From Candidatus Saccharimonadales bacterium (GTDB lineage: Bacteria > Patescibacteriota > Saccharimonadia > Saccharimonadales > JACDFO01), in contig JBBSLJ010000004.1 of assembly GCA_038255465.1 (NCBI GenBank), forward strand, positions 6 through 64,005: a DNA stretch of 64,000 bases, in the 5' to 3' direction. The position numbers and the translations under genes were made by a program. Position 1 is the stretch's first letter, and each line of letters begins with the position of its first letter. The notes under the pieces were generated by a model that saw nothing but the letters and a program-made list of their open reading frames with translations, did not search any database and was not told the origin of the DNA. This document shows positions 1 to 64,000 of the stretch, in pieces.

Positions 1-981
1 CCGGCAATTGTAGTAACTGATAAAAAAGTTGGCTCGATTCAGGAAATCTTACCGGTACTTGAGAAGTTAGTTCAATCCGGCAAAAAAGACTTAGTGCTGA
101 TTGCCGAAGATGTCGAAGGCGACGCACTGGCTAACCTTATTTTGAACAAGCTGAAGGGCACGCTTAACTGTGTGGCTGTCAAGGCTCCTTCTTTCGGTGA
201 CCGCCGCAAGGAAGTGCTGCAGGATATCGCCATCTTAACTGGTGGGACCGTCATTACTGATGATCAAGGCCATAGCTTTGAAACAGTCGAGGCCGAGATG
301 ATCGGTACGGCACGAAAAGTAATTGTTACTAAAGATGAAACAACTATCATAGAAGGCGCTGGTACGCCAGCCGCGCTGAAGGCACGGATTGCGCAGATTA
401 CGACGCAAGCCAAAAACGCCACGAGCGAATATGACAAAGAAAACCTCGACAAGCGCCGTGCGGCACTTGGCGGCAAGGTAGCGGTCATTAAGGTTGGTGG
501 CGCAACCGAGACTGAGATTGAAGAAAAGAAATTTCGCGTTGATGACGCCGTGGCCGCTGTTAAAGCTGCGCTGGATGAAGGCGTCGTACCTGGGGGCGGT
601 GTAACACTTATTAACCTTGCAAGCACTATTGTGGTTAGCGGGAGTGATTCACTGGCCGCCGGTGCTCAGATTCTTAAGAACGCGCTTGAACAACCCTTCC
701 GTATTCTGCTATCAAACGCCGGGCTAAACGCCGACGAATGGCTCCCACAAATCCGTGCTGCCAAAGCAGGGCAGGGTGTTGATGTTAATAATGCCACCAA
801 ACTAGTCGATCTTAAGGCAAGTGGGATAGTTGACCCAGCTCGGGTCACCAAAGAGGCCTTGCAAAACGCCGTATCAATTGCCGGCACCAGCATGACCATG
901 GGCGCACTAGTAGTAGAAGTGCCGGAACCAAAATCAGCCGGCCCTGATATGTCAGGTATGGGCATGGGCGGGATGATGTAG
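1..981 (+). CDS. groL: Chaperonin GroEL, C-terminal 326 aa (5' end lies upstream of the window)
   Basis: Frame 1 is open from base 1; contains GDRRKEVLQDIAILTGG and ends in the GroEL Gly/Met tail GMGMGGMM. Confidence 0.97.
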   Translation, partial: PAIVVTDKKVGSIQEILPVLEKLVQSGKKDLVLIAEDVEGDALANLILNKLKGTLNCVAVKAPSFGDRRKEVLQDIAILTGGTVITDDQGHSFETVEAEMIGTARKVIVTKDETTIIEGAGTPAALKARIAQITTQAKNATSEYDKENLDKRRAALGGKVAVIKVGGATETEIEEKKFRVDDAVAAVKAALDEGVVPGGGVTLINLASTIVVSGSDSLAAGAQILKNALEQPFRILLSNAGLNADEWLPQIRAAKAGQGVDVNNATKLVDLKASGIVDPARVTKEALQNAVSIAGTSMTMGALVVEVPEPKSAGPDMSGMGMGGMM

Positions 982-998
982 GGCTGCTCCTTCCTGAA
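982..998 (+). repeat. Partial copy (17-nt tail motif GGCTGCTCCTTCCTGAA) of repeat family 1
   Basis: Identical 17-mer at 54430-54446 and, minus one C, at 19175-19190; begins directly after the groL stop codon. Confidence 0.7.
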
Positions 999-1060
999 CA
1001 AAGGATAAAAAGCCTCTGAAGTAACTTCAGATACTTTTTGCAAGAATCAATTGCAGACAA

Positions 1061-1094
1061 AATAAAACACCTGGGTTAAATCAGGTGTTTTATT
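1061..1094. terminator. Bidirectional rho-independent terminator between groL and the convergent 1111-1635 gene
   Basis: Perfect 13-bp stem AATAAAACACCTG / CAGGTGTTTTATT with 8-nt loop; T-rich run follows the GC core on both strands. Confidence 0.85.
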
Positions 1095-1110
1095 CATTGC
1101 TTAAGAACTC

Positions 1111-1635
1111 TTATGAACTAGCTGTTTGAGTATCGATGTAATTGTCTATGTGGGTAAGTATTGTTTCGATTTCTCCAAAAGCAGTGCTGCCATATACGGG
1201 TACTTTAGAGTTAGCCATACTAAACCTGTCACTATGGTAGTAACTATTCGCGAGCTTATCGTCAAATGTTGAGCCTTCTTCGCTGGCTACCCGCATCTCA
1301 AGTGCATAGTCTGCGTTGATACCGTTACTCAAGGTATCTTCTCGTTGAGATGCTGTTACCCGTACAGATACGCTTACTTCGCCGAGTTCAGTATCAGCTG
1401 TCGTGTAGGGAACCCACGTCGTACCACTTTCGCGCATGTCATGTGTCGCCAAAAACACTTTTGCTCTCGGCGAATCCTGATGAGCATAAAAAGCTTTTCG
1501 GTACGTACCATCTATTCGTTTAGCAAGTGCTTCCCGCTTTGCTTCTTTAGTTTCTCTAACATAATTTTCTAGGGCACTAGTCACAAACTTGCCTAATGGG
1601 TTAACCTCATTTTTTTCACGTACTGTTTCGCTCAT
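1111..1635 (-). CDS. Hypothetical protein, 174 aa (no family recognised)
   Basis: Only long ORF in the interval, ends at the shared terminator; no motif recognised. Confidence 0.6.
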   Translation of the reverse strand: MSETVREKNEVNPLGKFVTSALENYVRETKEAKREALAKRIDGTYRKAFYAHQDSPRAKVFLATHDMRESGTTWVPYTTADTELGEVSVSVRVTASQREDTLSNGINADYALEMRVASEEGSTFDDKLANSYYHSDRFSMANSKVPVYGSTAFGEIETILTHIDNYIDTQTASS

Positions 1636-1746
1636 AATATGTAATCCTTTCTAAAACGCTCATGTTTGAGCATGGACATATAATAACAAGAAATCACATA
1701 AATGTCAATATGCGAAATGAAAAATTAGTTATTACAGATGTAAAAC

Positions 1747-1764
1747 GTCAATAAACATATTGAC
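1747..1764. promoter_or_regulatory. Palindromic candidate operator GTCAATA-AACA-TATTGAC overlapping the -35 box of the TrmB-like gene
   Basis: 7-4-7 perfect inverted repeat read directly; an extra GTCAATA half-site at 1704-1710. Confidence 0.45.
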
Positions 1765-1788
1765 AAAATAGTTTCTGTTTGGTATATT
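1760..1788 (+). promoter_or_regulatory. Sigma-70-type promoter (TTGACA-17-TATATT) giving a leaderless transcript for 1795-2571
   Basis: TTGACA 1760-1765, 17-nt spacer, TATATT 1783-1788, ATG 6 nt downstream at 1795, no SD. Confidence 0.7.
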
Positions 1789-1794
1789 ACTCCT

Positions 1795-2571
1795 ATGAAC
1801 CCGTCAGTTTTAACAAATATTGGTTTAACAGAAGATCAGGCAGAAACATACCTGATCTTGTTGCAAGCCGGGACATTAACGCCACTAAAACTGATGAAAA
1901 CAAGCGGTGAATCGCGTACTAACGCCTACATGTCGTTGGCAAAACTCGAGGAGTTAGGTATAGCAATAAGGGACGATAACGCCAAAAAGCTGACGTATCT
2001 GCCGGTTAGTCCGGCAAAACTCGAGCAATTAATCCATGATAAACAGTTGCAGTTGCAGCGCCAAAAGCAAGAGTTAAAAAACCAGCTGCCGGAACTACTC
2101 ACTACCTACTACTCAAACTTAGTCAGGCCCGGTATCAGGTTTTATGAGGGCGATAACAGCCTGAAAAAGGTATATCAGGATCATTTGGCAACCGGAGAAG
2201 ACGTGTATTTTTTACGCACGCCAGCAGACGAAGACTTTTTTGGTGATGACCTGTACAAGTACATGGAGCAGCGTGCTCAGAAGGGGATTAAAGCCTACGG
2301 CATTGCACCATTTAGCAAAGAGAGGCTGGAATACTCTCAAAAAAATGATAAAAAGCTCAACCGAGAAATGACGTACTGCAAACCAGAGCAATACACAGCC
2401 CCCGTGGAAATCTCAATCTATGGTAGTAAAACCGCTTTTATCTCATTTGATAAAGAAGTGGTTGCGTCAATCATTGACAGCCCCCAAATTGCCAAAGCCA
2501 TGCGCGAGCTCTTCGGAATGGTTAAGGATGGCGTCGCTGATGGTCGTGTAACTACCGAAATTCTAAGCTAA
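1795..2571 (+). CDS. TrmB-family transcriptional regulator
   Basis: N-terminal HTH pattern LTEDQAETYLILLQAGTLTPLKLMKTSGESRTNAYMSLAKLEELG; same architecture as paralogue at 28626-29435. Confidence 0.8.
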   Translation: MNPSVLTNIGLTEDQAETYLILLQAGTLTPLKLMKTSGESRTNAYMSLAKLEELGIAIRDDNAKKLTYLPVSPAKLEQLIHDKQLQLQRQKQELKNQLPELLTTYYSNLVRPGIRFYEGDNSLKKVYQDHLATGEDVYFLRTPADEDFFGDDLYKYMEQRAQKGIKAYGIAPFSKERLEYSQKNDKKLNREMTYCKPEQYTAPVEISIYGSKTAFISFDKEVVASIIDSPQIAKAMRELFGMVKDGVADGRVTTEILS

Positions 2572-2579
2572 AGGGGGTG

Positions 2580-4349
2580 CTATTTGTAACCTTCGGCCTG
2601 GGCCTCAAACATTTCATTGTAGAGGCCGCCGTAGGCCAGTAACTCTTCGTGTGAGCCGTATTCGGTTATTTTCCCCTGTTCCATGACGATAATTTTATCG
2701 GCTTTGCGAACGGTGCTAAACCGGTGGCTGACTATAAGTGTTGTTCTATCGGCATGCGCTTTGTAAATATTATTAAAAATCGAGTACTCGGCCTTGGCGT
2801 CTATAGCGCTTGTAGGCTCGTCAAGGATCATAACGTCGCCGTTACGCAACAGCGCCCGGGCTACTCCAAGGCGTTGGTTCTGCCCACCGGATAAGTTAGT
2901 GCCATCGTCAAATGATGTATCGAGCCGAGTGTTTAACTTATGTGGTAACTTTTGCAGAAAGCTTGTGGCGCCAACAAGGTCGGTTGCTTTATAAATCTCA
3001 TCATCTATGGGTTCGTCCTCGAGCCCCATTACTAGGTTGTCGCGAATTGACAGATGGCTAACGACTAAGAAGTCCTGGCTTAAGTTGCTAATAGCCGCGT
3101 AGTAGCTCTGTTGTTCAATGTCTCGAATGTCGGCGCCGTTTATGGTAATAGTCCCAGAAGTAGGAAGGTACTGCCGGAGCAGCAGTTTAATAAGTGTTGT
3201 TTTGCCGGCTCCGTTTTCACCAACCAGGGCTAATCTGCTGCCAGGCACAATCAGGAATGAAACGTCTTGTAACGCCGGTTCTTTGGTGCCAGGATATGTG
3301 AAGCTAACGTGCTTAAACTCAATCGTAAATGGCCGCTGGGGCTTAATATCGCCTTTTGGCACGGCTGGTTTTGTATTGTATATTTCGCTAAAGTTTTGCA
3401 GGTTTATAGCTAACTCATGTAGACGCTGTACGGAATTAACAAACCCCAGTGCGCTTGTATTGGCTTGCTCAAGCATCCCCCTTAGGAAAATAAATCGGTC
3501 AAGTCCGATTGATCCAGCAAGCAGCAATTGGAAGAAGTAAATATTGGCGCCAAATCCAACCAGTGGTTGCAGTGTCTCTGTCGCAGCGTCGTATTTTGCC
3601 ATGGATTTATCATGGCGATATGTAAGATCCTGTGATTTTTTAAGGTTAACCTTCCAGGCAGAAACCATTTTTTTAAATGCATTCATGAGCCGGATTTCGG
3701 GCATATACACGGGATCTATAAGCATCCACCGGGATCTGAATGCGACCCGGTCCAAAGGCTCAACCTTTTTGTAAATTGCTTCACGTAAGTTATTTTGTTT
3801 TATCTGCAAGACTGCGACGGGTATTATTGCCAAGACAAGGACAAAACCCACCAAAGGGGCCACGAATATGACGGCTACTATTGAGCCTACAAACCCGATT
3901 AATGACGATATACTCCACGATATCTCATTAGTGACTCTCCATATCTGAGACAGCGCGTCGCGAGCGCGCTCTAGCTTTGTATTGAATGCTTCATCATCAA
4001 ATTGTTCCTGGCTTAGTTCATACATTTTTATAATGAACTGCTCGTTTGTAGTCAGTTCCATGTTTTGCTGAAACCTGGTCGCCACTACCCGGTCAATGTT
4101 TGTTACGACCAAATTAACAAGCTCAATAACAAGCAAAGCCGACAACCAGACATATACTGATCGTGGCCCGGCATCCTGCAACGCCGCAGCGCTAACGTTG
4201 GTGATTAGCTTGGCCAAGGCAAAGGTAGAGGCAATAGGCTTCAGCCCAGAAAAAGCACTATTAAAGACACCCCAAATGAGTGAAAGTTTTGAAGTTTGCC
4301 ATTGGAGCTTAGTAATCCAGGCTAAAGAGAATAGGTATTTTTGTTTCAT
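2580..4349 (-). CDS. ABC exporter, fused permease + ATPase (MsbA/type I exporter-like)
   Basis: N-terminal 6-TM region; Walker A GENGAGKTT, signature LSGGQNQR, Walker B VMILDEPTSAID. Confidence 0.93.
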   Translation of the reverse strand: MKQKYLFSLAWITKLQWQTSKLSLIWGVFNSAFSGLKPIASTFALAKLITNVSAAALQDAGPRSVYVWLSALLVIELVNLVVTNIDRVVATRFQQNMELTTNEQFIIKMYELSQEQFDDEAFNTKLERARDALSQIWRVTNEISWSISSLIGFVGSIVAVIFVAPLVGFVLVLAIIPVAVLQIKQNNLREAIYKKVEPLDRVAFRSRWMLIDPVYMPEIRLMNAFKKMVSAWKVNLKKSQDLTYRHDKSMAKYDAATETLQPLVGFGANIYFFQLLLAGSIGLDRFIFLRGMLEQANTSALGFVNSVQRLHELAINLQNFSEIYNTKPAVPKGDIKPQRPFTIEFKHVSFTYPGTKEPALQDVSFLIVPGSRLALVGENGAGKTTLIKLLLRQYLPTSGTITINGADIRDIEQQSYYAAISNLSQDFLVVSHLSIRDNLVMGLEDEPIDDEIYKATDLVGATSFLQKLPHKLNTRLDTSFDDGTNLSGGQNQRLGVARALLRNGDVMILDEPTSAIDAKAEYSIFNNIYKAHADRTTLIVSHRFSTVRKADKIIVMEQGKITEYGSHEELLAYGGLYNEMFEAQAEGYK

Positions 4350-4407
4350 TTAGTTGCTATCATCTCATATTTTGGGATTCAAAACACTAGCGGCATGGAG
4401 GGAAATG

Positions 4408-4436
4408 TTGCTAAATATGTATATATGTCCTAGAAT
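4408..4436 (+). promoter_or_regulatory. Sigma-70-type promoter TTGCTA-17-TAGAAT for the LPXTG protein gene
   Basis: TTGCTA 4408-4413, 17-nt spacer, TAGAAT 4431-4436. Confidence 0.6.
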
Positions 4437-4464
4437 AAGCATATCTTAAGGAGTGTTTGAGCTT

Positions 4465-4986
4465 ATGAAGTTGCCGTTTCGCCGAGAAAAGAACGTAGAT
4501 ACCGTACCAGAGGAAATTCAGGAATATTATCAGAGTGAGCGCCGCGAGCGCACTGGCATTGCCTGGTTATTAGCGCTCGGGGCCTTGCTGGTTACAATTG
4601 TGCTGGCTATTTTGCTGTTCTTTGGCGGACGCTGGATTTATAGAACTGTTTTTGACAAAGATGATTCTAGCGATAATCCTCAGACAGCCCAAGAAGAGGG
4701 AAGTCAAGCCGGAACGCCAGGTTCTGGCGACCAGACGCCTTCGTCTCAAACTCCGGGTCAAAGCAGCACCAGCTCGACTAACACTGATACGACACCACCT
4801 ACTACTACGCCGACACCAACAGGTGCGGGCAGCGGATCTGATGTGGCAGGCAGTCAGACTACAACGGTCCCGGCAGCCGGTGATCTACCAGACACAGGTG
4901 CAGGCGATATCGTAGCTGTTTTTGCAGCAACTACTCTTGCAGCCGCCTCCGGGCATTACGTGCTATCCAGGCGTCAAACCAAATAA
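4465..4986 (+). CDS. LPXTG-anchored surface protein with Ser/Thr/Pro-rich spacer
   Basis: C-terminus LPDTGAG + hydrophobic segment + RRQTK is a sortase sorting signal; N-terminal TM segment; AAGGAG at 4448-4453 lies upstream of ATG 4465 (GTG 4453 is the alternative). Confidence 0.8.
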   Translation: MKLPFRREKNVDTVPEEIQEYYQSERRERTGIAWLLALGALLVTIVLAILLFFGGRWIYRTVFDKDDSSDNPQTAQEEGSQAGTPGSGDQTPSSQTPGQSSTSSTNTDTTPPTTTPTPTGAGSGSDVAGSQTTTVPAAGDLPDTGAGDIVAVFAATTLAAASGHYVLSRRQTK

Positions 4987-5020
4987 ACCCCAGATAGCAG
5001 TCAAACGTGTTTAGCGCATT

Positions 5021-5563
5021 TTAGTGTTGCGAATTTTGGGTGAAATAATTGATTTCGTTGATGACGTCTAAGAGTGCTTGGGCGCGGGCTTTATCTTCGG
5101 GGATATTTTTGGCGGCTTCAAAAGCTTCGTTAAGCTTCGTGTGGTCATCGGCTGCTTGAATCATCATCATTACGGTACGGAACTTCTCTTCCGGCGATTG
5201 ATCCAAGTGATTAACAAGCGGCGTCAAGTGCTGCAATGCCTGCTGTTTCATGTTAAGCAAGTCATCTGAATTGATAGACTGGGGTAGTGGAGCGGTGGTA
5301 GGGTTGACGGGGGCATCATCGGCCGCAATAACGGGTGCGGGTGCACCAAAAGCGGTCGGGTTGCTATCCGTAAGTACTGGATTGTCTTGATGATCAGTCT
5401 GTATGCCCGGAGGAGTAATGTCCTGCCCGGGTATTGGACTGTTTTGCGTGGCAGCGGGGCTAAAAAAGCCGGACGGCGGTTCACTGTTTGTTAAGACTGG
5501 ATTCTGATCAGCAGGACCCGCAGGCTGCTGCTGGCTTTGATCATCGTTATTTTGCCCGAACAT
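5021..5563 (-). CDS. Hypothetical protein, Pro/Gln-rich N-terminal half and helical C-terminal half
   Basis: Longest ORF in the interval, convergent with 4465-4986; no motif recognised. Confidence 0.6.
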   Translation of the reverse strand: MFGQNNDDQSQQQPAGPADQNPVLTNSEPPSGFFSPAATQNSPIPGQDITPPGIQTDHQDNPVLTDSNPTAFGAPAPVIAADDAPVNPTTAPLPQSINSDDLLNMKQQALQHLTPLVNHLDQSPEEKFRTVMMMIQAADDHTKLNEAFEAAKNIPEDKARAQALLDVINEINYFTQNSQH

Positions 5564-5699
5564 GTTTTATAACTCCCACCCGCTTTGTTAACACAAAGCA
5601 ATTAACATTTTTCAGTTATCAATTTACAGACATAATGGTAAAGCATAAACGGCATAAATCCAAACCGTATCCATCTGTTATCTGATAAATGTAAAATTT

Positions 5700-5729
5700 T
5701 TGTTAAATGTTACTTGCTGCCTGTAGAAT
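5700..5729 (+). promoter_or_regulatory. Promoter TTGTTA-18-(TG)TAGAAT for the PGI/PMI gene
   Basis: TTGTTA 5700-5705, TG at 5722-5723, TAGAAT 5724-5729; ATG 5737 lies 7 nt downstream (leaderless geometry). Confidence 0.6.
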
Positions 5730-5736
5730 GAAGGTC

Positions 5737-6771
5737 ATGTTAGATGACCTGAAGTATATTCACCAGCGTGATGCACAGGATGCGCTTGGAATCGCCGAAA
5801 AACAATGGCAGCAGCTTACTTATGATTTTAATTTGTCATGGCAGCCAACAACCCCAGTAAAAAATATTGTTCTTGCCGGAATGGGCGGCTCGGCGCTTGC
5901 CGGACTATTAAGCGTTACCTGGCCGGATTATGCCGTGCCATTCGAAATAGTTCGTGATTATGAAATCCCCGCCTATGTGAATGAAGAAACGTTATTTGTC
6001 GCAGCAAGTTATTCCGGTAACACCGAAGAGACATTGTCTGCACTTCTCGCCGCCCAACAGGCGAATGCCCAAGTAATCGTTATTGCATCCGGCGGAAAGA
6101 TGGAAGAAATTGCAACAGAGCATAATCTGCCATTTGAAAAACTTCCTAGCTCCGGACAACCAAGGTTCGGGGTGCTGTACGCCCTAAAAGCTTACGTCAC
6201 AATTCTGGAACGCGCCGGGCTTGTTAAGACAGCTGACGCCGAACAGGCCCTGAAGCAAACCAGCGAATTTTTGCGCCAAGAAATTCAGCAGTGGATTCCA
6301 ACTGTCCCGACAAAGGACAACCCGGCAAAACAACTTGCTCTGGAATGTGTCGGTAAATCGCCGGTAATTTATGCCGGACCAAAATTGTTTCCAGCTGCTT
6401 ATAAATGGAAGATAAGCTTTAACGAAAATGCCAAAAATGTGGCCTGGTGCAACGTACTGCCTGAATTTAACCACAATGAGTTTTTGGGCTGGACGAGCCA
6501 TCCAGTTGATAAGCCCTATACAGTAATCGATTTGCGTAGCAATTTAGAACATCCCAGGGTGCAGAAACGCTTTGAAGTTACAGAACAACTGCTGTCCGGC
6601 CGCCGTCCGGCTTCTGAAGTGGTTACTGCAAAGGGCGAAACGCTACTAGAGCAGCTGATCTGGACGGTTGCACTGGGAGATTTCGTAACGCTCTATACGG
6701 CGCTCTTGAACGGACTGAATCCGTCACCGGTTGATCTGATAGAAAAGTTCAAAACCAGCCTCGACAGCTAA
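5737..6771 (+). CDS. Bifunctional phosphoglucose/phosphomannose isomerase family protein (SIS domains)
   Basis: GMGGSALAG and SYSGNTEETL SIS motifs; start chosen from promoter geometry (ORF is open from 5707; ATG 5728 also possible). Confidence 0.85.
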   Translation: MLDDLKYIHQRDAQDALGIAEKQWQQLTYDFNLSWQPTTPVKNIVLAGMGGSALAGLLSVTWPDYAVPFEIVRDYEIPAYVNEETLFVAASYSGNTEETLSALLAAQQANAQVIVIASGGKMEEIATEHNLPFEKLPSSGQPRFGVLYALKAYVTILERAGLVKTADAEQALKQTSEFLRQEIQQWIPTVPTKDNPAKQLALECVGKSPVIYAGPKLFPAAYKWKISFNENAKNVAWCNVLPEFNHNEFLGWTSHPVDKPYTVIDLRSNLEHPRVQKRFEVTEQLLSGRRPASEVVTAKGETLLEQLIWTVALGDFVTLYTALLNGLNPSPVDLIEKFKTSLDS

Positions 6772-6778
6772 ATCTCCC

Positions 6779-7303
6779 CTAAATCGGCGATTTTTTAAAG
6801 CCGATTAAGTAGGCAAGGTAGCTAAATAACAGATGGAGTCCGAAGTACAAAATCAGTATTCCGCCCATCAAAATGAAAGGGATGGGCGCGAGCGGATAGA
6901 CAAACAGCAGGCCACCGATGATGTAATCAATCTGGTCAAACGGGAACCAGCTTTTACTTGGTGCGATACTGCGCTGACGCTTAAAAAAACTTTCGACGGC
7001 ATCACCCGTGAGGGCACCCACTCCTAAAACAACGCCAATAAGGAATGTGTACCAGGCGTTAGAAGAATTGGGGACAAACAGATAGCTAACAAGCAGGCTG
7101 GTCGCGCCGCCCATTAATGCACCAGAAATAAATCCGCGCCAGGTTTTGTTGGCTCCAAATATCCGTTTGCCACGGTAGCTTTTGCCAAAGTCCATGGGAG
7201 CGTTAAGCTTGTGCAAGTACGGAATGCGGGAAGCAAACATCGGGCTGAAATTGGCAACCCCGGCAGGCATAAAGAATAGAAATGCTTGTAATAGGAAGTC
7301 CAT
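6779..7303 (-). CDS. carS: CarS-like CTP:lipid-phosphate cytidylyltransferase (archaeal CDP-archaeol synthase family, DUF46)
   Basis: Resembles archaeal CarS over its whole length from memory: PMDFGKSYRGKRIFGANKTWRGFISG, GDAVESFFKRQ, DQIDYIIGG, polytopic; start overlaps the PHP stop (TGATG at 7303). Confidence 0.8.
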   Translation of the reverse strand: MDFLLQAFLFFMPAGVANFSPMFASRIPYLHKLNAPMDFGKSYRGKRIFGANKTWRGFISGALMGGATSLLVSYLFVPNSSNAWYTFLIGVVLGVGALTGDAVESFFKRQRSIAPSKSWFPFDQIDYIIGGLLFVYPLAPIPFILMGGILILYFGLHLLFSYLAYLIGFKKSPI

Positions 7304-7956
7304 CAGCTTCTGGTTACTTTCTTTTTGGCCTTATTAATTTTCGGATATAACAAGCCGCGTATAGTTGGCCGTTTTGCGTGGAGTACGCCGTCCTTAAGTA
7401 ACGGCAAAAGCGTATCGCTTGTCGGAATTTGGGACAGCCCGCTAAAGGTCCGGCCCAGACCGCTTGCGCCGTGTGCGTCGCTGCTGGCCGCCATCACCGT
7501 CTGATTCAGCTTTGCCCATAAAAGTGCCGCCGAGTGTCTATTTTGTAAAAAGGCTCGCCCATTGCAAACTTCTAAAATATCAACTTGGCCTTGAATGAGT
7601 TCAAGCGTCGCGGGGTGCAGGCCTTTCCTGATTGTTTCAAATGGGTGGGGAATATAGACGAGGCCGTTTTGCTCGCGGATGGCGGCAATTGTCTCTTCCG
7701 GGGTTTGGCCGGCTTGAATCGGTGTTTTTAGGAATAGTCCGATAATTTCGCCTAAACTTGTCATAATTTCTTCTCCGACAATAATTCGTTCACCCAATTC
7801 AGTTTGGGCGTGGTTCGCAAAATCTATACGGTTGTGGTCTGTGATGGCAATACAATCCAAAACCCCGGCGTTTAAAATCCGGCGGTACTGCTTGAGGGTA
7901 ATCCCGCCATCGGGCGAGGCAGCCGAATGGGTATGTAAATCAACTCGAAAACTCAC
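7303..7956 (-). CDS. PHP-domain metal-dependent phosphoesterase
   Basis: VDLHTHSAASPDG ... IAITDHN ... PHP motifs; GTG start at 7956 preceded by GAGG (complement of 7964-7967). Confidence 0.85.
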   Translation of the reverse strand: MSFRVDLHTHSAASPDGGITLKQYRRILNAGVLDCIAITDHNRIDFANHAQTELGERIIVGEEIMTSLGEIIGLFLKTPIQAGQTPEETIAAIREQNGLVYIPHPFETIRKGLHPATLELIQGQVDILEVCNGRAFLQNRHSAALLWAKLNQTVMAASSDAHGASGLGRTFSGLSQIPTSDTLLPLLKDGVLHAKRPTIRGLLYPKINKAKKKVTRS

Positions 7957-8110
7957 TTTATGGCCTCACTAAAGGTTGAAAAAGCAAGTGGTGCGTAAGG
8001 TGGGCATTTTCTTGCGCCAAAGCATAACCGTAGTTATGCAGCGAAGCAAAAAATGAGCAACTTGCCGCCAATTGCTTTTGTAAATTAGATGAGGTCATAA
8101 AGTGAGTTTT
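7948..8110. ncRNA. Candidate structured RNA element (unclassified): 21-bp closing helix, 12-bp second helix, three internal hairpins
   Basis: 7948-7968 pairs with 8090-8110 (one G:U); 7980-7991 with 8068-8079; hairpins at 7993-8017, 8022-8039 and 8041-8068; fills the whole gap between two co-oriented genes. Confidence 0.45.
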
Positions 8111-8119
8111 ATGCATGAT

Positions 8120-8794
8120 TTATATCTTCCGGGAGATTTTAATAAGTCGATTAATTGCCGTAAGCCACGAGAGTAGAGCAATAAAAGCAATAGCAATCAC
8201 GAGCCCGTTCATACCAAACAGCAAACCGACCACAAGGGCAAACATGCGAATTTCAAACCTCATAAAACCATCCTGAAACAACCGATTTATTTCGTTTGCC
8301 GTAAGTTTGCTATTGGTAACGGCCGTTTCTCCTTTTGCCTTAACATATGAGACTAAGACGGATCCGCCCGCAGCAGCAACAGTCAGCGCTATAACGTGCT
8401 CGAGCAAGAGTGTCTCCGGCATAAAGAGCTGCTCGGTTGTACGCACATAACGTTCGACAAAATAAAAACTGATACCCATATAGAGCATAATTTCTTTCAT
8501 CCGATCGGTCACTGCATCAAGCAGCATGCCCGCCGATGATGCCCGTTTTTGCAACCGAGCCAGTTCGCCGTCAAGCGTGTCAAACAGTCCAAAAATCACC
8601 AAAAGCAGTGCTGCCAAGGGCAGATAGCCTTTTGCGATTAACAACGCAATCGGTACATGCATGAACAACCCGACGATTGTTACTAGAGATGGGGACAAGT
8701 TGCCGCCCGTAGCCCGATTAAGTCCCTTGGCAATTTGTCGCATAAAAGCCTTAACTATCTCGCGGCATGCATCAAGAAGCTTAGTCATTAACAA
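8120..8794 (-). CDS. CDP-alcohol phosphatidyltransferase
   Basis: Complete family motif DTLDGELARLQKRASSAGMLLDAVTD (D-x2-DG-x2-AR-x8-G-x3-D-x3-D); polytopic. Confidence 0.9.
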   Translation of the reverse strand: MLMTKLLDACREIVKAFMRQIAKGLNRATGGNLSPSLVTIVGLFMHVPIALLIAKGYLPLAALLLVIFGLFDTLDGELARLQKRASSAGMLLDAVTDRMKEIMLYMGISFYFVERYVRTTEQLFMPETLLLEHVIALTVAAAGGSVLVSYVKAKGETAVTNSKLTANEINRLFQDGFMRFEIRMFALVVGLLFGMNGLVIAIAFIALLSWLTAINRLIKISRKI

Positions 8795-8831
8795 TAAGTA
8801 TACCTTACAGTTAACTTGTTATACTTACGTT

Positions 8832-9530
8832 ATGGCTAAGATGAAAAAGCGGGTGGTGGAGCCCGGGCTAACGCGTTACCAGCGGGTGGCGGCAGCTCTG
8901 GTTGTTTCTAATCTTGCAAGCGTGGTGCTGTTTTTAATACGCGTAGATCAGGCGGGGAACATTCGTTATTGGTTTTTGCTATGGAACCTGGTTTTGGCCT
9001 GGGTACCGCTCGGTCTTGTGTTGCTGCTTAGAAAGCGGCTTAAAAATACACGTTGGCTGACATGGAAAAACATCGTACTTACAGTATTCTGGCTTGGTTT
9101 TTTACCTAACAGCTTTTATTTGGTCAGCGACCTTATACATATCCGCCGCACAGGGGAGGTGAGCGTGTTATTTGACGTCGTCATGTTCATGAGTTTTATT
9201 TTTAACGGGCTAGTTGCCGGTTTTTCTAGTGTTTATATAATGCACGTTACGTTGCTTAAACGAATCCGCCGCGACTATGTATATGGAATTATTACAGCCG
9301 TGTTTTTACTGTGCAGTTTTGCAATTTATCTTGGCCGCGATTTGCGCTGGAACACCTGGGACATACTGGTAAATCCGGCCGGAATTCTGTTTGATGTGTC
9401 CGAACGTGTAATCAATCCGCTGACTCATTCTGAAGCGTTCGGTATTACTGCACTGTTCTTTGTGCTTCTCGGCAGCATGTATATTGTCACCTGGCAGTTT
9501 GTGGCTGCCCTCCGTAACACCGATATCTAA
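8832..9530 (+). CDS. Polytopic membrane protein (DUF1361-like)
   Basis: About 6 TM segments; LPNSFYLVSDLIHIRR resembles the DUF1361 signature (from memory); ATG 8832 chosen because the upstream ORF part overlaps the divergent gene. Confidence 0.6.
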   Translation: MAKMKKRVVEPGLTRYQRVAAALVVSNLASVVLFLIRVDQAGNIRYWFLLWNLVLAWVPLGLVLLLRKRLKNTRWLTWKNIVLTVFWLGFLPNSFYLVSDLIHIRRTGEVSVLFDVVMFMSFIFNGLVAGFSSVYIMHVTLLKRIRRDYVYGIITAVFLLCSFAIYLGRDLRWNTWDILVNPAGILFDVSERVINPLTHSEAFGITALFFVLLGSMYIVTWQFVAALRNTDI

Positions 9531-9549
9531 TCTGTTATACTCTAGCATA

Positions 9550-11238
9550 ATGGAAGAGATTAGTTTTGCTATTAAAGACGTGTGCAAAAAGTTATTCGAC
9601 ATTGATGTCGAAGTGATACTAACGCGGCCTGATGAACAATTTGGCGATTATGCAACCAATGTAGCTTTGCAAATCAGCAAGCAGCTCGGCAAAAATCCCC
9701 GCGAAATTGCTGAAGCAATAACGGCCGAGTTATCGCACGAAGCAGTTGAAGAAGTTGGTATTGCGGGTCCTGGCTTTATAAACATTCGCGTGAGCCACAA
9801 GACGCTGTATACATGGCTTCAAAAGGGCATAGATGAAGCGCCAAACGGTGTGTATGGAGCTACAAAGCTCGGAAGTGGCCGCACGGTAATTTGTGAGTTT
9901 CCAAGCCCGAATATGGCCAAAGCGTTTAGTGTTGGTCACATACGATCGGCCTTGCAAGGTTGGGCTATGTATAAGCTCATGAGCTTACACGGTTATAAAG
10001 TGGTGACGGATAACCATGTGGGTGACAGTGGAACTCCGTTTGGGAAATGGGTAGTTGGCTTTTTGCACTACAGTTCAAATGAACAGCTCTCAAAAGACGG
10101 TATTAATGAACTGGCCCGCATTTATATCGCCATCACTGCGGATATTAAAGCAGAAAAAGAAGCCGGCAAGCTTGCACTAGCCGAAGAGGTACAGTCATGG
10201 CTGCAAAAACTTGAAGCAAGAGATCCAGAGGCGGTTGCTTACAGCGAACGCTTCAACAAGATATCGTTTGATCATATGCATCACGTAATGGAACGACTTG
10301 GTATTAGCACCGAGCTCGAGCTGGGTGAGTCCTACTATGTTGCTCGCGGCCAAGAAATGACAGATGAGTTACTTCAAAAAGGTATAGCTGAAGAAAGTGA
10401 CGGGGCTATTATCGTCCGACTCGATGAAAAGAGCATAGAGACTCCCGTTATGTTACGAAAGGCCAACGGTACTTCGCTCTACGCCACGACGGATCTTGCA
10501 ACTATTGAGTACCGGGAGCAGAACTTCCACCCAGAAAAGGTGTTTATTCATACCGGGCAAGAGCAAGCGTTCTATTTCACGCAGCTTAATGCTCTGGCAG
10601 AAAAAGCTAGCTTCAACCCAGTAATTAATCATCTCTGGCATGGGTTAGTAGATCAAAAGACCGAAGATGGCAAGCGAGAGAAGATGAGCTCACGTAAAGG
10701 AGTGGTGCTACTTGAAGAGTTTTTGAATCACGCCGAAGCCAAAGCAGCCGAACATAACAAAGAAGGCTCAGAGGCAGATACCAAGGCGGTTGCGCTCGGG
10801 GCTGTTAAGTTCGCTGATTTTACAGCCGACCGTAAAAATGGCGTCTTGTTCGATTGGGAATCAATGTTCAGTGTCCAAGGTTTTTCGGGGCCAGCAGTGC
10901 AGTATGCTACGGTTAGAATTAAAAGCATTCGCAGCAAGGTACACGAAGAATCAGAAGATGTTTCATTATATGATTGGCAAGATGAACACGGCTTATTGCT
11001 CAGCCTAATAGACTATCCAAAGCTACTCCGTGAATTACATGACAGCTATGAACTGCACAAACTTGCAGCATATCTGTATGATCTAGCCCGGTCCTTCAAC
11101 CGCTACTACGAAGAGCATCGTATTCTTGACGCTCCCGAGCCAGAGCGCAGTGCAAAACTTTGGTTAATCGGTGTAGTGCAGACAGTTCTTGAACAGGGAT
11201 TAGATCTACTGGGTATTCCCACCCCGGAACGAATGTGA
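9550..11238 (+). CDS. argS: Arginyl-tRNA synthetase
   Basis: Class I core with PSPNMAKAFSVGHIRS, DALR-type C-terminal domain, protein ends ...PERM as ArgRS typically does. Confidence 0.95.
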   Translation: MEEISFAIKDVCKKLFDIDVEVILTRPDEQFGDYATNVALQISKQLGKNPREIAEAITAELSHEAVEEVGIAGPGFINIRVSHKTLYTWLQKGIDEAPNGVYGATKLGSGRTVICEFPSPNMAKAFSVGHIRSALQGWAMYKLMSLHGYKVVTDNHVGDSGTPFGKWVVGFLHYSSNEQLSKDGINELARIYIAITADIKAEKEAGKLALAEEVQSWLQKLEARDPEAVAYSERFNKISFDHMHHVMERLGISTELELGESYYVARGQEMTDELLQKGIAEESDGAIIVRLDEKSIETPVMLRKANGTSLYATTDLATIEYREQNFHPEKVFIHTGQEQAFYFTQLNALAEKASFNPVINHLWHGLVDQKTEDGKREKMSSRKGVVLLEEFLNHAEAKAAEHNKEGSEADTKAVALGAVKFADFTADRKNGVLFDWESMFSVQGFSGPAVQYATVRIKSIRSKVHEESEDVSLYDWQDEHGLLLSLIDYPKLLRELHDSYELHKLAAYLYDLARSFNRYYEEHRILDAPEPERSAKLWLIGVVQTVLEQGLDLLGIPTPERM

Positions 11239-11780
11239 GAGTAGTTATTGTACCGGGCTATGGTGATCGGTCAGATTACCTAGAGCGGGCCGCGCAAAAC
11301 TGGGGTGAACGTTTTGGCTTAGAGCCGGAAATAGTTGTATTCGGCTGGAACGGCGTGGGCAAAAGCTACGATGAAAAATGGAACAGGTTTTCTCAGACAA
11401 TCCAAGAGATGGGGGAAGTGGCTATTATCGGCATAAGCGCGGGGGCAAGCGCAGCAGTTCGTGCGTTGCAGACTCACCCTGACCTGGTAAAAAAGGTTAT
11501 TACAATCTGCGGACCGGTGCACAAAAGCCTTATGAACCCAAAGACCCTGCACAACGAGTATCCCGTACTGGAACAGTCGCTTGAGAGACTTACCCTTAAA
11601 AACTTGCCGTCCGAGCGGGTTATGACGTTGCGTCCTCTGTATGACAACGTGGTAGATATCGAGGCAATGCGCATTGATGGGGCGCATGACAAACGCATGC
11701 TGGTGACGCACCATACTTTTAGTATCGTCTGGGCAATGTATATTAATGCCAACCGGATGGCTAAATTTATTAACAGCTAG
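11235..11780 (+). CDS. Alpha/beta-hydrolase-fold protein
   Basis: Nucleophile elbow GISAG; GTG start overlaps the argS stop (GTGA). Confidence 0.65.
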   Translation: MRVVIVPGYGDRSDYLERAAQNWGERFGLEPEIVVFGWNGVGKSYDEKWNRFSQTIQEMGEVAIIGISAGASAAVRALQTHPDLVKKVITICGPVHKSLMNPKTLHNEYPVLEQSLERLTLKNLPSERVMTLRPLYDNVVDIEAMRIDGAHDKRMLVTHHTFSIVWAMYINANRMAKFINS

Positions 11781-11812
11781 GCGGATATTCAAGTACAATA
11801 GCCTTAAGTACA

Positions 11813-13294
11813 ATGAAGTCGGCACTAATTTTATACCCAAACCAGCTTTTCCCATTTGAAGCGCTTCCCAAAGTTGACGTGGTGGTATTGGTTGAGGACC
11901 CGTTGTTTTTTGGCGTAGATCCGGATCATCAGATGCGGCTACATAAGCAGAAGCTAATTCTGCACCGGGCCAGCATGCGCCGCTATGCCCAAGAAGTTTT
12001 ATATCCAAACGGTCTAGAAGTGGATTATGTTGAGCTGGACGTATTTATGTCTAGCGGCGACGTACTAGAGCGAGTAAAAAAGTTTGATAAATGTTACGTG
12101 TTTGACCCGATCTATGATGAACTGACAAACAGACTTTTAGCCGCTAGACGCGAGCGGGGAGATGGCTTGGCGCTAGAATTTTTACAATCTCCCAACTTTT
12201 ATTTAACGGATCAGGAAGTAAGACAATACTTTGCTGATAAACATGAAAGAGTGTTCGCTGATTTTTATAAATGGCAACGCGAACGGTTTAATATTTTAAT
12301 TGACGAGCATTACAAACCGGTAGGCGGCGCCTGGAGTTTTGAGGGCGAGGCGCAAGAGGTGAAATTGCCAAAAGACCAGGCGCTGCCAAGTTTTGGTGCC
12401 TATGGTGACAATAAATTTGTTCAGGACGCCATTAAGCACGTCGAGGAGCACTTTCCGAACAATCCAGGGAGTACGGATTTTATCTGGCCAACTAATCATC
12501 AGGAGGCAAAACAGTGGCTTGATGATTTTATCGATCAGCGCCTGAGCCTCTTTGGTGTCTACCCGGGCACACTAAATGGACAAGCGGCCTGGTTATATCA
12601 TAGTGCCCTCAGTATGAGTCTGAACACGGGATTACTGAGTCCTAAACAGGTAATAGAATCAGTCATAGAGCGAGACAAAAAAGAGCCGATTGGGCTGCCA
12701 AGTCTTGAAGGTTTTATACGCCAGATTTTGGGCTGGCGTGAGTTTACACGCGGCGAGTACGTTACGCGCGGCACGCAAATGCAAAAAAGTAATCCGTTTA
12801 AACAGCAGCGCAGGCTTACAACTGCCTGGTACAGCGGAACCATTGGTATTCCGCCGTTTGACGACATCGCTAAAAAGGTTACTGCCCGTGGCTATCTGCA
12901 CCACAACGAACGCCTGATGATAGCAGCCAACCTTATGACGCTGTGCGAAATTCACCCCGACGATGTTTATAAGTGGTGCAGTGAACTGTTTGTCGACGCC
13001 TATGATTGGGCGGTCATTCCAAACACCTATGGCATCGGACAATTTGCCGAAACGGCCGTGCCGTATATTAGTGCTGCCAGCGGCGTACTTAGTCTGAGTG
13101 ATTATGAGCGCGGTCTTTGGTCAGACGTGTGGGACGGCCTGTACTGGCGCTTTATAGAGAAAAACAGCGAGCTTATTAAACATAATCCGAAGCTGCGGCC
13201 AATGATTCAACGCCTTAACCGACTCGACCCGGACCATCGGCGCATTATCAGTTACCGCGCCGAAGATTTTCTAGCTAAATTTACGCTGCTGTAA
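11813..13294 (+). CDS. Cryptochrome/photolyase-related protein (COG3046 / FeS-BCP-like) lacking the Fe-S cysteines
   Basis: LILYPNQLF N-terminus, GWREFTRGEY, GYLHHNERLM, VDAYDW blocks typical of the family; only three Cys in the whole protein. Confidence 0.8.
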   Translation: MKSALILYPNQLFPFEALPKVDVVVLVEDPLFFGVDPDHQMRLHKQKLILHRASMRRYAQEVLYPNGLEVDYVELDVFMSSGDVLERVKKFDKCYVFDPIYDELTNRLLAARRERGDGLALEFLQSPNFYLTDQEVRQYFADKHERVFADFYKWQRERFNILIDEHYKPVGGAWSFEGEAQEVKLPKDQALPSFGAYGDNKFVQDAIKHVEEHFPNNPGSTDFIWPTNHQEAKQWLDDFIDQRLSLFGVYPGTLNGQAAWLYHSALSMSLNTGLLSPKQVIESVIERDKKEPIGLPSLEGFIRQILGWREFTRGEYVTRGTQMQKSNPFKQQRRLTTAWYSGTIGIPPFDDIAKKVTARGYLHHNERLMIAANLMTLCEIHPDDVYKWCSELFVDAYDWAVIPNTYGIGQFAETAVPYISAASGVLSLSDYERGLWSDVWDGLYWRFIEKNSELIKHNPKLRPMIQRLNRLDPDHRRIISYRAEDFLAKFTLL

Positions 13295-13295
13295 T

Positions 13296-14621
13296 ATGGA
13301 ATACTTATTTACGCTGCTAGAAATTGTCGCCCGTGGTGGGGGTGGCGGCTCAGGTGGCGGCGGGGGAGGCGGTGGCGGCGGATTGTTCGTACTTTGGTAC
13401 TACTTTGTCGCATACACCTGCCAAACGCTTATGAAACTGCTAAAGCCCTTGAACTATGTCGTTACCTTTATTTTTGCTACCTTTGTTACTATCGCTCCAT
13501 TATTTTTGGGGCTAGGCTTCTTCGGTTTTATTACTGCTTCCGTTGCTGCTCTCGGAGCCTGGATGGGTGCAACCGGCCGTTTGAGGGCCATGCATAAATA
13601 TTTGAAAGAACACGTACGCATCAAGCATAAACTGCACGCGGCGGCACAAACTGATAGCCAATGGAATTGGGACCAAATCAAGCCCGATATTGAAAAGCTT
13701 TTTTATCAATTCCAAAACGACTGGAGCGCATTAGATCTTGAGAAAATGAAGGCCTATATAACTCCTGAGTATCATCAAAAAATGCAGCTACTATTGGGCG
13801 CTTTGAGTTCAATGAACAGACAAAATATCATGCATAATGTCAAAATTCTTCAGCTAGTGCCAACTTCTTTCAATGATTCACCGCATAATGACCAGGACGA
13901 TGTATTGGTCGTAACAATCGAAGCAAAAGCAGATGACCAGCTTGTTGAGGCTAACCAGGAGCTGTACGTTGACAACGACAAGTTTATAGAACACTGGCAT
14001 TTTCGGCGTGATCCTACGGACACTCGATGGCTATTAAGTACTATTGAGCAAGAAACCCGCACCAAAGCGCTCGAAAGCTCCAAGCTTCAGGGTTTTGCCG
14101 GAGCTTACCGCTTTTTCTACTCTGGTGATTTTGGCTGGCTACTTATGCCCAAGCGCGGCCAGCTATTTTCAAAAGCAACTTTCAAAAACTCCGACGTTAA
14201 TAGCCATGTGATAGGAGTATATCGCGATGTTCTGGTGCAATTTTACAAATACATACCCCAGAAGAAGCGTAATGAGATGACCGGCTATACCATCGCCCAG
14301 GCTGTGTTGCCTAAAACGTACGGCAATATTGTGGTCAGGCGGCGTCATACCTGGTCGTTTGGCATCAAGGGGCTCACCAAAATTGAACTTGAATGGGGTG
14401 ACTTTAATAAAACCTATGAAGTGTTCGCAAGCGACCTAGAGCGCGTTACAAGTTTAGAGTTGTTGCACCCGGCGTTTATGGTCAAATTGTACGAGCTGCC
14501 ATTTAAAACCAACATCGAAATTGTAGATAATATCGTCTACTTCTATACCAGTGATATGTCGGCTGATTATGACGTGTTGTTAAAACTCTTGCACGAAGCT
14601 TTCGACGAAATGAAAATGTAA
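13296..14621 (+). CDS. Membrane protein with Gly tract, three TM segments and Tim44-like domain
   Basis: GGGGGSGGGGGGGGGG, hydrophobic segments, then WDQIKPDIEKLFYQFQNDWSALDLEKMKAYITPEYHQKM resembling bacterial Tim44-like domains. Confidence 0.7.
   Translation: MEYLFTLLEIVARGGGGGSGGGGGGGGGGLFVLWYYFVAYTCQTLMKLLKPLNYVVTFIFATFVTIAPLFLGLGFFGFITASVAALGAWMGATGRLRAMHKYLKEHVRIKHKLHAAAQTDSQWNWDQIKPDIEKLFYQFQNDWSALDLEKMKAYITPEYHQKMQLLLGALSSMNRQNIMHNVKILQLVPTSFNDSPHNDQDDVLVVTIEAKADDQLVEANQELYVDNDKFIEHWHFRRDPTDTRWLLSTIEQETRTKALESSKLQGFAGAYRFFYSGDFGWLLMPKRGQLFSKATFKNSDVNSHVIGVYRDVLVQFYKYIPQKKRNEMTGYTIAQAVLPKTYGNIVVRRRHTWSFGIKGLTKIELEWGDFNKTYEVFASDLERVTSLELLHPAFMVKLYELPFKTNIEIVDNIVYFYTSDMSADYDVLLKLLHEAFDEMKM
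13335..13382 (+). repeat. GGN codon tract encoding G5-S-G10
   Basis: 16 consecutive GGN/TCA codons read directly. Confidence 0.9.
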
Positions 14622-14677
14622 CTGGCATTTTTCAGCCCTACGCGTACAATTTAGTGTGCGTCAAATAGTGAGATTTT

Positions 14678-15892
14678 ATGTTACAAACCGCACAGGAACT
14701 TATAAAAAAAACCGCAAAACATCTGAATTTGTCAGATGAAGATACCGAATTTTTACTCAAGGCTAATGCCGAGCACGTCTTTGAGATCGAGCTGAGTACA
14801 GGAAGTAAGCTCAATGCGTATCGTGTCCAACATAACAATACGCTGGGACCATACAAGGGTGGAATCCGTTTTCATCCGGACGTTAACTTAGACGAGGTCA
14901 AAGCACTGGCGACGCTTATGAGCCTCAAAACGGCAGCAGCTGGTTTGCCGCTGGGCGGAGGAAAGGGTGGCGTGGCGGTTAATCCAAAAACGCTGTCAGC
15001 AGCTGAGCTAGAAGAACTATCACGCAAATACGCGGCACATTTGGCTGAGCATATTGGGCCGGACAAAGATGTACCAGCACCAGACGTAAACACCAATGCC
15101 ACCATTATTGACTGGATGGTTGATGAGTTCGAGAAACTGACGGGGGATACATCAAAAGCCTCATTTACCGGTAAGTCGATCGCCAAAGGTGGCAGTGAGG
15201 GTAGAGAGGCTGCAACGGGCCTAGGCGGCATTTTTGCACTCAGAGAAGTCTTGAAACACCAAGGCAGCGACAAAAAACCGTTGACTATCGCAATACAGGG
15301 CTTTGGAAACGTTGGACTCTTTTTTGGGACGCAACTGGCGGACTATCTGCCCGACTTACTTCTGACAGCTACCAGTGACAGCAGCGGCGGAACGGCTTCA
15401 GCTTTTGGATTTGATCCGAAAGAGCTAGCCGCCTACAAACAAGCAGGGAATAAACTTGTAGAGTTTAGCGATGAAGACAGCATTGCACTTGAAGCCGAAA
15501 ACATCCTATATGAAGAAGTCGACATATTAGTACTTGCTGCGCTCGGGGACGTTATTACCGGGGAGAATATGAACCGGGTGCGTGCCAAAATTATCCTAGA
15601 ACTTGCCAATGGGCCGTTAAACGAAGAGGCTTACGAATACCTTACAAAAAAAGGCGTGTTCATTATTCCGGATGTCTTAGCTAACGCCGGCGGTGTTATC
15701 GTCAGCTATCTTGAATGGCTGCAGAATAAGCAGGGAGAGCATTGGAGCGAAGAACGGGTAAATAGTGAGCTTGAGGCATATATGGAAGCAGCTATGACGG
15801 CCGCGCTCAAATACAGCCAGGAACATACGGTGCCACTTAAAGAAGCGGCCTTTGCGCTCGCCATTACACGCATTTTAGCGGCCAGAGTGTAG
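14678..15892 (+). CDS. gdh: Glutamate dehydrogenase (Glu/Leu/Phe/Val dehydrogenase family)
   Basis: GPYKGGIRFHP and GGGKGG motifs, Rossmann GFGNVG. Confidence 0.93.
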   Translation: MLQTAQELIKKTAKHLNLSDEDTEFLLKANAEHVFEIELSTGSKLNAYRVQHNNTLGPYKGGIRFHPDVNLDEVKALATLMSLKTAAAGLPLGGGKGGVAVNPKTLSAAELEELSRKYAAHLAEHIGPDKDVPAPDVNTNATIIDWMVDEFEKLTGDTSKASFTGKSIAKGGSEGREAATGLGGIFALREVLKHQGSDKKPLTIAIQGFGNVGLFFGTQLADYLPDLLLTATSDSSGGTASAFGFDPKELAAYKQAGNKLVEFSDEDSIALEAENILYEEVDILVLAALGDVITGENMNRVRAKIILELANGPLNEEAYEYLTKKGVFIIPDVLANAGGVIVSYLEWLQNKQGEHWSEERVNSELEAYMEAAMTAALKYSQEHTVPLKEAAFALAITRILAARV

Positions 15893-15997
15893 TAGCCTCG
15901 AGACTCATAGCTCTGCAGGATTAGCGGGCAAGTGTTACCTCCCATAGTTTCGTCGTATACTACATACAAGACAATAAATAACAGGAGTTCTACCGGA

Positions 15998-16414
15998 ATG
16001 TCTAAAGAGAAAGAACTGACTAAGGCAGAGGTATTAAAACGGGTAGAGGCGGCCAGAGAGCAACTAGAGGAGATACAACCTCAAAAGATTAAGAGACATC
16101 TAAGCGGGTTTACGGACTTTGTCCGAAGACAAGGGGTCGTCGCTTTGGCTGTCGGTCTGGCAATCGGTACCCAGGCTTCAGAACTGGTTAAAAATATGGT
16201 TAACAGCCTCATTACGCCAATAGTTGATCTGCTGGTCGGCAAGGAGGGCTTGCGTGGCCTGACCTGGACAGTAGAAATAGGTGATCGCGTTGCAACCTTT
16301 AATTTCGGATTGTTTATTGATTCGATAATAAAATTCATGGCGGTGGCATTTGTTATCTATGTAGTTATTATGGGCTTAAAGCTCGACAAACTTGATAAAA
16401 AGAAAGAGAGTTAA
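15998..16414 (+). CDS. mscL: Large-conductance mechanosensitive channel
   Basis: FVRRQGVVALAVGLAIG TM1 signature; AGGAG at 15983-15987 upstream of ATG 15998. Confidence 0.9.
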   Translation: MSKEKELTKAEVLKRVEAAREQLEEIQPQKIKRHLSGFTDFVRRQGVVALAVGLAIGTQASELVKNMVNSLITPIVDLLVGKEGLRGLTWTVEIGDRVATFNFGLFIDSIIKFMAVAFVIYVVIMGLKLDKLDKKKES

Positions 16415-16825
16415 ATGCAGCTATCTGAAGAAGAATGGAAGAAAAAACTCACTCCCGAGCAATATCAGGTTATGCGGCAGAAGGGCACAGAAGCACCCTT
16501 TAGTGGCGAGTTTGTCCTGCCCGGCCGTAACGGTTCATTCAGTTGCGTCGCTTGTGGTAATGTTCTGTTTAAAAGCGAAACACAATACGAATCAAAATTA
16601 TCCGGGCTAATTGGATGGCCGAGCTTTGCTGATGTGGCTCAGTCTGATTCGGTTGACCTGGTAGATGACGCTAGCCTAGGTATGAAACGTACGGAGGTGC
16701 TGTGTAAAAAGTGTGGTAGTCATCTGGGCCATGTATTCAATGGTGACAGCGATTCGCCAACGGGCAAACACTATTGCATCAACTCGGTATGTCTTAGCGT
16801 AACTTCAGAAGAGAAAAACAACTAA
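16415..16825 (+). CDS. msrB: Peptide-methionine (R)-S-oxide reductase
   Basis: CVACG ... CKKCGSHLGHVF ... HYCINS motifs. Confidence 0.95.
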   Translation: MQLSEEEWKKKLTPEQYQVMRQKGTEAPFSGEFVLPGRNGSFSCVACGNVLFKSETQYESKLSGLIGWPSFADVAQSDSVDLVDDASLGMKRTEVLCKKCGSHLGHVFNGDSDSPTGKHYCINSVCLSVTSEEKNN

Positions 16826-16854
16826 ATTTCCAGTATACTAAGCGTAACAACCTT

Positions 16855-18318
16855 ATGAGCTCAGAAGATATTCGAAATCGATTTAGAACTGCCACTCGCC
16901 CAACGGCGCCAGTTTCGCGGCCGATTCGACCGGTGGTTACATCTCGACCAACTGCGTCACCTCAGTCGAAACACCATACGGGTGCGACAGCTTCGACTTC
17001 ATCAAGTTATCAAAACGCCAGGACGGGCGGCAACCCCGGCTATACACCCGCCATGTATGCGTCAAAATCAAAAAAATCACATAAAAAGTTATTTATTATC
17101 TTGCTTGTCGTAGCCGTCTTGCTACTAGGCGGAGGCGGAGCTTATGCGTTCAAAAATCGTCGTGACCTTAATAGTGCTTTCAGGTTGGGAACTGGTGATA
17201 AATCACCAGCGCCAGGTAACGGGATACCAAATGGTACGACCGGCGCCAGTCAGGAAAAACCAGTCGCAACCGGGACCATTCGCCTAGTCGCAACCGGTGA
17301 TATGATTGCACACGATTCGGTTAACGCAAACGCTAAAAAGCCTGACGGTAGCTACGACTACACGGCGCTCATGGCCGGCATGAAGCCATATTTTGAAAAG
17401 GCAGATATACGTTTTTGCAACCAAGCAACTCCGGCTGGCGGAGAAGGGTTCGGAATCAGCGGCTACCCGTCTTTTAATGCCCCAATTGATTTTGCGCGTG
17501 GTATTGAAGGCGTTGGATGTAACGTGATTAACGTTGGCACCAATCATACGAATGACAAGGGCCAAGGGCTCATTGATGCGACGGTGGCGGCTTGGGATGA
17601 TCGAAAGGGTGTCCTGGCAGTTGCCGGTGCCAACCGTTCTATTGGTGAGCAAAACCAGTCACGCACATTTACGATAAAGGGCGTAAAATTTGCGTTCCTA
17701 AGTTATACAACCTACAGCAACAACACTGCGCTGACGCCGTTTGGCGTCAACATGTACACCGATGCGCTAGCCACCGGCCAGGTGGCAGAAGCCAAGAAAA
17801 ACGCCGATGTCGTAATTGTCAGCATGCGCTGGGGAACCGAATACAGTCCTGATGTCAGCGCCCGCCAAGATGCAATTGCTCAGACGCTGACTAATCTTGG
17901 TGCAGACGTTATTTTAGGTCATGGCCCGCACGTGCTAGAGCCGGTTAAGAAGCTTAAAAGCACCGACGGTACCAAAGAGTCTATAGTTTGGTACTCGCTC
18001 GGCAACTTGCTTAATACGCAAATTAAAACTGAAGCTTTATTTGGCGGGTTTGCGGTTATGGATATCGATGTCGCAACTAAAAAGGTAGCAAGTACCGCCT
18101 TTATGCCGACGTATATGCACTACGAATGGACGGCTGATCAGAAGCGGACAGAGGATCTGCTAGCTCGTCGCAACCTTCAAATGGTGCCGCTTGACCAAGC
18201 AAAAGAACTCTTAGCCAAGTCGCTCCTAGGCACTACCGTCGAAGCCCAGACTAATCGTATAAAAGGCGTATTAAACAAGTTTACTGAAGTTAAAATTATC
18301 ACCTCCAGCGAGTTCTAG
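16855..18318 (+). CDS. CapA-family metallophosphoesterase-like protein with disordered N-terminus and TM anchor
   Basis: LVATGDMIAHDSV, NVGTNHTND, ILGHGPHV blocks typical of CapA/PGA_cap family. Confidence 0.8.
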   Translation: MSSEDIRNRFRTATRPTAPVSRPIRPVVTSRPTASPQSKHHTGATASTSSSYQNARTGGNPGYTPAMYASKSKKSHKKLFIILLVVAVLLLGGGGAYAFKNRRDLNSAFRLGTGDKSPAPGNGIPNGTTGASQEKPVATGTIRLVATGDMIAHDSVNANAKKPDGSYDYTALMAGMKPYFEKADIRFCNQATPAGGEGFGISGYPSFNAPIDFARGIEGVGCNVINVGTNHTNDKGQGLIDATVAAWDDRKGVLAVAGANRSIGEQNQSRTFTIKGVKFAFLSYTTYSNNTALTPFGVNMYTDALATGQVAEAKKNADVVIVSMRWGTEYSPDVSARQDAIAQTLTNLGADVILGHGPHVLEPVKKLKSTDGTKESIVWYSLGNLLNTQIKTEALFGGFAVMDIDVATKKVASTAFMPTYMHYEWTADQKRTEDLLARRNLQMVPLDQAKELLAKSLLGTTVEAQTNRIKGVLNKFTEVKIITSSEF

Positions 18319-19097
18319 TTGTACGAAGGTGCCGGCGGCAGGTTAAAGTATTCTTCTAATGTCTGGACGCCCGTGCGGTGCATTTCGATAGCAAGCTCTT
18401 TGCCGACAAACCGCATGTGCCACGGCTCATAGTCATATCCGGTGATTGCTTCCTTGCCTTGAGCGTAGCGAACAATAAAACCATAGGTATGCGCATTAGC
18501 TACTAGCCATTTTCCTTCTGGCGTATCCGCAAAACACTTTTCAAGATGACAGGCACCGTTGCTGGCCGTTGCGTCAAACGACAAGCCGGTTTGATGTTCG
18601 GACGTGCCGGGCCGGGCAGAATAACGGTCTGCAGCTTCTTGTCCATCACTAGCAACATAACTGTTATAAAATTGCCGCTGCAAAGCTTCTGAGCGGTAAC
18701 CGCTGCCAAAAACTAAGTCAATACCATCCTGCTTGGCAGCTGCGAACAGTTCCTCAAGCGCAGGCGTTGCAGATTTTCTGTACTGCATCTGTTCCGCGCT
18801 GGCGGCCAGCCGTAATTTTACGGGTGGTACACCAAGGTCGGGCGGCACATAACCGGCCGGCAAGGGACGTTTTTTGTTCACCACCCACCAAGGGCTATCG
18901 GAATTGTCGAGGGCGAACATATTTTTGTTAAAGCCCTGTGGTTCAACCGGCTTATTCTGACCATCCTGAGCAGGTTGCTGGCTTTGCTGATCCACAGTCG
19001 ACTTATTGTCCTTACGAGGCAGCAACAGATATGCAGTCACTCCTATAGCAACGACTGCAGTCACTATAACAAGTGCCGTGACACGTTTTTTGTTCAT
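18315..19097 (-). CDS. M15-family D-alanyl-D-alanine carboxypeptidase (VanY-like), membrane anchored
   Basis: SGYRS, PGTSEHQTGLSFD, EPWHMRF zinc-peptidase motifs; ATG 19097 (MNKKRV + TM) preferred over 19118. Confidence 0.88.
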   Translation of the reverse strand: MNKKRVTALVIVTAVVAIGVTAYLLLPRKDNKSTVDQQSQQPAQDGQNKPVEPQGFNKNMFALDNSDSPWWVVNKKRPLPAGYVPPDLGVPPVKLRLAASAEQMQYRKSATPALEELFAAAKQDGIDLVFGSGYRSEALQRQFYNSYVASDGQEAADRYSARPGTSEHQTGLSFDATASNGACHLEKCFADTPEGKWLVANAHTYGFIVRYAQGKEAITGYDYEPWHMRFVGKELAIEMHRTGVQTLEEYFNLPPAPSYN

Positions 19098-19114
19098 GAC
19101 ATAAGTATATACGA

Positions 19115-19190
19115 CCATGAGAAACCCCGTGCGGGTTTCTCATCGCGCGGGGCTTTGGCGGAGCCAAAGTCTCCGGCTGCTCTTCCTGAA
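19115..19190 (+). repeat. Repeat family 1, copy A (double hairpin + GCTGCTCTTCC tail)
   Basis: ATGAGAAACCC-CGTGC-GGGTTTCTCAT then GGGGCTTTGGC-GGA-GCCAAAGTCTC then CGGCTGCTCTTCCTGAA; near-identical to copy B. Confidence 0.85.
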
Positions 19191-19242
19191 GCTACACCAA
19201 ACTGGACAGAGCCAGCATAGGGTGCGAGAATTAAGGATACTA

Positions 19243-19815
19243 ATGGCAGATAAGAACAAAATTCCGACCAAGTTATTATGGGTTGATTTAGAAATGACGG
19301 GATTGAGCCCAAATGACGATGTCTTACTTGAAATTGCCGTCGAGATTACAGATTTTACATTTAAAACACTCGAGAGCTACGAAGCGCGAATCGCGCAGGA
19401 TTATGACACCGTAGTTGCCCGCATGCAGCAGAATATCTGGTGGAGAGATTATCCTGCGAATCGCGATGATTTCTTGAGTCGCCTAGGTGAAGGGAAGTCA
19501 CTGGCTGAGGTTGAAGGCGATATGCTCGCGCTTGTGTCGCGCCACTGGACGGATGAAATGGCGGTGATTGCCGGAAACTCAATTTACAACGACAGGTTAT
19601 TTATCAAGCAGTGGATGCCCGAATTGGATCTAAAACTACATTATCGAATGCTCGATGTAAGTAGTTTCAAGATACTGATGCAGGGCAAGAACGGCGTCGT
19701 TTTTGAAAAACAGGAAGTTCACCGCGCTTTTGACGATATCCAAGCCTCAATAGCCGAACTTCAACACTACATTGATTGGTTCAAGGAGCCTTCCGATGAC
19801 ACACAAAGAAGTTGA
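19243..19815 (+). CDS. orn: Oligoribonuclease
   Basis: LLWVDLEMTGL (ExoI), H-x4-D VHRAFDDI; AAGGA at 19233-19237; the ORF extension to 19117 reads through repeat A and is rejected. Confidence 0.92.
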   Translation: MADKNKIPTKLLWVDLEMTGLSPNDDVLLEIAVEITDFTFKTLESYEARIAQDYDTVVARMQQNIWWRDYPANRDDFLSRLGEGKSLAEVEGDMLALVSRHWTDEMAVIAGNSIYNDRLFIKQWMPELDLKLHYRMLDVSSFKILMQGKNGVVFEKQEVHRAFDDIQASIAELQHYIDWFKEPSDDTQRS

Positions 19816-20140
19816 GACGTATGTGCTTAGTATGCCGAACGCCAAGCTAGAGTACCCGTTTGGCGAAGAAGTTGCGGTGTACAAAGTAGATGACAAGATG
19901 TTTGCTTTAATCCCCGAAGGCAAAGATCCTCTTCGGATTAGCCTGAAATGTGATCCGCAGCTGGCGGTGTTACTGCGGGATAAATATGAAACGGTGATGG
20001 AAGGTTATCACTTAAACAAAAAGCACTGGAATACGATTCTTTTAACAGGCCAGCTTGAATGGGATGAAATAAAAGGGCTTATCCTGCACAGTTATAATTT
20101 GGTCGCTGGCATCAACCCGTCAGTTCCAAGCATCGAATAG
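19796..20140 (+). CDS. MmcQ/YjbR-family protein
   Basis: EYPFGEEVAVYKVDDKMFALI ... LKCDP ... HLNKKHWNT pattern; AAGGAG at 19783-19788. Confidence 0.8.
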   Translation: MTHKEVETYVLSMPNAKLEYPFGEEVAVYKVDDKMFALIPEGKDPLRISLKCDPQLAVLLRDKYETVMEGYHLNKKHWNTILLTGQLEWDEIKGLILHSYNLVAGINPSVPSIE

Positions 20141-20779
20141 CTACTCTGTTTTAGATGCTACGCCGGCTAGGGTGTTGGCACTTTCGTATTGTTTTGTTAG
20201 TGCGGTTTTTAGCTTCTTGCTGGTGGCGCCGTCATATGCCGACTTAACTGCTTTTTGATAGTTTGTAAGACTATCTTTCATAACCTTTAAAAATTCTTCG
20301 TCAAAGCGGTTGTTTTGCTCTGCTGTGGTTAGGATTTGGTCGGTTTTGGCGTTGCCGCTACTTTTTAAGACAGAGTTGGCTTTAAGACCGGCCGCTTCAA
20401 TGGCTGTTTTCATGTCATCTTGCTCGGACTCAAGCGCCAGCAGAGTAGTAACAGCAATATTCTTAGCGTCCTGAGTTCTAGCCTTTTGAATACCTATCTT
20501 AGATATCCGTATCAGCTCTTGTTGCTGTTTTGCGGCCGATACCAGGGACGCCGTATCACCCTTGGCGGCACTGTTTAAAAAGCCAATAACAGTCATTATA
20601 AGAAAGATTAGAACAAGTGCGGCAACGGCAGCAACGATAATGCGACTTTTTTTACTTCCGCCGCCGGGGAACAATGACTTTTTGGCATACTGATTTGGTG
20701 AAAAAATAAAATCGTACTGATCCTGCTTGGACCCATTAGGTGCTGGCGGCGGTGCCGGAGGAGCTTCTTGCATAACCAT
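20141..20779 (-). CDS. Hypothetical single-pass membrane protein
   Basis: Pro-rich N-terminus, one TM (IIVAAVAALVLIFLIMTVIGF), helical ectodomain; no family recognised. Confidence 0.6.
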   Translation of the reverse strand: MVMQEAPPAPPPAPNGSKQDQYDFIFSPNQYAKKSLFPGGGSKKSRIIVAAVAALVLIFLIMTVIGFLNSAAKGDTASLVSAAKQQQELIRISKIGIQKARTQDAKNIAVTTLLALESEQDDMKTAIEAAGLKANSVLKSSGNAKTDQILTTAEQNNRFDEEFLKVMKDSLTNYQKAVKSAYDGATSKKLKTALTKQYESANTLAGVASKTE

Positions 20780-20787
20780 TATAATAT

Positions 20788-20821
20788 AGGTTTTAGGCTA
20801 TAGGTGCTAGGTTATAGCGTT
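20788..20821 (+). repeat. Repeat family 2 (TAGGTT-type), copy R1
   Basis: AGGTTTTAGGCTATAGGTGCTAGGTTATAGCGTT, about 29/34 identical to 58959-58994. Confidence 0.75.
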
Positions 20822-20896
20822 ACAAAAATGTAAAATAGTAAAAACTATTACCTAGAAACTATTACCTCCAACCTGTTGGCTATATAATAGCCAAGT

Positions 20897-22630
20897 ATGG
20901 ATGCCGTTGAGGACATAAAACAGCGTTTGGCAATTGAGGACGTTATTGGCGAATACGTCCAGCTTAAGCGCGCCGGCCGCAACTTCAAAGGCCTCAGCCC
21001 ATTTACATCAGAAAAGTCTCCAAGCTTCATAGTTAGTCCTGAAAAACAGATTTGGCACGACTTCAGCTCGGGCAAGGGCGGCAGCATGTTCAGCTTTATT
21101 ATGGAAGTCGAGGGTTTGGATTTTAGGGCGGCGCTTGAGCACCTGGCGCGCAAAGCCGGCATTGATATGAGTCAGTACCAGAGCGGTCGCAGTGCCGATA
21201 CCAGCAAGCTCAAAGACCGCCTGCACCAAGTGCTTGCAGCGGCTGCTAAGTTTTATCAAGTGCAGTTTAGTCACAGCAAAACAGCGCTTGAATACGTATT
21301 TAACACTCGCGGTTATAGCAAAGATACAGCCCTGCGTTTTCAAATCGGCTATGCACCCAACAATGGAACGGCCCTGGTTGATTACATGCAGAAGAAGGGG
21401 TTCACAGAAAAAGAGCTCACTCAGGCCGGTCTGACTGCTAGACGCTATCGGGGTGTCGGTGATATGTTCCGCGGCCGTTTGATGATTCCGCTCCATGACG
21501 CCCAAGGCCAGGTCATTGGTTTTACCGCCAGACTGCTTGAAGACCTGCCTGACGCGCCTAAATATATCAACACCCCCCAAACGCTTTTGTATGACAAAAG
21601 CCGGCACGTTTACGGGCTGCACCTAGCCAAAGATGCCATCAGAAAATCCGGTTTTGCCGTTTTGGTTGAAGGTAATCTCGATGTCATCGCCAGCCATCAA
21701 GCAGCTGTCAATCAGGTCGTGGCAACCGCCGGTACGGCCATGACTGAATCACACCTCAAGGTACTCAAACGGTTTACTGGTGATATTCGTTTGGCCTATG
21801 ACGCCGACAAAGCAGGGCAGGCAGCCACTGAGCGGGCAATTCCGATTGCCAGCAAAGTCGGCGTTGATCTCAGCATGATTACTATTCCTGCCGGCAAAGA
21901 CCCGGATGATCTAATCAAACAGGATGTAGCTGCTTGGCAGCGTGTCATTACGAAGCACGAGAATGCGCTGGATTGGCTTATCGAGCGGTACAGACAACAA
22001 CTGAACCTTGAAACGGCCGCAGGCAAGCGCCAGTTCAGCGACGTTACGCTTAGTGTTGTCCGGCAGCTGCCCGACGCAGTCGAGCGCGAGCATTTTATTG
22101 CAAAAATTGCCGGCATTATTGGGGTAACAACAGAGGCGCTTCAAAGCAGGCTCAAAGCAGATGCGCAAACACCGAAACGGCGTACGAAAGTTGTTCAGCC
22201 CACGTCAGCTATGAAAATTGATGACACCAAAAACCAAAATCATTTCCTGAGCCTTATGCTCATGCAACCAGCTTTACGGAGTTATCTTGAGCCGATAACT
22301 GAAGCTATGCTTTACGCCGAACCGGCCCGTCAAATATGCAGTTTTCTGATACAAAACCCAACGTTTAGCGGCGACCCCAAAGAGGCGGCAGTATTGCACG
22401 ATATCTCAGACTATGTTAAAATCTTAAGTCTACAGTTCGAAGAACTATACCAGGGCATCGAGTTATTAGAGCTTCGTAATGAAGCCGCTCGGCTGCAAGC
22501 CCGCGTTATTGAACACTATGTTAAAACCATGAAAGGCCCGTTAATCGAAGCGATGCGGACCGCCGAAGAGCCGGAGCGAACCCGGCTATTATCTGAGGCC
22601 AGGGGCCTCGATGAGTTACTGAAAAATTAA
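20897..22630 (+). CDS. dnaG: DNA primase with a cysteine-free zinc-ribbon region
   Basis: SPFTSEKSPSF...HDFSSGKGG aligns to CPFHxEKTPSF...HCFGCG; TOPRIM LVEGNLDVIA and YDADKAGQAA. Confidence 0.93.
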   Translation: MDAVEDIKQRLAIEDVIGEYVQLKRAGRNFKGLSPFTSEKSPSFIVSPEKQIWHDFSSGKGGSMFSFIMEVEGLDFRAALEHLARKAGIDMSQYQSGRSADTSKLKDRLHQVLAAAAKFYQVQFSHSKTALEYVFNTRGYSKDTALRFQIGYAPNNGTALVDYMQKKGFTEKELTQAGLTARRYRGVGDMFRGRLMIPLHDAQGQVIGFTARLLEDLPDAPKYINTPQTLLYDKSRHVYGLHLAKDAIRKSGFAVLVEGNLDVIASHQAAVNQVVATAGTAMTESHLKVLKRFTGDIRLAYDADKAGQAATERAIPIASKVGVDLSMITIPAGKDPDDLIKQDVAAWQRVITKHENALDWLIERYRQQLNLETAAGKRQFSDVTLSVVRQLPDAVEREHFIAKIAGIIGVTTEALQSRLKADAQTPKRRTKVVQPTSAMKIDDTKNQNHFLSLMLMQPALRSYLEPITEAMLYAEPARQICSFLIQNPTFSGDPKEAAVLHDISDYVKILSLQFEELYQGIELLELRNEAARLQARVIEHYVKTMKGPLIEAMRTAEEPERTRLLSEARGLDELLKN

Positions 22631-22660
22631 GCATTTGTAAGTTCTAAACAAGGAGCAAGT

Positions 22661-23788
22661 ATGGCGGATAAAAAAGTGGTCGCTGCACCAGCAGAGGACG
22701 AGACTAATTTTGAACAAATTAAACTGAAGATGGTCGAAAAAGCCAAAAAAGAAGGCAAGATTGACCAGCGCGCAATTCTAGCATCAATACCTGATGTGCC
22801 AGAAAACGCAGAAGTTCTGGACGCTCTTTACACTGAGCTAGCCGATTTAAATGTGGATGTGGTTGGCGCTACAGAGCCCAATGTCGAAGTGTTCACCGAT
22901 GAATGGGCCGTGGAAGAAGAAGAAGTGGTGGTGCCAGAGCAGGTGTACCTTGATGACATTGCCGACGACTCAGTTCGTTTATACCTGCGTGAAATTGGTA
23001 AAATCCCGCTGCTAACAGCCGAACAAGAACTGGCACTAGCTCAACGTGTTGTAGCCGGCGAAAAGCGCGCCAAAGACCAGATGGCCGAAGCAAATATGCG
23101 TCTAGTGGTTTCTATTGCCAAGCGTTACGTTGGCCGCGGCCTGGACCTGCTTGATCTTATTCAAGAAGGTAATACGGGTTTGCTTCGTGCGGTTGAAAAG
23201 TTTGACCCGGACAAAGGCTTTAAGTTCAGTACATACGCCACCTGGTGGATTCGCCAAGCCATTACCAGAGCTATCGCTGACCAAGCGCGTACTATTCGTA
23301 TCCCCGTGCACATGGTTGAGACCATCAACAAATTGCTCCGAACCCAGCGCCGTTTAACTCAGGAGCTCAATCGAGAGCCATCAAACGAAGAAATTGCCCA
23401 GGCAATGGAAATCGAAGTTGAGAAGGTCGAACATATTATGAAGATTAAGCAGGACATTTCATCATTAGACGCCAGTGTTCGTGACGATGAAGAAGACTCA
23501 GTGCTGGCAGATTTCATTGAAGATGAAGATACGGTAAGTCCCGAAGAGTCCGCCACCGGCTCACTGCTTAAAGAGCATGTTAAAGAAATGCTTTCGAGCC
23601 TAACCGAACGCGAACAAAAGATTTTGAAGCTGCGCTTTGGCCTAGAAGACGGCAAAAGCCACACGCTAGAAGAAGTAGGGCAGGAATTTAGCGTCACCCG
23701 CGAGCGTATCCGCCAGATTGAAGCCAAAGCTCTTGCAAAACTGCGTAAGCACAAAGACTCCAAAAAACTCCACGATTACATCAAGTAG
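22661..23788 (+). CDS. rpoD: Primary RNA polymerase sigma factor
   Basis: Region 2 [17 protein letters not shown], region 4.2 [23 protein letters not shown]. Confidence 0.96.
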
Positions 23789-23856
23789 TTGAGATGAGGT
23801 GACTCCTCCTCTCAACGCGCCGGGCTTGGCCAGGCCAAAGTCTCGGGCTGCTCTCC
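23789..23856 (+). repeat. Repeat family 1, copy C (subtype TTGAGA...TCTCAACGCGCCGGG)
   Basis: TTGAGATGAGG-TGACT-CCTCCTCTCAA, CGGGCTTGGCCAGGCCAAAGTCTCGGGCTGCTCTCC; closest to copy D. Confidence 0.8.
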
Positions 23857-23919
23857 ACCCGCAAGGAAACAAAAAGTCCGGAATAAATCTCGCGGTTTAT
23901 TTATGACAAGTCAATGATT

Positions 23920-24882
23920 TTATAGGGTTTCTACCCGTGGATCATCAATGGCACCAAGGCTGCGCTGGTACTCCTCTTCTGCACCAAAAAGCGTTGCTAG
24001 CCTTGTCGCGTAAAATTCTACGTTATAATCGTGGAGCAATTGCCTGGTCAGCCTAGCCTCCGGTACTTTATATATATCAATCAAAGGTACACCCTCATAG
24101 CCCGGCTTATAGTTTCTTCGTATATCTGCCTCGAATGCTCTGTTGGTGGCAATCCTATTATTGCCGTTGGTCTTAGTCCAATAGTCACCTTGAGTCCTAA
24201 GGCTGTAGCCGTCCTCCTGATCCGTTGTTCCATACGCATTTTGATCTAGTAGGGGCTTACTAAGCTCTTCTAGGGTTAATTTTTCTACGTAGTCCTTCTT
24301 TGTAAGCGATGTTCGTACGACCATTAATTTAGGGTTTCCAACTTCTACGGCCGACATCAACAGCATGTCAATCTCTGGGCCTTTACGCCACTTTCGTTCG
24401 CCAATAAACCGTTCGCCAATTTGGTAGTAGGGGGTTGCAGCGTAGTGAGTGATAACATTTTCGTACCCACCTTCAACACCTTTCCTAGTATCGCTAGTTC
24501 TATCCCACCATACGCTTGCTTCAAACAAGCGAACCTCTTGCAGATCATGCGCCCTAAGCTCGGCTGGCCGGTGTAAGGCGTGGGGAGAACCTACGACTGG
24601 CTCCAAGTCGTGAACTTCGGCACGTGGTAAGGCGCCAGCAAACTCAACCAGGGCTTTGGTCACTTCTTGCTGTTCTGCTTGTAGTTTCTCTTCTAGTTGT
24701 TGGGCGGTTAAAGCTTCAGCCGTTTCACGTAGCCTATGTGTTTCTATGGAACCAGCGGTGTCGGCCGCGGCTACTTCCCCAAGTTTGCGCATTAGAAGCG
24801 CCGCTTTACGCATTTCTTCTAGAGCCTCTTTACGAAGGGCACTGGTTTGATCATGTTCGGTGGTTAGATGATTCACATTCAT
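23920..24882 (-). CDS. Hypothetical protein, 320 aa (coiled-coil N-terminus)
   Basis: Long uninterrupted ORF; overlapping plus-strand ORFs are short shadows; no family recognised. Confidence 0.6.
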   Translation of the reverse strand: MNVNHLTTEHDQTSALRKEALEEMRKAALLMRKLGEVAAADTAGSIETHRLRETAEALTAQQLEEKLQAEQQEVTKALVEFAGALPRAEVHDLEPVVGSPHALHRPAELRAHDLQEVRLFEASVWWDRTSDTRKGVEGGYENVITHYAATPYYQIGERFIGERKWRKGPEIDMLLMSAVEVGNPKLMVVRTSLTKKDYVEKLTLEELSKPLLDQNAYGTTDQEDGYSLRTQGDYWTKTNGNNRIATNRAFEADIRRNYKPGYEGVPLIDIYKVPEARLTRQLLHDYNVEFYATRLATLFGAEEEYQRSLGAIDDPRVETL

Positions 24883-25069
24883 AATATAGACCGTAAGACT
24901 ATTTACTACTAGATAATAGCATAAGTACTATGATAAGTCAATATCAACAACGGGGGTAATCCCGCCCTGTTGGTACAGATCCATGTAAAGGAGGACAATC
25001 ACGGGCATGTACAACCTTAAGCAAATCCCGAGTGAAACACAGATAAGCGGCGGCTTGAGATACTTGAGA

Positions 25070-25636
25070 CTAGATGAAGTCTACTTGGTGTAAGAGGTGT
25101 TCCAGACGTTCGATTAGGGCGTACGGGTCTTCTTCGTTGACGATAGTGTAATCGGCATTAGCAATCGGGCCGCCTTTTTCCAGATTCTCAATCTCGGCAT
25201 ATTCACGGCTGGTTACTTCGGCTTCTGTGAGCGGCCTAACAGGGCGGTGGGCTAATCGCTCGTGGCGAATATGACGCGGGGCAGCGATCGCAACAATAAG
25301 GGCATTCTTTCCGAATGTTTCCTTGAATAGTTTATATTCCGTCCAGCTATAAAGACCGTCGGCAACCACCCGGTCGTGCGTTTTAAACAGTTCATTAATT
25401 TTCAAGATAATTCGTTGTGCGTAGGCGCCTTTTCCTTCTTTGGCGCGTATATCTTCACGTACGAACTTCTTATTAGTTTCGTTTACTATCAGCCCGCGTG
25501 CCTTAACCTCGTCAATGGTTATGCCGCCAAAATAAACCGAAGGAATTCCTTTTTCTTCAAGGTGTGTAATGCAAAAACTTTTGCCCGCACCAGGCATCCC
25601 TACTAAGGCCAAGACTTTTTTATCTGTATTACTCAT
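25070..25636 (-). CDS. P-loop nucleotide kinase-like protein (UPF0200 / archaeal adenylate-kinase-like type)
   Basis: Walker A GMPGAGKS and overall layout resembling archaeal UPF0200 proteins (from memory). Confidence 0.65.
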   Translation of the reverse strand: MSNTDKKVLALVGMPGAGKSFCITHLEEKGIPSVYFGGITIDEVKARGLIVNETNKKFVREDIRAKEGKGAYAQRIILKINELFKTHDRVVADGLYSWTEYKLFKETFGKNALIVAIAAPRHIRHERLAHRPVRPLTEAEVTSREYAEIENLEKGGPIANADYTIVNEEDPYALIERLEHLLHQVDFI

Positions 25637-25662
25637 ACCGGCCGAGTATACTATAAGGACTT

Positions 25663-26772
25663 ATGACCCGCCAAACTACTGCAGAATTAGACATAGAAGT
25701 ATTCAAAACAAAGCTTAATGAATATAAGGAGCTGATTGATGACGATATTGCTGGCTACTGCAAATATGTTGAGGAAACAACCCTGCAACAGTATGGCGCC
25801 TCTGCACGGTTAGTTGCGGACGGATATTTGGATATAGTAAAACGGGGCGGTAAGCGCATCCGCGGGGCGCTGGTAATGCTTGGCTATGAAATGAGCGGCG
25901 GCAAAAACCAAGCAATGATTTTGCAGGCGGCCCGTGCTATCGAAATGATTCATGCTTATTTGCTTATCATGGACGATATACAGGACCGAAGTTTAACCCG
26001 GCGCGGCGGCCCAACGGTTCCAGTAATGCTAGCTGGTTATCATCGCAAACATCACCTTGCAGGTGACGCCAAACACTTTGGTATCGCGATGGCTCTAAAT
26101 GCGATGGGAATCGGCAACCATGCGGCTCAAATAATTATGGCCAACCTGGACGCTCCCGAGCACCTGCGCCTAAATGTTATCAGTATTCTCAACCGATCAA
26201 TTGTGGTGACCGCTCATGGTCAAACCAACGACATTATGAACGAGGTCATAGCGACAGTTGATGAAGCATCAATTGAACGAGTAATGGAATGGAAAACGGC
26301 GCACTATACATTTTTAAATCCGTTGCACGTCGGTATGGTCCTGGCCGGTGCGGATTGCCACGCAACCGATGCTATTACTGACTATGCAATTCATGCCGGC
26401 AAGGCGTTTCAAATTACTGACGATATCCTGGGGACGTTTGGAAGCGAATTCGAGAGCGGCAAAAGCCCCATGGATGACACCAGGGAAGGTAAGCGTACGG
26501 TACTCAGCGCTTACGCGCTTAAAAACAGCAGCAATAGCAATAAAAACTTTTTACTGCAGACGCTCGGCAGCGAAAAGCTGACACCAGCCGAGTTTGAACG
26601 GTTCAAAGATATTCTATTGGAATCTGGTGCACTTGCGCACGCCCAAAATCGAGCCGAACAGCATATTGAACAAGCCTTGGCGTCACTCGAGCATGAATCA
26701 AAGCGGTGGAATACTGAAGGAGTAAAATTTTTGCACGGCCTGGGCCAGTACCTGCTAACCAGAACCTCCTAA
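25663..26772 (+). CDS. Polyprenyl diphosphate synthase (GGPP-synthase-like)
   Basis: First Asp-rich motif LLIMDDIQD, second FQITDDILG. Confidence 0.88.
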   Translation: MTRQTTAELDIEVFKTKLNEYKELIDDDIAGYCKYVEETTLQQYGASARLVADGYLDIVKRGGKRIRGALVMLGYEMSGGKNQAMILQAARAIEMIHAYLLIMDDIQDRSLTRRGGPTVPVMLAGYHRKHHLAGDAKHFGIAMALNAMGIGNHAAQIIMANLDAPEHLRLNVISILNRSIVVTAHGQTNDIMNEVIATVDEASIERVMEWKTAHYTFLNPLHVGMVLAGADCHATDAITDYAIHAGKAFQITDDILGTFGSEFESGKSPMDDTREGKRTVLSAYALKNSSNSNKNFLLQTLGSEKLTPAEFERFKDILLESGALAHAQNRAEQHIEQALASLEHESKRWNTEGVKFLHGLGQYLLTRTS

Positions 26773-27617
26773 TGTCGCCCGAGAAATCCATCTTTAAAAA
26801 CGCCAGCAGTACTTATTACTTTAGTACTAAGTTTTTCCCAAAAAAAATCCGTCAGGATGTGTTTAGGCTCTACAGTTTTGTACGTACTGCCGACGACTAT
26901 GTTGACTCATTGCCCGCCAATAAAAAAGCTTTCAATGAGTTAAAAAATGTATGGTTGGATTCAATCAAGAACAAAAATTTCGATTCGGTTCATTATCAAA
27001 GAGATTCTCTAAACGTCCGCGTTGTTAAAAACATGGTGTATTTGGCGCGGAAATATGGATTTGATCCCAAATGGGTTGATGCTTTTTTAGCTTCAATGCA
27101 GGCTGACCTAGACAAAAAATCGTACGCAAACTTAGGCGCTATAGTGAGGTACACTTACGGCTCAGCAGAAGTTATCGGGCTTATGATGTCGAAAATTATG
27201 GGGCTTCCTGATGCGGCCATGCCCTACGCGGCCTTACAGGGCAGGGCCATGCAATGGATAAACTTTATTCGTGATATTCAGGAAGACAATCAGCTTGGAC
27301 GAAGCTATTTTCCCCAGGAAGATCTGAACAGATTCGGACTTAAGAATTTAGCCCAATCAACCGCCAAATCAAGCCCAACCGCATTGAATGATTTTATACA
27401 GTTTCAGCTTAGCTATTATCACGAGTTGCAGCAAGAAGCTGAAAAAGGCTTTACATACATCCCAAAACGCATTCGTATGCCGCTTGAGACAGCAGTAGAA
27501 AATTACAACTGGACTGCCCGCCAGATTGCCAAAAAGCCCCAAGTAATTTACCTGAAAAAAGTTAGACCACTAAAATTCAGGGTGCTAACGATAGCGTTAA
27601 GCAAAACAGCAACATAA
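26772..27617 (+). CDS. Phytoene/squalene synthase family protein
   Basis: FVRTADDYVD, YGSAEVIGLMM, NFIRDIQED motifs; start overlaps the upstream stop (TAATG). Confidence 0.85.
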   Translation: MSPEKSIFKNASSTYYFSTKFFPKKIRQDVFRLYSFVRTADDYVDSLPANKKAFNELKNVWLDSIKNKNFDSVHYQRDSLNVRVVKNMVYLARKYGFDPKWVDAFLASMQADLDKKSYANLGAIVRYTYGSAEVIGLMMSKIMGLPDAAMPYAALQGRAMQWINFIRDIQEDNQLGRSYFPQEDLNRFGLKNLAQSTAKSSPTALNDFIQFQLSYYHELQQEAEKGFTYIPKRIRMPLETAVENYNWTARQIAKKPQVIYLKKVRPLKFRVLTIALSKTAT

Positions 27618-27654
27618 TATTGCAAAATAACGTAAAATATGCTAATGTATATAT

Positions 27655-28629
27655 GTGGCACAAACACAAAAAGAATCTGGTCAAACACCCGAGTTATCTC
27701 AGCATCCTGAAACTTTTTTTGATACGCACCGCGACACGTTAGACCAAATTTTTGAAATTACAGGGTTAGGCACGGAGCAGACAGGCAGCTTAGAAGCTGT
27801 CGTTAACGCAACTCAACCATGGGTGAGAGGTGACCACGGACACGATAGCTTCCATTTCAACTTTGATGACGAGCAAAAACATTCCTTAATGCAACTTTAT
27901 GACAAGTTAGATATTGCCGAACAACGTGATTTACCAGCAGGGCATTACGACCATATTCTTATTCTTGGTGCGGTACATCTTGGAAACGACAAGCGCGTAA
28001 GTTTCTTAAAAAATATGGTCGATGCAAACGGTGTTACTGCCGATAAAATTTTCTTAATGGGCGGCGAGCGGAGTATTTTTACTAAACGGGAACCAGAAGA
28101 TGTAGTACGCAGTCTTGAGCGTCTAGAGGCAAAGGGCGAGTTAAAGGGCTGGCTGACAGAACTTATTGAAAAACCGTATATTGAAGTCAATGAAACAGAT
28201 ATGCTAAGGATTGCAATGCTCGACCGCCTTGGGCCACTTGCGTTGACAGGCAGTAGTTCAAAAAGTACCGAGAACGCACAGGCTATGCAGTATGACGAGT
28301 TTGATTGGAACGGTACGCCAGTGCTTTTGACACATACCCGCGCCGTAACGCGCAAGGACGGAGCGGCGCGTCATACCACCGAAGCTTGTATCGCGGACTG
28401 GTTCCGTACTTTTGAGCCCCAAGACACTGCACAAGTAGGGTTCATTGGCTCACAACCACACCTTGATCGCATGATCCGGGCCGCCGAACGAAAATTGCGA
28501 AGCCTTGGTAGTAACCTGCATTTTATTGCAGGTGGCCCGGGAGTGTCGCCTGAAACGGGGCACACTATCTACTTGGGTGAAGTTGCACGGCAGCTCTACG
28601 AGGACCTGCAACTACAAAAAAGTAACTAA
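27655..28629 (+). CDS. Hypothetical protein, possibly DUF218/YdcF-like fold
   Basis: ILILGAV...IFLMGGE and HTTEACIADW...GFIGSQPHLDRMIRAA loosely match the DUF218 pattern; weak call. Confidence 0.55.
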   Translation: MAQTQKESGQTPELSQHPETFFDTHRDTLDQIFEITGLGTEQTGSLEAVVNATQPWVRGDHGHDSFHFNFDDEQKHSLMQLYDKLDIAEQRDLPAGHYDHILILGAVHLGNDKRVSFLKNMVDANGVTADKIFLMGGERSIFTKREPEDVVRSLERLEAKGELKGWLTELIEKPYIEVNETDMLRIAMLDRLGPLALTGSSSKSTENAQAMQYDEFDWNGTPVLLTHTRAVTRKDGAARHTTEACIADWFRTFEPQDTAQVGFIGSQPHLDRMIRAAERKLRSLGSNLHFIAGGPGVSPETGHTIYLGEVARQLYEDLQLQKSN

Positions 28630-29435
28630 AGCTTGGGTTTATTTACGCCAGGCAACATGGCATGTTGGGGCAAGGATCTATACCATTGCTGGGCGCGTTG
28701 GCCATTTTCCATAATTTTAAAGAGCTGGACAAATGCGTCAGCAATCGGCTTGCTTTGAATGACCACCCCCATTGCTTCACTGCCGTAAGCAATTATGTAG
28801 AGCTTGTCCTCGAAAGATCCCCATTCAACCGGTGCCTCATAATCGCGTTGTCGTAGCCACGTGCGCTGCAAATAAACAGTAGGATCAAATGTCTCATAAT
28901 CACTTGTGGCGATATCAGTGTCTGGTGTCAGTGCATGGCGCCAAACTTTATTGTTCACCGCAAGCATACGCAAATTATGCATATTTCTGGGCGAATAAAA
29001 ATCATCACCGGCGCGGGTATGTACAAAGTGTATATCCGTCTGTGACCTGGCGAGTTGTTCAAAGATACGGGTAATCTGGTCTAGCCCGTGGAAATATTCA
29101 ACGCCCGGCTGTTCGTGAACTTTGATGTAATCGTGCATAAGATTCTCAACGCTAAGCGCGAGATCTTTTTCTGCCTGAAACTGTGACTCTTTGCGAATGC
29201 GGGCTAATTCCGTCAGCCGGGCAGGGTTGTTGGCTCGATAATGAAAAACCTTGGCCTTATCAAATTTTTCCGCAAGCCCTGCGTCAACCAGTTTGTCAAG
29301 AATTTTGTACATATTTGTGCGCGTCTCTCCGACAGCTTTTGCAAGTTCACTCGGTTTCCAGGCTGATTTGCTAAGGAGCGTTGTATAGGTCTTGGCCTCT
29401 GTTTCATTCAAGCCTGAGGCCGTAAGGTTGATCAT
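28626..29435 (-). CDS. TrmB-family transcriptional regulator (paralogue of 1795-2571)
   Basis: LNETEAKTYTTLLSKSAWKPSELAKAVGETRTNMYKILDKLVDAGL; ATG 29435 chosen from promoter geometry. Confidence 0.8.
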   Translation of the reverse strand: MINLTASGLNETEAKTYTTLLSKSAWKPSELAKAVGETRTNMYKILDKLVDAGLAEKFDKAKVFHYRANNPARLTELARIRKESQFQAEKDLALSVENLMHDYIKVHEQPGVEYFHGLDQITRIFEQLARSQTDIHFVHTRAGDDFYSPRNMHNLRMLAVNNKVWRHALTPDTDIATSDYETFDPTVYLQRTWLRQRDYEAPVEWGSFEDKLYIIAYGSEAMGVVIQSKPIADAFVQLFKIMENGQRAQQWYRSLPQHAMLPGVNKPKL

Positions 29436-29441
29436 GTTGCT

Positions 29442-29482
29442 AGTATAGCATAAATTACTTATATTGTGAATATTAAATTCAC
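29442..29482 (-). promoter_or_regulatory. Promoter TTCACA-17-TATACT with palindrome GTGAAT-N5-ATTCAC over the -35 box; leaderless start
   Basis: Minus strand: TTCACA (29470-29465), TATACT (29447-29442), ATG 6 nt downstream; palindrome at 29466-29482. Confidence 0.55.
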
Positions 29483-29530
29483 GAATCAATTCATACAGGA
29501 GTATAATTAGCCAATGACTGTGAAGTTATA

Positions 29531-29559
29531 TTGACATTAAGATGTTTTTGCAATATAAT
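29531..29559 (+). promoter_or_regulatory. Consensus promoter TTGACA-17-TATAAT for 29616-30614
   Basis: TTGACA 29531-29536, 17-nt spacer, TATAAT 29554-29559; GAGGAG SD at about 29601. Confidence 0.75.
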
Positions 29560-29615
29560 AATCGCTTAGCATAATAATTGAGCTAAAAGACGAATACTAA
29601 GAGGAGTTATAGATA

Positions 29616-30614
29616 ATGAGTGAACAAGAGAATCAAATAGAAGCAGTAATTCAAGAGCAAGGTCCTGAGGCTTATTTGGCAGAGCGTCAGGCATGGGTAC
29701 GCGAAGCAATCGAAATTATTACCGGAGATCCTACTAGCGATCCAAACGAAGTCCTTCCATCTGCGGGTCAGGTCAGGGCAGATAGCCCCGGGCTTACTTT
29801 AAGCCAGGAGCAGGAACACGGTTTACGTGAAGTTGCTGGGCGGTTTGGTATTGGGGGAGAAGTTGATGTTACCAGCGGAGCAGCCTGTCAGATTCTTGAG
29901 GGTGGAAAGCCTTGGAAGATTGAAGCAGAAGCGGCTATAGCAGGTGACGCCGCAACAATCATTTTCTCTGCCTCGAACATGCGCCGCGCTGGCAAAGGAA
30001 TAGATGCGCCGCATCTTGGCCAAGACGAGGTCGATTACATGCAAGGAAAGTACGGCGTTGATTTAACCGGTAAAACTGAATACGACATGGCCCGTGTTAT
30101 TGCTGAATCACAAGAAGGCTATATGGCTCTTGAGCAAGACGAAGTATTGCCGTTTGGTTACGATATACACAATAATCCTGCGTTTGTAACAGAACCTACT
30201 GGCCAGCTGGTAAAAATCGGAACAGCCCGTGGCAAAGACGTTTTATTGCTTAGAGTAGACCGTGAAGACTTCGTAAAAGACGATGGTATAACGTTAGGAT
30301 ACCGAAAACAACCTAAAACTGCTGAACTTATGAGCGTTGTTGCTGATGTCCTCACTGCCTGTGGTGACACCACCTCAGACATCGGATTCAATACAAGCAA
30401 CACCTATGTATCACGCGCTATTGATGTTTTCCGCGCCGGCTTAATGCACGGTAATGGCCACGGTTTTTCCGTTGGTATGTATGGCCGTGGAACACTGGCA
30501 GAAACTAAAGGAACGCCGGCCGCGGAACCAACCGCTATTAATCAGATTCCAGGCGAGCTTCACGTAATTTACTCAAATCTTGAGAAGCTAAAAGCCGAGC
30601 TTGAAAGCGAATAA
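29616..30614 (+). CDS. Hypothetical protein, possible distant paralogue of 27655-28629
   Basis: Similar length and similar placement of ILEGG / IIFSAS / NTSNTYVSRAIDVFRAG blocks; weak. Confidence 0.55.
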   Translation: MSEQENQIEAVIQEQGPEAYLAERQAWVREAIEIITGDPTSDPNEVLPSAGQVRADSPGLTLSQEQEHGLREVAGRFGIGGEVDVTSGAACQILEGGKPWKIEAEAAIAGDAATIIFSASNMRRAGKGIDAPHLGQDEVDYMQGKYGVDLTGKTEYDMARVIAESQEGYMALEQDEVLPFGYDIHNNPAFVTEPTGQLVKIGTARGKDVLLLRVDREDFVKDDGITLGYRKQPKTAELMSVVADVLTACGDTTSDIGFNTSNTYVSRAIDVFRAGLMHGNGHGFSVGMYGRGTLAETKGTPAAEPTAINQIPGELHVIYSNLEKLKAELESE

Positions 30615-30656
30615 ATAATTCGGTGATCACGCTTGCGACTCACCCGCGATTCTAAT

Positions 30657-32057
30657 TTAATGAGGTGCGACGTTTTTGAGCAGTTCGACAATGTGTTCGC
30701 GGGTATGGTGTCGGTCAGCGTAGGTCTTTAGCTCGTGCACTGCGCAAAAAGTCAGGCTTGCGCCGATGGCCAGCATGGCGCCTCCAAGGAGTACTGGACC
30801 AGTGGTATATGCAGCAATGAGCACCAGCAGAAGGCCACTTGAACATGCTAGCAAAAACAACGGGTTGTAAGCAGGTTTGAATACAAGCTTGCCACTAGTT
30901 CGGCTAGCTATAAGCTGGGCTAGTAAACATAAACCAAGTGTTAAAACGCCTACGGCTGACATCGATGATTCTACGAGCAATTGATTAGTAACATTGAGTG
31001 AGCTAACGGAGTAACGGTATAGCAAGACTGCCCCAAAACTTATCACGGCAATCAGAATACTGGCCCATAGCAGGCTGGCAAATGGTTGTTTTCGGGATAC
31101 TTTTGGTGGGCGGTCCCAACTGTAAACTGCTAAAAGTAGTGGAGATAAAAAGAGGCTGAAGACAATTAAGTGTACGGCCTGCATGACAGGCGCTTGATTG
31201 AACACTTGAGCAAAAATAGCCGATAAGCCTGCATAAAATACCAGACTCAGAGTGATAACAACTTGAGCAGCTGTGGCTCGTCTTACGGCCTCGGCCGGCG
31301 CAATAACTACTTGTTGGTCTTCGCCAAGGCTGCCAGTTACACCAATCGCGCCAAGTAACGTACAGTTTTTAGCCAGGTCGCTGATTGTCATCTGTGCTGG
31401 GTCGGCACTAGGCGGTAGGGGTGCGTAAGCCAAGGCAATTGGTAGCAACTGCTGTCGTTTCCAGCCGGCGGCCGTCTGCGCAAAGCGCTCGTGGTCTGTT
31501 TTTGTCATAGTTCTAATGTGACCGAGATCCCAGACGTCAGTTGTAAGCGCGGTGAGCTCTTTGACATCTCCGTATAAAAAGATGACCGGCTGGTTGTCGC
31601 CATACCAACCCGTGTAGGCAGCGATTGACGGAGAATCATGCAATAGGCCATATGTATGCCAGGCTGCCGCGCTGCTGCCTGGTGCCAAGAACTTATCATG
31701 GCAAACCAGGTTGCTGGCAATGGCAAATAGGTCGGCGTGATCATGCATCACATGATCTTTTGGGCTGAGATATCCTTTTTTACCAATCAAAAACCGTGTC
31801 AGTCGTAATTGTTTGCGGGAAAGACTCATCCCGAGTGTTATTCGTTGCGATGCAACTCCGAAGGGTATTCCAGCGAATAGGGTACTTATCGCAAGAACAA
31901 TGACTGTAGTGTTAGTTGGATCTGTTGCGAGGACAATGACGGCTGCGGCTGCGGCAACAGCAAAAGAGTACACCAGTAGCTTTTTGGCTTCTTGTCGGCC
32001 CGTCGCAGTACCGCTTATCTGTTCAAGCACATATTGGTGCACCTGTTGTTTATTCAT
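30657..32057 (-). CDS. Degenerate P-type-ATPase-like membrane protein (no phosphorylation site, no A domain)
   Basis: AGIPFGVASQRITLGMSLSRKQLRLTRFL aligns to the M4 PEGL region, GKKGYLS sits where DKTGTLT should be, C-terminal TM block resembles M5-M10; ATG 32057 preferred. Confidence 0.6.
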   Translation of the reverse strand: MNKQQVHQYVLEQISGTATGRQEAKKLLVYSFAVAAAAAVIVLATDPTNTTVIVLAISTLFAGIPFGVASQRITLGMSLSRKQLRLTRFLIGKKGYLSPKDHVMHDHADLFAIASNLVCHDKFLAPGSSAAAWHTYGLLHDSPSIAAYTGWYGDNQPVIFLYGDVKELTALTTDVWDLGHIRTMTKTDHERFAQTAAGWKRQQLLPIALAYAPLPPSADPAQMTISDLAKNCTLLGAIGVTGSLGEDQQVVIAPAEAVRRATAAQVVITLSLVFYAGLSAIFAQVFNQAPVMQAVHLIVFSLFLSPLLLAVYSWDRPPKVSRKQPFASLLWASILIAVISFGAVLLYRYSVSSLNVTNQLLVESSMSAVGVLTLGLCLLAQLIASRTSGKLVFKPAYNPLFLLACSSGLLLVLIAAYTTGPVLLGGAMLAIGASLTFCAVHELKTYADRHHTREHIVELLKNVAPH

Positions 32058-32205
32058 AGACACCCACTCATCTTGATTACTAGTATACGATAAGAGCCGG
32101 TGTCCAAATAATAGTTTGACATAAGCATAATTATATGATACTGTCATATGAGGTTCCAAAGACTAAAATTCCTCCTAAAATAATCAATTCAACGGGGAGA
32201 TCTGT

Positions 32206-32886
32206 ATGACAAATATGGGACCAATGCAGCCTGAACTACCGCAAACTTTATTAACGCTCGAAGAAAAAGACTACAGAGAAGAGCTATTTTTACTTGGTGA
32301 GCAACGCTTACAAAATGCTCCCCAACACTTTCTGGATCTTGATGTAGAGGCTGATGGAAAACCAGGCTACGGCTCGTTACTAAGTATTGGCTGCGTGTCG
32401 CCCTGGGGTGACACTTTCTACCGAGAACTTAAGCCAACCAGCTCGGTGTGGATTGATTCCATGAAGCGGTTCTGCGAAGACCATAACTTAAAAAGAGAAC
32501 GGCTCTTAGATGAGGGCATGGAGCCAGCAGAAGCCTTAGGCGAGCTGTTTGACTGGCAGGGTGACATAAAACGCCGTCAAGGCAAATTAAAAACGGTGGT
32601 TGTGGCGTTCAATGCAGGCTTTGACTATCCGTGGATTGATCTTGAGGCTATAAAGGCAGGTATGCCAAAGGAAATAGGTGTCGCTGGCTACTGCATAAAA
32701 AGCCTGGCCATGGCGCTTTCCGAAAACTACGACTGGCGAGATACTCAAAAAGCGATGCTCCCCAAAATTATCGTGCCAGATGGTGAGTTGACACATAACG
32801 CACTAGAGGACGCGGTATATCAGCAAAAACTTCACTTCGGTCTTGCTGCGCTGCTTTATAAGACGAGGGCTAGCCGCACCGTCTAA
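32206..32886 (+). CDS. DEDDh-type 3'-5' exonuclease (DnaQ-like fold)
   Basis: LDLDVEADG (Exo I), FNAGFDYPW (Exo II), HNALEDAVYQ (Exo III, H-x4-D). Confidence 0.75.
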   Translation: MTNMGPMQPELPQTLLTLEEKDYREELFLLGEQRLQNAPQHFLDLDVEADGKPGYGSLLSIGCVSPWGDTFYRELKPTSSVWIDSMKRFCEDHNLKRERLLDEGMEPAEALGELFDWQGDIKRRQGKLKTVVVAFNAGFDYPWIDLEAIKAGMPKEIGVAGYCIKSLAMALSENYDWRDTQKAMLPKIIVPDGELTHNALEDAVYQQKLHFGLAALLYKTRASRTV

Positions 32887-32945
32887 CGAAATGCACCAAC
32901 CATAAGTAGTTTTATATCTGTTACAACAGCGTATACTGTTAGGTA

Positions 32946-35603
32946 ATGACAGACGCTAAAAGTCCGAAGAAGTTGGCAATTATCGATGGTAAAAGTGTCT
33001 TTTACCGTGGCTATTACGCCATGCCGAATTTAAGCACCAAGGATGGCACCCCAACCGGAGGAGTCTATGGGTTTGCCGTCATGGCGCTCGAGGTCATAAA
33101 ACGGCTCAAGCCGGATTATGTGTGTGTCGCCTGGGACAAACCAAAGACCAATATTCGCAGGCGTCTCGAGCTTTATCCGGAATACAAAGCCGGCCGCAAA
33201 CCACCTCCGCCGGATTTTTATGAGCAGATCCCCAAATTGCACGAGTTGCTTCAGGCATTTGGTTGGCCACTTTATGAATTAGACGATTTTGAAGCCGACG
33301 ATATTATGGGTACGCTTGCCGTACAGGCAACCGAAAAAGGTATCGAGACGCTACTTATCACCTCAGATTTAGACATGCTACAACTGGTCAATCCGCTGGT
33401 TCATGTGTACGCGCTCAAGAAGGGCCTGAGTAACATTGAGCTGTTTAGACCCGAGACATTTATTATGAAATACGGCATTAAGCCAGAGCAGTTTCTGGAT
33501 TTAAAAGCGCTCAAGGGCGATAGCTCGGACAACATCCCGGGCGTACCAGGAATAGGTGAAAAGGGTGCCACCGAACTGATACAAGCGCATCACACACTCG
33601 ATGGCGTTTACGATAACCTAGCATTACTCAAAGAATCCACCCGGAAAAAACTCGAAGCCGGCAAAGACCTTGCTTACTTGAGTAAAGAACTGGCTGACAT
33701 CTGGACAAATGCGCCGATTACACTTGATCTTCAGGAAGTTGACGGTAGCAAATGTAACCCGGACGAAGTGCGTGATGTCCTGCAGAAGCTCGAATTCCGC
33801 ACGCTTGTTCGCCAGCTACCCGAGGCTATGCAGGTGCAGGAACACCACAAGCCAGGTATCAGAGAACAGGTAGCTGATATCAGACCAGGCAAAACAATCA
33901 TTATTACTAACGATAAAGAGTTACAAAAGTTACTACTGGATAAGGCGAAACACTTGTTTATACATTCCCGCAGTGCCGGCAAGCACGGTAGGAGGGCTGA
34001 ACAACTTATTATAAGTATTGATGGTTCAGAGACGTATGTTATTGATCTCACTAAGGTTACAAAGAAAGCGCTCACTGCTCACTTCTCATCGCTCAAAGCT
34101 CCGCTGGTGGGCTATGACCTTAAATCGACCTTAAAAGTGTTTATTGAGCTAGGATTACCACTCCCAAAAATTGAACATGATGTGTTGGTTGGTTCGTTTT
34201 TGCTAAACAGCCTCAGGCGTGAGCAGACTTTAAGTGAGCTGGCTGTTGCAGACGTAGATTATGATGGGCCATCACTGGAGGATCTGCCAACTGGTGAGCT
34301 AATAGAGCGGGCAGCCGAGTTTGTGGCAGTCTTGCGTGCGCTGCATGAACAACAGGCCAGGGAGATCGCAGATACGCCCAAACTCTCAGAACTTGCAGTC
34401 ACAATAGAATGGCCGGTTATTCCCGTGCTGGCTCGAATGGAACACACGGGCATTAAACTCGACAGTGACTACTTAGAAAAAATGTCAGTGGAACTTGCCG
34501 ATCAAATTAGTGATGTCGAACAGCAAATTTATGGTTATGCCGACACAGAATTTAATGTTTCAAGCCCCAGCCAATTGGCAGAAATTCTATTTGATAAACT
34601 GCAGCTCGCAACCCAGGGACTCAAAAAAGGTAAAACAGGTTACTCTACCGCCGCGACGGAGCTTGATAAGCTTCGCGGCAGCCACCCGATCATTGATCTA
34701 ATAACGCAGTACCGCGAGTACACCAAACTTAAAAGTACCTATGTAGATGCGTTGCCAAAACAGGTTGACGAACAATCACGATTGCACACTACCTTTGCAT
34801 TAACGGTGGCACAAACGGGTCGCTTGAGCAGTAACGACCCGAACTTGCAGAACATCCCAGTCCGTACCGAACTTGGCAAGCGCATCAGGACGGCCTTTAT
34901 TGCCGATGAAGGTAATTTACTCGTCAGTGCCGACTATTCACAGTTTGAGCTGCGTCTAGCCGCCTACTTGTGTGACGATAAAGACCTGATAGATATGTTC
35001 AACAAAGACGTTGATGTGCACGTAGTAACCGCCGCCGAAATTTACGACCGCGAGCCCGAAGACGTCACTAAAAACATGCGACGCGACGCAAAAGTTGTTA
35101 ACTTCGGCGTCATGTACGGACTAAGTACGCACGGTCTAGTGCAGGCAACAGGGATGTCATACGAGCAGGCTCAGCATTTTATTAAGCGGTACTTTGAAGT
35201 GCGGCCGCATCTGAAAGCGTATATTGATTCGGTAAAAGAAAGTGCCGACAAAGACGGTTTTGTAACCAATATTTTTGGTCGCCGCCGACCTACACCGGAT
35301 GTGCATTCGTCTAACTTTGCGGTTCGCGAGTCAGGTATCCGGGCTGCTGTTAATATGCCGTTTCAAGGCAGTGCGGCCGATATTATGAAGCTAGCTATGA
35401 GCAAACTTCAGGATGGGCTCGATAAAACACATAAAGATGCAAAAATCCTGCTTCAGATTCACGACTCCTTAATTGTCGAATGCCCGGCAGAGCAAGCTGA
35501 AGCTGTTGCAGATCTAGTAAGGGCTACTATGGAAAATACGTATAAGCTTCCGGTTAAACTAACCGTCGACACCACCACGGGCAAAAACTGGGGCGAACTC
35601 TAA
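32946..35603 (+). CDS. polA: DNA polymerase I
   Basis: 5' nuclease domain, motif A LVSADYSQFELRLAA, motif B RRDAKVVNFGVMYG, motif C LQIHDSLIVE; the central exonuclease-like domain lacks DxE. Confidence 0.97.
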   Translation: MTDAKSPKKLAIIDGKSVFYRGYYAMPNLSTKDGTPTGGVYGFAVMALEVIKRLKPDYVCVAWDKPKTNIRRRLELYPEYKAGRKPPPPDFYEQIPKLHELLQAFGWPLYELDDFEADDIMGTLAVQATEKGIETLLITSDLDMLQLVNPLVHVYALKKGLSNIELFRPETFIMKYGIKPEQFLDLKALKGDSSDNIPGVPGIGEKGATELIQAHHTLDGVYDNLALLKESTRKKLEAGKDLAYLSKELADIWTNAPITLDLQEVDGSKCNPDEVRDVLQKLEFRTLVRQLPEAMQVQEHHKPGIREQVADIRPGKTIIITNDKELQKLLLDKAKHLFIHSRSAGKHGRRAEQLIISIDGSETYVIDLTKVTKKALTAHFSSLKAPLVGYDLKSTLKVFIELGLPLPKIEHDVLVGSFLLNSLRREQTLSELAVADVDYDGPSLEDLPTGELIERAAEFVAVLRALHEQQAREIADTPKLSELAVTIEWPVIPVLARMEHTGIKLDSDYLEKMSVELADQISDVEQQIYGYADTEFNVSSPSQLAEILFDKLQLATQGLKKGKTGYSTAATELDKLRGSHPIIDLITQYREYTKLKSTYVDALPKQVDEQSRLHTTFALTVAQTGRLSSNDPNLQNIPVRTELGKRIRTAFIADEGNLLVSADYSQFELRLAAYLCDDKDLIDMFNKDVDVHVVTAAEIYDREPEDVTKNMRRDAKVVNFGVMYGLSTHGLVQATGMSYEQAQHFIKRYFEVRPHLKAYIDSVKESADKDGFVTNIFGRRRPTPDVHSSNFAVRESGIRAAVNMPFQGSAADIMKLAMSKLQDGLDKTHKDAKILLQIHDSLIVECPAEQAEAVADLVRATMENTYKLPVKLTVDTTTGKNWGEL

Positions 35604-35604
35604 A

Positions 35605-35678
35605 CCATGAGACAAACCTTGGGTTTTTCTCATCGCGCGGGGCTTTGGCTGAGCCAAAGTCTCCGGCTGCTCTTTTCC
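35605..35678 (+). repeat. Repeat family 1, copy B
   Basis: CCATGAGACAAACCTTGGGTTTTTCTCATCGCGCGGGGCTTTGGCTGAGCCAAAGTCTCCGGCTGCTCTTTTCC; starts 2 nt after the polA stop. Confidence 0.85.
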
Positions 35679-35697
35679 TTAAAAGAGGGGGGCTTTT

Positions 35698-36150
35698 GTG
35701 GAACAATTCGTTAGAGATAACCTAGCGAGGCATAAGCAGTTTGCTTTGGCGACGGTCGATGAAACAGGGAAGCCCTGGGTTGTATGTTTAAATCTCGCGT
35801 ATGATGAAAAGTTTAATTTCATCTGGAAATCATCCAAAGAAACCGAGCATTCAAAACATATTGCCGCAAACCCAAATGTAGCAATCTGTGTATTCAGCGA
35901 AACAGAAGAAGTTGGTGATTTTGGCTTCTACACTAAAGCACTAGCGCATGAAGTAGTCGACGGTGAAGAGCTAGTGAGGCTGATTGATCTTAGATTTACA
36001 CAGGCCGGTAAACCAACGCCTGAGCTATCGGAGGTGTCTGGTGACTCGCTAATGCGTTTATATTATGCAGAGATAGACGAAGCTTGGGTTAACGATAACC
36101 GCCACCTAAAGATTGCAGTAAACCTTGACGAGCTCAGGAGGGATCGATGA
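35698..36150 (+). CDS. Pyridoxamine 5'-phosphate oxidase-family (FMN-binding split barrel) protein
   Basis: FALATVDETGKPWVVCLNLAYDE...NPNVAICVF pattern; GTG start after a G-rich SD. Confidence 0.7.
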   Translation: MEQFVRDNLARHKQFALATVDETGKPWVVCLNLAYDEKFNFIWKSSKETEHSKHIAANPNVAICVFSETEEVGDFGFYTKALAHEVVDGEELVRLIDLRFTQAGKPTPELSEVSGDSLMRLYYAEIDEAWVNDNRHLKIAVNLDELRRDR

Positions 36151-36186
36151 AAATCCACCCCTTACAGAACCATACATTTGAATTAA

Positions 36187-36555
36187 TTGCCCAATAGTGA
36201 GATTATTCAATTAATTATGAGTACTACGCCAGAGTCAATTGATCCTGAATCCGTGCAGAGGCTTGGTGTTGAGTGGGTGGAACAAGACGGCGGCGCTATT
36301 GTGTTGAGTCGGGCTGCTGAGGATGTTGGCGCCAGTGCCATGGCTTTCTTGCATGAGCATGATCCCGGCCCCCGCCAAAAGCGGGCTGTACTTTATGACC
36401 AAGACGCCGAAAATGATGATGACTTGGAGCCAATCACAAAAATTAAACCGATCTCAGAGCTTCTTGTTGAGACGGCCGCAGCCGCAGCTATTGGTTTTGC
36501 GTTTGCCTGGAGTGCGGATTTTTTGATCCGTATTCAGCGAAAGCCCCGACAATAA
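36187..36555 (+). CDS. Hypothetical protein with C-terminal TM segment
   Basis: ORF only; ATG 36217 is an alternative start. Confidence 0.5.
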   Translation: MPNSEIIQLIMSTTPESIDPESVQRLGVEWVEQDGGAIVLSRAAEDVGASAMAFLHEHDPGPRQKRAVLYDQDAENDDDLEPITKIKPISELLVETAAAAAIGFAFAWSADFLIRIQRKPRQ

Positions 36556-36585
36556 TACAGCAGAGTTACGGAGATCAGTTAGCCC

Positions 36586-37206
36586 ATGAACCCCATTCGT
36601 CAAGAAACGATAGAAACGTATGACCGGTCGGCAAGGCAATTATCTGAATACTTTCAAGGAATTGGGCCTCGGACAAAGTATATTGATCTCGCTTTTAAAT
36701 TGTCAGGATCTAGCAAGCCAAAAGTCGTTGAGATTGGCTGCGGGGACGGTCGGGATGCAAAAGAAATAGTGCAGTCCGCAGGTGAGTATATCGGATTTGA
36801 TATTTCACAGGGCATGATCAAAATCGCTAAACAAAATGTACCGGACGGTACATTTAAAATTGCCGACGCGCTAGATTTTAAGTATCCATCCGATACGGAC
36901 GTGGTCTTCGATTTTGCATCCTTGCTCCATTTGAGCCGCGAAGAGCTGAGAATTGTTTTTTATAAAGTAGCCGAATCACTTCGCCCAGGTGGAATCTTCT
37001 ATATTTCCACAAAGTATGCCCCTAGCTATCAACAGCAGATTAAGGAAGACCAGCACGGCCGTCGTCTCTTTTACTTATACAGCCCACAGGAACTTAAAGA
37101 ACTAGCCAGCGTTACTTTTGAAACAGTCTACGACGACATTGAGATAATCGGCACGACCAAGTGGGTTGAAATAGCCTTCCGTAAATCAGAAGCAGCAGAG
37201 TTGTAG
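36586..37206 (+). CDS. Class I SAM-dependent methyltransferase
   Basis: Motif I VVEIGCGDGRDA, motif post-I GFDIS. Confidence 0.8.
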   Translation: MNPIRQETIETYDRSARQLSEYFQGIGPRTKYIDLAFKLSGSSKPKVVEIGCGDGRDAKEIVQSAGEYIGFDISQGMIKIAKQNVPDGTFKIADALDFKYPSDTDVVFDFASLLHLSREELRIVFYKVAESLRPGGIFYISTKYAPSYQQQIKEDQHGRRLFYLYSPQELKELASVTFETVYDDIEIIGTTKWVEIAFRKSEAAEL

Positions 37207-37231
37207 TACAATACAAATATAAGAGGTAGCC

Positions 37232-37501
37232 ATGATTGGAATTAAAAATGTGCAGCAAGAACTGCACCATACAGAAAAAGAATTTATCCGCATTGTTAAA
37301 GAACTGAAAAAACAAGAAGAACTGGATCTGGAACGCGAGGGGCAAATTGTATCAGCCTTGCGGGCACACGCAGAAGGCGAGCAACAACTAAACAGGCAAA
37401 TGGGCCGGCTTATCCGCTCTACGACCGTCTTGGCTACGACACAAATTTTACTAGTTTTTATTTCGCTTGTTGTTGGTACCTACGTAGCCATAAATTTTTA
37501 G
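37232..37501 (+). CDS. Hypothetical small protein, coiled coil + C-terminal TM
   Basis: ORF with AGAGG SD upstream; no family recognised. Confidence 0.5.
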   Translation: MIGIKNVQQELHHTEKEFIRIVKELKKQEELDLEREGQIVSALRAHAEGEQQLNRQMGRLIRSTTVLATTQILLVFISLVVGTYVAINF

Positions 37502-37601
37502 TTTAAAGGACTTTAAAATTATAGTTTTGCTGCCGTTTAGTTTTATGGTCAGCGATTTCCGTAATCTTTAGATTTTGTCTAATAGGCTGTATTATTATCC
37601 T

Positions 37602-38132
37602 ATGAAACACTTGGAGGGTTTAGAAGAATACGCGCATGATTTAGAAGAATTTATTGATGCGCTTGCTTTGCCAGAAGAATGGTTTGCTGTTCCAGACCAT
37701 GTCGCGATTAAATGCGCCGACAGCGAGCATTTCGACACGGTACTTGAAGATTTTAAGGCCGACGCCGAGCAGATATCGTTTATAGAAATGAGTGATCGCC
37801 GTCTGGCTACCGTCAGTCTGATCTCCAGTATTTCAGTGGCTTCACTTGGGGAGGTGTCATTGGTTGAAGTTATGGAGCCAAAACCAGAAAAAGTGGGCAG
37901 AGATATCGTCGGGTTTGAGCACATGGAATTTTACTACCCAGATTTTGAGGAAGTCCGCGAGGTACTGCGATCAAGAAACCATCCGTTTGAGATGCAAGGA
38001 AATGCTGGGCATGCATGGGTAAACGTCATTATCAACCAGCAAGGGCAGGAGCTAAAGCTAAACGATTTAACTCTGGCCGAGACAATTGCTCACGAAACTC
38101 AAGCAAACCAGACGCACATTGTAAAATATTGA
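37602..38132 (+). CDS. YecM-like VOC-superfamily protein
   Basis: PDHVAIKC, LVEVMEPKPEK, GFEHMEF blocks parallel E. coli YecM (from memory). Confidence 0.6.
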   Translation: MKHLEGLEEYAHDLEEFIDALALPEEWFAVPDHVAIKCADSEHFDTVLEDFKADAEQISFIEMSDRRLATVSLISSISVASLGEVSLVEVMEPKPEKVGRDIVGFEHMEFYYPDFEEVREVLRSRNHPFEMQGNAGHAWVNVIINQQGQELKLNDLTLAETIAHETQANQTHIVKY

Positions 38133-38156
38133 CAACTGTGATATAATATACTGGTA

Positions 38157-38726
38157 ATGAAATATGTTTTAGGTGTTTTCGGGATCATAGTCTTACTATT
38201 GTTGATTATTATTCTAATTGTCAGAAGCGGACCCAGCAAGTCGGTGGGTGATGAACAAACCGGTAAACCTCAAATTTCTTTGGGAGACTACGAAAGTAAA
38301 TCAGCTACTGCGAGCATGACCGTTCGAGGTGATGTTACGGCCGATGAACTGCGCCGCGCTATTAAAATTAGCGTTTCACGCCAAGAGCGTGTTATCGAAG
38401 TCCTAGAAGGCTACGATGAAAAAGTGGTCAGTCGAACAACCTATCCGAACAACGAGGAAGCTTACAAAATTTTCTTAAGTGCACTGGCGAACGCCGGTTT
38501 TGAACGAGAAAAAGTGAGTAAAATTCAAGATGAGCGCGGTGTCTGCCCATTTGGCCGTCGCTACGTGTACCGTTTGCAAGATGGCAGTGATCAGGCTCTC
38601 CGTACCTGGAGTACAAGCTGTCGGCGTGAACACGGTACTTTTGGTGGTAATAGTAATGTTGTACGTCGACTGTTTGAGCAACAGATACCTGATTACCGCG
38701 ACCAAACACGCAACGTCAAACTATAG
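38157..38726 (+). CDS. Hypothetical membrane-anchored/secreted protein
   Basis: N-terminal TM VLGVFGIIVLLLLIIILIV; extended -10 TGATATAAT at 38139-38147. Confidence 0.6.
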   Translation: MKYVLGVFGIIVLLLLIIILIVRSGPSKSVGDEQTGKPQISLGDYESKSATASMTVRGDVTADELRRAIKISVSRQERVIEVLEGYDEKVVSRTTYPNNEEAYKIFLSALANAGFEREKVSKIQDERGVCPFGRRYVYRLQDGSDQALRTWSTSCRREHGTFGGNSNVVRRLFEQQIPDYRDQTRNVKL

Positions 38727-38809
38727 TTTAGCTTCCTGTTCATAACTACTTGTGTTTAACCGCAAGCAGGCGTATTACAAGTACAATACGTAATTCAAAA
38801 AAGTGAAAC

Positions 38810-39538
38810 ATGGAAACAATTTCCGTCCCGGAAGTGGACGAAGCAGAACTGCTAAAACACCTTAATCGAGAAATCTCACCTCTAGCATGTATTGCGCTTG
38901 AGCGCCGAGAAAAAGGCTTTGACACCACCTATGACCATTTTAAATATGATTATTTCGGTCATCCGTATGTACGTGCGTATCCAGAGCTAGTACGATACCA
39001 TTCACTTGCCGGAGAGCAGCGTTACGATCGTCCTATTGTTTCAAGCTATAGCAAGCAGGGTAGTCTAGTTCAGGTCCGTGAAACTCAAGGCAGAAACAAA
39101 AAAAATCGTGCTGCCGACTTCTTCGTCGTGACTGCCAACTTACATACACGCCAAACAGTCGAATGGAACGTAGTTCAGGCTACTTTCACGGGGCGGGGCG
39201 ATAGCTTGCAGGCTGAGCTGATAGTAAGCGATCAACCTTTTGGCTCGCCTGAGGTTGTTCAAGAGCTTGACAAGCCCGTTGACCCACTTTATGAAATGCT
39301 CGCACGTAAAATCCGGCAACAAAAAGATCAGGAAGCCACGGATTCCCGCACAAAAGTCGTATTAACTAGCCAAGGTTGTTGGTTCTGCCCAGCGGGGCAG
39401 CAAGCTGAACCCTTAGCACCAATAGGCGAGCTTATCCAAAAAGTTGACAGGCTGTATGCTAAATTCGGTCACCTGGCTCTGTTGCATGTTTCCGCGTCAG
39501 AAGCCGGCGGCCAATTAACTGATACAATAGCAGCGTGA
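38810..39538 (+). CDS. Hypothetical protein, 242 aa
   Basis: ORF only; no family recognised. Confidence 0.55.
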   Translation: METISVPEVDEAELLKHLNREISPLACIALERREKGFDTTYDHFKYDYFGHPYVRAYPELVRYHSLAGEQRYDRPIVSSYSKQGSLVQVRETQGRNKKNRAADFFVVTANLHTRQTVEWNVVQATFTGRGDSLQAELIVSDQPFGSPEVVQELDKPVDPLYEMLARKIRQQKDQEATDSRTKVVLTSQGCWFCPAGQQAEPLAPIGELIQKVDRLYAKFGHLALLHVSASEAGGQLTDTIAA

Positions 39539-40107
39539 TTAAAGCAGTTATCTTTGATTGTTTTGGCGTTCTGACTACAGATACGTGGTTGGCGTTTTTG
39601 GATAATTTACCAGGTGGTGCGAATATTGAAGCCGCCCATGATCTGCACCGGGCTTACAATGCCGGCCTAATTAGTAACACCGAATTTTTAGAAGGCATGC
39701 AAAAAACCATAGGTCAAACGCCGCCGCAGGTTGAAGACAAACTAGCTAATGAAACCGTTAAGAATACAGCACTGCTTGATTACATCTGCGAACTTAAAAA
39801 AGACTACAAAATTGGGCTGCTTAGCAATGTGGCAAACTCCTGGATCACCGACGCATTGCTAACAACAGAAGAGCAGGCGCTATTTGATTCAATGATATTT
39901 AGCTATCAGGTTGGTATGACAAAGCCCGACCCCCGTATTTTTATACTGGCCTGCCAGCGCTTAGGTGTTAGTACGGATGAAGCGGTACTGGTTGACGATA
40001 TTGAACGCTACTGCAATGCTGCAAAGGCCGAAGGCTTGCAGGCTATCCCATATCAAAACTTACACCAGCTAAAACAGCAGCTAGAAAAACTTTTATACTC
40101 CATATGA
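39535..40107 (+). CDS. HAD-superfamily hydrolase (subfamily IA-like)
   Basis: Motif I VIFDCFGVLT, motif II LLSN, motif IV LVDDI; GTG start overlaps the upstream stop. Confidence 0.75.
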   Translation: MIKAVIFDCFGVLTTDTWLAFLDNLPGGANIEAAHDLHRAYNAGLISNTEFLEGMQKTIGQTPPQVEDKLANETVKNTALLDYICELKKDYKIGLLSNVANSWITDALLTTEEQALFDSMIFSYQVGMTKPDPRIFILACQRLGVSTDEAVLVDDIERYCNAAKAEGLQAIPYQNLHQLKQQLEKLLYSI

Positions 40108-40115
40108 TATAAAAT

Positions 40116-40148
40116 AACTACCCGGTAAAGGGTAGTTTAGTGCTTTTT
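40116..40148 (+). terminator. Rho-independent terminator after the HAD gene
   Basis: AACTACCC-GGTAAA-GGGTAGTT stem-loop followed by TAGTGCTTTTT. Confidence 0.75.
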
Positions 40149-40235
40149 ATCACAAGTTTGAGATTAGGGTTGACTCGTCCTAAGCACAAGCGTATACCGG
40201 TAAGTAGGCATAAATATAATCAAGGAATAACAAAC

Positions 40236-40496
40236 ATGAACACGTCACCAGAAAGTTCTGTAAGACTTGTAAGTGCTGTTGAGTTAAGCGATCAAGCCAG
40301 AGACGCAGCTGTATGGGCAAGCCTTCAAACTCACGATGAGGTTGTTAAGGGTAAAGGAGCTTGGGACCCCGAAGTCTGGCAGGAACTTGAAAGGCCCACT
40401 AACCCCGATAACCCTCCTAAGTTATTCTTACTGGACACCATCAGTGGCAGAGCACGTCTGGTTCCTCATATCGGCGCTACAAGTCTAGCTAGTTAA
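40236..40496 (+). CDS. Hypothetical small protein, 86 aa
   Basis: ATG 40236 preceded by AAGGA; the ORF upstream part (from 40140) overlaps the terminator. Confidence 0.45.
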   Translation: MNTSPESSVRLVSAVELSDQARDAAVWASLQTHDEVVKGKGAWDPEVWQELERPTNPDNPPKLFLLDTISGRARLVPHIGATSLAS

Positions 40497-40737
40497 TTCT
40501 GATTATCAATCGTTTTTCTGTTTGACACAATTTGCGCAGTTCCGGCAGGCGCATGCGCAGTGTGCCCGCCAAAGCTGCACCCGAGACTTGAATTATAATT
40601 TCGTTTTGCTGGCTTTTAACGGCACAAGTACAACCGTAACTATCCCATATAAATTTTTTTATAACCTTAACCTCGGGCGGTTCATCGAAATCACGTTTTT
40701 GCAGTAAATCGCCAATACTATCTGTCATGTCATGCAT
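40489..40737 (-). CDS. DUF721 (DciA-like) domain protein
   Basis: IKKFIWDSYG...IIIQVSGAALAGTLRMRLPELRKL resembles the DUF721 pattern (from memory). Confidence 0.45.
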   Translation of the reverse strand: MHDMTDSIGDLLQKRDFDEPPEVKVIKKFIWDSYGCTCAVKSQQNEIIIQVSGAALAGTLRMRLPELRKLCQTEKRLIIRIN

Positions 40738-40770
40738 TATACAGAGGTAGGTCAGGGTATAATAGGCGCT

Positions 40771-41739
40771 ATGCCAGAGTTACCAGAGGTTGAAACAGTT
40801 AAAACAGGTCTAGCCAGACTTATTGTCGGCAATAAAATTACTGCAACCTGGCACGATACCGCCAAGGGTTTTCCGAATGCCCCAGATGATGTGGCGCAAT
40901 TTCTGGTTGGAAGTAAGGTTATTGAGATCAAACGCCGCGCAAAAGTCTTATTAATTGAACTCGACAGCAGCTACTCACTAATGATCCATCTTAAGATGAC
41001 CGGCCAACTCGTTTTTGTGGCCAAAAACTTGGTAAATGGTAGTAGGTATAAAGTAAATGGTAGAGCTCCAGAAGACCAAACTACCAACTACCACTTACCA
41101 AATATCAAGGACGAAGTCCGTTTTGGGGCAGGACACCCTAATGACTCGTTAATAAACGACCTGCCGGATAAATCTACGCGAGTAATTTTTGATTTTGATG
41201 ACGGCAGTAAATTGTTTTTTAATGACCAACGCAAATTTGGGTGGGTAAAACTATTGCCAACAACCGAGGTACCAAACATAGATTTTATGAAGAGGGTAGG
41301 GCCCGAACCTTTGGGATCTGATTTTACTTCTAGTCAGTTCCGAGGGCGCATTAGACGACGTGCAAATACTAACATCAAAGCCGTACTTTTGGATCAGACG
41401 GTCATTGCCGGAGTTGGCAACATTTATGCTGATGAGTCCTTGTGGGGCGCCAAAATTCATCCAACCAGTCTCGTAAAAAACATCGGTGATGCAAAGCTGA
41501 ACACATTATTTAATGAACTTCGTTCGGTACTTGAGCTGGCTATAGCAAAGGGCGGATCAAGCAACCATACGTACGTAAATGCGGAGGGCAAAAAAGGTAG
41601 CTACATGAGCTTTGCCCGTGTCTTTAGGCGTGAAAAACTGCCGTGCCCGCGCTGCGGTACAGGCATAGAAAAGTCCCGCGTCGCGGGACGCGGGACTCAT
41701 ACCTGCCCTAAGTGTCAAAAGCCTAGCGCTTTTTCTTAG
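40771..41739 (+). CDS. mutM: Formamidopyrimidine-DNA glycosylase with internal insertion
   Basis: N-terminal MPELPEVETV, H2TH region, C-terminal zinc finger CPRCG...CPKCQ; TATAAT 40758-40763 lies 7 nt upstream of the ATG. Confidence 0.93.
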   Translation: MPELPEVETVKTGLARLIVGNKITATWHDTAKGFPNAPDDVAQFLVGSKVIEIKRRAKVLLIELDSSYSLMIHLKMTGQLVFVAKNLVNGSRYKVNGRAPEDQTTNYHLPNIKDEVRFGAGHPNDSLINDLPDKSTRVIFDFDDGSKLFFNDQRKFGWVKLLPTTEVPNIDFMKRVGPEPLGSDFTSSQFRGRIRRRANTNIKAVLLDQTVIAGVGNIYADESLWGAKIHPTSLVKNIGDAKLNTLFNELRSVLELAIAKGGSSNHTYVNAEGKKGSYMSFARVFRREKLPCPRCGTGIEKSRVAGRGTHTCPKCQKPSAFS

Positions 41740-42211
41740 CGGACTTCTTTGTTTGCGGTTCGATAAACCTTTTGTGTGCCAATACAACTGAACTTACAAG
41801 TAAGAGCGTAACGGCAAGAAATCGCAGTAAATCATGATCGGCCATACTGGCGGTGATTACTGCGTATAAACTTGTGGCCACGCCTCCCAGCGAGAAGCCT
41901 TCGCCGACTACATCGGACCGGCGTTTTATGAGTAACAGGCCAAGACCCGTAACTACTACTGCAGAAGCTAGGACTATATAGGTAACATTCTTGTTTTGCT
42001 CCTTTTGTTTGTCCTGAAACTGCCGCCACTTTTTATCGTTTTCTTGCTGCTCTTTGTTTAATTGCTCATCAGATGCATTCGAGCTAAACGACTGGAAGCC
42101 TGGGTCAGGAAACTCTGGCCCCGGGTAAACCGTATGTGCCCCAACGCCAATAAAGGCGACTACCGCACCGGCAATTAATAATGAGTAGAGTAAACGGATT
42201 AAAGCATTCAA
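41723..42211 (-). CDS. Hypothetical membrane protein (4 TM)
   Basis: ORF with hydrophobic segments; 3' end overlaps the mutM 3' end. Confidence 0.6.
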   Translation of the reverse strand: MNALIRLLYSLLIAGAVVAFIGVGAHTVYPGPEFPDPGFQSFSSNASDEQLNKEQQENDKKWRQFQDKQKEQNKNVTYIVLASAVVVTGLGLLLIKRRSDVVGEGFSLGGVATSLYAVITASMADHDLLRFLAVTLLLVSSVVLAHKRFIEPQTKKSAKKKR

Positions 42212-42290
42212 CTTTAAACTCCTTGTATTAATTTATATCCTAAATATACACCCTGAGTTACGTAGCTAAAACTGTTATCATAGCCTCACT

Positions 42291-43214
42291 ATGATTGTCA
42301 CGCTAACGGGAGCCAATAGTTTTACATTGCAACAGGAGCTACGGCGGATTGTTGATGCATTTGTGTCGGAGCATAGCGATATGGGGCTGGAGCGACTGGA
42401 CGGGGAAGAAGCTGATTATGATCGTATACGTGAAAGTTTAGAGAGCTTGCCATTTTTGGCCGCAAAGAAGCTGGTAGTGCTACGGGCCGGTGGTGCCAAT
42501 AAACAGTTCGCTGAAAATGCTGAAAGGCTGCTAAGGGAACTGTCCGAAACGACTGATTTAGTGCTGGTTGAACCAAAACTAGACAAAAGACTGGCCTACT
42601 ACAAACTGCTCAAAAAGGTAACTGATTATGAAGAATTCAACGAACTCGATGGGGCAGGATTAGCCAGATGGTTGGTTAGCGAGGCTAAGCTTCAAAACGG
42701 TGAGCTGACGCAGCCAGACGCCAATTTGCTTGTTAACCGTGTGGGCGTCAATCAACAGCTGCTGTCTAGTGAGCTTGCTAAACTGTTGCTGTATAACAAA
42801 AAAATCAACAAAGAATCGATATTGCTACTAACCGAACAAACACCCTTAAGCACTATTTTTGATCTGTTAGATGCAAGCTTAAACGGCCGAACTAAGCAGG
42901 CTTTGGAGTTGTATGAGGAACAGCGTCAACAAAAAATTGAACCGGTGCAAATTATTGCGCTTCTGGCCTGGCAATTACACGTTCTTGCGCTTATAAAAAC
43001 GGCTGGAGACCGTGATGTCCAGGCTATTGCAAGTCAAGCCAAAATTAATCCGTTTGTGGTCCGAAAGAGCATGGCCATCGCCAGCAAGCTGACGCTTAAT
43101 CAGCTCAAGGCGCTTGTAAGCGAGGTCCGCACGCTCGATCTGCGCTTAAAATCAGAATCCATCGACCCCGACGAAGCCATGCGGCATTTGCTTCTCCAAA
43201 TGGGAAGGTTTTAG
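42291..43214 (+). CDS. holA: DNA polymerase III delta subunit
   Basis: Length and LFLAAKKLVVLR...QLLSSELAKL pattern typical of HolA; extended -10 TGTTATCAT lies 9 nt upstream of the ATG. Confidence 0.8.
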   Translation: MIVTLTGANSFTLQQELRRIVDAFVSEHSDMGLERLDGEEADYDRIRESLESLPFLAAKKLVVLRAGGANKQFAENAERLLRELSETTDLVLVEPKLDKRLAYYKLLKKVTDYEEFNELDGAGLARWLVSEAKLQNGELTQPDANLLVNRVGVNQQLLSSELAKLLLYNKKINKESILLLTEQTPLSTIFDLLDASLNGRTKQALELYEEQRQQKIEPVQIIALLAWQLHVLALIKTAGDRDVQAIASQAKINPFVVRKSMAIASKLTLNQLKALVSEVRTLDLRLKSESIDPDEAMRHLLLQMGRF

Positions 43215-43235
43215 GTGCTAGATTCGAGGTTCTAG
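43206..43235 (+). repeat. Repeat family 2, copy R3a (includes the holA stop codon)
   Basis: AGGTTTTAGGTGCTAGATTCGAGGTTCTAG shares AGGTTTTAGG and GGTGCTAG-TT with R1/R2. Confidence 0.6.
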
Positions 43236-43267
43236 AAAAAAAGAAGAACCCGCTCAGAGGAGCGGGT
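43236..43267 (-). terminator. Rho-independent terminator of rpsT
   Basis: Stem ACCCGCTC/GAGCGGGT (43248-43255 / 43260-43267), followed on the minus strand by TCTTCTTTTTTT. Confidence 0.8.
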
Positions 43268-43303
43268 AACTATAACCTAACCACTAAAACCTATAACCTA
43301 AAA
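43268..43303 (-). repeat. Repeat family 2, copy R3b (inverted relative to R3a)
   Basis: Reverse complement CTTTTAGGTTATAGGTTTTAGTGGTTAGGTTATAGTT matches TTTTAGGTTATAGGT...TAGGTT.TAG of R2. Confidence 0.6.
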
Positions 43304-43304
43304 G

Positions 43305-43679
43305 TTACTTTTTAGTAACTTTTTTTGCTGTAGTCTTCTTTACAGCTGGTTTCTTAGCTGGCGCGGCTTTCTTTACGGGTGCTTTTTTAACAGCAGTGGC
43401 TTTTTTGGCCGTACCAGCTGTTTTGACGTTGGCTTTTTTAGCCGCTGCAGCTAGTTGCTTCTTTTTGCGGGCAACTTTATTCTTGTGCATGACTTTCTTT
43501 TTACCGGCTTTGTCGAGCGCGCTTTGTGCTTTAGCGTGAGCGCTTGCACCATTTTTGCCAGTTAGGCTGGCGTGAAATGCTTTAACCGCAGACTTTAGGC
43601 TGCGCTTTGTTTTGACGTTACGAGTAGTGGCTTTCTTAGCAACTTTGACTCGCTTTTTGGCTGATTTGATAATTGGCAT
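43305..43679 (-). CDS. rpsT: Ribosomal protein S20 with Lys/Ala-rich C-terminal extension
   Basis: MPIIKSAKKRVKVAKKATTRN S20 N-terminus; residues from about 87 to 124 are AKKA/VKK repeats. Confidence 0.9.
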   Translation of the reverse strand: MPIIKSAKKRVKVAKKATTRNVKTKRSLKSAVKAFHASLTGKNGASAHAKAQSALDKAGKKKVMHKNKVARKKKQLAAAAKKANVKTAGTAKKATAVKKAPVKKAAPAKKPAVKKTTAKKVTKK

Positions 43680-43817
43680 GTGGACCCTCTTATGTTTATT
43701 GCTTATCAGATTGATGATACAGATAAGGCCCTGCTTTGTAAAGAAACTGTGGGTAAACTGTGGACAATGCTTGTGCTATATGATACTCTCGGCAACAGAG
43801 GTTATAGAAACCAAAAA

Positions 43818-45623
43818 ATGGAAAATAAAAATCAAACCCCTAAAGCACAGCTCATTGAACGCCTAAAAGAGGCTAATAATGTGCTGGTAACCGTTAGCCG
43901 GAACCCGTCTGTCGACCAGCTGTCGGCAGCTATTGGCCTGACGCTGATGCTGAATCATCTCGATAAGCACGCGACGGCTGTTTTCAGTGGGGAAACGCCA
44001 AATACACTTGAATTTTTGAAACCAGAAGAAACAATTGAAAAAACGACAGACAGTCTCCGTGATTTCATTATCTCGCTTGATAAAACTAAAGCCGACAAGC
44101 TGCGCTATAAGGTTGAAGATACAATGGTCAAAATCTTCATTACGCCGTATCGGACTTCGCTTTCAGACAAAGACCTTATATTTGGGCAAGGCGATTTTAA
44201 CGTCGACGTAGTGGTTGCGATCGGCGCACAACAAAAAGAAGATCTGGACGAAGCTATTACAAGCCATGGCCGGATTTTGCATGATGCAACCGTCGCGACA
44301 GTTAATACGACCATAAGTGGCCAGCTTGGCTCGATTAACTGGGTGGACGCCAAGGCAAGTAGTTTATGTGAAATGCTTGTCCCGATTTGTGACGGCCTAA
44401 AACCGAATACAATGGATCCTCAAATGGCTACTGCATTCTTGACTGGCATTGTGGCCGAAACGCAGCGCTTCAGTAACGAAAAGACAAGCTCTGACACGAT
44501 GGCTGTTAGTGCAAAACTTATGGCGGCTGGCGCTAATCAACAATTAGTTGCCACGCAGCTCGAAAAGGTAGCTGAACCCGCAAATGAGCCTGAAGCGAGT
44601 CCTGAAATAGCCGATGCCGAACATGCCGTTGAAGATGCATTGGATAAAGACGGTAGTTTAGATATATCACACGAGGCCGAAGCAGAGGAGACCAGTAACG
44701 ACAACTCAGATTTGCCGGACATTCTGCCGGACCACCAAGCCGAACCTGAGGCAGCAGAAGAAGCCCCGACTGAGCAATATGACAGACCGCCACGACTTAT
44801 GTTGGAGCCTCCAACGCTCGGGTCAAGACTAACCGCAAATACTGAACCGGAGGCCTTAGATCCGTCTACTGACCCCATGACAGTCAGACCAGTTGACCAG
44901 CCATTATTGTCACATAACCGAGAAACTACTGAGCCAGAGCCACAACCGGAGAAAGAAGAAGAGCCGGTGCTACAGGAATCAGCGCCGCAAGAACAACCCG
45001 AGCTCGTTCTTCCGGAAGTTGAAGAAAAAGTCGAAGAAATTCCTGAGCTGCCAATTGCCCCAGTGCTTGACACACCTGAACCAGAAGCACCTGCGTCAAC
45101 AGCAGTAGCAGTTGATGAACAGACATTGACGGACCTTGAAGTAACCATGGGCAGCCCCCACGTAGCCGATACTATGATAGAACAGCATCAGTCTGTGCCA
45201 GAGCAAGTGGTGCCGAATGCAGACGCTGCTTTGGCTGCAGCGCACGATGCTCTAACCGCCGCCTCCTCAGGCGCTACCGAAAAACCAGCTGCTTTTAATG
45301 CAGGAGGTTTCATGGACGTAGGCCATGAGGAAGAATCAAATTTTGAGCCGCAGCCAGCAGCAGAACCTCAACTTGAACAAGAACCCGAACCCGAGCCAGA
45401 GCAAACTGCTCCGATTAGTATTGACCCAACCACGGGCGCAATGAGCTATGCAGCAGATTCAGCGCCTTTCTCGGCAGATTTGCCAGCCGCCCCGGGCGTA
45501 GCAGATCCAAATGCACCGCCGCCTGTACCGCCGCCAATGCCCATGCCGCCCCTAATGCCTACGCATGAACCGCCGGCCAATAACGTCTTTGACCCAAACA
45601 ATCTTCCTCCTGTCCCGCAATAG
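43818..45623 (+). CDS. DHH-like (NrnA-type fold) protein lacking catalytic motifs, fused to about 330 aa acidic Pro-rich tail
   Basis: SSLCEMLV...ATAFLTGIVAETQRFSNEKTS matches the NrnA DHH-domain C-terminal part; DxD and DHH positions read SVDQLS and VNTT. Confidence 0.6.
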   Translation: MENKNQTPKAQLIERLKEANNVLVTVSRNPSVDQLSAAIGLTLMLNHLDKHATAVFSGETPNTLEFLKPEETIEKTTDSLRDFIISLDKTKADKLRYKVEDTMVKIFITPYRTSLSDKDLIFGQGDFNVDVVVAIGAQQKEDLDEAITSHGRILHDATVATVNTTISGQLGSINWVDAKASSLCEMLVPICDGLKPNTMDPQMATAFLTGIVAETQRFSNEKTSSDTMAVSAKLMAAGANQQLVATQLEKVAEPANEPEASPEIADAEHAVEDALDKDGSLDISHEAEAEETSNDNSDLPDILPDHQAEPEAAEEAPTEQYDRPPRLMLEPPTLGSRLTANTEPEALDPSTDPMTVRPVDQPLLSHNRETTEPEPQPEKEEEPVLQESAPQEQPELVLPEVEEKVEEIPELPIAPVLDTPEPEAPASTAVAVDEQTLTDLEVTMGSPHVADTMIEQHQSVPEQVVPNADAALAAAHDALTAASSGATEKPAAFNAGGFMDVGHEEESNFEPQPAAEPQLEQEPEPEPEQTAPISIDPTTGAMSYAADSAPFSADLPAAPGVADPNAPPPVPPPMPMPPLMPTHEPPANNVFDPNNLPPVPQ

Positions 45624-45639
45624 GCTATACTAACGCCCG

Positions 45640-46392
45640 ATGGACGGCTTACTATTAATTGACAAACCGCATGGTTGGACGAGTTTTGATGTTGTTGCCA
45701 AAGTGCGCGGCATTTTGCGGCAAGCTGTGAGAGATGAGTATGGAGCTATGAGTAAAAGCTCCACAACTCAAAGCTCAAAGCTCAATACTCCTTTGGCGAA
45801 GGTAAAGGTAGGGCATACGGGCACGCTTGATCCATTGGCTACCGGCTTGTTGGTTCTGACTATCGGTAGCTACTGTAAACGCGCCCAGGAGTTTTCTAAG
45901 CTTGATAAAACCTATGAAGTAACGATGCGCCTAGGGCTTACAAGCACAACAGGGGACGATGAGGGCGTAAAACAAGCGGTAAGCGATAAGCAGCCAGTGG
46001 AAAGTGAGGTGGCTAGCGCTGTGCAGCGCTTCATAGGTGAGATTATGCAGGTACCCCCTATATATTCAGCCATCAAGGTTGGCGGTCAGCGAGCGTATAA
46101 ACTAGCCCGTGCAGGCAAGGAAGTTGTTTTGGACCCGCGAAAAGTCATCATTTATCAAATATCAGACATCAGCTATACATACCCGGAGGTACGATTTACT
46201 GCCCAGGTAAGTTCAGGTACCTATGTCCGCTCTTTAGTAGAAGATATAGGCAAAGTATTAGAAACAGGCGCCTACATGACCGCCTTGCGCCGACGAAGCG
46301 TTGGTGACTTTAAGGATGAGTCCATGCTTCAAATAAATGAATTGCAAGATATAGATAAGCACCTCATTCATCTTCCGGAGACAAAAGTATGA
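45640..46392 (+). CDS. truB: tRNA pseudouridine(55) synthase
   Basis: GHTGTLDPLATGLL catalytic motif; about 30-aa insertion before it. Confidence 0.93.
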   Translation: MDGLLLIDKPHGWTSFDVVAKVRGILRQAVRDEYGAMSKSSTTQSSKLNTPLAKVKVGHTGTLDPLATGLLVLTIGSYCKRAQEFSKLDKTYEVTMRLGLTSTTGDDEGVKQAVSDKQPVESEVASAVQRFIGEIMQVPPIYSAIKVGGQRAYKLARAGKEVVLDPRKVIIYQISDISYTYPEVRFTAQVSSGTYVRSLVEDIGKVLETGAYMTALRRRSVGDFKDESMLQINELQDIDKHLIHLPETKV

Positions 46393-48047
46393 TTGCAAAC
46401 GTAACAATTAACGAGAAATCGTTTGGCAACAAAGTACTGTACAAAGACCTGTCGATCCAGCTTCAAGCCAAGGAAAAGGTCGGGATTATCGGCCGTAATG
46501 GGACCGGTAAGACCACCTTGTTCAATCTGATGAACGGACAGGATACCGACTTTGATGGCGAGATTGCATTTAGAAAGAATCTGATTGTTATTTCTTCGCG
46601 CCAGGAGCATCAAGAGCACCTAAAAGCGCAAGTGTTGCCCTATATTCTCGATGATTTACCCAAGTACGCCCAGCTCAAGCACATTCTGGACACATACCCG
46701 GCCACGATGGGCACTAGCACCCGAAAAATCACTGAATACAGCGAGGCTCTCGAGCAGTTTTCTACCTTAGGCTACTTTATGGTTGAAGAAGAAATATTCC
46801 GTAGCCTCGAGGCGTACGGGTTAGAAGACAGTCATATAAACGGTGTTATCGGCAATCTTTCCGGGGGTCAAAAGCGATTTGTCGAACTTGTAAAAGTGCA
46901 GCACGCTAGGGCAGACATCGCGCTTATTGACGAGCCAACCAACCATATGGACTATGTCGCCAAAGAACGGTTTCTAGAGTGGCTTAACCGCGCCCAGGAA
47001 GCGGTTGTTGTGATCACTCACGACCGCGACGTGCTGCATGCGGTTGATCGTATTGTAGAGATCCGCGACGGCAGAGCCATCAGCTTCCCCGGCAATTACG
47101 ACGCTTATTTGCGAATCAACACCTCTAAGATAACTTCTGAGGTTAACGAATATGAGGTAACACAAAGGCGTATCGTGAACCTAAAAGACGATTTAATCCG
47201 TTTTCGCCGGCTCAAAGAACGCTCGCGCGATCCCGGCACCATACATAGGTTTAAGTCACTCGAAGAGCGTACTAAAAAGGACTTAGCACAGTTGCAGCAG
47301 CTTGATAAACCGTCTTTCTGGATCGATAAAGAATCAGTCCAAGGCTTGAACACCAAAATGACAGCCGCTTACGAAGAACACAAAACGCGCAACATTAAGA
47401 TTCGAGCCAGAACGGCAGAAACAAAATCAAACAGGTTGCTGGTTGAAGCCAGTAAGCTATCACTTGGATACAATAACCAGCCACTTTTTACAGATATAAG
47501 TTTTCAGCTCAGAGAGGGCGACCGTATCCGGCTGCATGGCCGTAACGGCGCTGGAAAGACGACCTTGGTGAAGGCAATTTTGGCCAAATCCCAGCGCACA
47601 CAGACCGAAAGTCAGATTTTATCAGGTACCATCGCAACCGAACCAGAGCTGACAATCGGCAATTATGAGCAAGAAATTGATTCAAAACTCTTAAAGACAA
47701 CGCTGGCAGAAGCCATTGAACACGTTTATCTTCAGAAAAATATAAAAATTAATGACCAAAAAATAAAGCAGTTACTAAGTGATTATCTTTTTAATCCGGC
47801 TACAGATGGCGCAATGCCACTCGAACTACTGAGCGGCGGACAAAAGGCGCGCTTTCAGCTAATAAGCATGCTGGCAAACGACCCGGTGCTGCTTATTCTG
47901 GATGAGCCTACCAACCACCTTGACCTTCCAAGTATCGAAGAAATGGAACAGGCCCTAGGCCAATACCACGGCGCCGTTATATACATCAGCCACGACACGT
48001 ACTTCGTGAACAACATGGGCGGCACCGAAATCCCAGTCGGCAAGTAG
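46389..48047 (+). CDS. ABC-F family ATPase (two ABC domains, no TM)
   Basis: GRNGTGKTT/LSGGQKRF and GRNGAGKTT/LSGGQKARF with charged linker. Confidence 0.92.
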   Translation: MIANVTINEKSFGNKVLYKDLSIQLQAKEKVGIIGRNGTGKTTLFNLMNGQDTDFDGEIAFRKNLIVISSRQEHQEHLKAQVLPYILDDLPKYAQLKHILDTYPATMGTSTRKITEYSEALEQFSTLGYFMVEEEIFRSLEAYGLEDSHINGVIGNLSGGQKRFVELVKVQHARADIALIDEPTNHMDYVAKERFLEWLNRAQEAVVVITHDRDVLHAVDRIVEIRDGRAISFPGNYDAYLRINTSKITSEVNEYEVTQRRIVNLKDDLIRFRRLKERSRDPGTIHRFKSLEERTKKDLAQLQQLDKPSFWIDKESVQGLNTKMTAAYEEHKTRNIKIRARTAETKSNRLLVEASKLSLGYNNQPLFTDISFQLREGDRIRLHGRNGAGKTTLVKAILAKSQRTQTESQILSGTIATEPELTIGNYEQEIDSKLLKTTLAEAIEHVYLQKNIKINDQKIKQLLSDYLFNPATDGAMPLELLSGGQKARFQLISMLANDPVLLILDEPTNHLDLPSIEEMEQALGQYHGAVIYISHDTYFVNNMGGTEIPVGK

Positions 48048-48049
48048 TA

Positions 48050-48078
48050 TTGACAAGATAGATAAAATTTGCTACAAT
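48050..48078 (+). promoter_or_regulatory. Consensus-like promoter TTGACA-17-TACAAT
   Basis: TTGACA 48050-48055, 17-nt spacer, TACAAT 48073-48078. Confidence 0.7.
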
Positions 48079-48103
48079 ATAGATGTTAAAAGTAAAAATA
48101 AAC

Positions 48104-48616
48104 ATGACAGAACAAAATCCTTCCATGCAACCACCCGCTGGCGAACAACTGCCGGATAATATTATGCGGTTCGACCAAGTTGCTTTTGAGGCGATAGACG
48201 ACTTTGGCCTCTTGCATAGTAACGGCGTGAACGGTAAAGAGGGAGTTATTACTGCCGATAGTCTTGCCGCGACTCATGTCGGTCTCATTGACAAGGCCAA
48301 GGAAGATCCTGAACTGGCTAGACTGCTGGGTCACGTTGCGTCGCCGCGGGAAGAAGAGGAGCTGGTGGCAGTCAAAAGCCGTATCATTGCCTTCTTGAAA
48401 CTCAATGGCGGTGCGGTGGCTACATCACCCGAAAGCCAAGCCACTCCTGCCGAAGCTAAGAGTAATATCGCACCTGCTCGGCAGAGAAAGTTCGGTCATA
48501 CCATACTGGTTGACGGCCGAACAACCAGTGGTTTCATAAACGGACGGCCTAATGAAGTCGTAACCTCTCAAGGGGTATTGCATACCCGGGGCACTCCACG
48601 CCTCGGTAACTCATAG
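48104..48616 (+). CDS. Hypothetical protein, 170 aa
   Basis: ATG 48083 lies only 4 nt after the -10 box, so ATG 48104 is preferred; no family recognised. Confidence 0.55.
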   Translation: MTEQNPSMQPPAGEQLPDNIMRFDQVAFEAIDDFGLLHSNGVNGKEGVITADSLAATHVGLIDKAKEDPELARLLGHVASPREEEELVAVKSRIIAFLKLNGGAVATSPESQATPAEAKSNIAPARQRKFGHTILVDGRTTSGFINGRPNEVVTSQGVLHTRGTPRLGNS

Positions 48617-48622
48617 CTTTTT

Positions 48623-48694
48623 GGGAAGAGCAGCTGGAGGCTTCGGCTTAACCAAAGCCCCGCCCGATGATAAAACCTAGAAGGGTGTTTCATG
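48623..48694 (-). repeat. Repeat family 1, copy E (inverted orientation)
   Basis: Reverse complement CATGAAACACCCTTCTAGGTTTTATCATCGGGCGGGGCTTTGGTTAAGCCGAAGCCTCCAGCTGCTCTTCCC aligns with copies A/B. Confidence 0.75.
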
Positions 48695-48774
48695 CCTGTT
48701 GCGTAACAGGGGAGAGTGTGCTAGTATTACTCCAACGCCATCAATAATCTCTAATTGAGGACTTAAGGAGTTAC

Positions 48775-49041
48775 ATGATCACAACAGAGAAGAAGAGCAA
48801 AATTATTGCTGATTTACAGAAGGACAAGAAAGACACCGGTTCACCGGAGGTCCAGGTAGGAATTTTGACCGAGCGCATCAAGGAATTGACGGCTCATCTA
48901 AAGACGCACAAGCATGATTTTATGGCTCGTCGCGGGCTGCTTCAGGGTGTTGGCAAGCGCAAACGTCTGCTTAAGTACATTGCCGAACAAGACGGCAAAG
49001 CATACCTGTCTTTGATCAAAAAACTCGGCATTCGCCGCTAA
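48775..49041 (+). CDS. rpsO: Ribosomal protein S15
   Basis: GSPEVQVGILTERI...HDFMARRGLLQGVGKRKRLLKYI; TAAGGAG SD. Confidence 0.95.
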   Translation: MITTEKKSKIIADLQKDKKDTGSPEVQVGILTERIKELTAHLKTHKHDFMARRGLLQGVGKRKRLLKYIAEQDGKAYLSLIKKLGIRR

Positions 49042-49202
49042 TTTGCATAGACCATTAGCCCTTATCGCAACGACAGGGCAAGGCTTGTGCACATTAAATA
49101 ACAGAGACTATTCGTCGTAGGTCATCAGATATATGCCCATTTTCACAGCACAAGGGATGCGTATATTTGCAACTTGCGACGAATCAGACGAAAGGACACC
49201 GT

Positions 49203-51335
49203 ATGACTATTAATCCGTTCGGTAAGGACATAATTAAAGTAGAAACAGAGCTGTGCGGCCGCACGCTAAGCCTAGAGGTTGGGCGAGTCGGCTTCCGTTC
49301 ATCGGCATCAGTACTAGTTAGATACGGCGACACCGTTGTGCTGGGTACGGCAATGGTTAGCAAAAAATCGGTTCATGGCATGGACTATTTCCCGTTGAGC
49401 ATTGATTACGAAGAAAAAATGTACGCGTCGGGCAAAATCAGTGGCAGCCGCTTCATCAAGCGCGAAGGCCGTCCGTCTGACGACGCAATTTTGATTGGTC
49501 GATTAATTGACCGTCCAATCCGTCCGCTCTGGCCAAAGGGTTATCGCCAAGAAGTACAGGGTGTAGCATCAGTGCTGAGCATGGATCCAAGTTTCCGCCC
49601 CGATATGGTGGCGATGATCGCCATGAGCACCGCTTTTATGCTGACAGGCGCGCCTTTTGACGGGCCAATAGCCGGTTTACGGGTTGCAGTAGTAGACGGC
49701 GAATGCAAAGCCTTTGCTACGTACGAAGAACTAGACAAGGGCAAGCTTGACCTGGTGGTTGCGGGTACCAAGGACGGTATTATGATGGTCGAAGCTGGCG
49801 CATCTGAAGCCACTGAAGAAGAAATAGTTGAAGCAATGCAGTATGCCTTTACGGCCATGCAGCCTGCAATCAAGTTGCAAGAAGAGCTGGTAAAAAAGAT
49901 TGGTGTAACCAAGCAGGAATACGCATTGGTTCTACCCGATGAATCAATCCAAAGCAAAGTAAACGAGTGGATTGCAGACAAAGTTGGCGACAAAATACGT
50001 GCGCCATATCCTGAGCGCAATGAGCTAGTGAACAACCTGCGTGAAGCGTTTCATGATTTCTTTTCTGAGCAGTTCGAAGACGAATACGCGGCGCTTAAGC
50101 CGGAATATGACGAAGCGTTCACGATCGCGCTACACAAAGACGTCCGAAAGGGTATTATCAATGACGAAACCCGACCTGACGGCCGTAAATTGGATGAAAT
50201 ACGTACTTTAAGTAGTGAAGTGGGCCTACTGCCACGGGCGCATGGATCCAGTCTGTTTACCCGCGGTATGACTCAGGCGTTGAACATCATAACCTTGGCG
50301 CCGTTAAGTTACGTGCAGCTGGTTGATACGATGGAAAGAGAAGGCGAACGCCGCTACTTGCACCACTACAACGCCCCTGGTTACACCGTTGGTGAAGTCA
50401 AACGCCTTGGCAGCCCTGGCCGCCGCGAAATTGGTCACGGCTACTTAGCCGAGCGCGCACTAGCGGCCGTATTGCCAAACGAAGCGGATTTTCCATATAC
50501 CATTCGCTCTGTAACTGAAATTATGAGTCAGAATGGCTCAACCTCTATGGCCGCAACCTGCTCAAGCAGTCTGGCGCTTATGGATGCCGGCGTGCCCCTT
50601 AAGCGGCCGGTTAGCGGTATCGCCATGGGGCTGATGATGGACGGCGATAAACCGTATATTATGAGTGACATTGCTGATGCCGAAGATTTTGCTGGTGATA
50701 TGGACTTTAAAGTAACAGGTACAACCGAGGGTATTACCGCCCTTCAAATGGATATGAAAGTCCATGGTCTGCCGGTGAGCGTGCTGGAACAAGCATTGAA
50801 GCAAGGCAAACTAGGCCGCGCACACATTCTTGAGCACATGATTAGTGTTATGGCTGAACCTCGAAAAGAAATGAGTCCGTACGCACCGCGAGTAGAAAGC
50901 ATTCAGATTAACCCTGACAAAATACGTGAAGTTATTGGCAAGGGCGGCGAGATGATCCAAAAAATCACCGGTGAAACCGGTACCGAGATTGATATTAAAG
51001 ATGACGGAACGGTTATGATTGCCAGCCCAGACAAAGTCAAGATTGACGCCGCTATCCAGTGGATCAAATCTATTACCGAAGATCCAGAAGTTGGTACAAT
51101 CTACACAGACAGACCAGTCGTAAGCGTTATGGACTTCGGCGCATTTGTGCAGATCCTGCCAGGTAAAGACGGTCTGGTGCACGTTAGTGAACTGTCCGAA
51201 GAACGAGTTGAGCGCGTAAGCGATGTTGTCAAAGAGGGCGACAAGGTGACGGTTAAATTAGTAGCTATCGACGACCGCGGCCGTTTGCAACTGAGCATGA
51301 AGGCCGCCGCCCGAGAGTTAAAAGACAAGAAGTAG
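49203..51335 (+). CDS. pnp: Polyribonucleotide nucleotidyltransferase
   Basis: Two RNase PH domains (GSSLFTRG, SQNGSTSMA), KH and S1 domains; ATG 49203 after AAAGGA. Confidence 0.96.
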   Translation: MTINPFGKDIIKVETELCGRTLSLEVGRVGFRSSASVLVRYGDTVVLGTAMVSKKSVHGMDYFPLSIDYEEKMYASGKISGSRFIKREGRPSDDAILIGRLIDRPIRPLWPKGYRQEVQGVASVLSMDPSFRPDMVAMIAMSTAFMLTGAPFDGPIAGLRVAVVDGECKAFATYEELDKGKLDLVVAGTKDGIMMVEAGASEATEEEIVEAMQYAFTAMQPAIKLQEELVKKIGVTKQEYALVLPDESIQSKVNEWIADKVGDKIRAPYPERNELVNNLREAFHDFFSEQFEDEYAALKPEYDEAFTIALHKDVRKGIINDETRPDGRKLDEIRTLSSEVGLLPRAHGSSLFTRGMTQALNIITLAPLSYVQLVDTMEREGERRYLHHYNAPGYTVGEVKRLGSPGRREIGHGYLAERALAAVLPNEADFPYTIRSVTEIMSQNGSTSMAATCSSSLALMDAGVPLKRPVSGIAMGLMMDGDKPYIMSDIADAEDFAGDMDFKVTGTTEGITALQMDMKVHGLPVSVLEQALKQGKLGRAHILEHMISVMAEPRKEMSPYAPRVESIQINPDKIREVIGKGGEMIQKITGETGTEIDIKDDGTVMIASPDKVKIDAAIQWIKSITEDPEVGTIYTDRPVVSVMDFGAFVQILPGKDGLVHVSELSEERVERVSDVVKEGDKVTVKLVAIDDRGRLQLSMKAAARELKDKK

Positions 51336-51339
51336 GGTT

Positions 51340-51546
51340 ATGCAGATCGAAAAAATAATGCAGTGGAAACAGACAAGACCGGGGTTGCTGGCAATGGGGT
51401 TTATCGCGCTCCTGTTAGCATATATCGTCGGCTCAAGAGCAATTTTTACCGGCAGCCTCTGGCAGTATGCGTTGACGCTTGTACTGTTAGTCGGTACAGT
51501 CAAATATTTTGGGCGAGTCATTTTTTATCATGCCAAGCAGCAATAA
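51340..51546 (+). CDS. Hypothetical small 2-TM membrane protein
   Basis: 68-aa ORF with two hydrophobic helices, tightly packed between pnp and the UDG gene. Confidence 0.45.
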   Translation: MQIEKIMQWKQTRPGLLAMGFIALLLAYIVGSRAIFTGSLWQYALTLVLLVGTVKYFGRVIFYHAKQQ

Positions 51547-52129
51547 ACAAACAGAGTTAGACGCCTTGAGTGCTCAGATTTTGGCAGATAATGTTTGCCC
51601 TGATCTGGCCGCCGGGGCTACGCAACTTGTGTTTGGCGCCGGCAGTCCGGACGCAGCGATTGTGTTTATCGGTGAAGCCCCGGGTAAAAAAGAAGACATC
51701 AAAGGCGAGCCGTTTATTGGAGCAGCGGGGAAGTTTTTAAACGAAATGCTGGCGATGATTGGGCTTGAGCGAAAGGACATTTACATTACCAATATCGTAA
51801 AGTATCGTCCGCCAAACAACCGCGATCCATTGCCAGAAGAAAAGAAGGCCTTTCTGCCATATTTACAGACCCAGCTGGAAATAATTCAACCAAAAGTTCT
51901 GGTGACATTAGGTCGCCACAGCATGAATTGCTTCCTGCCGGATCTGCAAATTAGCCAGGTCCATGGACAGCCAAAGCGGTTTAAGCTCAGCCTAAAGCCT
52001 GAGACCCAGCCGCTAGAGTTGGTTATCCTGCCGCTTTTTCACCCAGCGGCCGCACTATATAACGGGGCAATGCGCCAGACGCTTATCGACGACTTTGCGC
52101 TTATACCCGGAATCATCAAGAAAATTTAA
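51530..52129 (+). CDS. Uracil-DNA glycosylase superfamily protein, family-4-like, without Fe-S cysteines
   Basis: GEAPGKKEDIKGEPFIGAAG and HPAAALYN motifs; only two Cys in the protein. Confidence 0.85.
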   Translation: MPSSNKQTELDALSAQILADNVCPDLAAGATQLVFGAGSPDAAIVFIGEAPGKKEDIKGEPFIGAAGKFLNEMLAMIGLERKDIYITNIVKYRPPNNRDPLPEEKKAFLPYLQTQLEIIQPKVLVTLGRHSMNCFLPDLQISQVHGQPKRFKLSLKPETQPLELVILPLFHPAAALYNGAMRQTLIDDFALIPGIIKKI

Positions 52130-52156
52130 TACTCCCTAACGAAGAAAAGGACAAAT

Positions 52157-54244
52157 ATGATACCAAATAACAAACCAAACGACAGCCAGGGCAAACGTCC
52201 ACCAAGAGGACAGAAGCCTCAGGGCACTAGCCAAAACAACAATAAAGGCGATGCGCCACTCGGACGCGGCGCCAGTAGAGGCGCAGCAATTCGCGCCCAG
52301 CGTCGGACGCATGACGACGCTCAGCGTGAAATTAGTCGCTACTTAGACCAGCCAAATACCGAAAACAGCGAACCGCGCCCGCGCGCTAACTTTATTGACG
52401 ATAGTCCGCGTCTCAAGATCATCGGTCTTGGTGGTATGGACGGCGGCGGTTCAAAGAACATGATGCTGGTTGAATACCAGAATGACGCAGTTATTATCGA
52501 CGCCGGTAATGACCTCGGTGTCGATTTACCCGGCATCAACTACGGCATCTGCGATGTCAGCTATGTTGAAACCATTAAGCACAAATTGCGGGCATACATC
52601 ATCACGCACGGTCACCTGGACCATATCGGCGGCTTGCCGCATATCGTGCCAAAACTGCCGGCACCAATTTACGGTTCTAAGTTCACGATTGGCCGCGTAA
52701 ACGAGATTTTTGATAATTTTGGACTGCCAATGCCAGAGGGCTTCAACCTCGAAACCATGGTTATGAACGAAGACACGCACGAACGACTCAAGGTCGGTAA
52801 TTTCTTTGTCGAACTGGTTCGCGTGACGCACTCAATTCCAGGTTCCACCATTGTCATATTAGATACCCCAGTTGGCCGGATTATTAACACTGGAGATTTC
52901 CGTCTTGATCCTAACCCGCTCGATCACGAACGAACAGATATAGAGAGACTGAAACAGCTTGGCGACGAAGGCGTGTTAGCACTGCTAAGCGAAAGTACAA
53001 CCACTGAGCGGGCAGGACGTACGCCTTCAGAAAGTACCATCGAACAAAGCTTTGTCGACCTTATGGAGCGTGCCCCTGGCCGTATTTTTGTGGCAATATT
53101 TAGCACCAACGTTAACCGTATCCAAATGATCGTGAACGCAGCAGTGCACCACAACAAAAAGATTGCGCTCGACGGCCGGAGCATGGTTTCTACGCTTGAA
53201 ATGGCGGTTCGAAGCGGCTTTATGAAGATTCCCAAAGGCACTTTTGTGCCAATTGCGAACGTGCCGAACATGAAAGACCAAGATGTTGTCATCGTTTGTA
53301 CCGGCGGTCAGGGCGAGCCAAGTTCTGCATTGCAGCGTATGGCGAGCGGCGATCACCGCCACATCAAACTAAAAGAGCAAGATACGGTTGTACTCTCAAG
53401 CACGCCAATTCCGGAGACCGGCAATGACGCACTGATTGGTAATATGGTTGATGACCTGATGCGCAAAGGCGTACATGTTTTCCGCCACGAAACCCATGAC
53501 ATTGACGGCTGCGGTCCATTGCACGTTTCTGGGCATGCCAGCATCGACGAGTATAAAGATATGATCGACATGACCAGGCCAAAATTCTTTATACCGATTT
53601 ATGGTTCGTACCGCAGCAAACAGCGACATGTCGAAATTGCTGTCGAACAGGGCATACCGCGCAAAAATACAGTGAACGCCGAAAACGGCGAAGTCATTGA
53701 ATTAACCGCTAACGACATGCAAGTAACGGGTAAGGTACCAGTTGGTACAGTACTTGTTGATCAAAGTGGCGAAGTCGTCAGTAGCGTTGTCATCAGAGAT
53801 CGTCTGCTACTTGCAGAAGAAGGCCTAGTGGCCGTTGTCTTAACCGTTGATAAAAAGACAGGCACGCTTGCAACTAGCCCCGACATCATTAGTCGTGGTT
53901 TCATCTATATGCGTGACAGCGAAGACCTTATGACGTCCTTCCGTACCGAACTTAAGCGCGCAGTAGCGCAACGCTTCAAGCGGATCGAGCTTGATCGTTT
54001 CAAAGTTGAGCTTAAAGAGCACGTGACGCACTTCTTGTTTGAGCATACCGGCCGAAGTCCGATTGTCATTCCGGTCGTGAATATTATTGGCGGACGCGGC
54101 GGGCCAAGCAACGCCAGACCACAAAACAACAGTGACAAACCAGTGGTCGAGGCACCGACTCCAGATCAAATAGCCGCCGAGCAACAGCGGCGGTTTGACG
54201 AGATGCGGGCCAAGCTATTAGGCCAAGACGCCCGCACAGACTAG
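52157..54244 (+). CDS. rnj: Ribonuclease J with basic disordered N-terminal extension
   Basis: Metallo-beta-lactamase HGHLDHIGG, beta-CASP region, C-terminal domain. Confidence 0.93.
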   Translation: MIPNNKPNDSQGKRPPRGQKPQGTSQNNNKGDAPLGRGASRGAAIRAQRRTHDDAQREISRYLDQPNTENSEPRPRANFIDDSPRLKIIGLGGMDGGGSKNMMLVEYQNDAVIIDAGNDLGVDLPGINYGICDVSYVETIKHKLRAYIITHGHLDHIGGLPHIVPKLPAPIYGSKFTIGRVNEIFDNFGLPMPEGFNLETMVMNEDTHERLKVGNFFVELVRVTHSIPGSTIVILDTPVGRIINTGDFRLDPNPLDHERTDIERLKQLGDEGVLALLSESTTTERAGRTPSESTIEQSFVDLMERAPGRIFVAIFSTNVNRIQMIVNAAVHHNKKIALDGRSMVSTLEMAVRSGFMKIPKGTFVPIANVPNMKDQDVVIVCTGGQGEPSSALQRMASGDHRHIKLKEQDTVVLSSTPIPETGNDALIGNMVDDLMRKGVHVFRHETHDIDGCGPLHVSGHASIDEYKDMIDMTRPKFFIPIYGSYRSKQRHVEIAVEQGIPRKNTVNAENGEVIELTANDMQVTGKVPVGTVLVDQSGEVVSSVVIRDRLLLAEEGLVAVVLTVDKKTGTLATSPDIISRGFIYMRDSEDLMTSFRTELKRAVAQRFKRIELDRFKVELKEHVTHFLFEHTGRSPIVIPVVNIIGGRGGPSNARPQNNSDKPVVEAPTPDQIAAEQQRRFDEMRAKLLGQDARTD

Positions 54245-54331
54245 TCTGGCTAACATGCCGCAAGAGACTGCTGCCAAGCTTTGCTCGGCACACCTCACTT
54301 GCTCTTGGCGCCCAGCGCATTTTTCAGTTCC

Positions 54332-54456
54332 GTTTCCTCCTGAGCAGTATTACTCATACAGCTCAGTCCGGTTCTCACTGAGAAAATGCACTGAGCACTC
54401 AAGCATGTTACCCAGCCCGCGGTAATCGAGGCTGCTCCTTCCTGAAATTGGGAAAC
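54332..54456 (+). ncRNA. Candidate structured 3' UTR element or 3'-derived sRNA downstream of rnj (unclassified)
   Basis: GTTTCC 54332-54337 pairs with GGAAAC 54451-54456; GAGCAG 54342-54347 with CTGCTC 54432-54437; GCTCAGT 54361-54367 with ACTGAGC 54390-54396; terminator follows immediately. Confidence 0.35.
54430..54446 (+). repeat. Partial copy (17-nt tail motif) of repeat family 1
   Basis: GGCTGCTCCTTCCTGAA identical to 982-998. Confidence 0.7.
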
Positions 54457-54487
54457 AAAAATATCCGGATCCAATCCGGATATTTTT
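54457..54487 (+). terminator. Rho-independent terminator (usable on both strands)
   Basis: AAAA-ATATCCGGA-TCCAA-TCCGGATAT-TTTT. Confidence 0.85.
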
Positions 54488-54551
54488 GTCACATCATATA
54501 TTAGTTAACCCGCAGTATATGAAGAGTGGATACTATCTAGGGAACACAATA

Positions 54552-54580
54552 TTGACAAAGCGTAAGCTATTTGGTATAAT
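54552..54580 (+). promoter_or_regulatory. Consensus promoter TTGACA-17-TATAAT for 54638-54970
   Basis: TTGACA 54552-54557, 17-nt spacer, TATAAT 54575-54580. Confidence 0.75.
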
Positions 54581-54637
54581 CCTTTTATTGTCAGTAAAAA
54601 TAAACAATAATAAAAAGACAATAAAAGGAATAAGCAA

Positions 54638-54970
54638 ATGTTTGGTTTAGGACACAAAAAAGAAGAAGTAGCAGCCAGTACTCCAGCAGTAGAAGCTCCA
54701 GAAGCATCACAAGCACAGTGGGATTCATTCGCCGCCAGTGCTGATGCGGCTAAAGAAGTAACTGAACCAAAGGTCGGTGATCCAGGTGGTACACGTGAAG
54801 GACTTGATGAGTCTGACAAAACAGGCGTAACGCATGACTTGGGCGGAACCGCACTTGGCGCAGAAGTTGACACTGAAAGTCTGGGCCCATTAGCCGAACT
54901 TCCGGCTGTTGTTAGCCCAGAAGTGCCAGCACAAGAGCAGCCCCAGCCCGAACAAAACACAGCCGCTTAA
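54638..54970 (+). CDS. Hypothetical small acidic protein, 110 aa
   Basis: Own consensus promoter, AAAGGA SD and own terminator; low-complexity acidic sequence. Confidence 0.6.
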   Translation: MFGLGHKKEEVAASTPAVEAPEASQAQWDSFAASADAAKEVTEPKVGDPGGTREGLDESDKTGVTHDLGGTALGAEVDTESLGPLAELPAVVSPEVPAQEQPQPEQNTAA

Positions 54971-54992
54971 TTAACGAAAACTTTATAGACTT

Positions 54993-55025
54993 AAAGGCCC
55001 TCCTAACAAGTGAGGGCTTTTAAAA
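54993..55025 (+). terminator. Rho-independent terminator
   Basis: AAAGGCCCTC-CTAACAAGT-GAGGGCTTT followed by TAAAAT. Confidence 0.75.
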
Positions 55026-55034
55026 TACGAACAA

Positions 55035-55063
55035 TTGACAAACGTTGTAATATTTGATATAAT
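55035..55063 (+). promoter_or_regulatory. Consensus promoter TTGACA-17-(TGA)TATAAT for ftsK
   Basis: TTGACA 55035-55040, TG 55055-55056, TATAAT 55058-55063. Confidence 0.75.
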
Positions 55064-55136
55064 ACAGCTATAAACGTAATCAGTTTAATTAAGAACTACC
55101 GTTTTAAACAAATTGTTTTATACTAAAGGGCGTACG

Positions 55137-57335
55137 ATGGCAAAAAAGAAAAAACAAACTAGAAAAAGAAAAGAAGCAGAGGTCCAAGAGCGATCAGTTT
55201 TTTGGCCTATTGCTGGGGCATTCATATTAGTGGTGCTGTCTTTCTTTTTGCTGCTGGGTGGCTTTGGCACTGGAGGTCCGCTGCCGGTTGGCTTATTTAA
55301 GGGCACGTACGCGGCGCTCGGAGCTGCTGCTTACCTGACGCCAGTGGCTTTGTTCTTTTTTGGCCTTTGGAAATTTAAGAGCGAAGACAAACAAATTCCG
55401 TTTATCAAATTTGCCGGCATGTTTTTGTTCTTGCTTATGGCTGCCGCCTGGTTGCATGTTGGCTTTATAGAGCGCAATAGCTTAACGCGTGAGTTTGAGG
55501 GCGGTTACGGTGGGGCGATCGGTAGCATGATTGGCGGAATTGTATTGAACGCACTTGATAAAATGCCGGCTGCAATCTTGTTCTTTGTCTTTATGGTACT
55601 GGCATGTATGTTGACGTTTGGAGTCTCTCCGCGAATTTTTCTGGGGCTTCTCGAAATGTTTAAGCGGCCGGAGGGTGAGGATACCGATCTGGCAGAGTTA
55701 AAGTCTCGCTCAGAAAGTGCCGGTTTTAAGCTGAACGAAGGGGTGCCGGTTGAGCACCATAACGGCCGGAACCGCGCACAATCAGCCATGCTTAAAAATA
55801 CAGCCCAAAAATTAACAATCAATCAAGATCATGCCGCCCTGACGGCAGCCAGCGATCCTGACTGGAAATTCCCGGGCGTTGATCTGCTGAACCAAAAACA
55901 AGACAAAGCAGACGCGGGCGATGTTGCAGGCAATGCCGAGAATATTAAAGAAACATTCAGTAATTTTCATATCGACGTGGAAATGGAAGGCGCAAATATC
56001 GGTCCGCGTGTGACGCAGTATACGTTAAAGCCGCCAACCGGAGTTAAACTGACAAAAATTACCGCACTCGAAAACAACTTGGCGCTCGATCTAGCCGCCC
56101 AATCCATTCGTATGGAAGCGCCGATTCCCGGCAAGCGACTTGTAGGTATCGAGGTGCCGAATATTAAGTCTGCCACGGTCAGAATAAGCAGTCTGCTCCA
56201 GTCTAATGAATGGGGAAATGTAAACAGCCCGTTAGGCTTTGTGATTGGTAAAGATATTGCCGGACAACCGGTAGTGGGTGACCTGGCAAAAATGCCGCAT
56301 CTTTTGGTAGCTGGCCAGACCGGTTCAGGTAAGTCGGTGATGATTAATACTATTTTAACCAGCTTGTTGTACCGCAATAGCCCGTCAGATCTTAAGCTGA
56401 TTCTGGTTGACCCAAAGCAAGTTGAGCTTAATCAGTACAATGGCATTCCTCATCTGTTAACGCCGGTTATTATTGAGCCAGAAAAATGTATTAGTGCGCT
56501 AAAGTGGGCCGTGGCCGAGATGGAGCGCCGTCTGCGTACTATGTCCGAAGTAAGCCGCAAAGACATAGCTTCATATAATGCGCTCAAGAAGGAAGAAGGC
56601 ATGCCGTATATTGTTATCGTTATTGACGAGCTTGCCGATCTTATGATGATGGCGGCCCGCGATGTTGAGGCACTTATTGTACGCTTGGCTCAAAAAGCCC
56701 GTGCAACCGGTATACATTTGGTGTTGGCAACTCAGCGTCCGTCGGTGGATGTTATTACCGGACTCATTAAGGCTAACGTACCTGGCCGTATCGCATTTAC
56801 CACGCAGAGCCAGATTGACAGCCGTACAATCATTGATCAAATGGGGGCAGAGAAACTGCTGGGCATGGGTGACATGTTGCTGCTAACAAGTGATATGCCT
56901 AAGCCTCGACGTGTCCAGGCGGCGTTTATTGCTGAAGTCGAAACCGGCAAGGTAACTGACTATATCCGTATGCAGCGTCCGCCGCAGTATGACGACGAAA
57001 TTATCAGCCAGCCGGTCCAGCTGAACGGCAAGGGCGGCGTTGTGGCAGATTATGGCGGCCAGGATCCTGATGAGGATATGTACAAAGATGCAGTTCGTGC
57101 AGTTATTGATGGAAAAAAGGCCAGTACATCGTTGTTGCAGCGCAGATTACGCATTGGTTACGGCCGTGCAGCACGCCTGATTGAAACAATGGAAGAACAG
57201 GGCATTATCAGCAGCGCCGACGGTAATCGTCCGCGAGAGGTGCTGGTAAGCAGCCTTGACGAAGTATTTGGCGGGGGCGGCGCAGGCTCAGATGAAATGT
57301 ACGACGAAAACTTCCCGGACAATCCTAAAGACTAA
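55137..57335 (+). CDS. ftsK: DNA translocase FtsK/SpoIIIE
   Basis: N-terminal TM domain, Walker A GQTGSGKS, Walker B VIVIDELADL, C-terminal gamma-like winged helix. Confidence 0.95.
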   Translation: MAKKKKQTRKRKEAEVQERSVFWPIAGAFILVVLSFFLLLGGFGTGGPLPVGLFKGTYAALGAAAYLTPVALFFFGLWKFKSEDKQIPFIKFAGMFLFLLMAAAWLHVGFIERNSLTREFEGGYGGAIGSMIGGIVLNALDKMPAAILFFVFMVLACMLTFGVSPRIFLGLLEMFKRPEGEDTDLAELKSRSESAGFKLNEGVPVEHHNGRNRAQSAMLKNTAQKLTINQDHAALTAASDPDWKFPGVDLLNQKQDKADAGDVAGNAENIKETFSNFHIDVEMEGANIGPRVTQYTLKPPTGVKLTKITALENNLALDLAAQSIRMEAPIPGKRLVGIEVPNIKSATVRISSLLQSNEWGNVNSPLGFVIGKDIAGQPVVGDLAKMPHLLVAGQTGSGKSVMINTILTSLLYRNSPSDLKLILVDPKQVELNQYNGIPHLLTPVIIEPEKCISALKWAVAEMERRLRTMSEVSRKDIASYNALKKEEGMPYIVIVIDELADLMMMAARDVEALIVRLAQKARATGIHLVLATQRPSVDVITGLIKANVPGRIAFTTQSQIDSRTIIDQMGAEKLLGMGDMLLLTSDMPKPRRVQAAFIAEVETGKVTDYIRMQRPPQYDDEIISQPVQLNGKGGVVADYGGQDPDEDMYKDAVRAVIDGKKASTSLLQRRLRIGYGRAARLIETMEEQGIISSADGNRPREVLVSSLDEVFGGGGAGSDEMYDENFPDNPKD

Positions 57336-57350
57336 TAGTTAACCAGCTAG

Positions 57351-58088
57351 TTAGGCCGCTTGCGGCTCTGTCATGCGCGGCACCAGCGCGCCATTTTTAA
57401 GACGGCGCTTCAAGGCGCGTACACATGTCAATCGGGGTATAACAATAATTCGATCTTCGTCAGGTATTGATTCAAGATGCCGGGCGGTCCATCGCCAGCC
57501 ATCTAGGCGTTCATATAATTCGCTAAGCCAGTACTCATTATTTACTAATTCTTCAACTGAAAAGTCTTTTTGTTGGCTGCGTGGCGTAATGCCTGCAACG
57601 TTTCCCAGAACGCGCCGTGTTGTGTCCTTCTTTTGCTCGTAGTCGTCACGTGCTTTGTCTAGTAATACTACTCCTTGCAACAGCCGGTTTGCAGCCGACC
57701 AGGCGGCGTTTCGCCGACGGATTGCTTCGATAGAAGGCACTAATGGCCATTCCGTAATGTATTCTGCCCATTCATGCAGTGGTCGTGGCACATAGGCTTT
57801 TTGGGGTGGGCTGTCGCGGAACTTACTAATTTCCACGCTGTCCGGCCTTTCGTAACTGGCGGCAAGGTCTCTCCAGTAGCTTTCAGTGCCATATACGTGG
57901 TGCACGTCCCGTTCGGCAGTAAACAGTTGCTCTCTATCATCAGGGTAGGTCCATACGGCTAAATCAAATAACGCGTCAACATCCGCTATCCCTTGCGAAT
58001 TTAGAGGTGCGTCGAATTTCTGGGTCTGGTAGTTGTAAAGGCGTGCGTATTTTTCTGGGAAGTCAGGAGATATGCGCGCTTCTTTCAT
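57351..58088 (-). CDS. Hypothetical protein, 245 aa
   Basis: Long ORF; no family recognised. Confidence 0.6.
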   Translation of the reverse strand: MKEARISPDFPEKYARLYNYQTQKFDAPLNSQGIADVDALFDLAVWTYPDDREQLFTAERDVHHVYGTESYWRDLAASYERPDSVEISKFRDSPPQKAYVPRPLHEWAEYITEWPLVPSIEAIRRRNAAWSAANRLLQGVVLLDKARDDYEQKKDTTRRVLGNVAGITPRSQQKDFSVEELVNNEYWLSELYERLDGWRWTARHLESIPDEDRIIVIPRLTCVRALKRRLKNGALVPRMTEPQAA

Positions 58089-58206
58089 TATTTCGGTGTT
58101 ACCTGATGTATTTTTATGTTCATGCTTAAGCTCATTGTGCCGTAAAGCAACGCTAACTGTCTATTGTAAAATTGTCAGCTTACAAAACGGGAAAGAACTG
58201 TATTGT

Positions 58207-58256
58207 AGGCAGCTCGTGTTGGCGTAAAGTGGCCGACGCGAGTCTAGCCACTGCCT
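58207..58256 (+). other. Extended hairpin abutting the rpsF -35 box
   Basis: AGGCAG/CTGCCT outer and CTCGTGTTGGC/GCCGACGCGAG inner helices; two T:G wobbles on the plus strand become A:C mismatches on the minus strand. Confidence 0.4.
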
Positions 58257-58257
58257 A

Positions 58258-58286
58258 TTGACCAACAGGGGTTATTAATGTAGAAT
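58258..58286 (+). promoter_or_regulatory. Promoter TTGACC-17-TAGAAT for rpsF-rpsR
   Basis: TTGACC 58258-58263, 17-nt spacer, TAGAAT 58281-58286. Confidence 0.7.
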
Positions 58287-58359
58287 AAACCAGTTATTAA
58301 CTCAAGCTCATGGCCAATACAGGTGCGCATGGGCTTTAACCAAAGGAGAAGACTCTCTT

Positions 58360-58752
58360 ATGAATCAATACGAAATTGCCGTATTGTATCACCCTGACCT
58401 TGAGGTCGATTTGACCAAGGCAGAAGAACGGGTGACCAAAATTATTGCCGATAACGGCGGTAAAATTACGGCTACAGACAACTGGGGCAAGCGTAAGCTC
58501 GCCTACACCATTAAAAAGCAGGAACATGCCGTGTACGTGTTCTATACCGTTGAAATGCCAGGAGAAAACGTCAACAAAGTTGAAGGCATACTTAACATTA
58601 CCGACGAAGTTATCCGCTATCTTATTGTTCGTCCGGATCTTAAAAAGATCGCAAAGGCCGAGGCCGCAAAAGCTGATAAAGCCAAAAAACAAGCAGAACG
58701 TGGCGACCGCAAGGACGATGAAGATGAAGAAAGAAGTGAGGAAGAAGCATAA
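58360..58752 (+). CDS. rpsF: Ribosomal protein S6 with acidic C-terminal tail
   Basis: [15 protein letters not shown]...[12 protein letters not shown]; AAAGGAG SD. Confidence 0.95.
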
Positions 58753-58955
58753 TGGCTAAGATTTTTAAACACCGTACAGATGTAGCCTACTTTGACTACA
58801 AAGATTTCAAAACCCTACAACGCTATGTAAACGGTTTTGGTCAGATTGAAACCCGCAAAAAAACGGGCCTAAAAGAGCACGAGCAGCGTCGTTTGGCGGT
58901 TGCGGTCAAGCGCGCGCGCCACATCGCATTACTGCCGTTTGTAGCCACTAGCTAA
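58752..58955 (+). CDS. rpsR: Ribosomal protein S18
   Basis: [14 protein letters not shown]...[18 protein letters not shown]; start overlaps the rpsF stop (TAATG). Confidence 0.95.
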
Positions 58956-58958
58956 AAA

Positions 58959-58994
58959 AGGTTTTAGGTTATAGGTGCTAGGTTCTAGAGCGTT
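58959..58994 (+). repeat. Repeat family 2, copy R2
   Basis: AGGTTTTAGGTTATAGGTGCTAGGTTCTAGAGCGTT. Confidence 0.75.
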
Positions 58995-59024
58995 TTTCTA
59001 GAACCTAAGGCCTCGCACCTAGAA
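58972..59024 (+). other. Long stem-loop after rpsR (possible terminator or processing site; no U tract)
   Basis: TAGGTTCTAGA/TCTAGAACCTA (11 bp) extended by TAGGTGC/GCACCTA across a 7-nt bulge. Confidence 0.5.
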
Positions 59025-59115
59025 CCTTCTACGCTTGACGTTAAATAGACGGGAGCGTACTTTAATAGTACAAACAATCTAAGGGACATAGATCCTATAA
59101 GAAAGGGGATGCCAC

Positions 59116-59595
59116 ATGGCACGTAGTTTTAACCAAGTAATTTTAATGGGTAACCTGACTCGGGACCCAGAGCTCAGGGCGATCCCGAGCGGTCAGAACG
59201 TGTGTAATTTTACACTGGCGCTCAACCGCAGTTTTAAGGGCGCTGACGGCGAATGGCAAGAAGCTACAGACTTCATTGACGTGGTGGCTTGGGGGCCGCT
59301 AGGCGAGCGCGTAGCGCAGTACCTCAGTAAGGGTCGACCATGTCTGGTTAACGGACGTTTGCAATCCCGTAACTGGGAGCAGGACGGTCAAAAGCGTAGC
59401 AAAGTTGAAGTTAACGCTCAGGACGTAACATTCCTCGGCGGCGCAGAAGGTGGTGGCAGCCGCACGTCAGGCGGTGATGAATTTGATCAATCTGCTGCAC
59501 CCAAGACCAAACCCGGCAAATCAGCCAAAAAAGATGACGTTGTCATCGAAGACATCGGCGACGAGCCCATCAATTTAGACGACATCCCGTTTTAA
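59116..59595 (+). CDS. ssb: Single-stranded DNA-binding protein
   Basis: OB fold NQVILMGNLTRDPELR, Gly-rich linker, acidic tip LDDIPF. Confidence 0.95.
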   Translation: MARSFNQVILMGNLTRDPELRAIPSGQNVCNFTLALNRSFKGADGEWQEATDFIDVVAWGPLGERVAQYLSKGRPCLVNGRLQSRNWEQDGQKRSKVEVNAQDVTFLGGAEGGGSRTSGGDEFDQSAAPKTKPGKSAKKDDVVIEDIGDEPINLDDIPF

Positions 59596-59797
59596 CAAAT
59601 TGCTGACTGCACATTCTGGGCGAAAAGCTGAAGTCGTGATTTTGCCAAGAATCAAACTTGCTTTGAATCTTGCAAAAAGCTCATGTCGTCAAAAATCCTC
59701 GCAGTATTAATCATACAGCTCCGATTTTGTGCTCGCTTTTCATCCCAGACTGCACTAGCCAAAATCTCTTAAAACCATCCATATAAGAGAGGTGACC

Positions 59798-60199
59798 ATG
59801 ACAGAAATATCGTTAGCGTTACTTACGCTCCCAGATGGCAGAATTGTTTTTCAAAGACGTGATGCCCGAGCATCTATGAGTCCAAATTTGCTTGGATTTT
59901 TTGGCGGGCATGTTGATGAAGGCGAAACCTTCGACGAAGCGATGAACAGAGAACTTAAAGAAGAAACTTCCCTCGATGTCGATGAGCTTATAATAAGCCA
60001 CATGACTGACTATAAACTTGAAGTACAGCCAGGTAAAACCGTGTCTTTTCATCTTTATGGATCAACTATACCAAATATGGATTTTGAAGTATTTGAAGGA
60101 GATCGGGCTGAAGCTTACCATAGAGAAGAAGCATTGGTACGTGATGATCTTACTCCCTCTGCAAAATACGTTTTAACAAATATATTAGGAGAAAGCTAA
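59798..60199 (+). CDS. NUDIX hydrolase
   Basis: Nudix box GGHVDEGETFDEAMNRELKEETSL; ATG 59798 lies 5 nt after AGAGAGG. Confidence 0.85.
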   Translation: MTEISLALLTLPDGRIVFQRRDARASMSPNLLGFFGGHVDEGETFDEAMNRELKEETSLDVDELIISHMTDYKLEVQPGKTVSFHLYGSTIPNMDFEVFEGDRAEAYHREEALVRDDLTPSAKYVLTNILGES

Positions 60200-60480
60200 T
60201 GGATGAGTTACGAAAAGAAGCAATTAACTTGCGGCAGGTGTTTCGAGACAAGATAGACGATTCTTCCAAGCCAGAAGCGCATGAGCTTGAGAATGCGATT
60301 ACGCGTATAGAAGATGATATCCAGTCAAAAAAGCCGCCACGCAGTATTGAAGACCAGCTCAAGCGTGTTATCCAGTTGCTATCCAGTGGCGACGGTAAGG
60401 GCTTTATGGATGATCGAGATCTGGATGATCTGAAGGACCGGTGTGAAGATATGCGGAATCAAGTACGAAAGTTGATGTAA
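60199..60480 (+). CDS. Hypothetical small helical acidic protein, 93 aa
   Basis: ORF abutting the NUDIX stop; no family recognised. Confidence 0.5.
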   Translation: MDELRKEAINLRQVFRDKIDDSSKPEAHELENAITRIEDDIQSKKPPRSIEDQLKRVIQLLSSGDGKGFMDDRDLDDLKDRCEDMRNQVRKLM

Positions 60481-60488
60481 GGAGCTCT

Positions 60489-61055
60489 ATGGCACTAGGC
60501 GTTACTGATTTAAAAAAAGGGCAGGTGTTTCAAATGGACGGAACACCCTACAGGGTTGTTGAGTATGCTCAAAAGGTAATGGGCCGCGGCGGATCAATTG
60601 TGAACGTAAAAATTAAGAGCTTAACAGACGGCAAAGTACTTGAAAAGACGTTTAAAGGTAACGAATCTATCGAGCCGGCCGATATAACGTATAAGAATGT
60701 CCAGTACCTCTATAATGACGGTAGCGCATTTTTTTTCATGGATGATGAGACGTATGAGCAGTTTGAGCTGCCAGTCGCAGACATGGATGACAAGGGCGGT
60801 TATATGAAAGAGGGCGATACAGTTCAGGCCCAATTTTTTGATGGCCGGGCAATAAACATCGAGCTCCCTAAAAACGTGCCATTAAAAGTTACCTACGCCG
60901 AAGATGTTGTTAAGGGCGACACCACAAGCTCGGTTTTAAAAGACGCCACAGTTGAAACAGGCATTACCGTTAAAGTGCCCTCGTTTATTAAAACCGGTGA
61001 TGTGATCAGCATTGATACAACCACAGGAGCGTATCGTGAGCGGGTCAAAAACTAG
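60489..61055 (+). CDS. efp: Elongation factor P
   Basis: Three-domain EF-P pattern: GQVFQMDGTPYRVVEYAQKVMGRGGS ... VETGITVKVPSFI. Confidence 0.93.
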   Translation: MALGVTDLKKGQVFQMDGTPYRVVEYAQKVMGRGGSIVNVKIKSLTDGKVLEKTFKGNESIEPADITYKNVQYLYNDGSAFFFMDDETYEQFELPVADMDDKGGYMKEGDTVQAQFFDGRAINIELPKNVPLKVTYAEDVVKGDTTSSVLKDATVETGITVKVPSFIKTGDVISIDTTTGAYRERVKN

Positions 61056-61812
61056 GCTCGACCAAGCAGTAGTCACGCATCGTTTGGTACCGACAAGGAG
61101 TCAGGCCGAAAGCTTTATTAAGCTTGGGGCAGTGACGGTAAACGACAAGGTGATTACCAAACCCGGATTTTTAGTAGCCGAGCAGGACAAAATTAAACTT
61201 ACGGCTACTGAACAATATGTAGGCCGCGCAGGGCTTAAGCTGGCTTCTGTTGCTCGTAGCTTAAAGCTCGATTTTAATGGCAAAGTTATGCTTGATGTCG
61301 GTTCAAGTACGGGCGGGTTTACGGACTATGCGTTGCAACACGGAGCCAAAAAAGTACTTGCAGTTGATGTCGGAACCGAGCAACTGCACCCTAAATTACG
61401 CACGGACGAGCGCGTAGAGCTGCACGAAAAAACTGACATACGCGACGTTTGGCTACGCCAAACAAAGCTTGGAGTAGCGAGTACTGAGCGGCGAGTACAA
61501 ATTGAAGCGCCAGACATCATTTTAATAGATGTAAGCTTCATCTCTTTAAGGGTTATTCTTCCTCATATCTCAAAACTCATGACTCAAAACTCAATACTTG
61601 TTGCTATGTTTAAGCCTCAGTTTGAAGCTGAAAATAGTGGCTTCAAACACAAGGGTGTTATTAAAAATGATGCAATGCGCCGGGAAACAGTTAAAGACTT
61701 CGAGGTCTGGGCACAAAAATTATTCATCATTACCAGTAAGGCTGATTCCGAAGTCGCAGGCGCCAAAGGCAACCGCGAACGGTTCTATTTGCTCAAGAAG
61801 CTGAAGTCTTAG
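61036..61812 (+). CDS. tlyA: TlyA-family rRNA 2'-O-methyltransferase (S4 + FtsJ-like domains)
   Basis: RLDQAVVTHRLVPTRSQAESFIKLGAVTVN (S4), DVGSSTGGFTD (SAM motif I); GTG 61036 is the likely start. Confidence 0.85.
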   Translation: MSGSKTRLDQAVVTHRLVPTRSQAESFIKLGAVTVNDKVITKPGFLVAEQDKIKLTATEQYVGRAGLKLASVARSLKLDFNGKVMLDVGSSTGGFTDYALQHGAKKVLAVDVGTEQLHPKLRTDERVELHEKTDIRDVWLRQTKLGVASTERRVQIEAPDIILIDVSFISLRVILPHISKLMTQNSILVAMFKPQFEAENSGFKHKGVIKNDAMRRETVKDFEVWAQKLFIITSKADSEVAGAKGNRERFYLLKKLKS

Positions 61813-61879
61813 GGGAGAGCAGCCCGAGACTTTGGCTTTGCCAAAGCCCGGCGCGTTGAGAGGCGGTGTCCCCTCTCAA
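61812..61879 (-). repeat. Repeat family 1, copy D (inverted orientation; sense with the Crp-like gene 3' end)
   Basis: Reverse complement TTGAGAGGGGACACCGCCTCTCAACGCGCCGGGCTTTGGCAAAGCCAAAGTCTCGGGCTGCTCTCCCC. Confidence 0.8.
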
Positions 61880-61908
61880 GGTAGATAATAGGGAAAGATT
61901 TTATCTGC

Positions 61909-62562
61909 TTAAGACTCTAAGTAAGCGGTAAGTTTTTTTACGTCACGAAGTATTACGTACTGCGGGTTAGTAATAATTAGACCCTTTTTCTCTAATAACG
62001 ACAGTTCGCGGCTGGTTGTTTCTCGCGAGGAATTGATTGAGCTGGCGATATCATGTTGCCGCAGCGGCAGATCAATCAGTATGCCTTCGGGATGCTCTTT
62101 GCCAAACCGTGTGGACATTGTCAGCATAAACGACACAAGGCGCTCTCGTACCGAACGGTATTCAAGGTTAATGATTCGTTCGCTATGCAGGCGGTACATT
62201 TCTATTGTCATATCAAGTACGGCTGCTATATTTTCCGGGTTTTCCATTTCTTTTAAAAAATCCGGTCGGCTAATACGCCACAAGGTTGTAGGAACGATTG
62301 CCTGATAAATAACCGACCGTTCCTGCCCGGTAAGGGCCCATATAAGCGGAAAGACTTCTTCTTCTTTGCGTACAATTAACAGGTTGTCTTCGCCATATTT
62401 TGTAATGTCATAGGCCTTAACCAGACCTTTTTCGATTAAAAAAACGCCCGGAGGTGTATCTCCGGGTCTGATAATGAATTCTCCTTTTTGAAAAGACAGG
62501 CGCCTACCTCGATGGAAGGCTGCCCGAAGGGCTTTGTAGCGATCGTCTGGGCTACTGCTCAT
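61909..62562 (-). CDS. Crp/Fnr-family transcriptional regulator
   Basis: cNMP-binding beta-barrel (FQKGEFIIRPGD...VFLIEKGLVK) and C-terminal HTH (SRETTSRELSLLEKKGLI). Confidence 0.85.
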   Translation of the reverse strand: MSSSPDDRYKALRAAFHRGRRLSFQKGEFIIRPGDTPPGVFLIEKGLVKAYDITKYGEDNLLIVRKEEEVFPLIWALTGQERSVIYQAIVPTTLWRISRPDFLKEMENPENIAAVLDMTIEMYRLHSERIINLEYRSVRERLVSFMLTMSTRFGKEHPEGILIDLPLRQHDIASSINSSRETTSRELSLLEKKGLIITNPQYVILRDVKKLTAYLES

Positions 62563-62621
62563 AGTGTTTACAGTATGACACATATGCTTTTTGGCAACTA
62601 AGGTTTATTCGTTTAGCAACA

Positions 62622-62637
62622 TGTGAGTAATGTCACG
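62622..62637. promoter_or_regulatory. CRP/FNR-type box TGTGA-N6-TCACG
   Basis: TGTGAGTAATGTCACG, 15/16 fit to TGTGA-N6-TCACA symmetry, in the divergent region next to the Crp-like gene. Confidence 0.5.
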
Positions 62638-62714
62638 TAAAACAGGTGAGATAAATCGCCGACCGTTACCCCTATTTAAAGTACTATTAGCTTACACGTA
62701 ACCAGGAGGTGATT

Positions 62715-63365
62715 ATGGTTGGAACAAAAGAGTTACTAAGGCAATTTCATCTCCTAGGAGTAAGGCCGAGTATCTGGGCCAAAGCAGAGATTAAAGAGCT
62801 GGCCTATATCATGGTACCTGGTGAGCGGCTGACCCATATTGTCTTCGGCTGGTACGATAACGGCTTTGGACTACTATGCTGCACGGAGTACCGAGTACTT
62901 CTGATTGATAAAAGGCCGTTCTTTCTAAAACTTGAAGACCTCCGCTACGACAAGATATCAGAAGTGAAGTATCAAAGCAGAATGTTCGACTCCTGCGTGA
63001 CCCTATATTATGCGGGTATGGAACTAGAGTTTAAGAGCTGGAACCAAGGCGGCCTTCGAAAACTTACTAGCTACGTACAAGGAACGATTACGCACATTAA
63101 TCGCCAGCAGTGGCTAGTGCCAAGCGATGATTATGAAGACACGCGTCAGCAACAACCTGCGCCGGTTACCAGGCCTTCCCGAGCTTGGTCATATATGCAA
63201 CCGGACGTATCACAATCAATGTCTCAAGGGCTTAACACGTACCCGGAGGATTTGGTACAACAGGCTACGTTTGACCTTGGCCTTGTAAAGAATCCCTATG
63301 CCACAACTCATAAGTTTATGCGCCGTCGCATACCGCTTGTAGGTTTTAATCAAAGTTCACGTTAA
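62715..63365 (+). CDS. Bacterial PH-domain (YokE-like) protein with disordered C-terminus
   Basis: PGERLTHIVFGWYDNGFGLLCCTEYRVLLIDKRPFFLKLEDLRYDKISEVKY fits the bPH pattern; AGGAGG lies 5 nt upstream of ATG 62715. Confidence 0.65.
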   Translation: MVGTKELLRQFHLLGVRPSIWAKAEIKELAYIMVPGERLTHIVFGWYDNGFGLLCCTEYRVLLIDKRPFFLKLEDLRYDKISEVKYQSRMFDSCVTLYYAGMELEFKSWNQGGLRKLTSYVQGTITHINRQQWLVPSDDYEDTRQQQPAPVTRPSRAWSYMQPDVSQSMSQGLNTYPEDLVQQATFDLGLVKNPYATTHKFMRRRIPLVGFNQSSR

Positions 63366-63406
63366 AGCATTAGAAGTTTACTGTTTACTCCTGTTAAACT
63401 GCTTAC

Positions 63407-64000
63407 ATGTATTTCACGAATAGAGCAGAGGCGGGCCGCTTGCTAACCAAGAGCCTTGAAGCATACAAAGGCGAACAGATAGTTATTATGGCACTGAGCC
63501 CGGGCGCTGTTATTATTGGCGCTCAAATGGCAATGAAGTTGCACGGGAGCCTGACTCTGCTTCTGACGGAAAATATATTTTTGCCTGGTGAGTCCGACCC
63601 AATTGCAGCCCTGACTTCACCGGGAACATTCTCTTATAACAATATGTTTAGCCCCGGCCAAATCGAAGAGTACATTACCGAATACCATAACTTTATCGAA
63701 GAAAAGCGAATCGAAAAAATGCATCAGCTTAACGTTATCGTTGGCAAAGACGGCGAACTCGACAAAAATAAGTTGCGTAACCGAATAATTATTGTAGTTT
63801 CAGACGGGCTGTACAGCGGTTTTTCGCTTGATGTGGCTGCCTCGTACCTAAAAACGGTTGCCATTAAAAAATTAATCGTAGCTACTCCGATCGCCAGCGT
63901 AGCTGCCGTCGACCGAATGCACTTATTCGCAGATGAAATTGTTTGTCTAAGCGTTCTTGTCAATTATTTAAACACAGACCATTACTATGACGACAATACG
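63407..64000 (+). CDS. Phosphoribosyltransferase-like protein (COG1926 type), 3' end beyond the window
   Basis: Not in the ORF track because it has no stop: frame 2 is open from ATG 63407 to 64000; FTNRAEAGRLLTKSLEAYKG...IIIVVSDGLYSGFS pattern. Confidence 0.7.
   Translation, partial: MYFTNRAEAGRLLTKSLEAYKGEQIVIMALSPGAVIIGAQMAMKLHGSLTLLLTENIFLPGESDPIAALTSPGTFSYNNMFSPGQIEEYITEYHNFIEEKRIEKMHQLNVIVGKDGELDKNKLRNRIIIVVSDGLYSGFSLDVAASYLKTVAIKKLIVATPIASVAAVDRMHLFADEIVCLSVLVNYLNTDHYYDDNT

Follow-up and report, generated by a model that had tools for sequence, protein, structure and literature searches.

A palindromic repeat family at gene starts in Saccharibacteria and its putative translational relay

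The gap between the genes for a CDP-alcohol phosphatidyltransferase (PT) and a PHP-domain protein in the 64-kb window (the whole stretch of DNA analysed, from a Candidatus Saccharimonadales bacterium) is occupied by a 163-nt palindrome which, judged by sequence comparison, belongs to a family of ~165-base palindromic repeats, apparently undescribed so far, that lodges at gene starts in Saccharibacteria. The reading preferred here, with a probability of roughly 0.7, is that the element is a non-autonomous repeat of the MITE, RPE or ERIC kind, that it carries a built-in translational relay, and that it was inserted just after the native start codon of PHP. To our knowledge, families of palindromic repeats have not been reported before from Saccharibacteria or from the CPR as a whole, and a search of the full-text literature on repeats and inverted repeats in Saccharibacteria and Patescibacteria found no such element.

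The palindrome between the PT and PHP genes

The inverted repeats of the gap (Table 1) are real and lie far beyond chance expectation. The outer arms, the second helix and the apical hairpin are present as the initial annotation had described them, and the only exception to the 21-nt complementarity of the arms is G7963:T8095, which forms G:U on the plus strand but is mismatched (A:C) on the minus strand. The 20-mer of the arm is unique in the 64 kb (chance expectation, 0.02 matches), the duplex of the arms amounts to -26.4 kcal/mol on the minus strand and -30.9 kcal/mol on the plus strand, and weaker complementarity extends outward from the element (7933-7947 and 8111-8125). The whole element folds at -65.2 kcal/mol on the minus strand (z = -6.8) and at -76.3 kcal/mol on the plus strand (z = -9.2), and in either case none of 200 shuffles reaches the value; folding with DNA parameters gives the same picture. 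Three hairpins had been proposed between the two helices; instead, the minimum free energy structure of both strands is a single continuous rod that pairs 7997-8010 with 8050-8063, and forcing the 7993-8017 hairpin of the multi-branch fold costs 4-8 kcal/mol relative to the rod. Related elements also back the rod, with 44 of its 63 pairs showing compensatory changes in an alignment of the family (A7). The sequence of the element region is identical in an independent Logan assembly (L161), which supplied the sole match in an exact-protein look-up of PT; the same look-up with PHP gave no match.

Table 1. Features of the element and its junction (positions in the window).
Feature	Coordinates	Strand	Remarks
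Palindromic element, outer stem to outer stem	7948-8110		163 nt; folding, CM R1, nhmmer core profile, alignment A7
Outer helix, 5′ arm on the mRNA	8090-8110	-	21 nt; contains the anti-SD CCUC and the start-codon complement CAC; begins 9 nt past the PT stop (8122-8120)
Outer helix, 3′ arm on the mRNA	7948-7968	-	Pairs with 8090-8110; SD GAGG (7967-7964), 7 nt ahead of PHP GUG (7956-7954); mini-ORF UAA (7960-7958); next PHP codons AGU, UUU
Second helix, left side	7980-7991		Pairs with 8068-8079, 11 of 12 positions
Second helix, right side	8068-8079		Pairs with 7980-7991
Apical hairpin, conserved	8022-8039		7-bp stem, 4-nt loop; blastn to L014, nhmmer core alignment
Upstream gene, PT	8120-8794	-	C-terminus complete relative to orthologues
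Downstream gene, PHP-domain protein	7303-7956	-	N-terminus MSFRVDLH; exceeds the usual M-x-K/R-[VI]DLH by one residue
Stop-free mini-ORF (putative relay)	7958-8116	-	52 codons plus stop; ATG 8116-8114, 3 nt past the PT stop; UAA 1 nt before the PHP GUG

The PT and PHP genes overlap or are separated by at most 21 nt in 139 of 143 related loci, and in the closest relative (L081; 76% amino acid identity) the gap is 4 nt. Three residues precede [VI]DLH in 119 of 132 PHP orthologues, and the additional serine of the window protein (MSFR, against the usual M-x-K/R) derives from GTGAGT of the element. These comparisons indicate that the 163 nt at the PT-PHP junction are a lineage-specific insertion. 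Because 139 of 143 orthologous junctions, that of the closest relative among them, lack the structure and unrelated junctions carry it, it is not a regulator that evolved for this operon. A riboswitch, a thermosensor or a protein-binding leader controlling PHP translation would accord with the burial of the Shine-Dalgarno sequence (SD) and the start codon in a large structured region; however, the same element stands before the functionally unrelated genes dnaA, atpB, gatA, efp and mnmA, and the simple rod has neither a multi-helix junction nor a pocket. The initial annotation had also suggested a search against Rfam and a ligand- or protein-responsive role for the ~120 nt in excess of what coupling requires. 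The window gives no Rfam match at the gathering score and positions 7850-8250 only chance-level matches (E > 2), Rfam 15 gives none over the homologous elements of eight loci, and the element is tied to no particular gene function. That suggestion is therefore not borne out, and a cis-regulatory RNA evolved for this operon is hardly to be entertained.

The window contains no further copy by an arm search allowing three mismatches, a long inverted-repeat scan and a covariance model run with filters off; a weak match at 58921-59068 proved to be an unrelated hairpin after rpsR. With one copy in 64 kb, the copy number looks low.

A repeat family with filled and empty sites

Some 15 further gene junctions in Saccharibacteria-type contigs carry the same element, which gives ~16 distinct junctions in different genomes. 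The core was matched by blastn at the PGI-PIG-L junction of L014, and covariance model and nhmmer searches added L015, L027, L086, L118, L012 and L162-L173. The contexts include gatC-gatA, NUDIX-efp, rpsF-ssb, atpI-atpB, atpC-PGI and PGI-PIG-L, as well as positions before dnaA and mnmA. Copy length is uniform (151-170 nt, mostly 162-170 nt), and the conserved core (~7992-8069 in the window), comprising the apical hairpin and its flanks, aligns without gaps and gives nhmmer E-values between 1e-10 and 7e-15. The window element shares the terminal motif RTGAGYT with L014, L162, L163, L164a and L165. L027 has a fragment beside its full copy. L164, a close relative of the window organism, has two copies 2.2 kb apart, which are only ~60% alike as read from the alignment and so give no sign of recent transposition.

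The efp gene of these two organisms provides a filled and an empty site. The empty site in the window begins AAGGAG..ATGGCA CTAGGC and encodes MALGV, and the filled site in L164 reads AAGGAG..ATGGCA, then a 167-nt element and TTAGGA, with the new start ATGAGTTCA and the protein MSSLGV. This comparison shows that in L164 the native start of efp has become that of a mini-ORF and that a new SD, an ATG and two codons come from the element; the same logic accounts for the N-terminus MSFR of PHP in the window. The idea that the outer arms are inverted copies of the native target was rejected, since in L164 the native SD and ATGGCA precede the element and have no resemblance to either arm.

The helices of the family are maintained although the sequences have diverged. 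In A7, 91.9% of the cells over the 63 pairs are paired, the 44 pairs mentioned above are changed on both sides, and the apical stem (columns 78-83 with 88-93) is paired in every case; none of 500 shuffles reaches these values, and slid controls are 40-46% paired. Two other alignments, the MAFFT alignment of all subfamilies (A5), in which the arms are misaligned, and A6, which contains reverse-strand self-hits, were excluded from the statistics. Since the arms are still ~92% paired in copies that differ by ~30-40% in sequence, selection on structure or arm-to-arm conversion is indicated rather than the plain decay of a selfish insert.

In form, the element resembles a MITE: it is short (< ~400 bp), encodes no transposase and ends in terminal inverted repeats (163 nt, with 21-nt arms and one wobble), and it occurs in multiple copies at filled and empty sites (the ~16 junctions, the two L164 copies, the empty PT-PHP junctions and the empty efp of the window). 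Regarding how it might move, no consistent direct repeat was seen at the window, L014, L164a and L162 junctions, and TA beside the ends of L027, L086 and L012 may as well belong to an extended palindrome. The searches turned up neither an autonomous element nor a transposase that has the same ends, viral contigs lacked the ends of subfamily C, and an IS1595 fragment in L164 was discarded as a partner because it has no ends in common. Elements of this kind are known to form long RNA stem-loops, to be co-transcribed with their neighbours, to contribute ORFs fused to host ORFs, and to exert effects through RNase III or RNase E (PMC3184786, PMC10969869).

RPEs are palindromic repeats of ~105-150 bp in a reduced, host-dependent genome, whose open frame yields a “conserved peptide” and which are tolerated in or near essential genes because translation runs through them (PMC10969869, PMC3184786). 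The Saccharibacteria family likewise combines a palindrome with an open frame that encodes a recurring peptide. By contrast, RPEs lie in frame within coding sequences and become part of the protein, whereas the Saccharibacteria peptide was found only in free-standing ORFs, and inserts of 163 or 167 nt, which are not multiples of three, shift the frame and restart the host gene with their own SD and start codon. The two families share no sequence similarity and belong to different phyla. ERIC elements, 127-bp imperfect palindromes in transcribed intergenic regions of operons, are also present or absent at orthologous sites, and they reportedly have a conserved central inverted repeat and a pattern of evolution that suggests a single-strand structure. 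They differ in that no start codon, SD or gap-filling ORF has been reported for them, in their restriction to Enterobacteriaceae and Vibrio, and in having no sequence relation to the present family. Effects of ERIC on mRNA that depend on orientation are reported (De Gregorio 2005, as cited in PMC3184786). The Correia or nemis elements of Neisseria are MITEs of 100-160 bp with ~26-bp terminal inverted repeats; they are co-transcribed with host genes, their terminal repeats form an RNA hairpin that is a substrate of RNase III, and they supply expression signals to their neighbours (PMC10969869). However, these signals are promoters and IHF sites rather than translation signals, and Correia elements, which duplicate a TA target, number hundreds of near-identical copies, in contrast to the few and strongly diverged copies found here.

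Three other identities were discarded. An intrinsic terminator was not detected at the element on either strand, and U tracts are missing after most family members. TIGR arrays, which consist of tandem units with box C/D motifs beside a Nop-domain Tas gene in Patescibacteria and phages (PMC12045711), do not fit copies that stand alone among housekeeping genes, outside any array and with no Tas-like gene beside them. Inspection by eye found no RYYYAAC/GTTRRRY ends, integrase or cassette array that would point to attC.

The open frame and translation of the downstream gene

A stop-free frame, overlooked in the initial annotation, fills the PT-PHP gap exactly, and its ATG stands where the native start of PHP is expected. 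One strand contains a stop-free frame of ~54 codons in 14 of 16 orientable copies; this frame runs from the upstream stop, or from directly beside it, to the downstream start codon, and both that codon and its SD lie in the 3′ arm. Among the seven copies from the nucleotide search, the frame is open on the bottom strand in all seven and on the top strand in none (product of the per-copy shuffle probabilities, 5e-4). The start of the frame and the upstream stop adjoin or overlap in the window, L014, L015, L162, L164, L165, L171 and L173; the stop of the frame and the downstream start do so in the window, L014, L015, L162-L165, L167, L168, L171 and L172. The peptides of the window and L014 gave no match in a word-index search; full phmmer and an eight-sequence profile did find homologues, and the profile search returned 18 called mini-ORFs, which together with the window and L014 frames encode 47-74 aa (mostly 53-57 aa) and carry the motif FFASxxSYGYALSQEN. 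Across the phmmer search of 1.84e9 representatives and the profile search, the peptide occurs only in ORFs of 47-74 aa and never inside a longer host protein, apart from a dubious 979-aa tandem-repeat protein (P0001; 16 matches of weak similarity), which was treated as spurious.

The recurrence of the motif in 18 homologous ORFs tightly coupled to their neighbours, together with an AGT/TCA serine switch between the window and L014, might suggest that the gap encodes a real 52-aa protein with a conserved core and that the palindromy is incidental. However, the peptide is free of codon-position constraint: differences between the window and L014 are distributed 7/10/9 over the three positions and the entropy of nine members is 0.79/0.62/0.85, with no excess at the third. 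The termini change frame between copies, other frames are kept open in L118 and L012 and in subfamilies B and C, the homologues are all singleton clusters with no Pfam family match (as is also true of the mini-ORF peptide), and the gene caller of the Logan assembly left the ORF uncalled. In addition, DNA that is ~92% self-complementary with compensatory changes is not what constraint on a protein produces. A protein-coding origin of the gap is thus very improbable.

The initial annotation had proposed that structure-mediated coupling licenses PHP translation. The burial of the SD and GUG of PHP by the outer helix stands, and in all nine subfamily-A copies whose junctions were read the downstream start codon lies within the 3′ arm; the proposed route, by way of the ribosome terminating on PT alone, is probably not the whole of it, as a 52-codon frame spans the gap. 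Since this burial is family-wide, some form of translational coupling is the most plausible way in which PHP is still expressed. The arrangement has the likeness of SD-sequestering coupling by termination and reinitiation, in which a helix closes off the downstream SD and start codon and only a ribosome translating upstream can open it: GAGG and GUG lie inside the arm, the stop of the mini-ORF is within reach of a ribosome, and stop and start are 1 nt apart in the window and overlap as ATGA or TAATG in other copies. It differs from classical coupling in that the upstream ORF there is a real gene, and here it would be a 52-codon frame on an inserted repeat.

A feasible model may be as follows. 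The element would have entered the normally overlapping PT-PHP junction immediately after the native PHP start codon, so that on the operon mRNA the outer helix would sequester a new SD and GUG, both contributed by the 3′ arm of the element. Ribosomes finishing PT would restart 3 nt further on at the native ATG, translate the 52-codon frame through the element, thereby unwinding the hairpin, stop at the UAA 1 nt before the GUG, and re-initiate there to produce PHP, the peptide of the mini-ORF being a by-product. On this architecture, expression of PHP is probably obligatorily coupled to translation of PT via the relay. The family suggests how a selfish insert may survive between overlapping essential genes in a genome of ~1 Mb, in that it would replace the translational signals that it displaces and require no spare intergenic DNA. 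For annotation, “gaps” of ~160 nt in Saccharibacteria that contain a hypothetical 54-aa gene would be reclassified as repeat elements, and start codons behind copies, such as the GUG of PHP (MSF...), would be seen as derived from the element.

Alternatively, the hairpin may have been co-opted as an intercistronic site of processing or stability, either because RNase III, in the manner known from Correia/nemis, cleaves it and so lets the PT and PHP mRNAs differ in stability, or because it stabilises the 3′ end of the upstream cistron. The outer duplex of 15 + 5 bp, followed by further helices, amounts to ~65 bp of near-continuous double-stranded RNA, and both RNase III cleavage at the terminal repeats of MITEs and RNase E effects of ERIC elements are documented (PMC10969869, PMC3184786). 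One of the L164 copies (L164b), which follows directly on the rpsF stop, is oriented to give the strong hairpin and has a TATAAT-like box and the ssb SD downstream of it, would suit such a role. Nevertheless, nearly all copies inside operons have the weaker hairpin on the mRNA-sense strand, PHP would lose its SD and start codon to cleavage within the 3′ arm, and the architecture of the mini-ORF would be left unaccounted for, which makes processing an improbable primary role.

The asymmetry of the two strands

The initial annotation had noted that the evidence on strand conflicts, with G:U pairs favouring the plus strand and a UNCG-class tetraloop the minus strand. The first of these points holds throughout the family, and the second does not: the minus-strand UACG loop is not conserved (UACG, UAAG, UUCA, UACU and others occur). 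The strand opposite the mini-ORF, which is the plus strand in the window, pairs better in 14 of 15 copies (13 of 13, then one of two added, the other being tied), and this “top” strand folds better by 2-32 kcal/mol in 13 of 13 members. An orientation-blind alignment of the palindromes gives 53 G:T pairs on that strand against 17 A:C (p = 2e-5), and A7 gives 45 top-strand G:U against 8 A:C, with U.G conserved at columns 47:122, 51:119 and 38:131. L164b, in which mRNA sense falls on the top strand, shows the greatest asymmetry; the asymmetry is thus intrinsic to the element and no response to lying in an mRNA. A replication-strand bias of mutation was rejected as the cause of the G:U asymmetry, as the orientation of copies relative to GC skew is mixed (3 to 4). 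Better pairing on the strand opposite the mini-ORF is not predicted by the relay model.

Because pairing is better on the plus strand, an independent RNA from that strand is possible. A broader proposal is that the functional product is a structured RNA of ~165 nt or a single-stranded DNA hairpin of the plus strand, antisense to PT-PHP, that is, a mobile or multi-copy non-coding RNA with a protein-bound rod and apical hairpin or a strand-specific intermediate of single-stranded DNA transposition, and that the effects on the operon are side effects. The intrinsic nature of the asymmetry and the purine-rich internal loops beside the apical hairpin on plus-type strands (nhmmer core alignment) speak for this proposal. 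On the other hand, no conserved promoter or terminator was seen on the plus strand, where a promoter-like sequence at 7758-7785 is within chance expectation, and neither an Rfam family match nor a nearby transposase was found. The asymmetry could also follow in part from stop avoidance on the other strand, where a change of T to C removes stops and creates C.A, which is G.T on the top strand, and many G:U cells are inherited from shared ancestors and are not independent events. On balance, such a plus-strand product is unlikely to be the main function of the element.

Returning to the repeat with a built-in relay, it is tempting to speculate that the stop-free frame, the SD and start in the 3′ arm and the stop that overlaps the new start are a selected design rather than accidents. 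The element would then be a “self-healing” mobile element, able to enter essential genes at their first codons (dnaA, atpB, gatA, efp and PHP) in very compact genomes, and the better-pairing opposite strand would be its working form, an RNA or single-stranded DNA hairpin serving spread or maintenance. This extension is put forward tentatively, as somewhat less likely to hold than to fail. If true, it would be a translational counterpart of intron or intein splicing, in which expression is restored by translation-driven unwinding and termination-reinitiation. The strong strand asymmetry maintained by diverged copies points to selection acting on a single-stranded form and could lead to a new RNA or to a new mobility mechanism based on single-stranded DNA.

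A palindromic insertion between PT and PHP

The window organism is a member of the Saccharibacteria (TM7), and its best protein matches are Saccharibacteria MAGs. The 163-nt gap between its genes for a CDP-alcohol phosphatidyltransferase (PT) and a PHP-domain protein is one long imperfect palindrome, the sequence of which is identical in an independent assembly. Of the multi-helix RNA that the initial annotation had described here, three parts are borne out: the outer helix between 7948-7968 and 8090-8110 (with one G:T), a second helix that joins 7980-7991 to 8068-8079, and the apical hairpin at 8022-8039. The side hairpin that had also been drawn incurs a penalty of 4-8 kcal/mol when forced; the observation is real, with the fold being one rod on both strands, far beyond chance on the minus strand (mRNA sense; -65.2 kcal/mol, z = -6.8) as on the plus strand (-76.3 kcal/mol, z = -9.2). 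No Rfam family matches the window or the element region. Complementarity runs past the element ends into native coding sequence (7933-7947 with 8111-8125), and 9 of 10 positions pair between ATATAAATCA at the PT end and TGATTTACAT, the PHP codons for VDLH; this outward pairing may be accidental, or it may hint at target preference.

The 160 related loci gathered via the PHP protein include 143 that contain both genes, and in 139 of these PT and PHP overlap or sit no more than 21 nt apart, the spacer being 4 nt in the closest relative (L081, 76% amino acid identity). Only L015 (153 nt), L034 (181 nt), L019 (91 nt) and one further locus (53 nt) have large gaps, with a strong hairpin occupying each of the first three. 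The comparison of loci indicates that the 163-nt element is an insertion. The inserts of two other species (L034:2814-2994 and L019:568-658) are unrelated and lack the core of the window family; both carry an anti-SD within the 5′ arm and a gap-spanning ORF (frames read by eye), which in L019 starts at TAGTG and ends at TAATG. They may represent further families of this kind.

Copies, conserved pairing and strand asymmetry

The window element belongs to a dispersed family: 43 nt at its centre match locus L014 at a different junction, PGI/PIG-L. A covariance model trained on the window, L014 and L015 copies was used to find more copies (Table), and an nhmmer search with a profile of the 80-nt core, which is free of gaps, recovered those of L014, L015, L027, L086, L118 and L012 (E = 1e-10 to 7e-15), together with an extra fragment adjoining the full L027 copy. 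This fragment (L027:6189-6244) comprises only the apical hairpin and flanks, GGAGAGGTAGC-TGTG-GCTACATCGAGGACAGAAAAAC, and is of the subfamily-C type, the full copy belonging to subfamily B. The gap ORF of the window was compared with 1.84 billion representatives by phmmer and then by a profile, which yielded 18 ORFs, 47-74 aa long and in most cases 53-57 aa, each with the motif FFASxxSYGYALSQEN; their contigs place the element at numerous junctions (Table, L162-L173). Elements are 151-170 nt long, mostly 162-170 nt, and the 64-kb window contains one copy, also with the covariance-model filters off. A 979-aa protein match (P0001; 16 tandem repeats, 59-aa period) weakly resembles the mini-ORF core (CGYQFCFGQNNAHATH) and is probably translated satellite DNA unrelated to the element. 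An imperfect hairpin with 32-nt arms at 58958-59028 in the window, directly after an rpsR-like gene (stop at 58955), has neither a U tract nor the family core (weak covariance-model match, E = 0.28) and may be a terminator or stabiliser.

Table. Genes of the window locus, junctions of element copies and unrelated long hairpins
Locus	Position	Strand	Description
Window	8120-8794	-	CDP-alcohol phosphatidyltransferase (PT)
Window	7303-7956	-	PHP-domain protein
Window	6779-7303	-	CarS-like gene
L027			copy between atpC and PGI; covariance-model match
L086 (L087 identical)			copy upstream-adjoining DUF1361; covariance-model match
L118			copy between divergent argS and PT; covariance-model match
L012			copy after CarS; close homologue of L118 copy
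L162			gatC/gatA
L164a			NUDIX/efp
L164b			second, diverged copy in L164, between rpsF and ssb
L163			nadD-like gene follows element
L165			macB-like gene follows element
L167			mnmA follows element
L168, L169			dnaA directly after element
L170, L171			atpI/atpB
L172			3′ of obg, before a gene without identification
L173			between two genes without identification
L066	4691-4792		unrelated long hairpin
L043	6255-6357		unrelated long hairpin
L029	2198-2306		unrelated long hairpin
L123	4213-4318		unrelated long hairpin
L129	1977-2103		unrelated long hairpin
L145	5974-6086		unrelated long hairpin
L039	2219-2382		unrelated long hairpin
L136	1923-2087		unrelated long hairpin
L086	4391-4529		unrelated long hairpin

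Structure is conserved among the copies and sequence is not. In an alignment of seven copies of subfamily A, which includes the window copy (A7; plus-strand orientation), the RNAalifold consensus is a 63-pair rod in which 44 pairs have changed on both sides, and standard pairs fill 91.9% of cells versus 72.6% in shuffles (0/500 reach the observed value), with 40-46% in a slid-partner control. The outer 20-26 bp are near-perfect in every copy despite strong divergence of the arms among copies. Many more long hairpins, unrelated in sequence to the window family, are found in Saccharibacteria loci (perfect outer stems of 15-34 bp, spans of 100-170 nt), and the phylum seems to be rich in rod-like palindromic inserts; a perfect 39-bp hairpin exactly at a contig end (L096:3600-3680) is probably an artefact of fold-back during assembly or amplification.

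When copies are oriented by core homology rather than by energy, the top strand (the counterpart of the window plus strand) is the more stable in 13/13 copies, by 2-32 kcal/mol, and in one of two later copies, the other being a tie. Comparison of the left arm with the reverse complement of the right arm gives G:T 53 versus A:C 17 on the top strand (p = 2e-5); in A7 the corresponding counts are G:U 45 versus A:C 8, and U.G pairs are kept at particular columns. Elements are oriented both ways with respect to GC skew (3 to 4). The asymmetry is greatest in L164b, in which the top strand serves as the mRNA sense strand, and is therefore intrinsic to the element rather than set by its context. It may reflect an RNA from the top strand or an ssDNA form of the element, or it may in part be a by-product of keeping the bottom strand stop-free. 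The obvious candidate source of any plus-strand transcript would be a promoter-like site at 7758-7785 (+), antisense inside PHP and ~165 nt upstream of the element (TTGTCA, 16-nt spacer, AATAAT), although its 10/12 matches are within chance expectation.

A putative relay ORF and an element-supplied start

The bottom strand has a stop-free frame across the element in 7/7 copies from the nucleotide searches, versus 0/7 for the top strand; from composition only, the chance of such a frame is 12-55% per copy (product 5e-4, weakened by shared ancestry). The ORF abuts its neighbors closely. In the window (8116..7958) its ATG lies 3 nt past the PT stop and its UAA ends 1 nt ahead of GUG 7956; the ORF of L162 overlaps each neighbor by ATGA, that of L164a has one ATGA overlap and one gap of 0 nt, that of L171 overlaps both neighbors, and those of L015, L167 and L168 have a TAATG junction. 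Its strand is that of the flanking genes in 14 copies, opposite in two (L164b and the locus of protein match P0004) and ambiguous in two. The frame does not encode a conserved protein: differences between the window and L014 show no codon-position constraint (7/10/9), nor does the entropy (0.79/0.62/0.85; 31 codons, nine copies), and the open frame differs in L118 and L012.

The 3′ arm contains the start codon of the downstream gene, along with its SD, in every one of the nine subfamily-A junctions read. Six of these have RTGAGYT as the terminal motif, giving the N-terminus M-S-(S/F/A). Locus L164 is from a close relative of the window organism (amino acid identity of 73% for FtsK, 88% for EF-P and 92.5% for S18). 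The efp site is empty in the window (AAGGAGCTCT ATGGCA CTAGGC; protein MALGVTDLKKG) and filled in L164 (AAGGAGAAATAA ATGGCA, a 167-nt element ending CAATGAGTTCA, then TTAGGA; protein MSSLGVTDLKKG); therefore, in L164 the mini-ORF now begins from the native SD and start, and efp takes a new SD, ATG and two codons from the element. A 93-aa ORF between the NUDIX gene and efp in the window (60199-60480; its ATG overlaps the NUDIX stop) is absent from L164, which has the element in its place. The PHP N-terminus is M-x-K/R-[VI]DLH in 119/132 orthologues and MSFRVDLH in the window, which follows the efp pattern, being the native M-F-R plus a Ser from GTGAGT of the element, and ATG 8116 is located at the expected native PHP start.

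The feature is best read as one member of a new family of palindromic repeats that has a putative built-in translational restart. PHP is most likely expressed by a relay, in which its SD and GUG would be locked by the mRNA hairpin (outer duplex computed at -26 kcal/mol), ribosomes finishing PT would restart at AUG 8116 and read 52 codons across the rod, thereby opening it, and would then terminate at UAA 7960-7958 before re-initiating at GUG 7956. The earlier interpretation is thus partly supported: translational coupling was the right kind of explanation, but the route would be a relay ORF that came with an inserted repeat, rather than a dedicated RNA regulator. A TIGR array, an attC site, a terminator and a riboswitch were considered as identities of the element and rejected. 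A literature search found no published description of such palindromic elements in Saccharibacteria. Bacterial MITEs, ERIC, Correia and RPE elements are known to form long RNA stem-loops, to be co-transcribed, to have ORFs fused with those of the host and to show RNase III/E effects (PMC3184786; PMC10969869). The nearest analogue is RPE, in which a palindromic repeat of a reduced genome likewise carries a recurring peptide. RPE is inserted in frame within genes, whereas the peptide of the window family has been found only in mini-ORFs that stand free, and the host gene would start anew. For the window family, no target-site duplication could be discerned at the junctions compared, and no partner transposase was found.

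A possible trace of the element lies at L127:1044-1052 (also L153:1850 and L078:3001). In L127, PHP starts with ATGAGCTCT followed by GTGTACAAA (MSS + VYK) and no element is present; ATGAGCTCT equals the 3′-terminal motif of subfamily A, and may be the footprint of a lost element, or chance.
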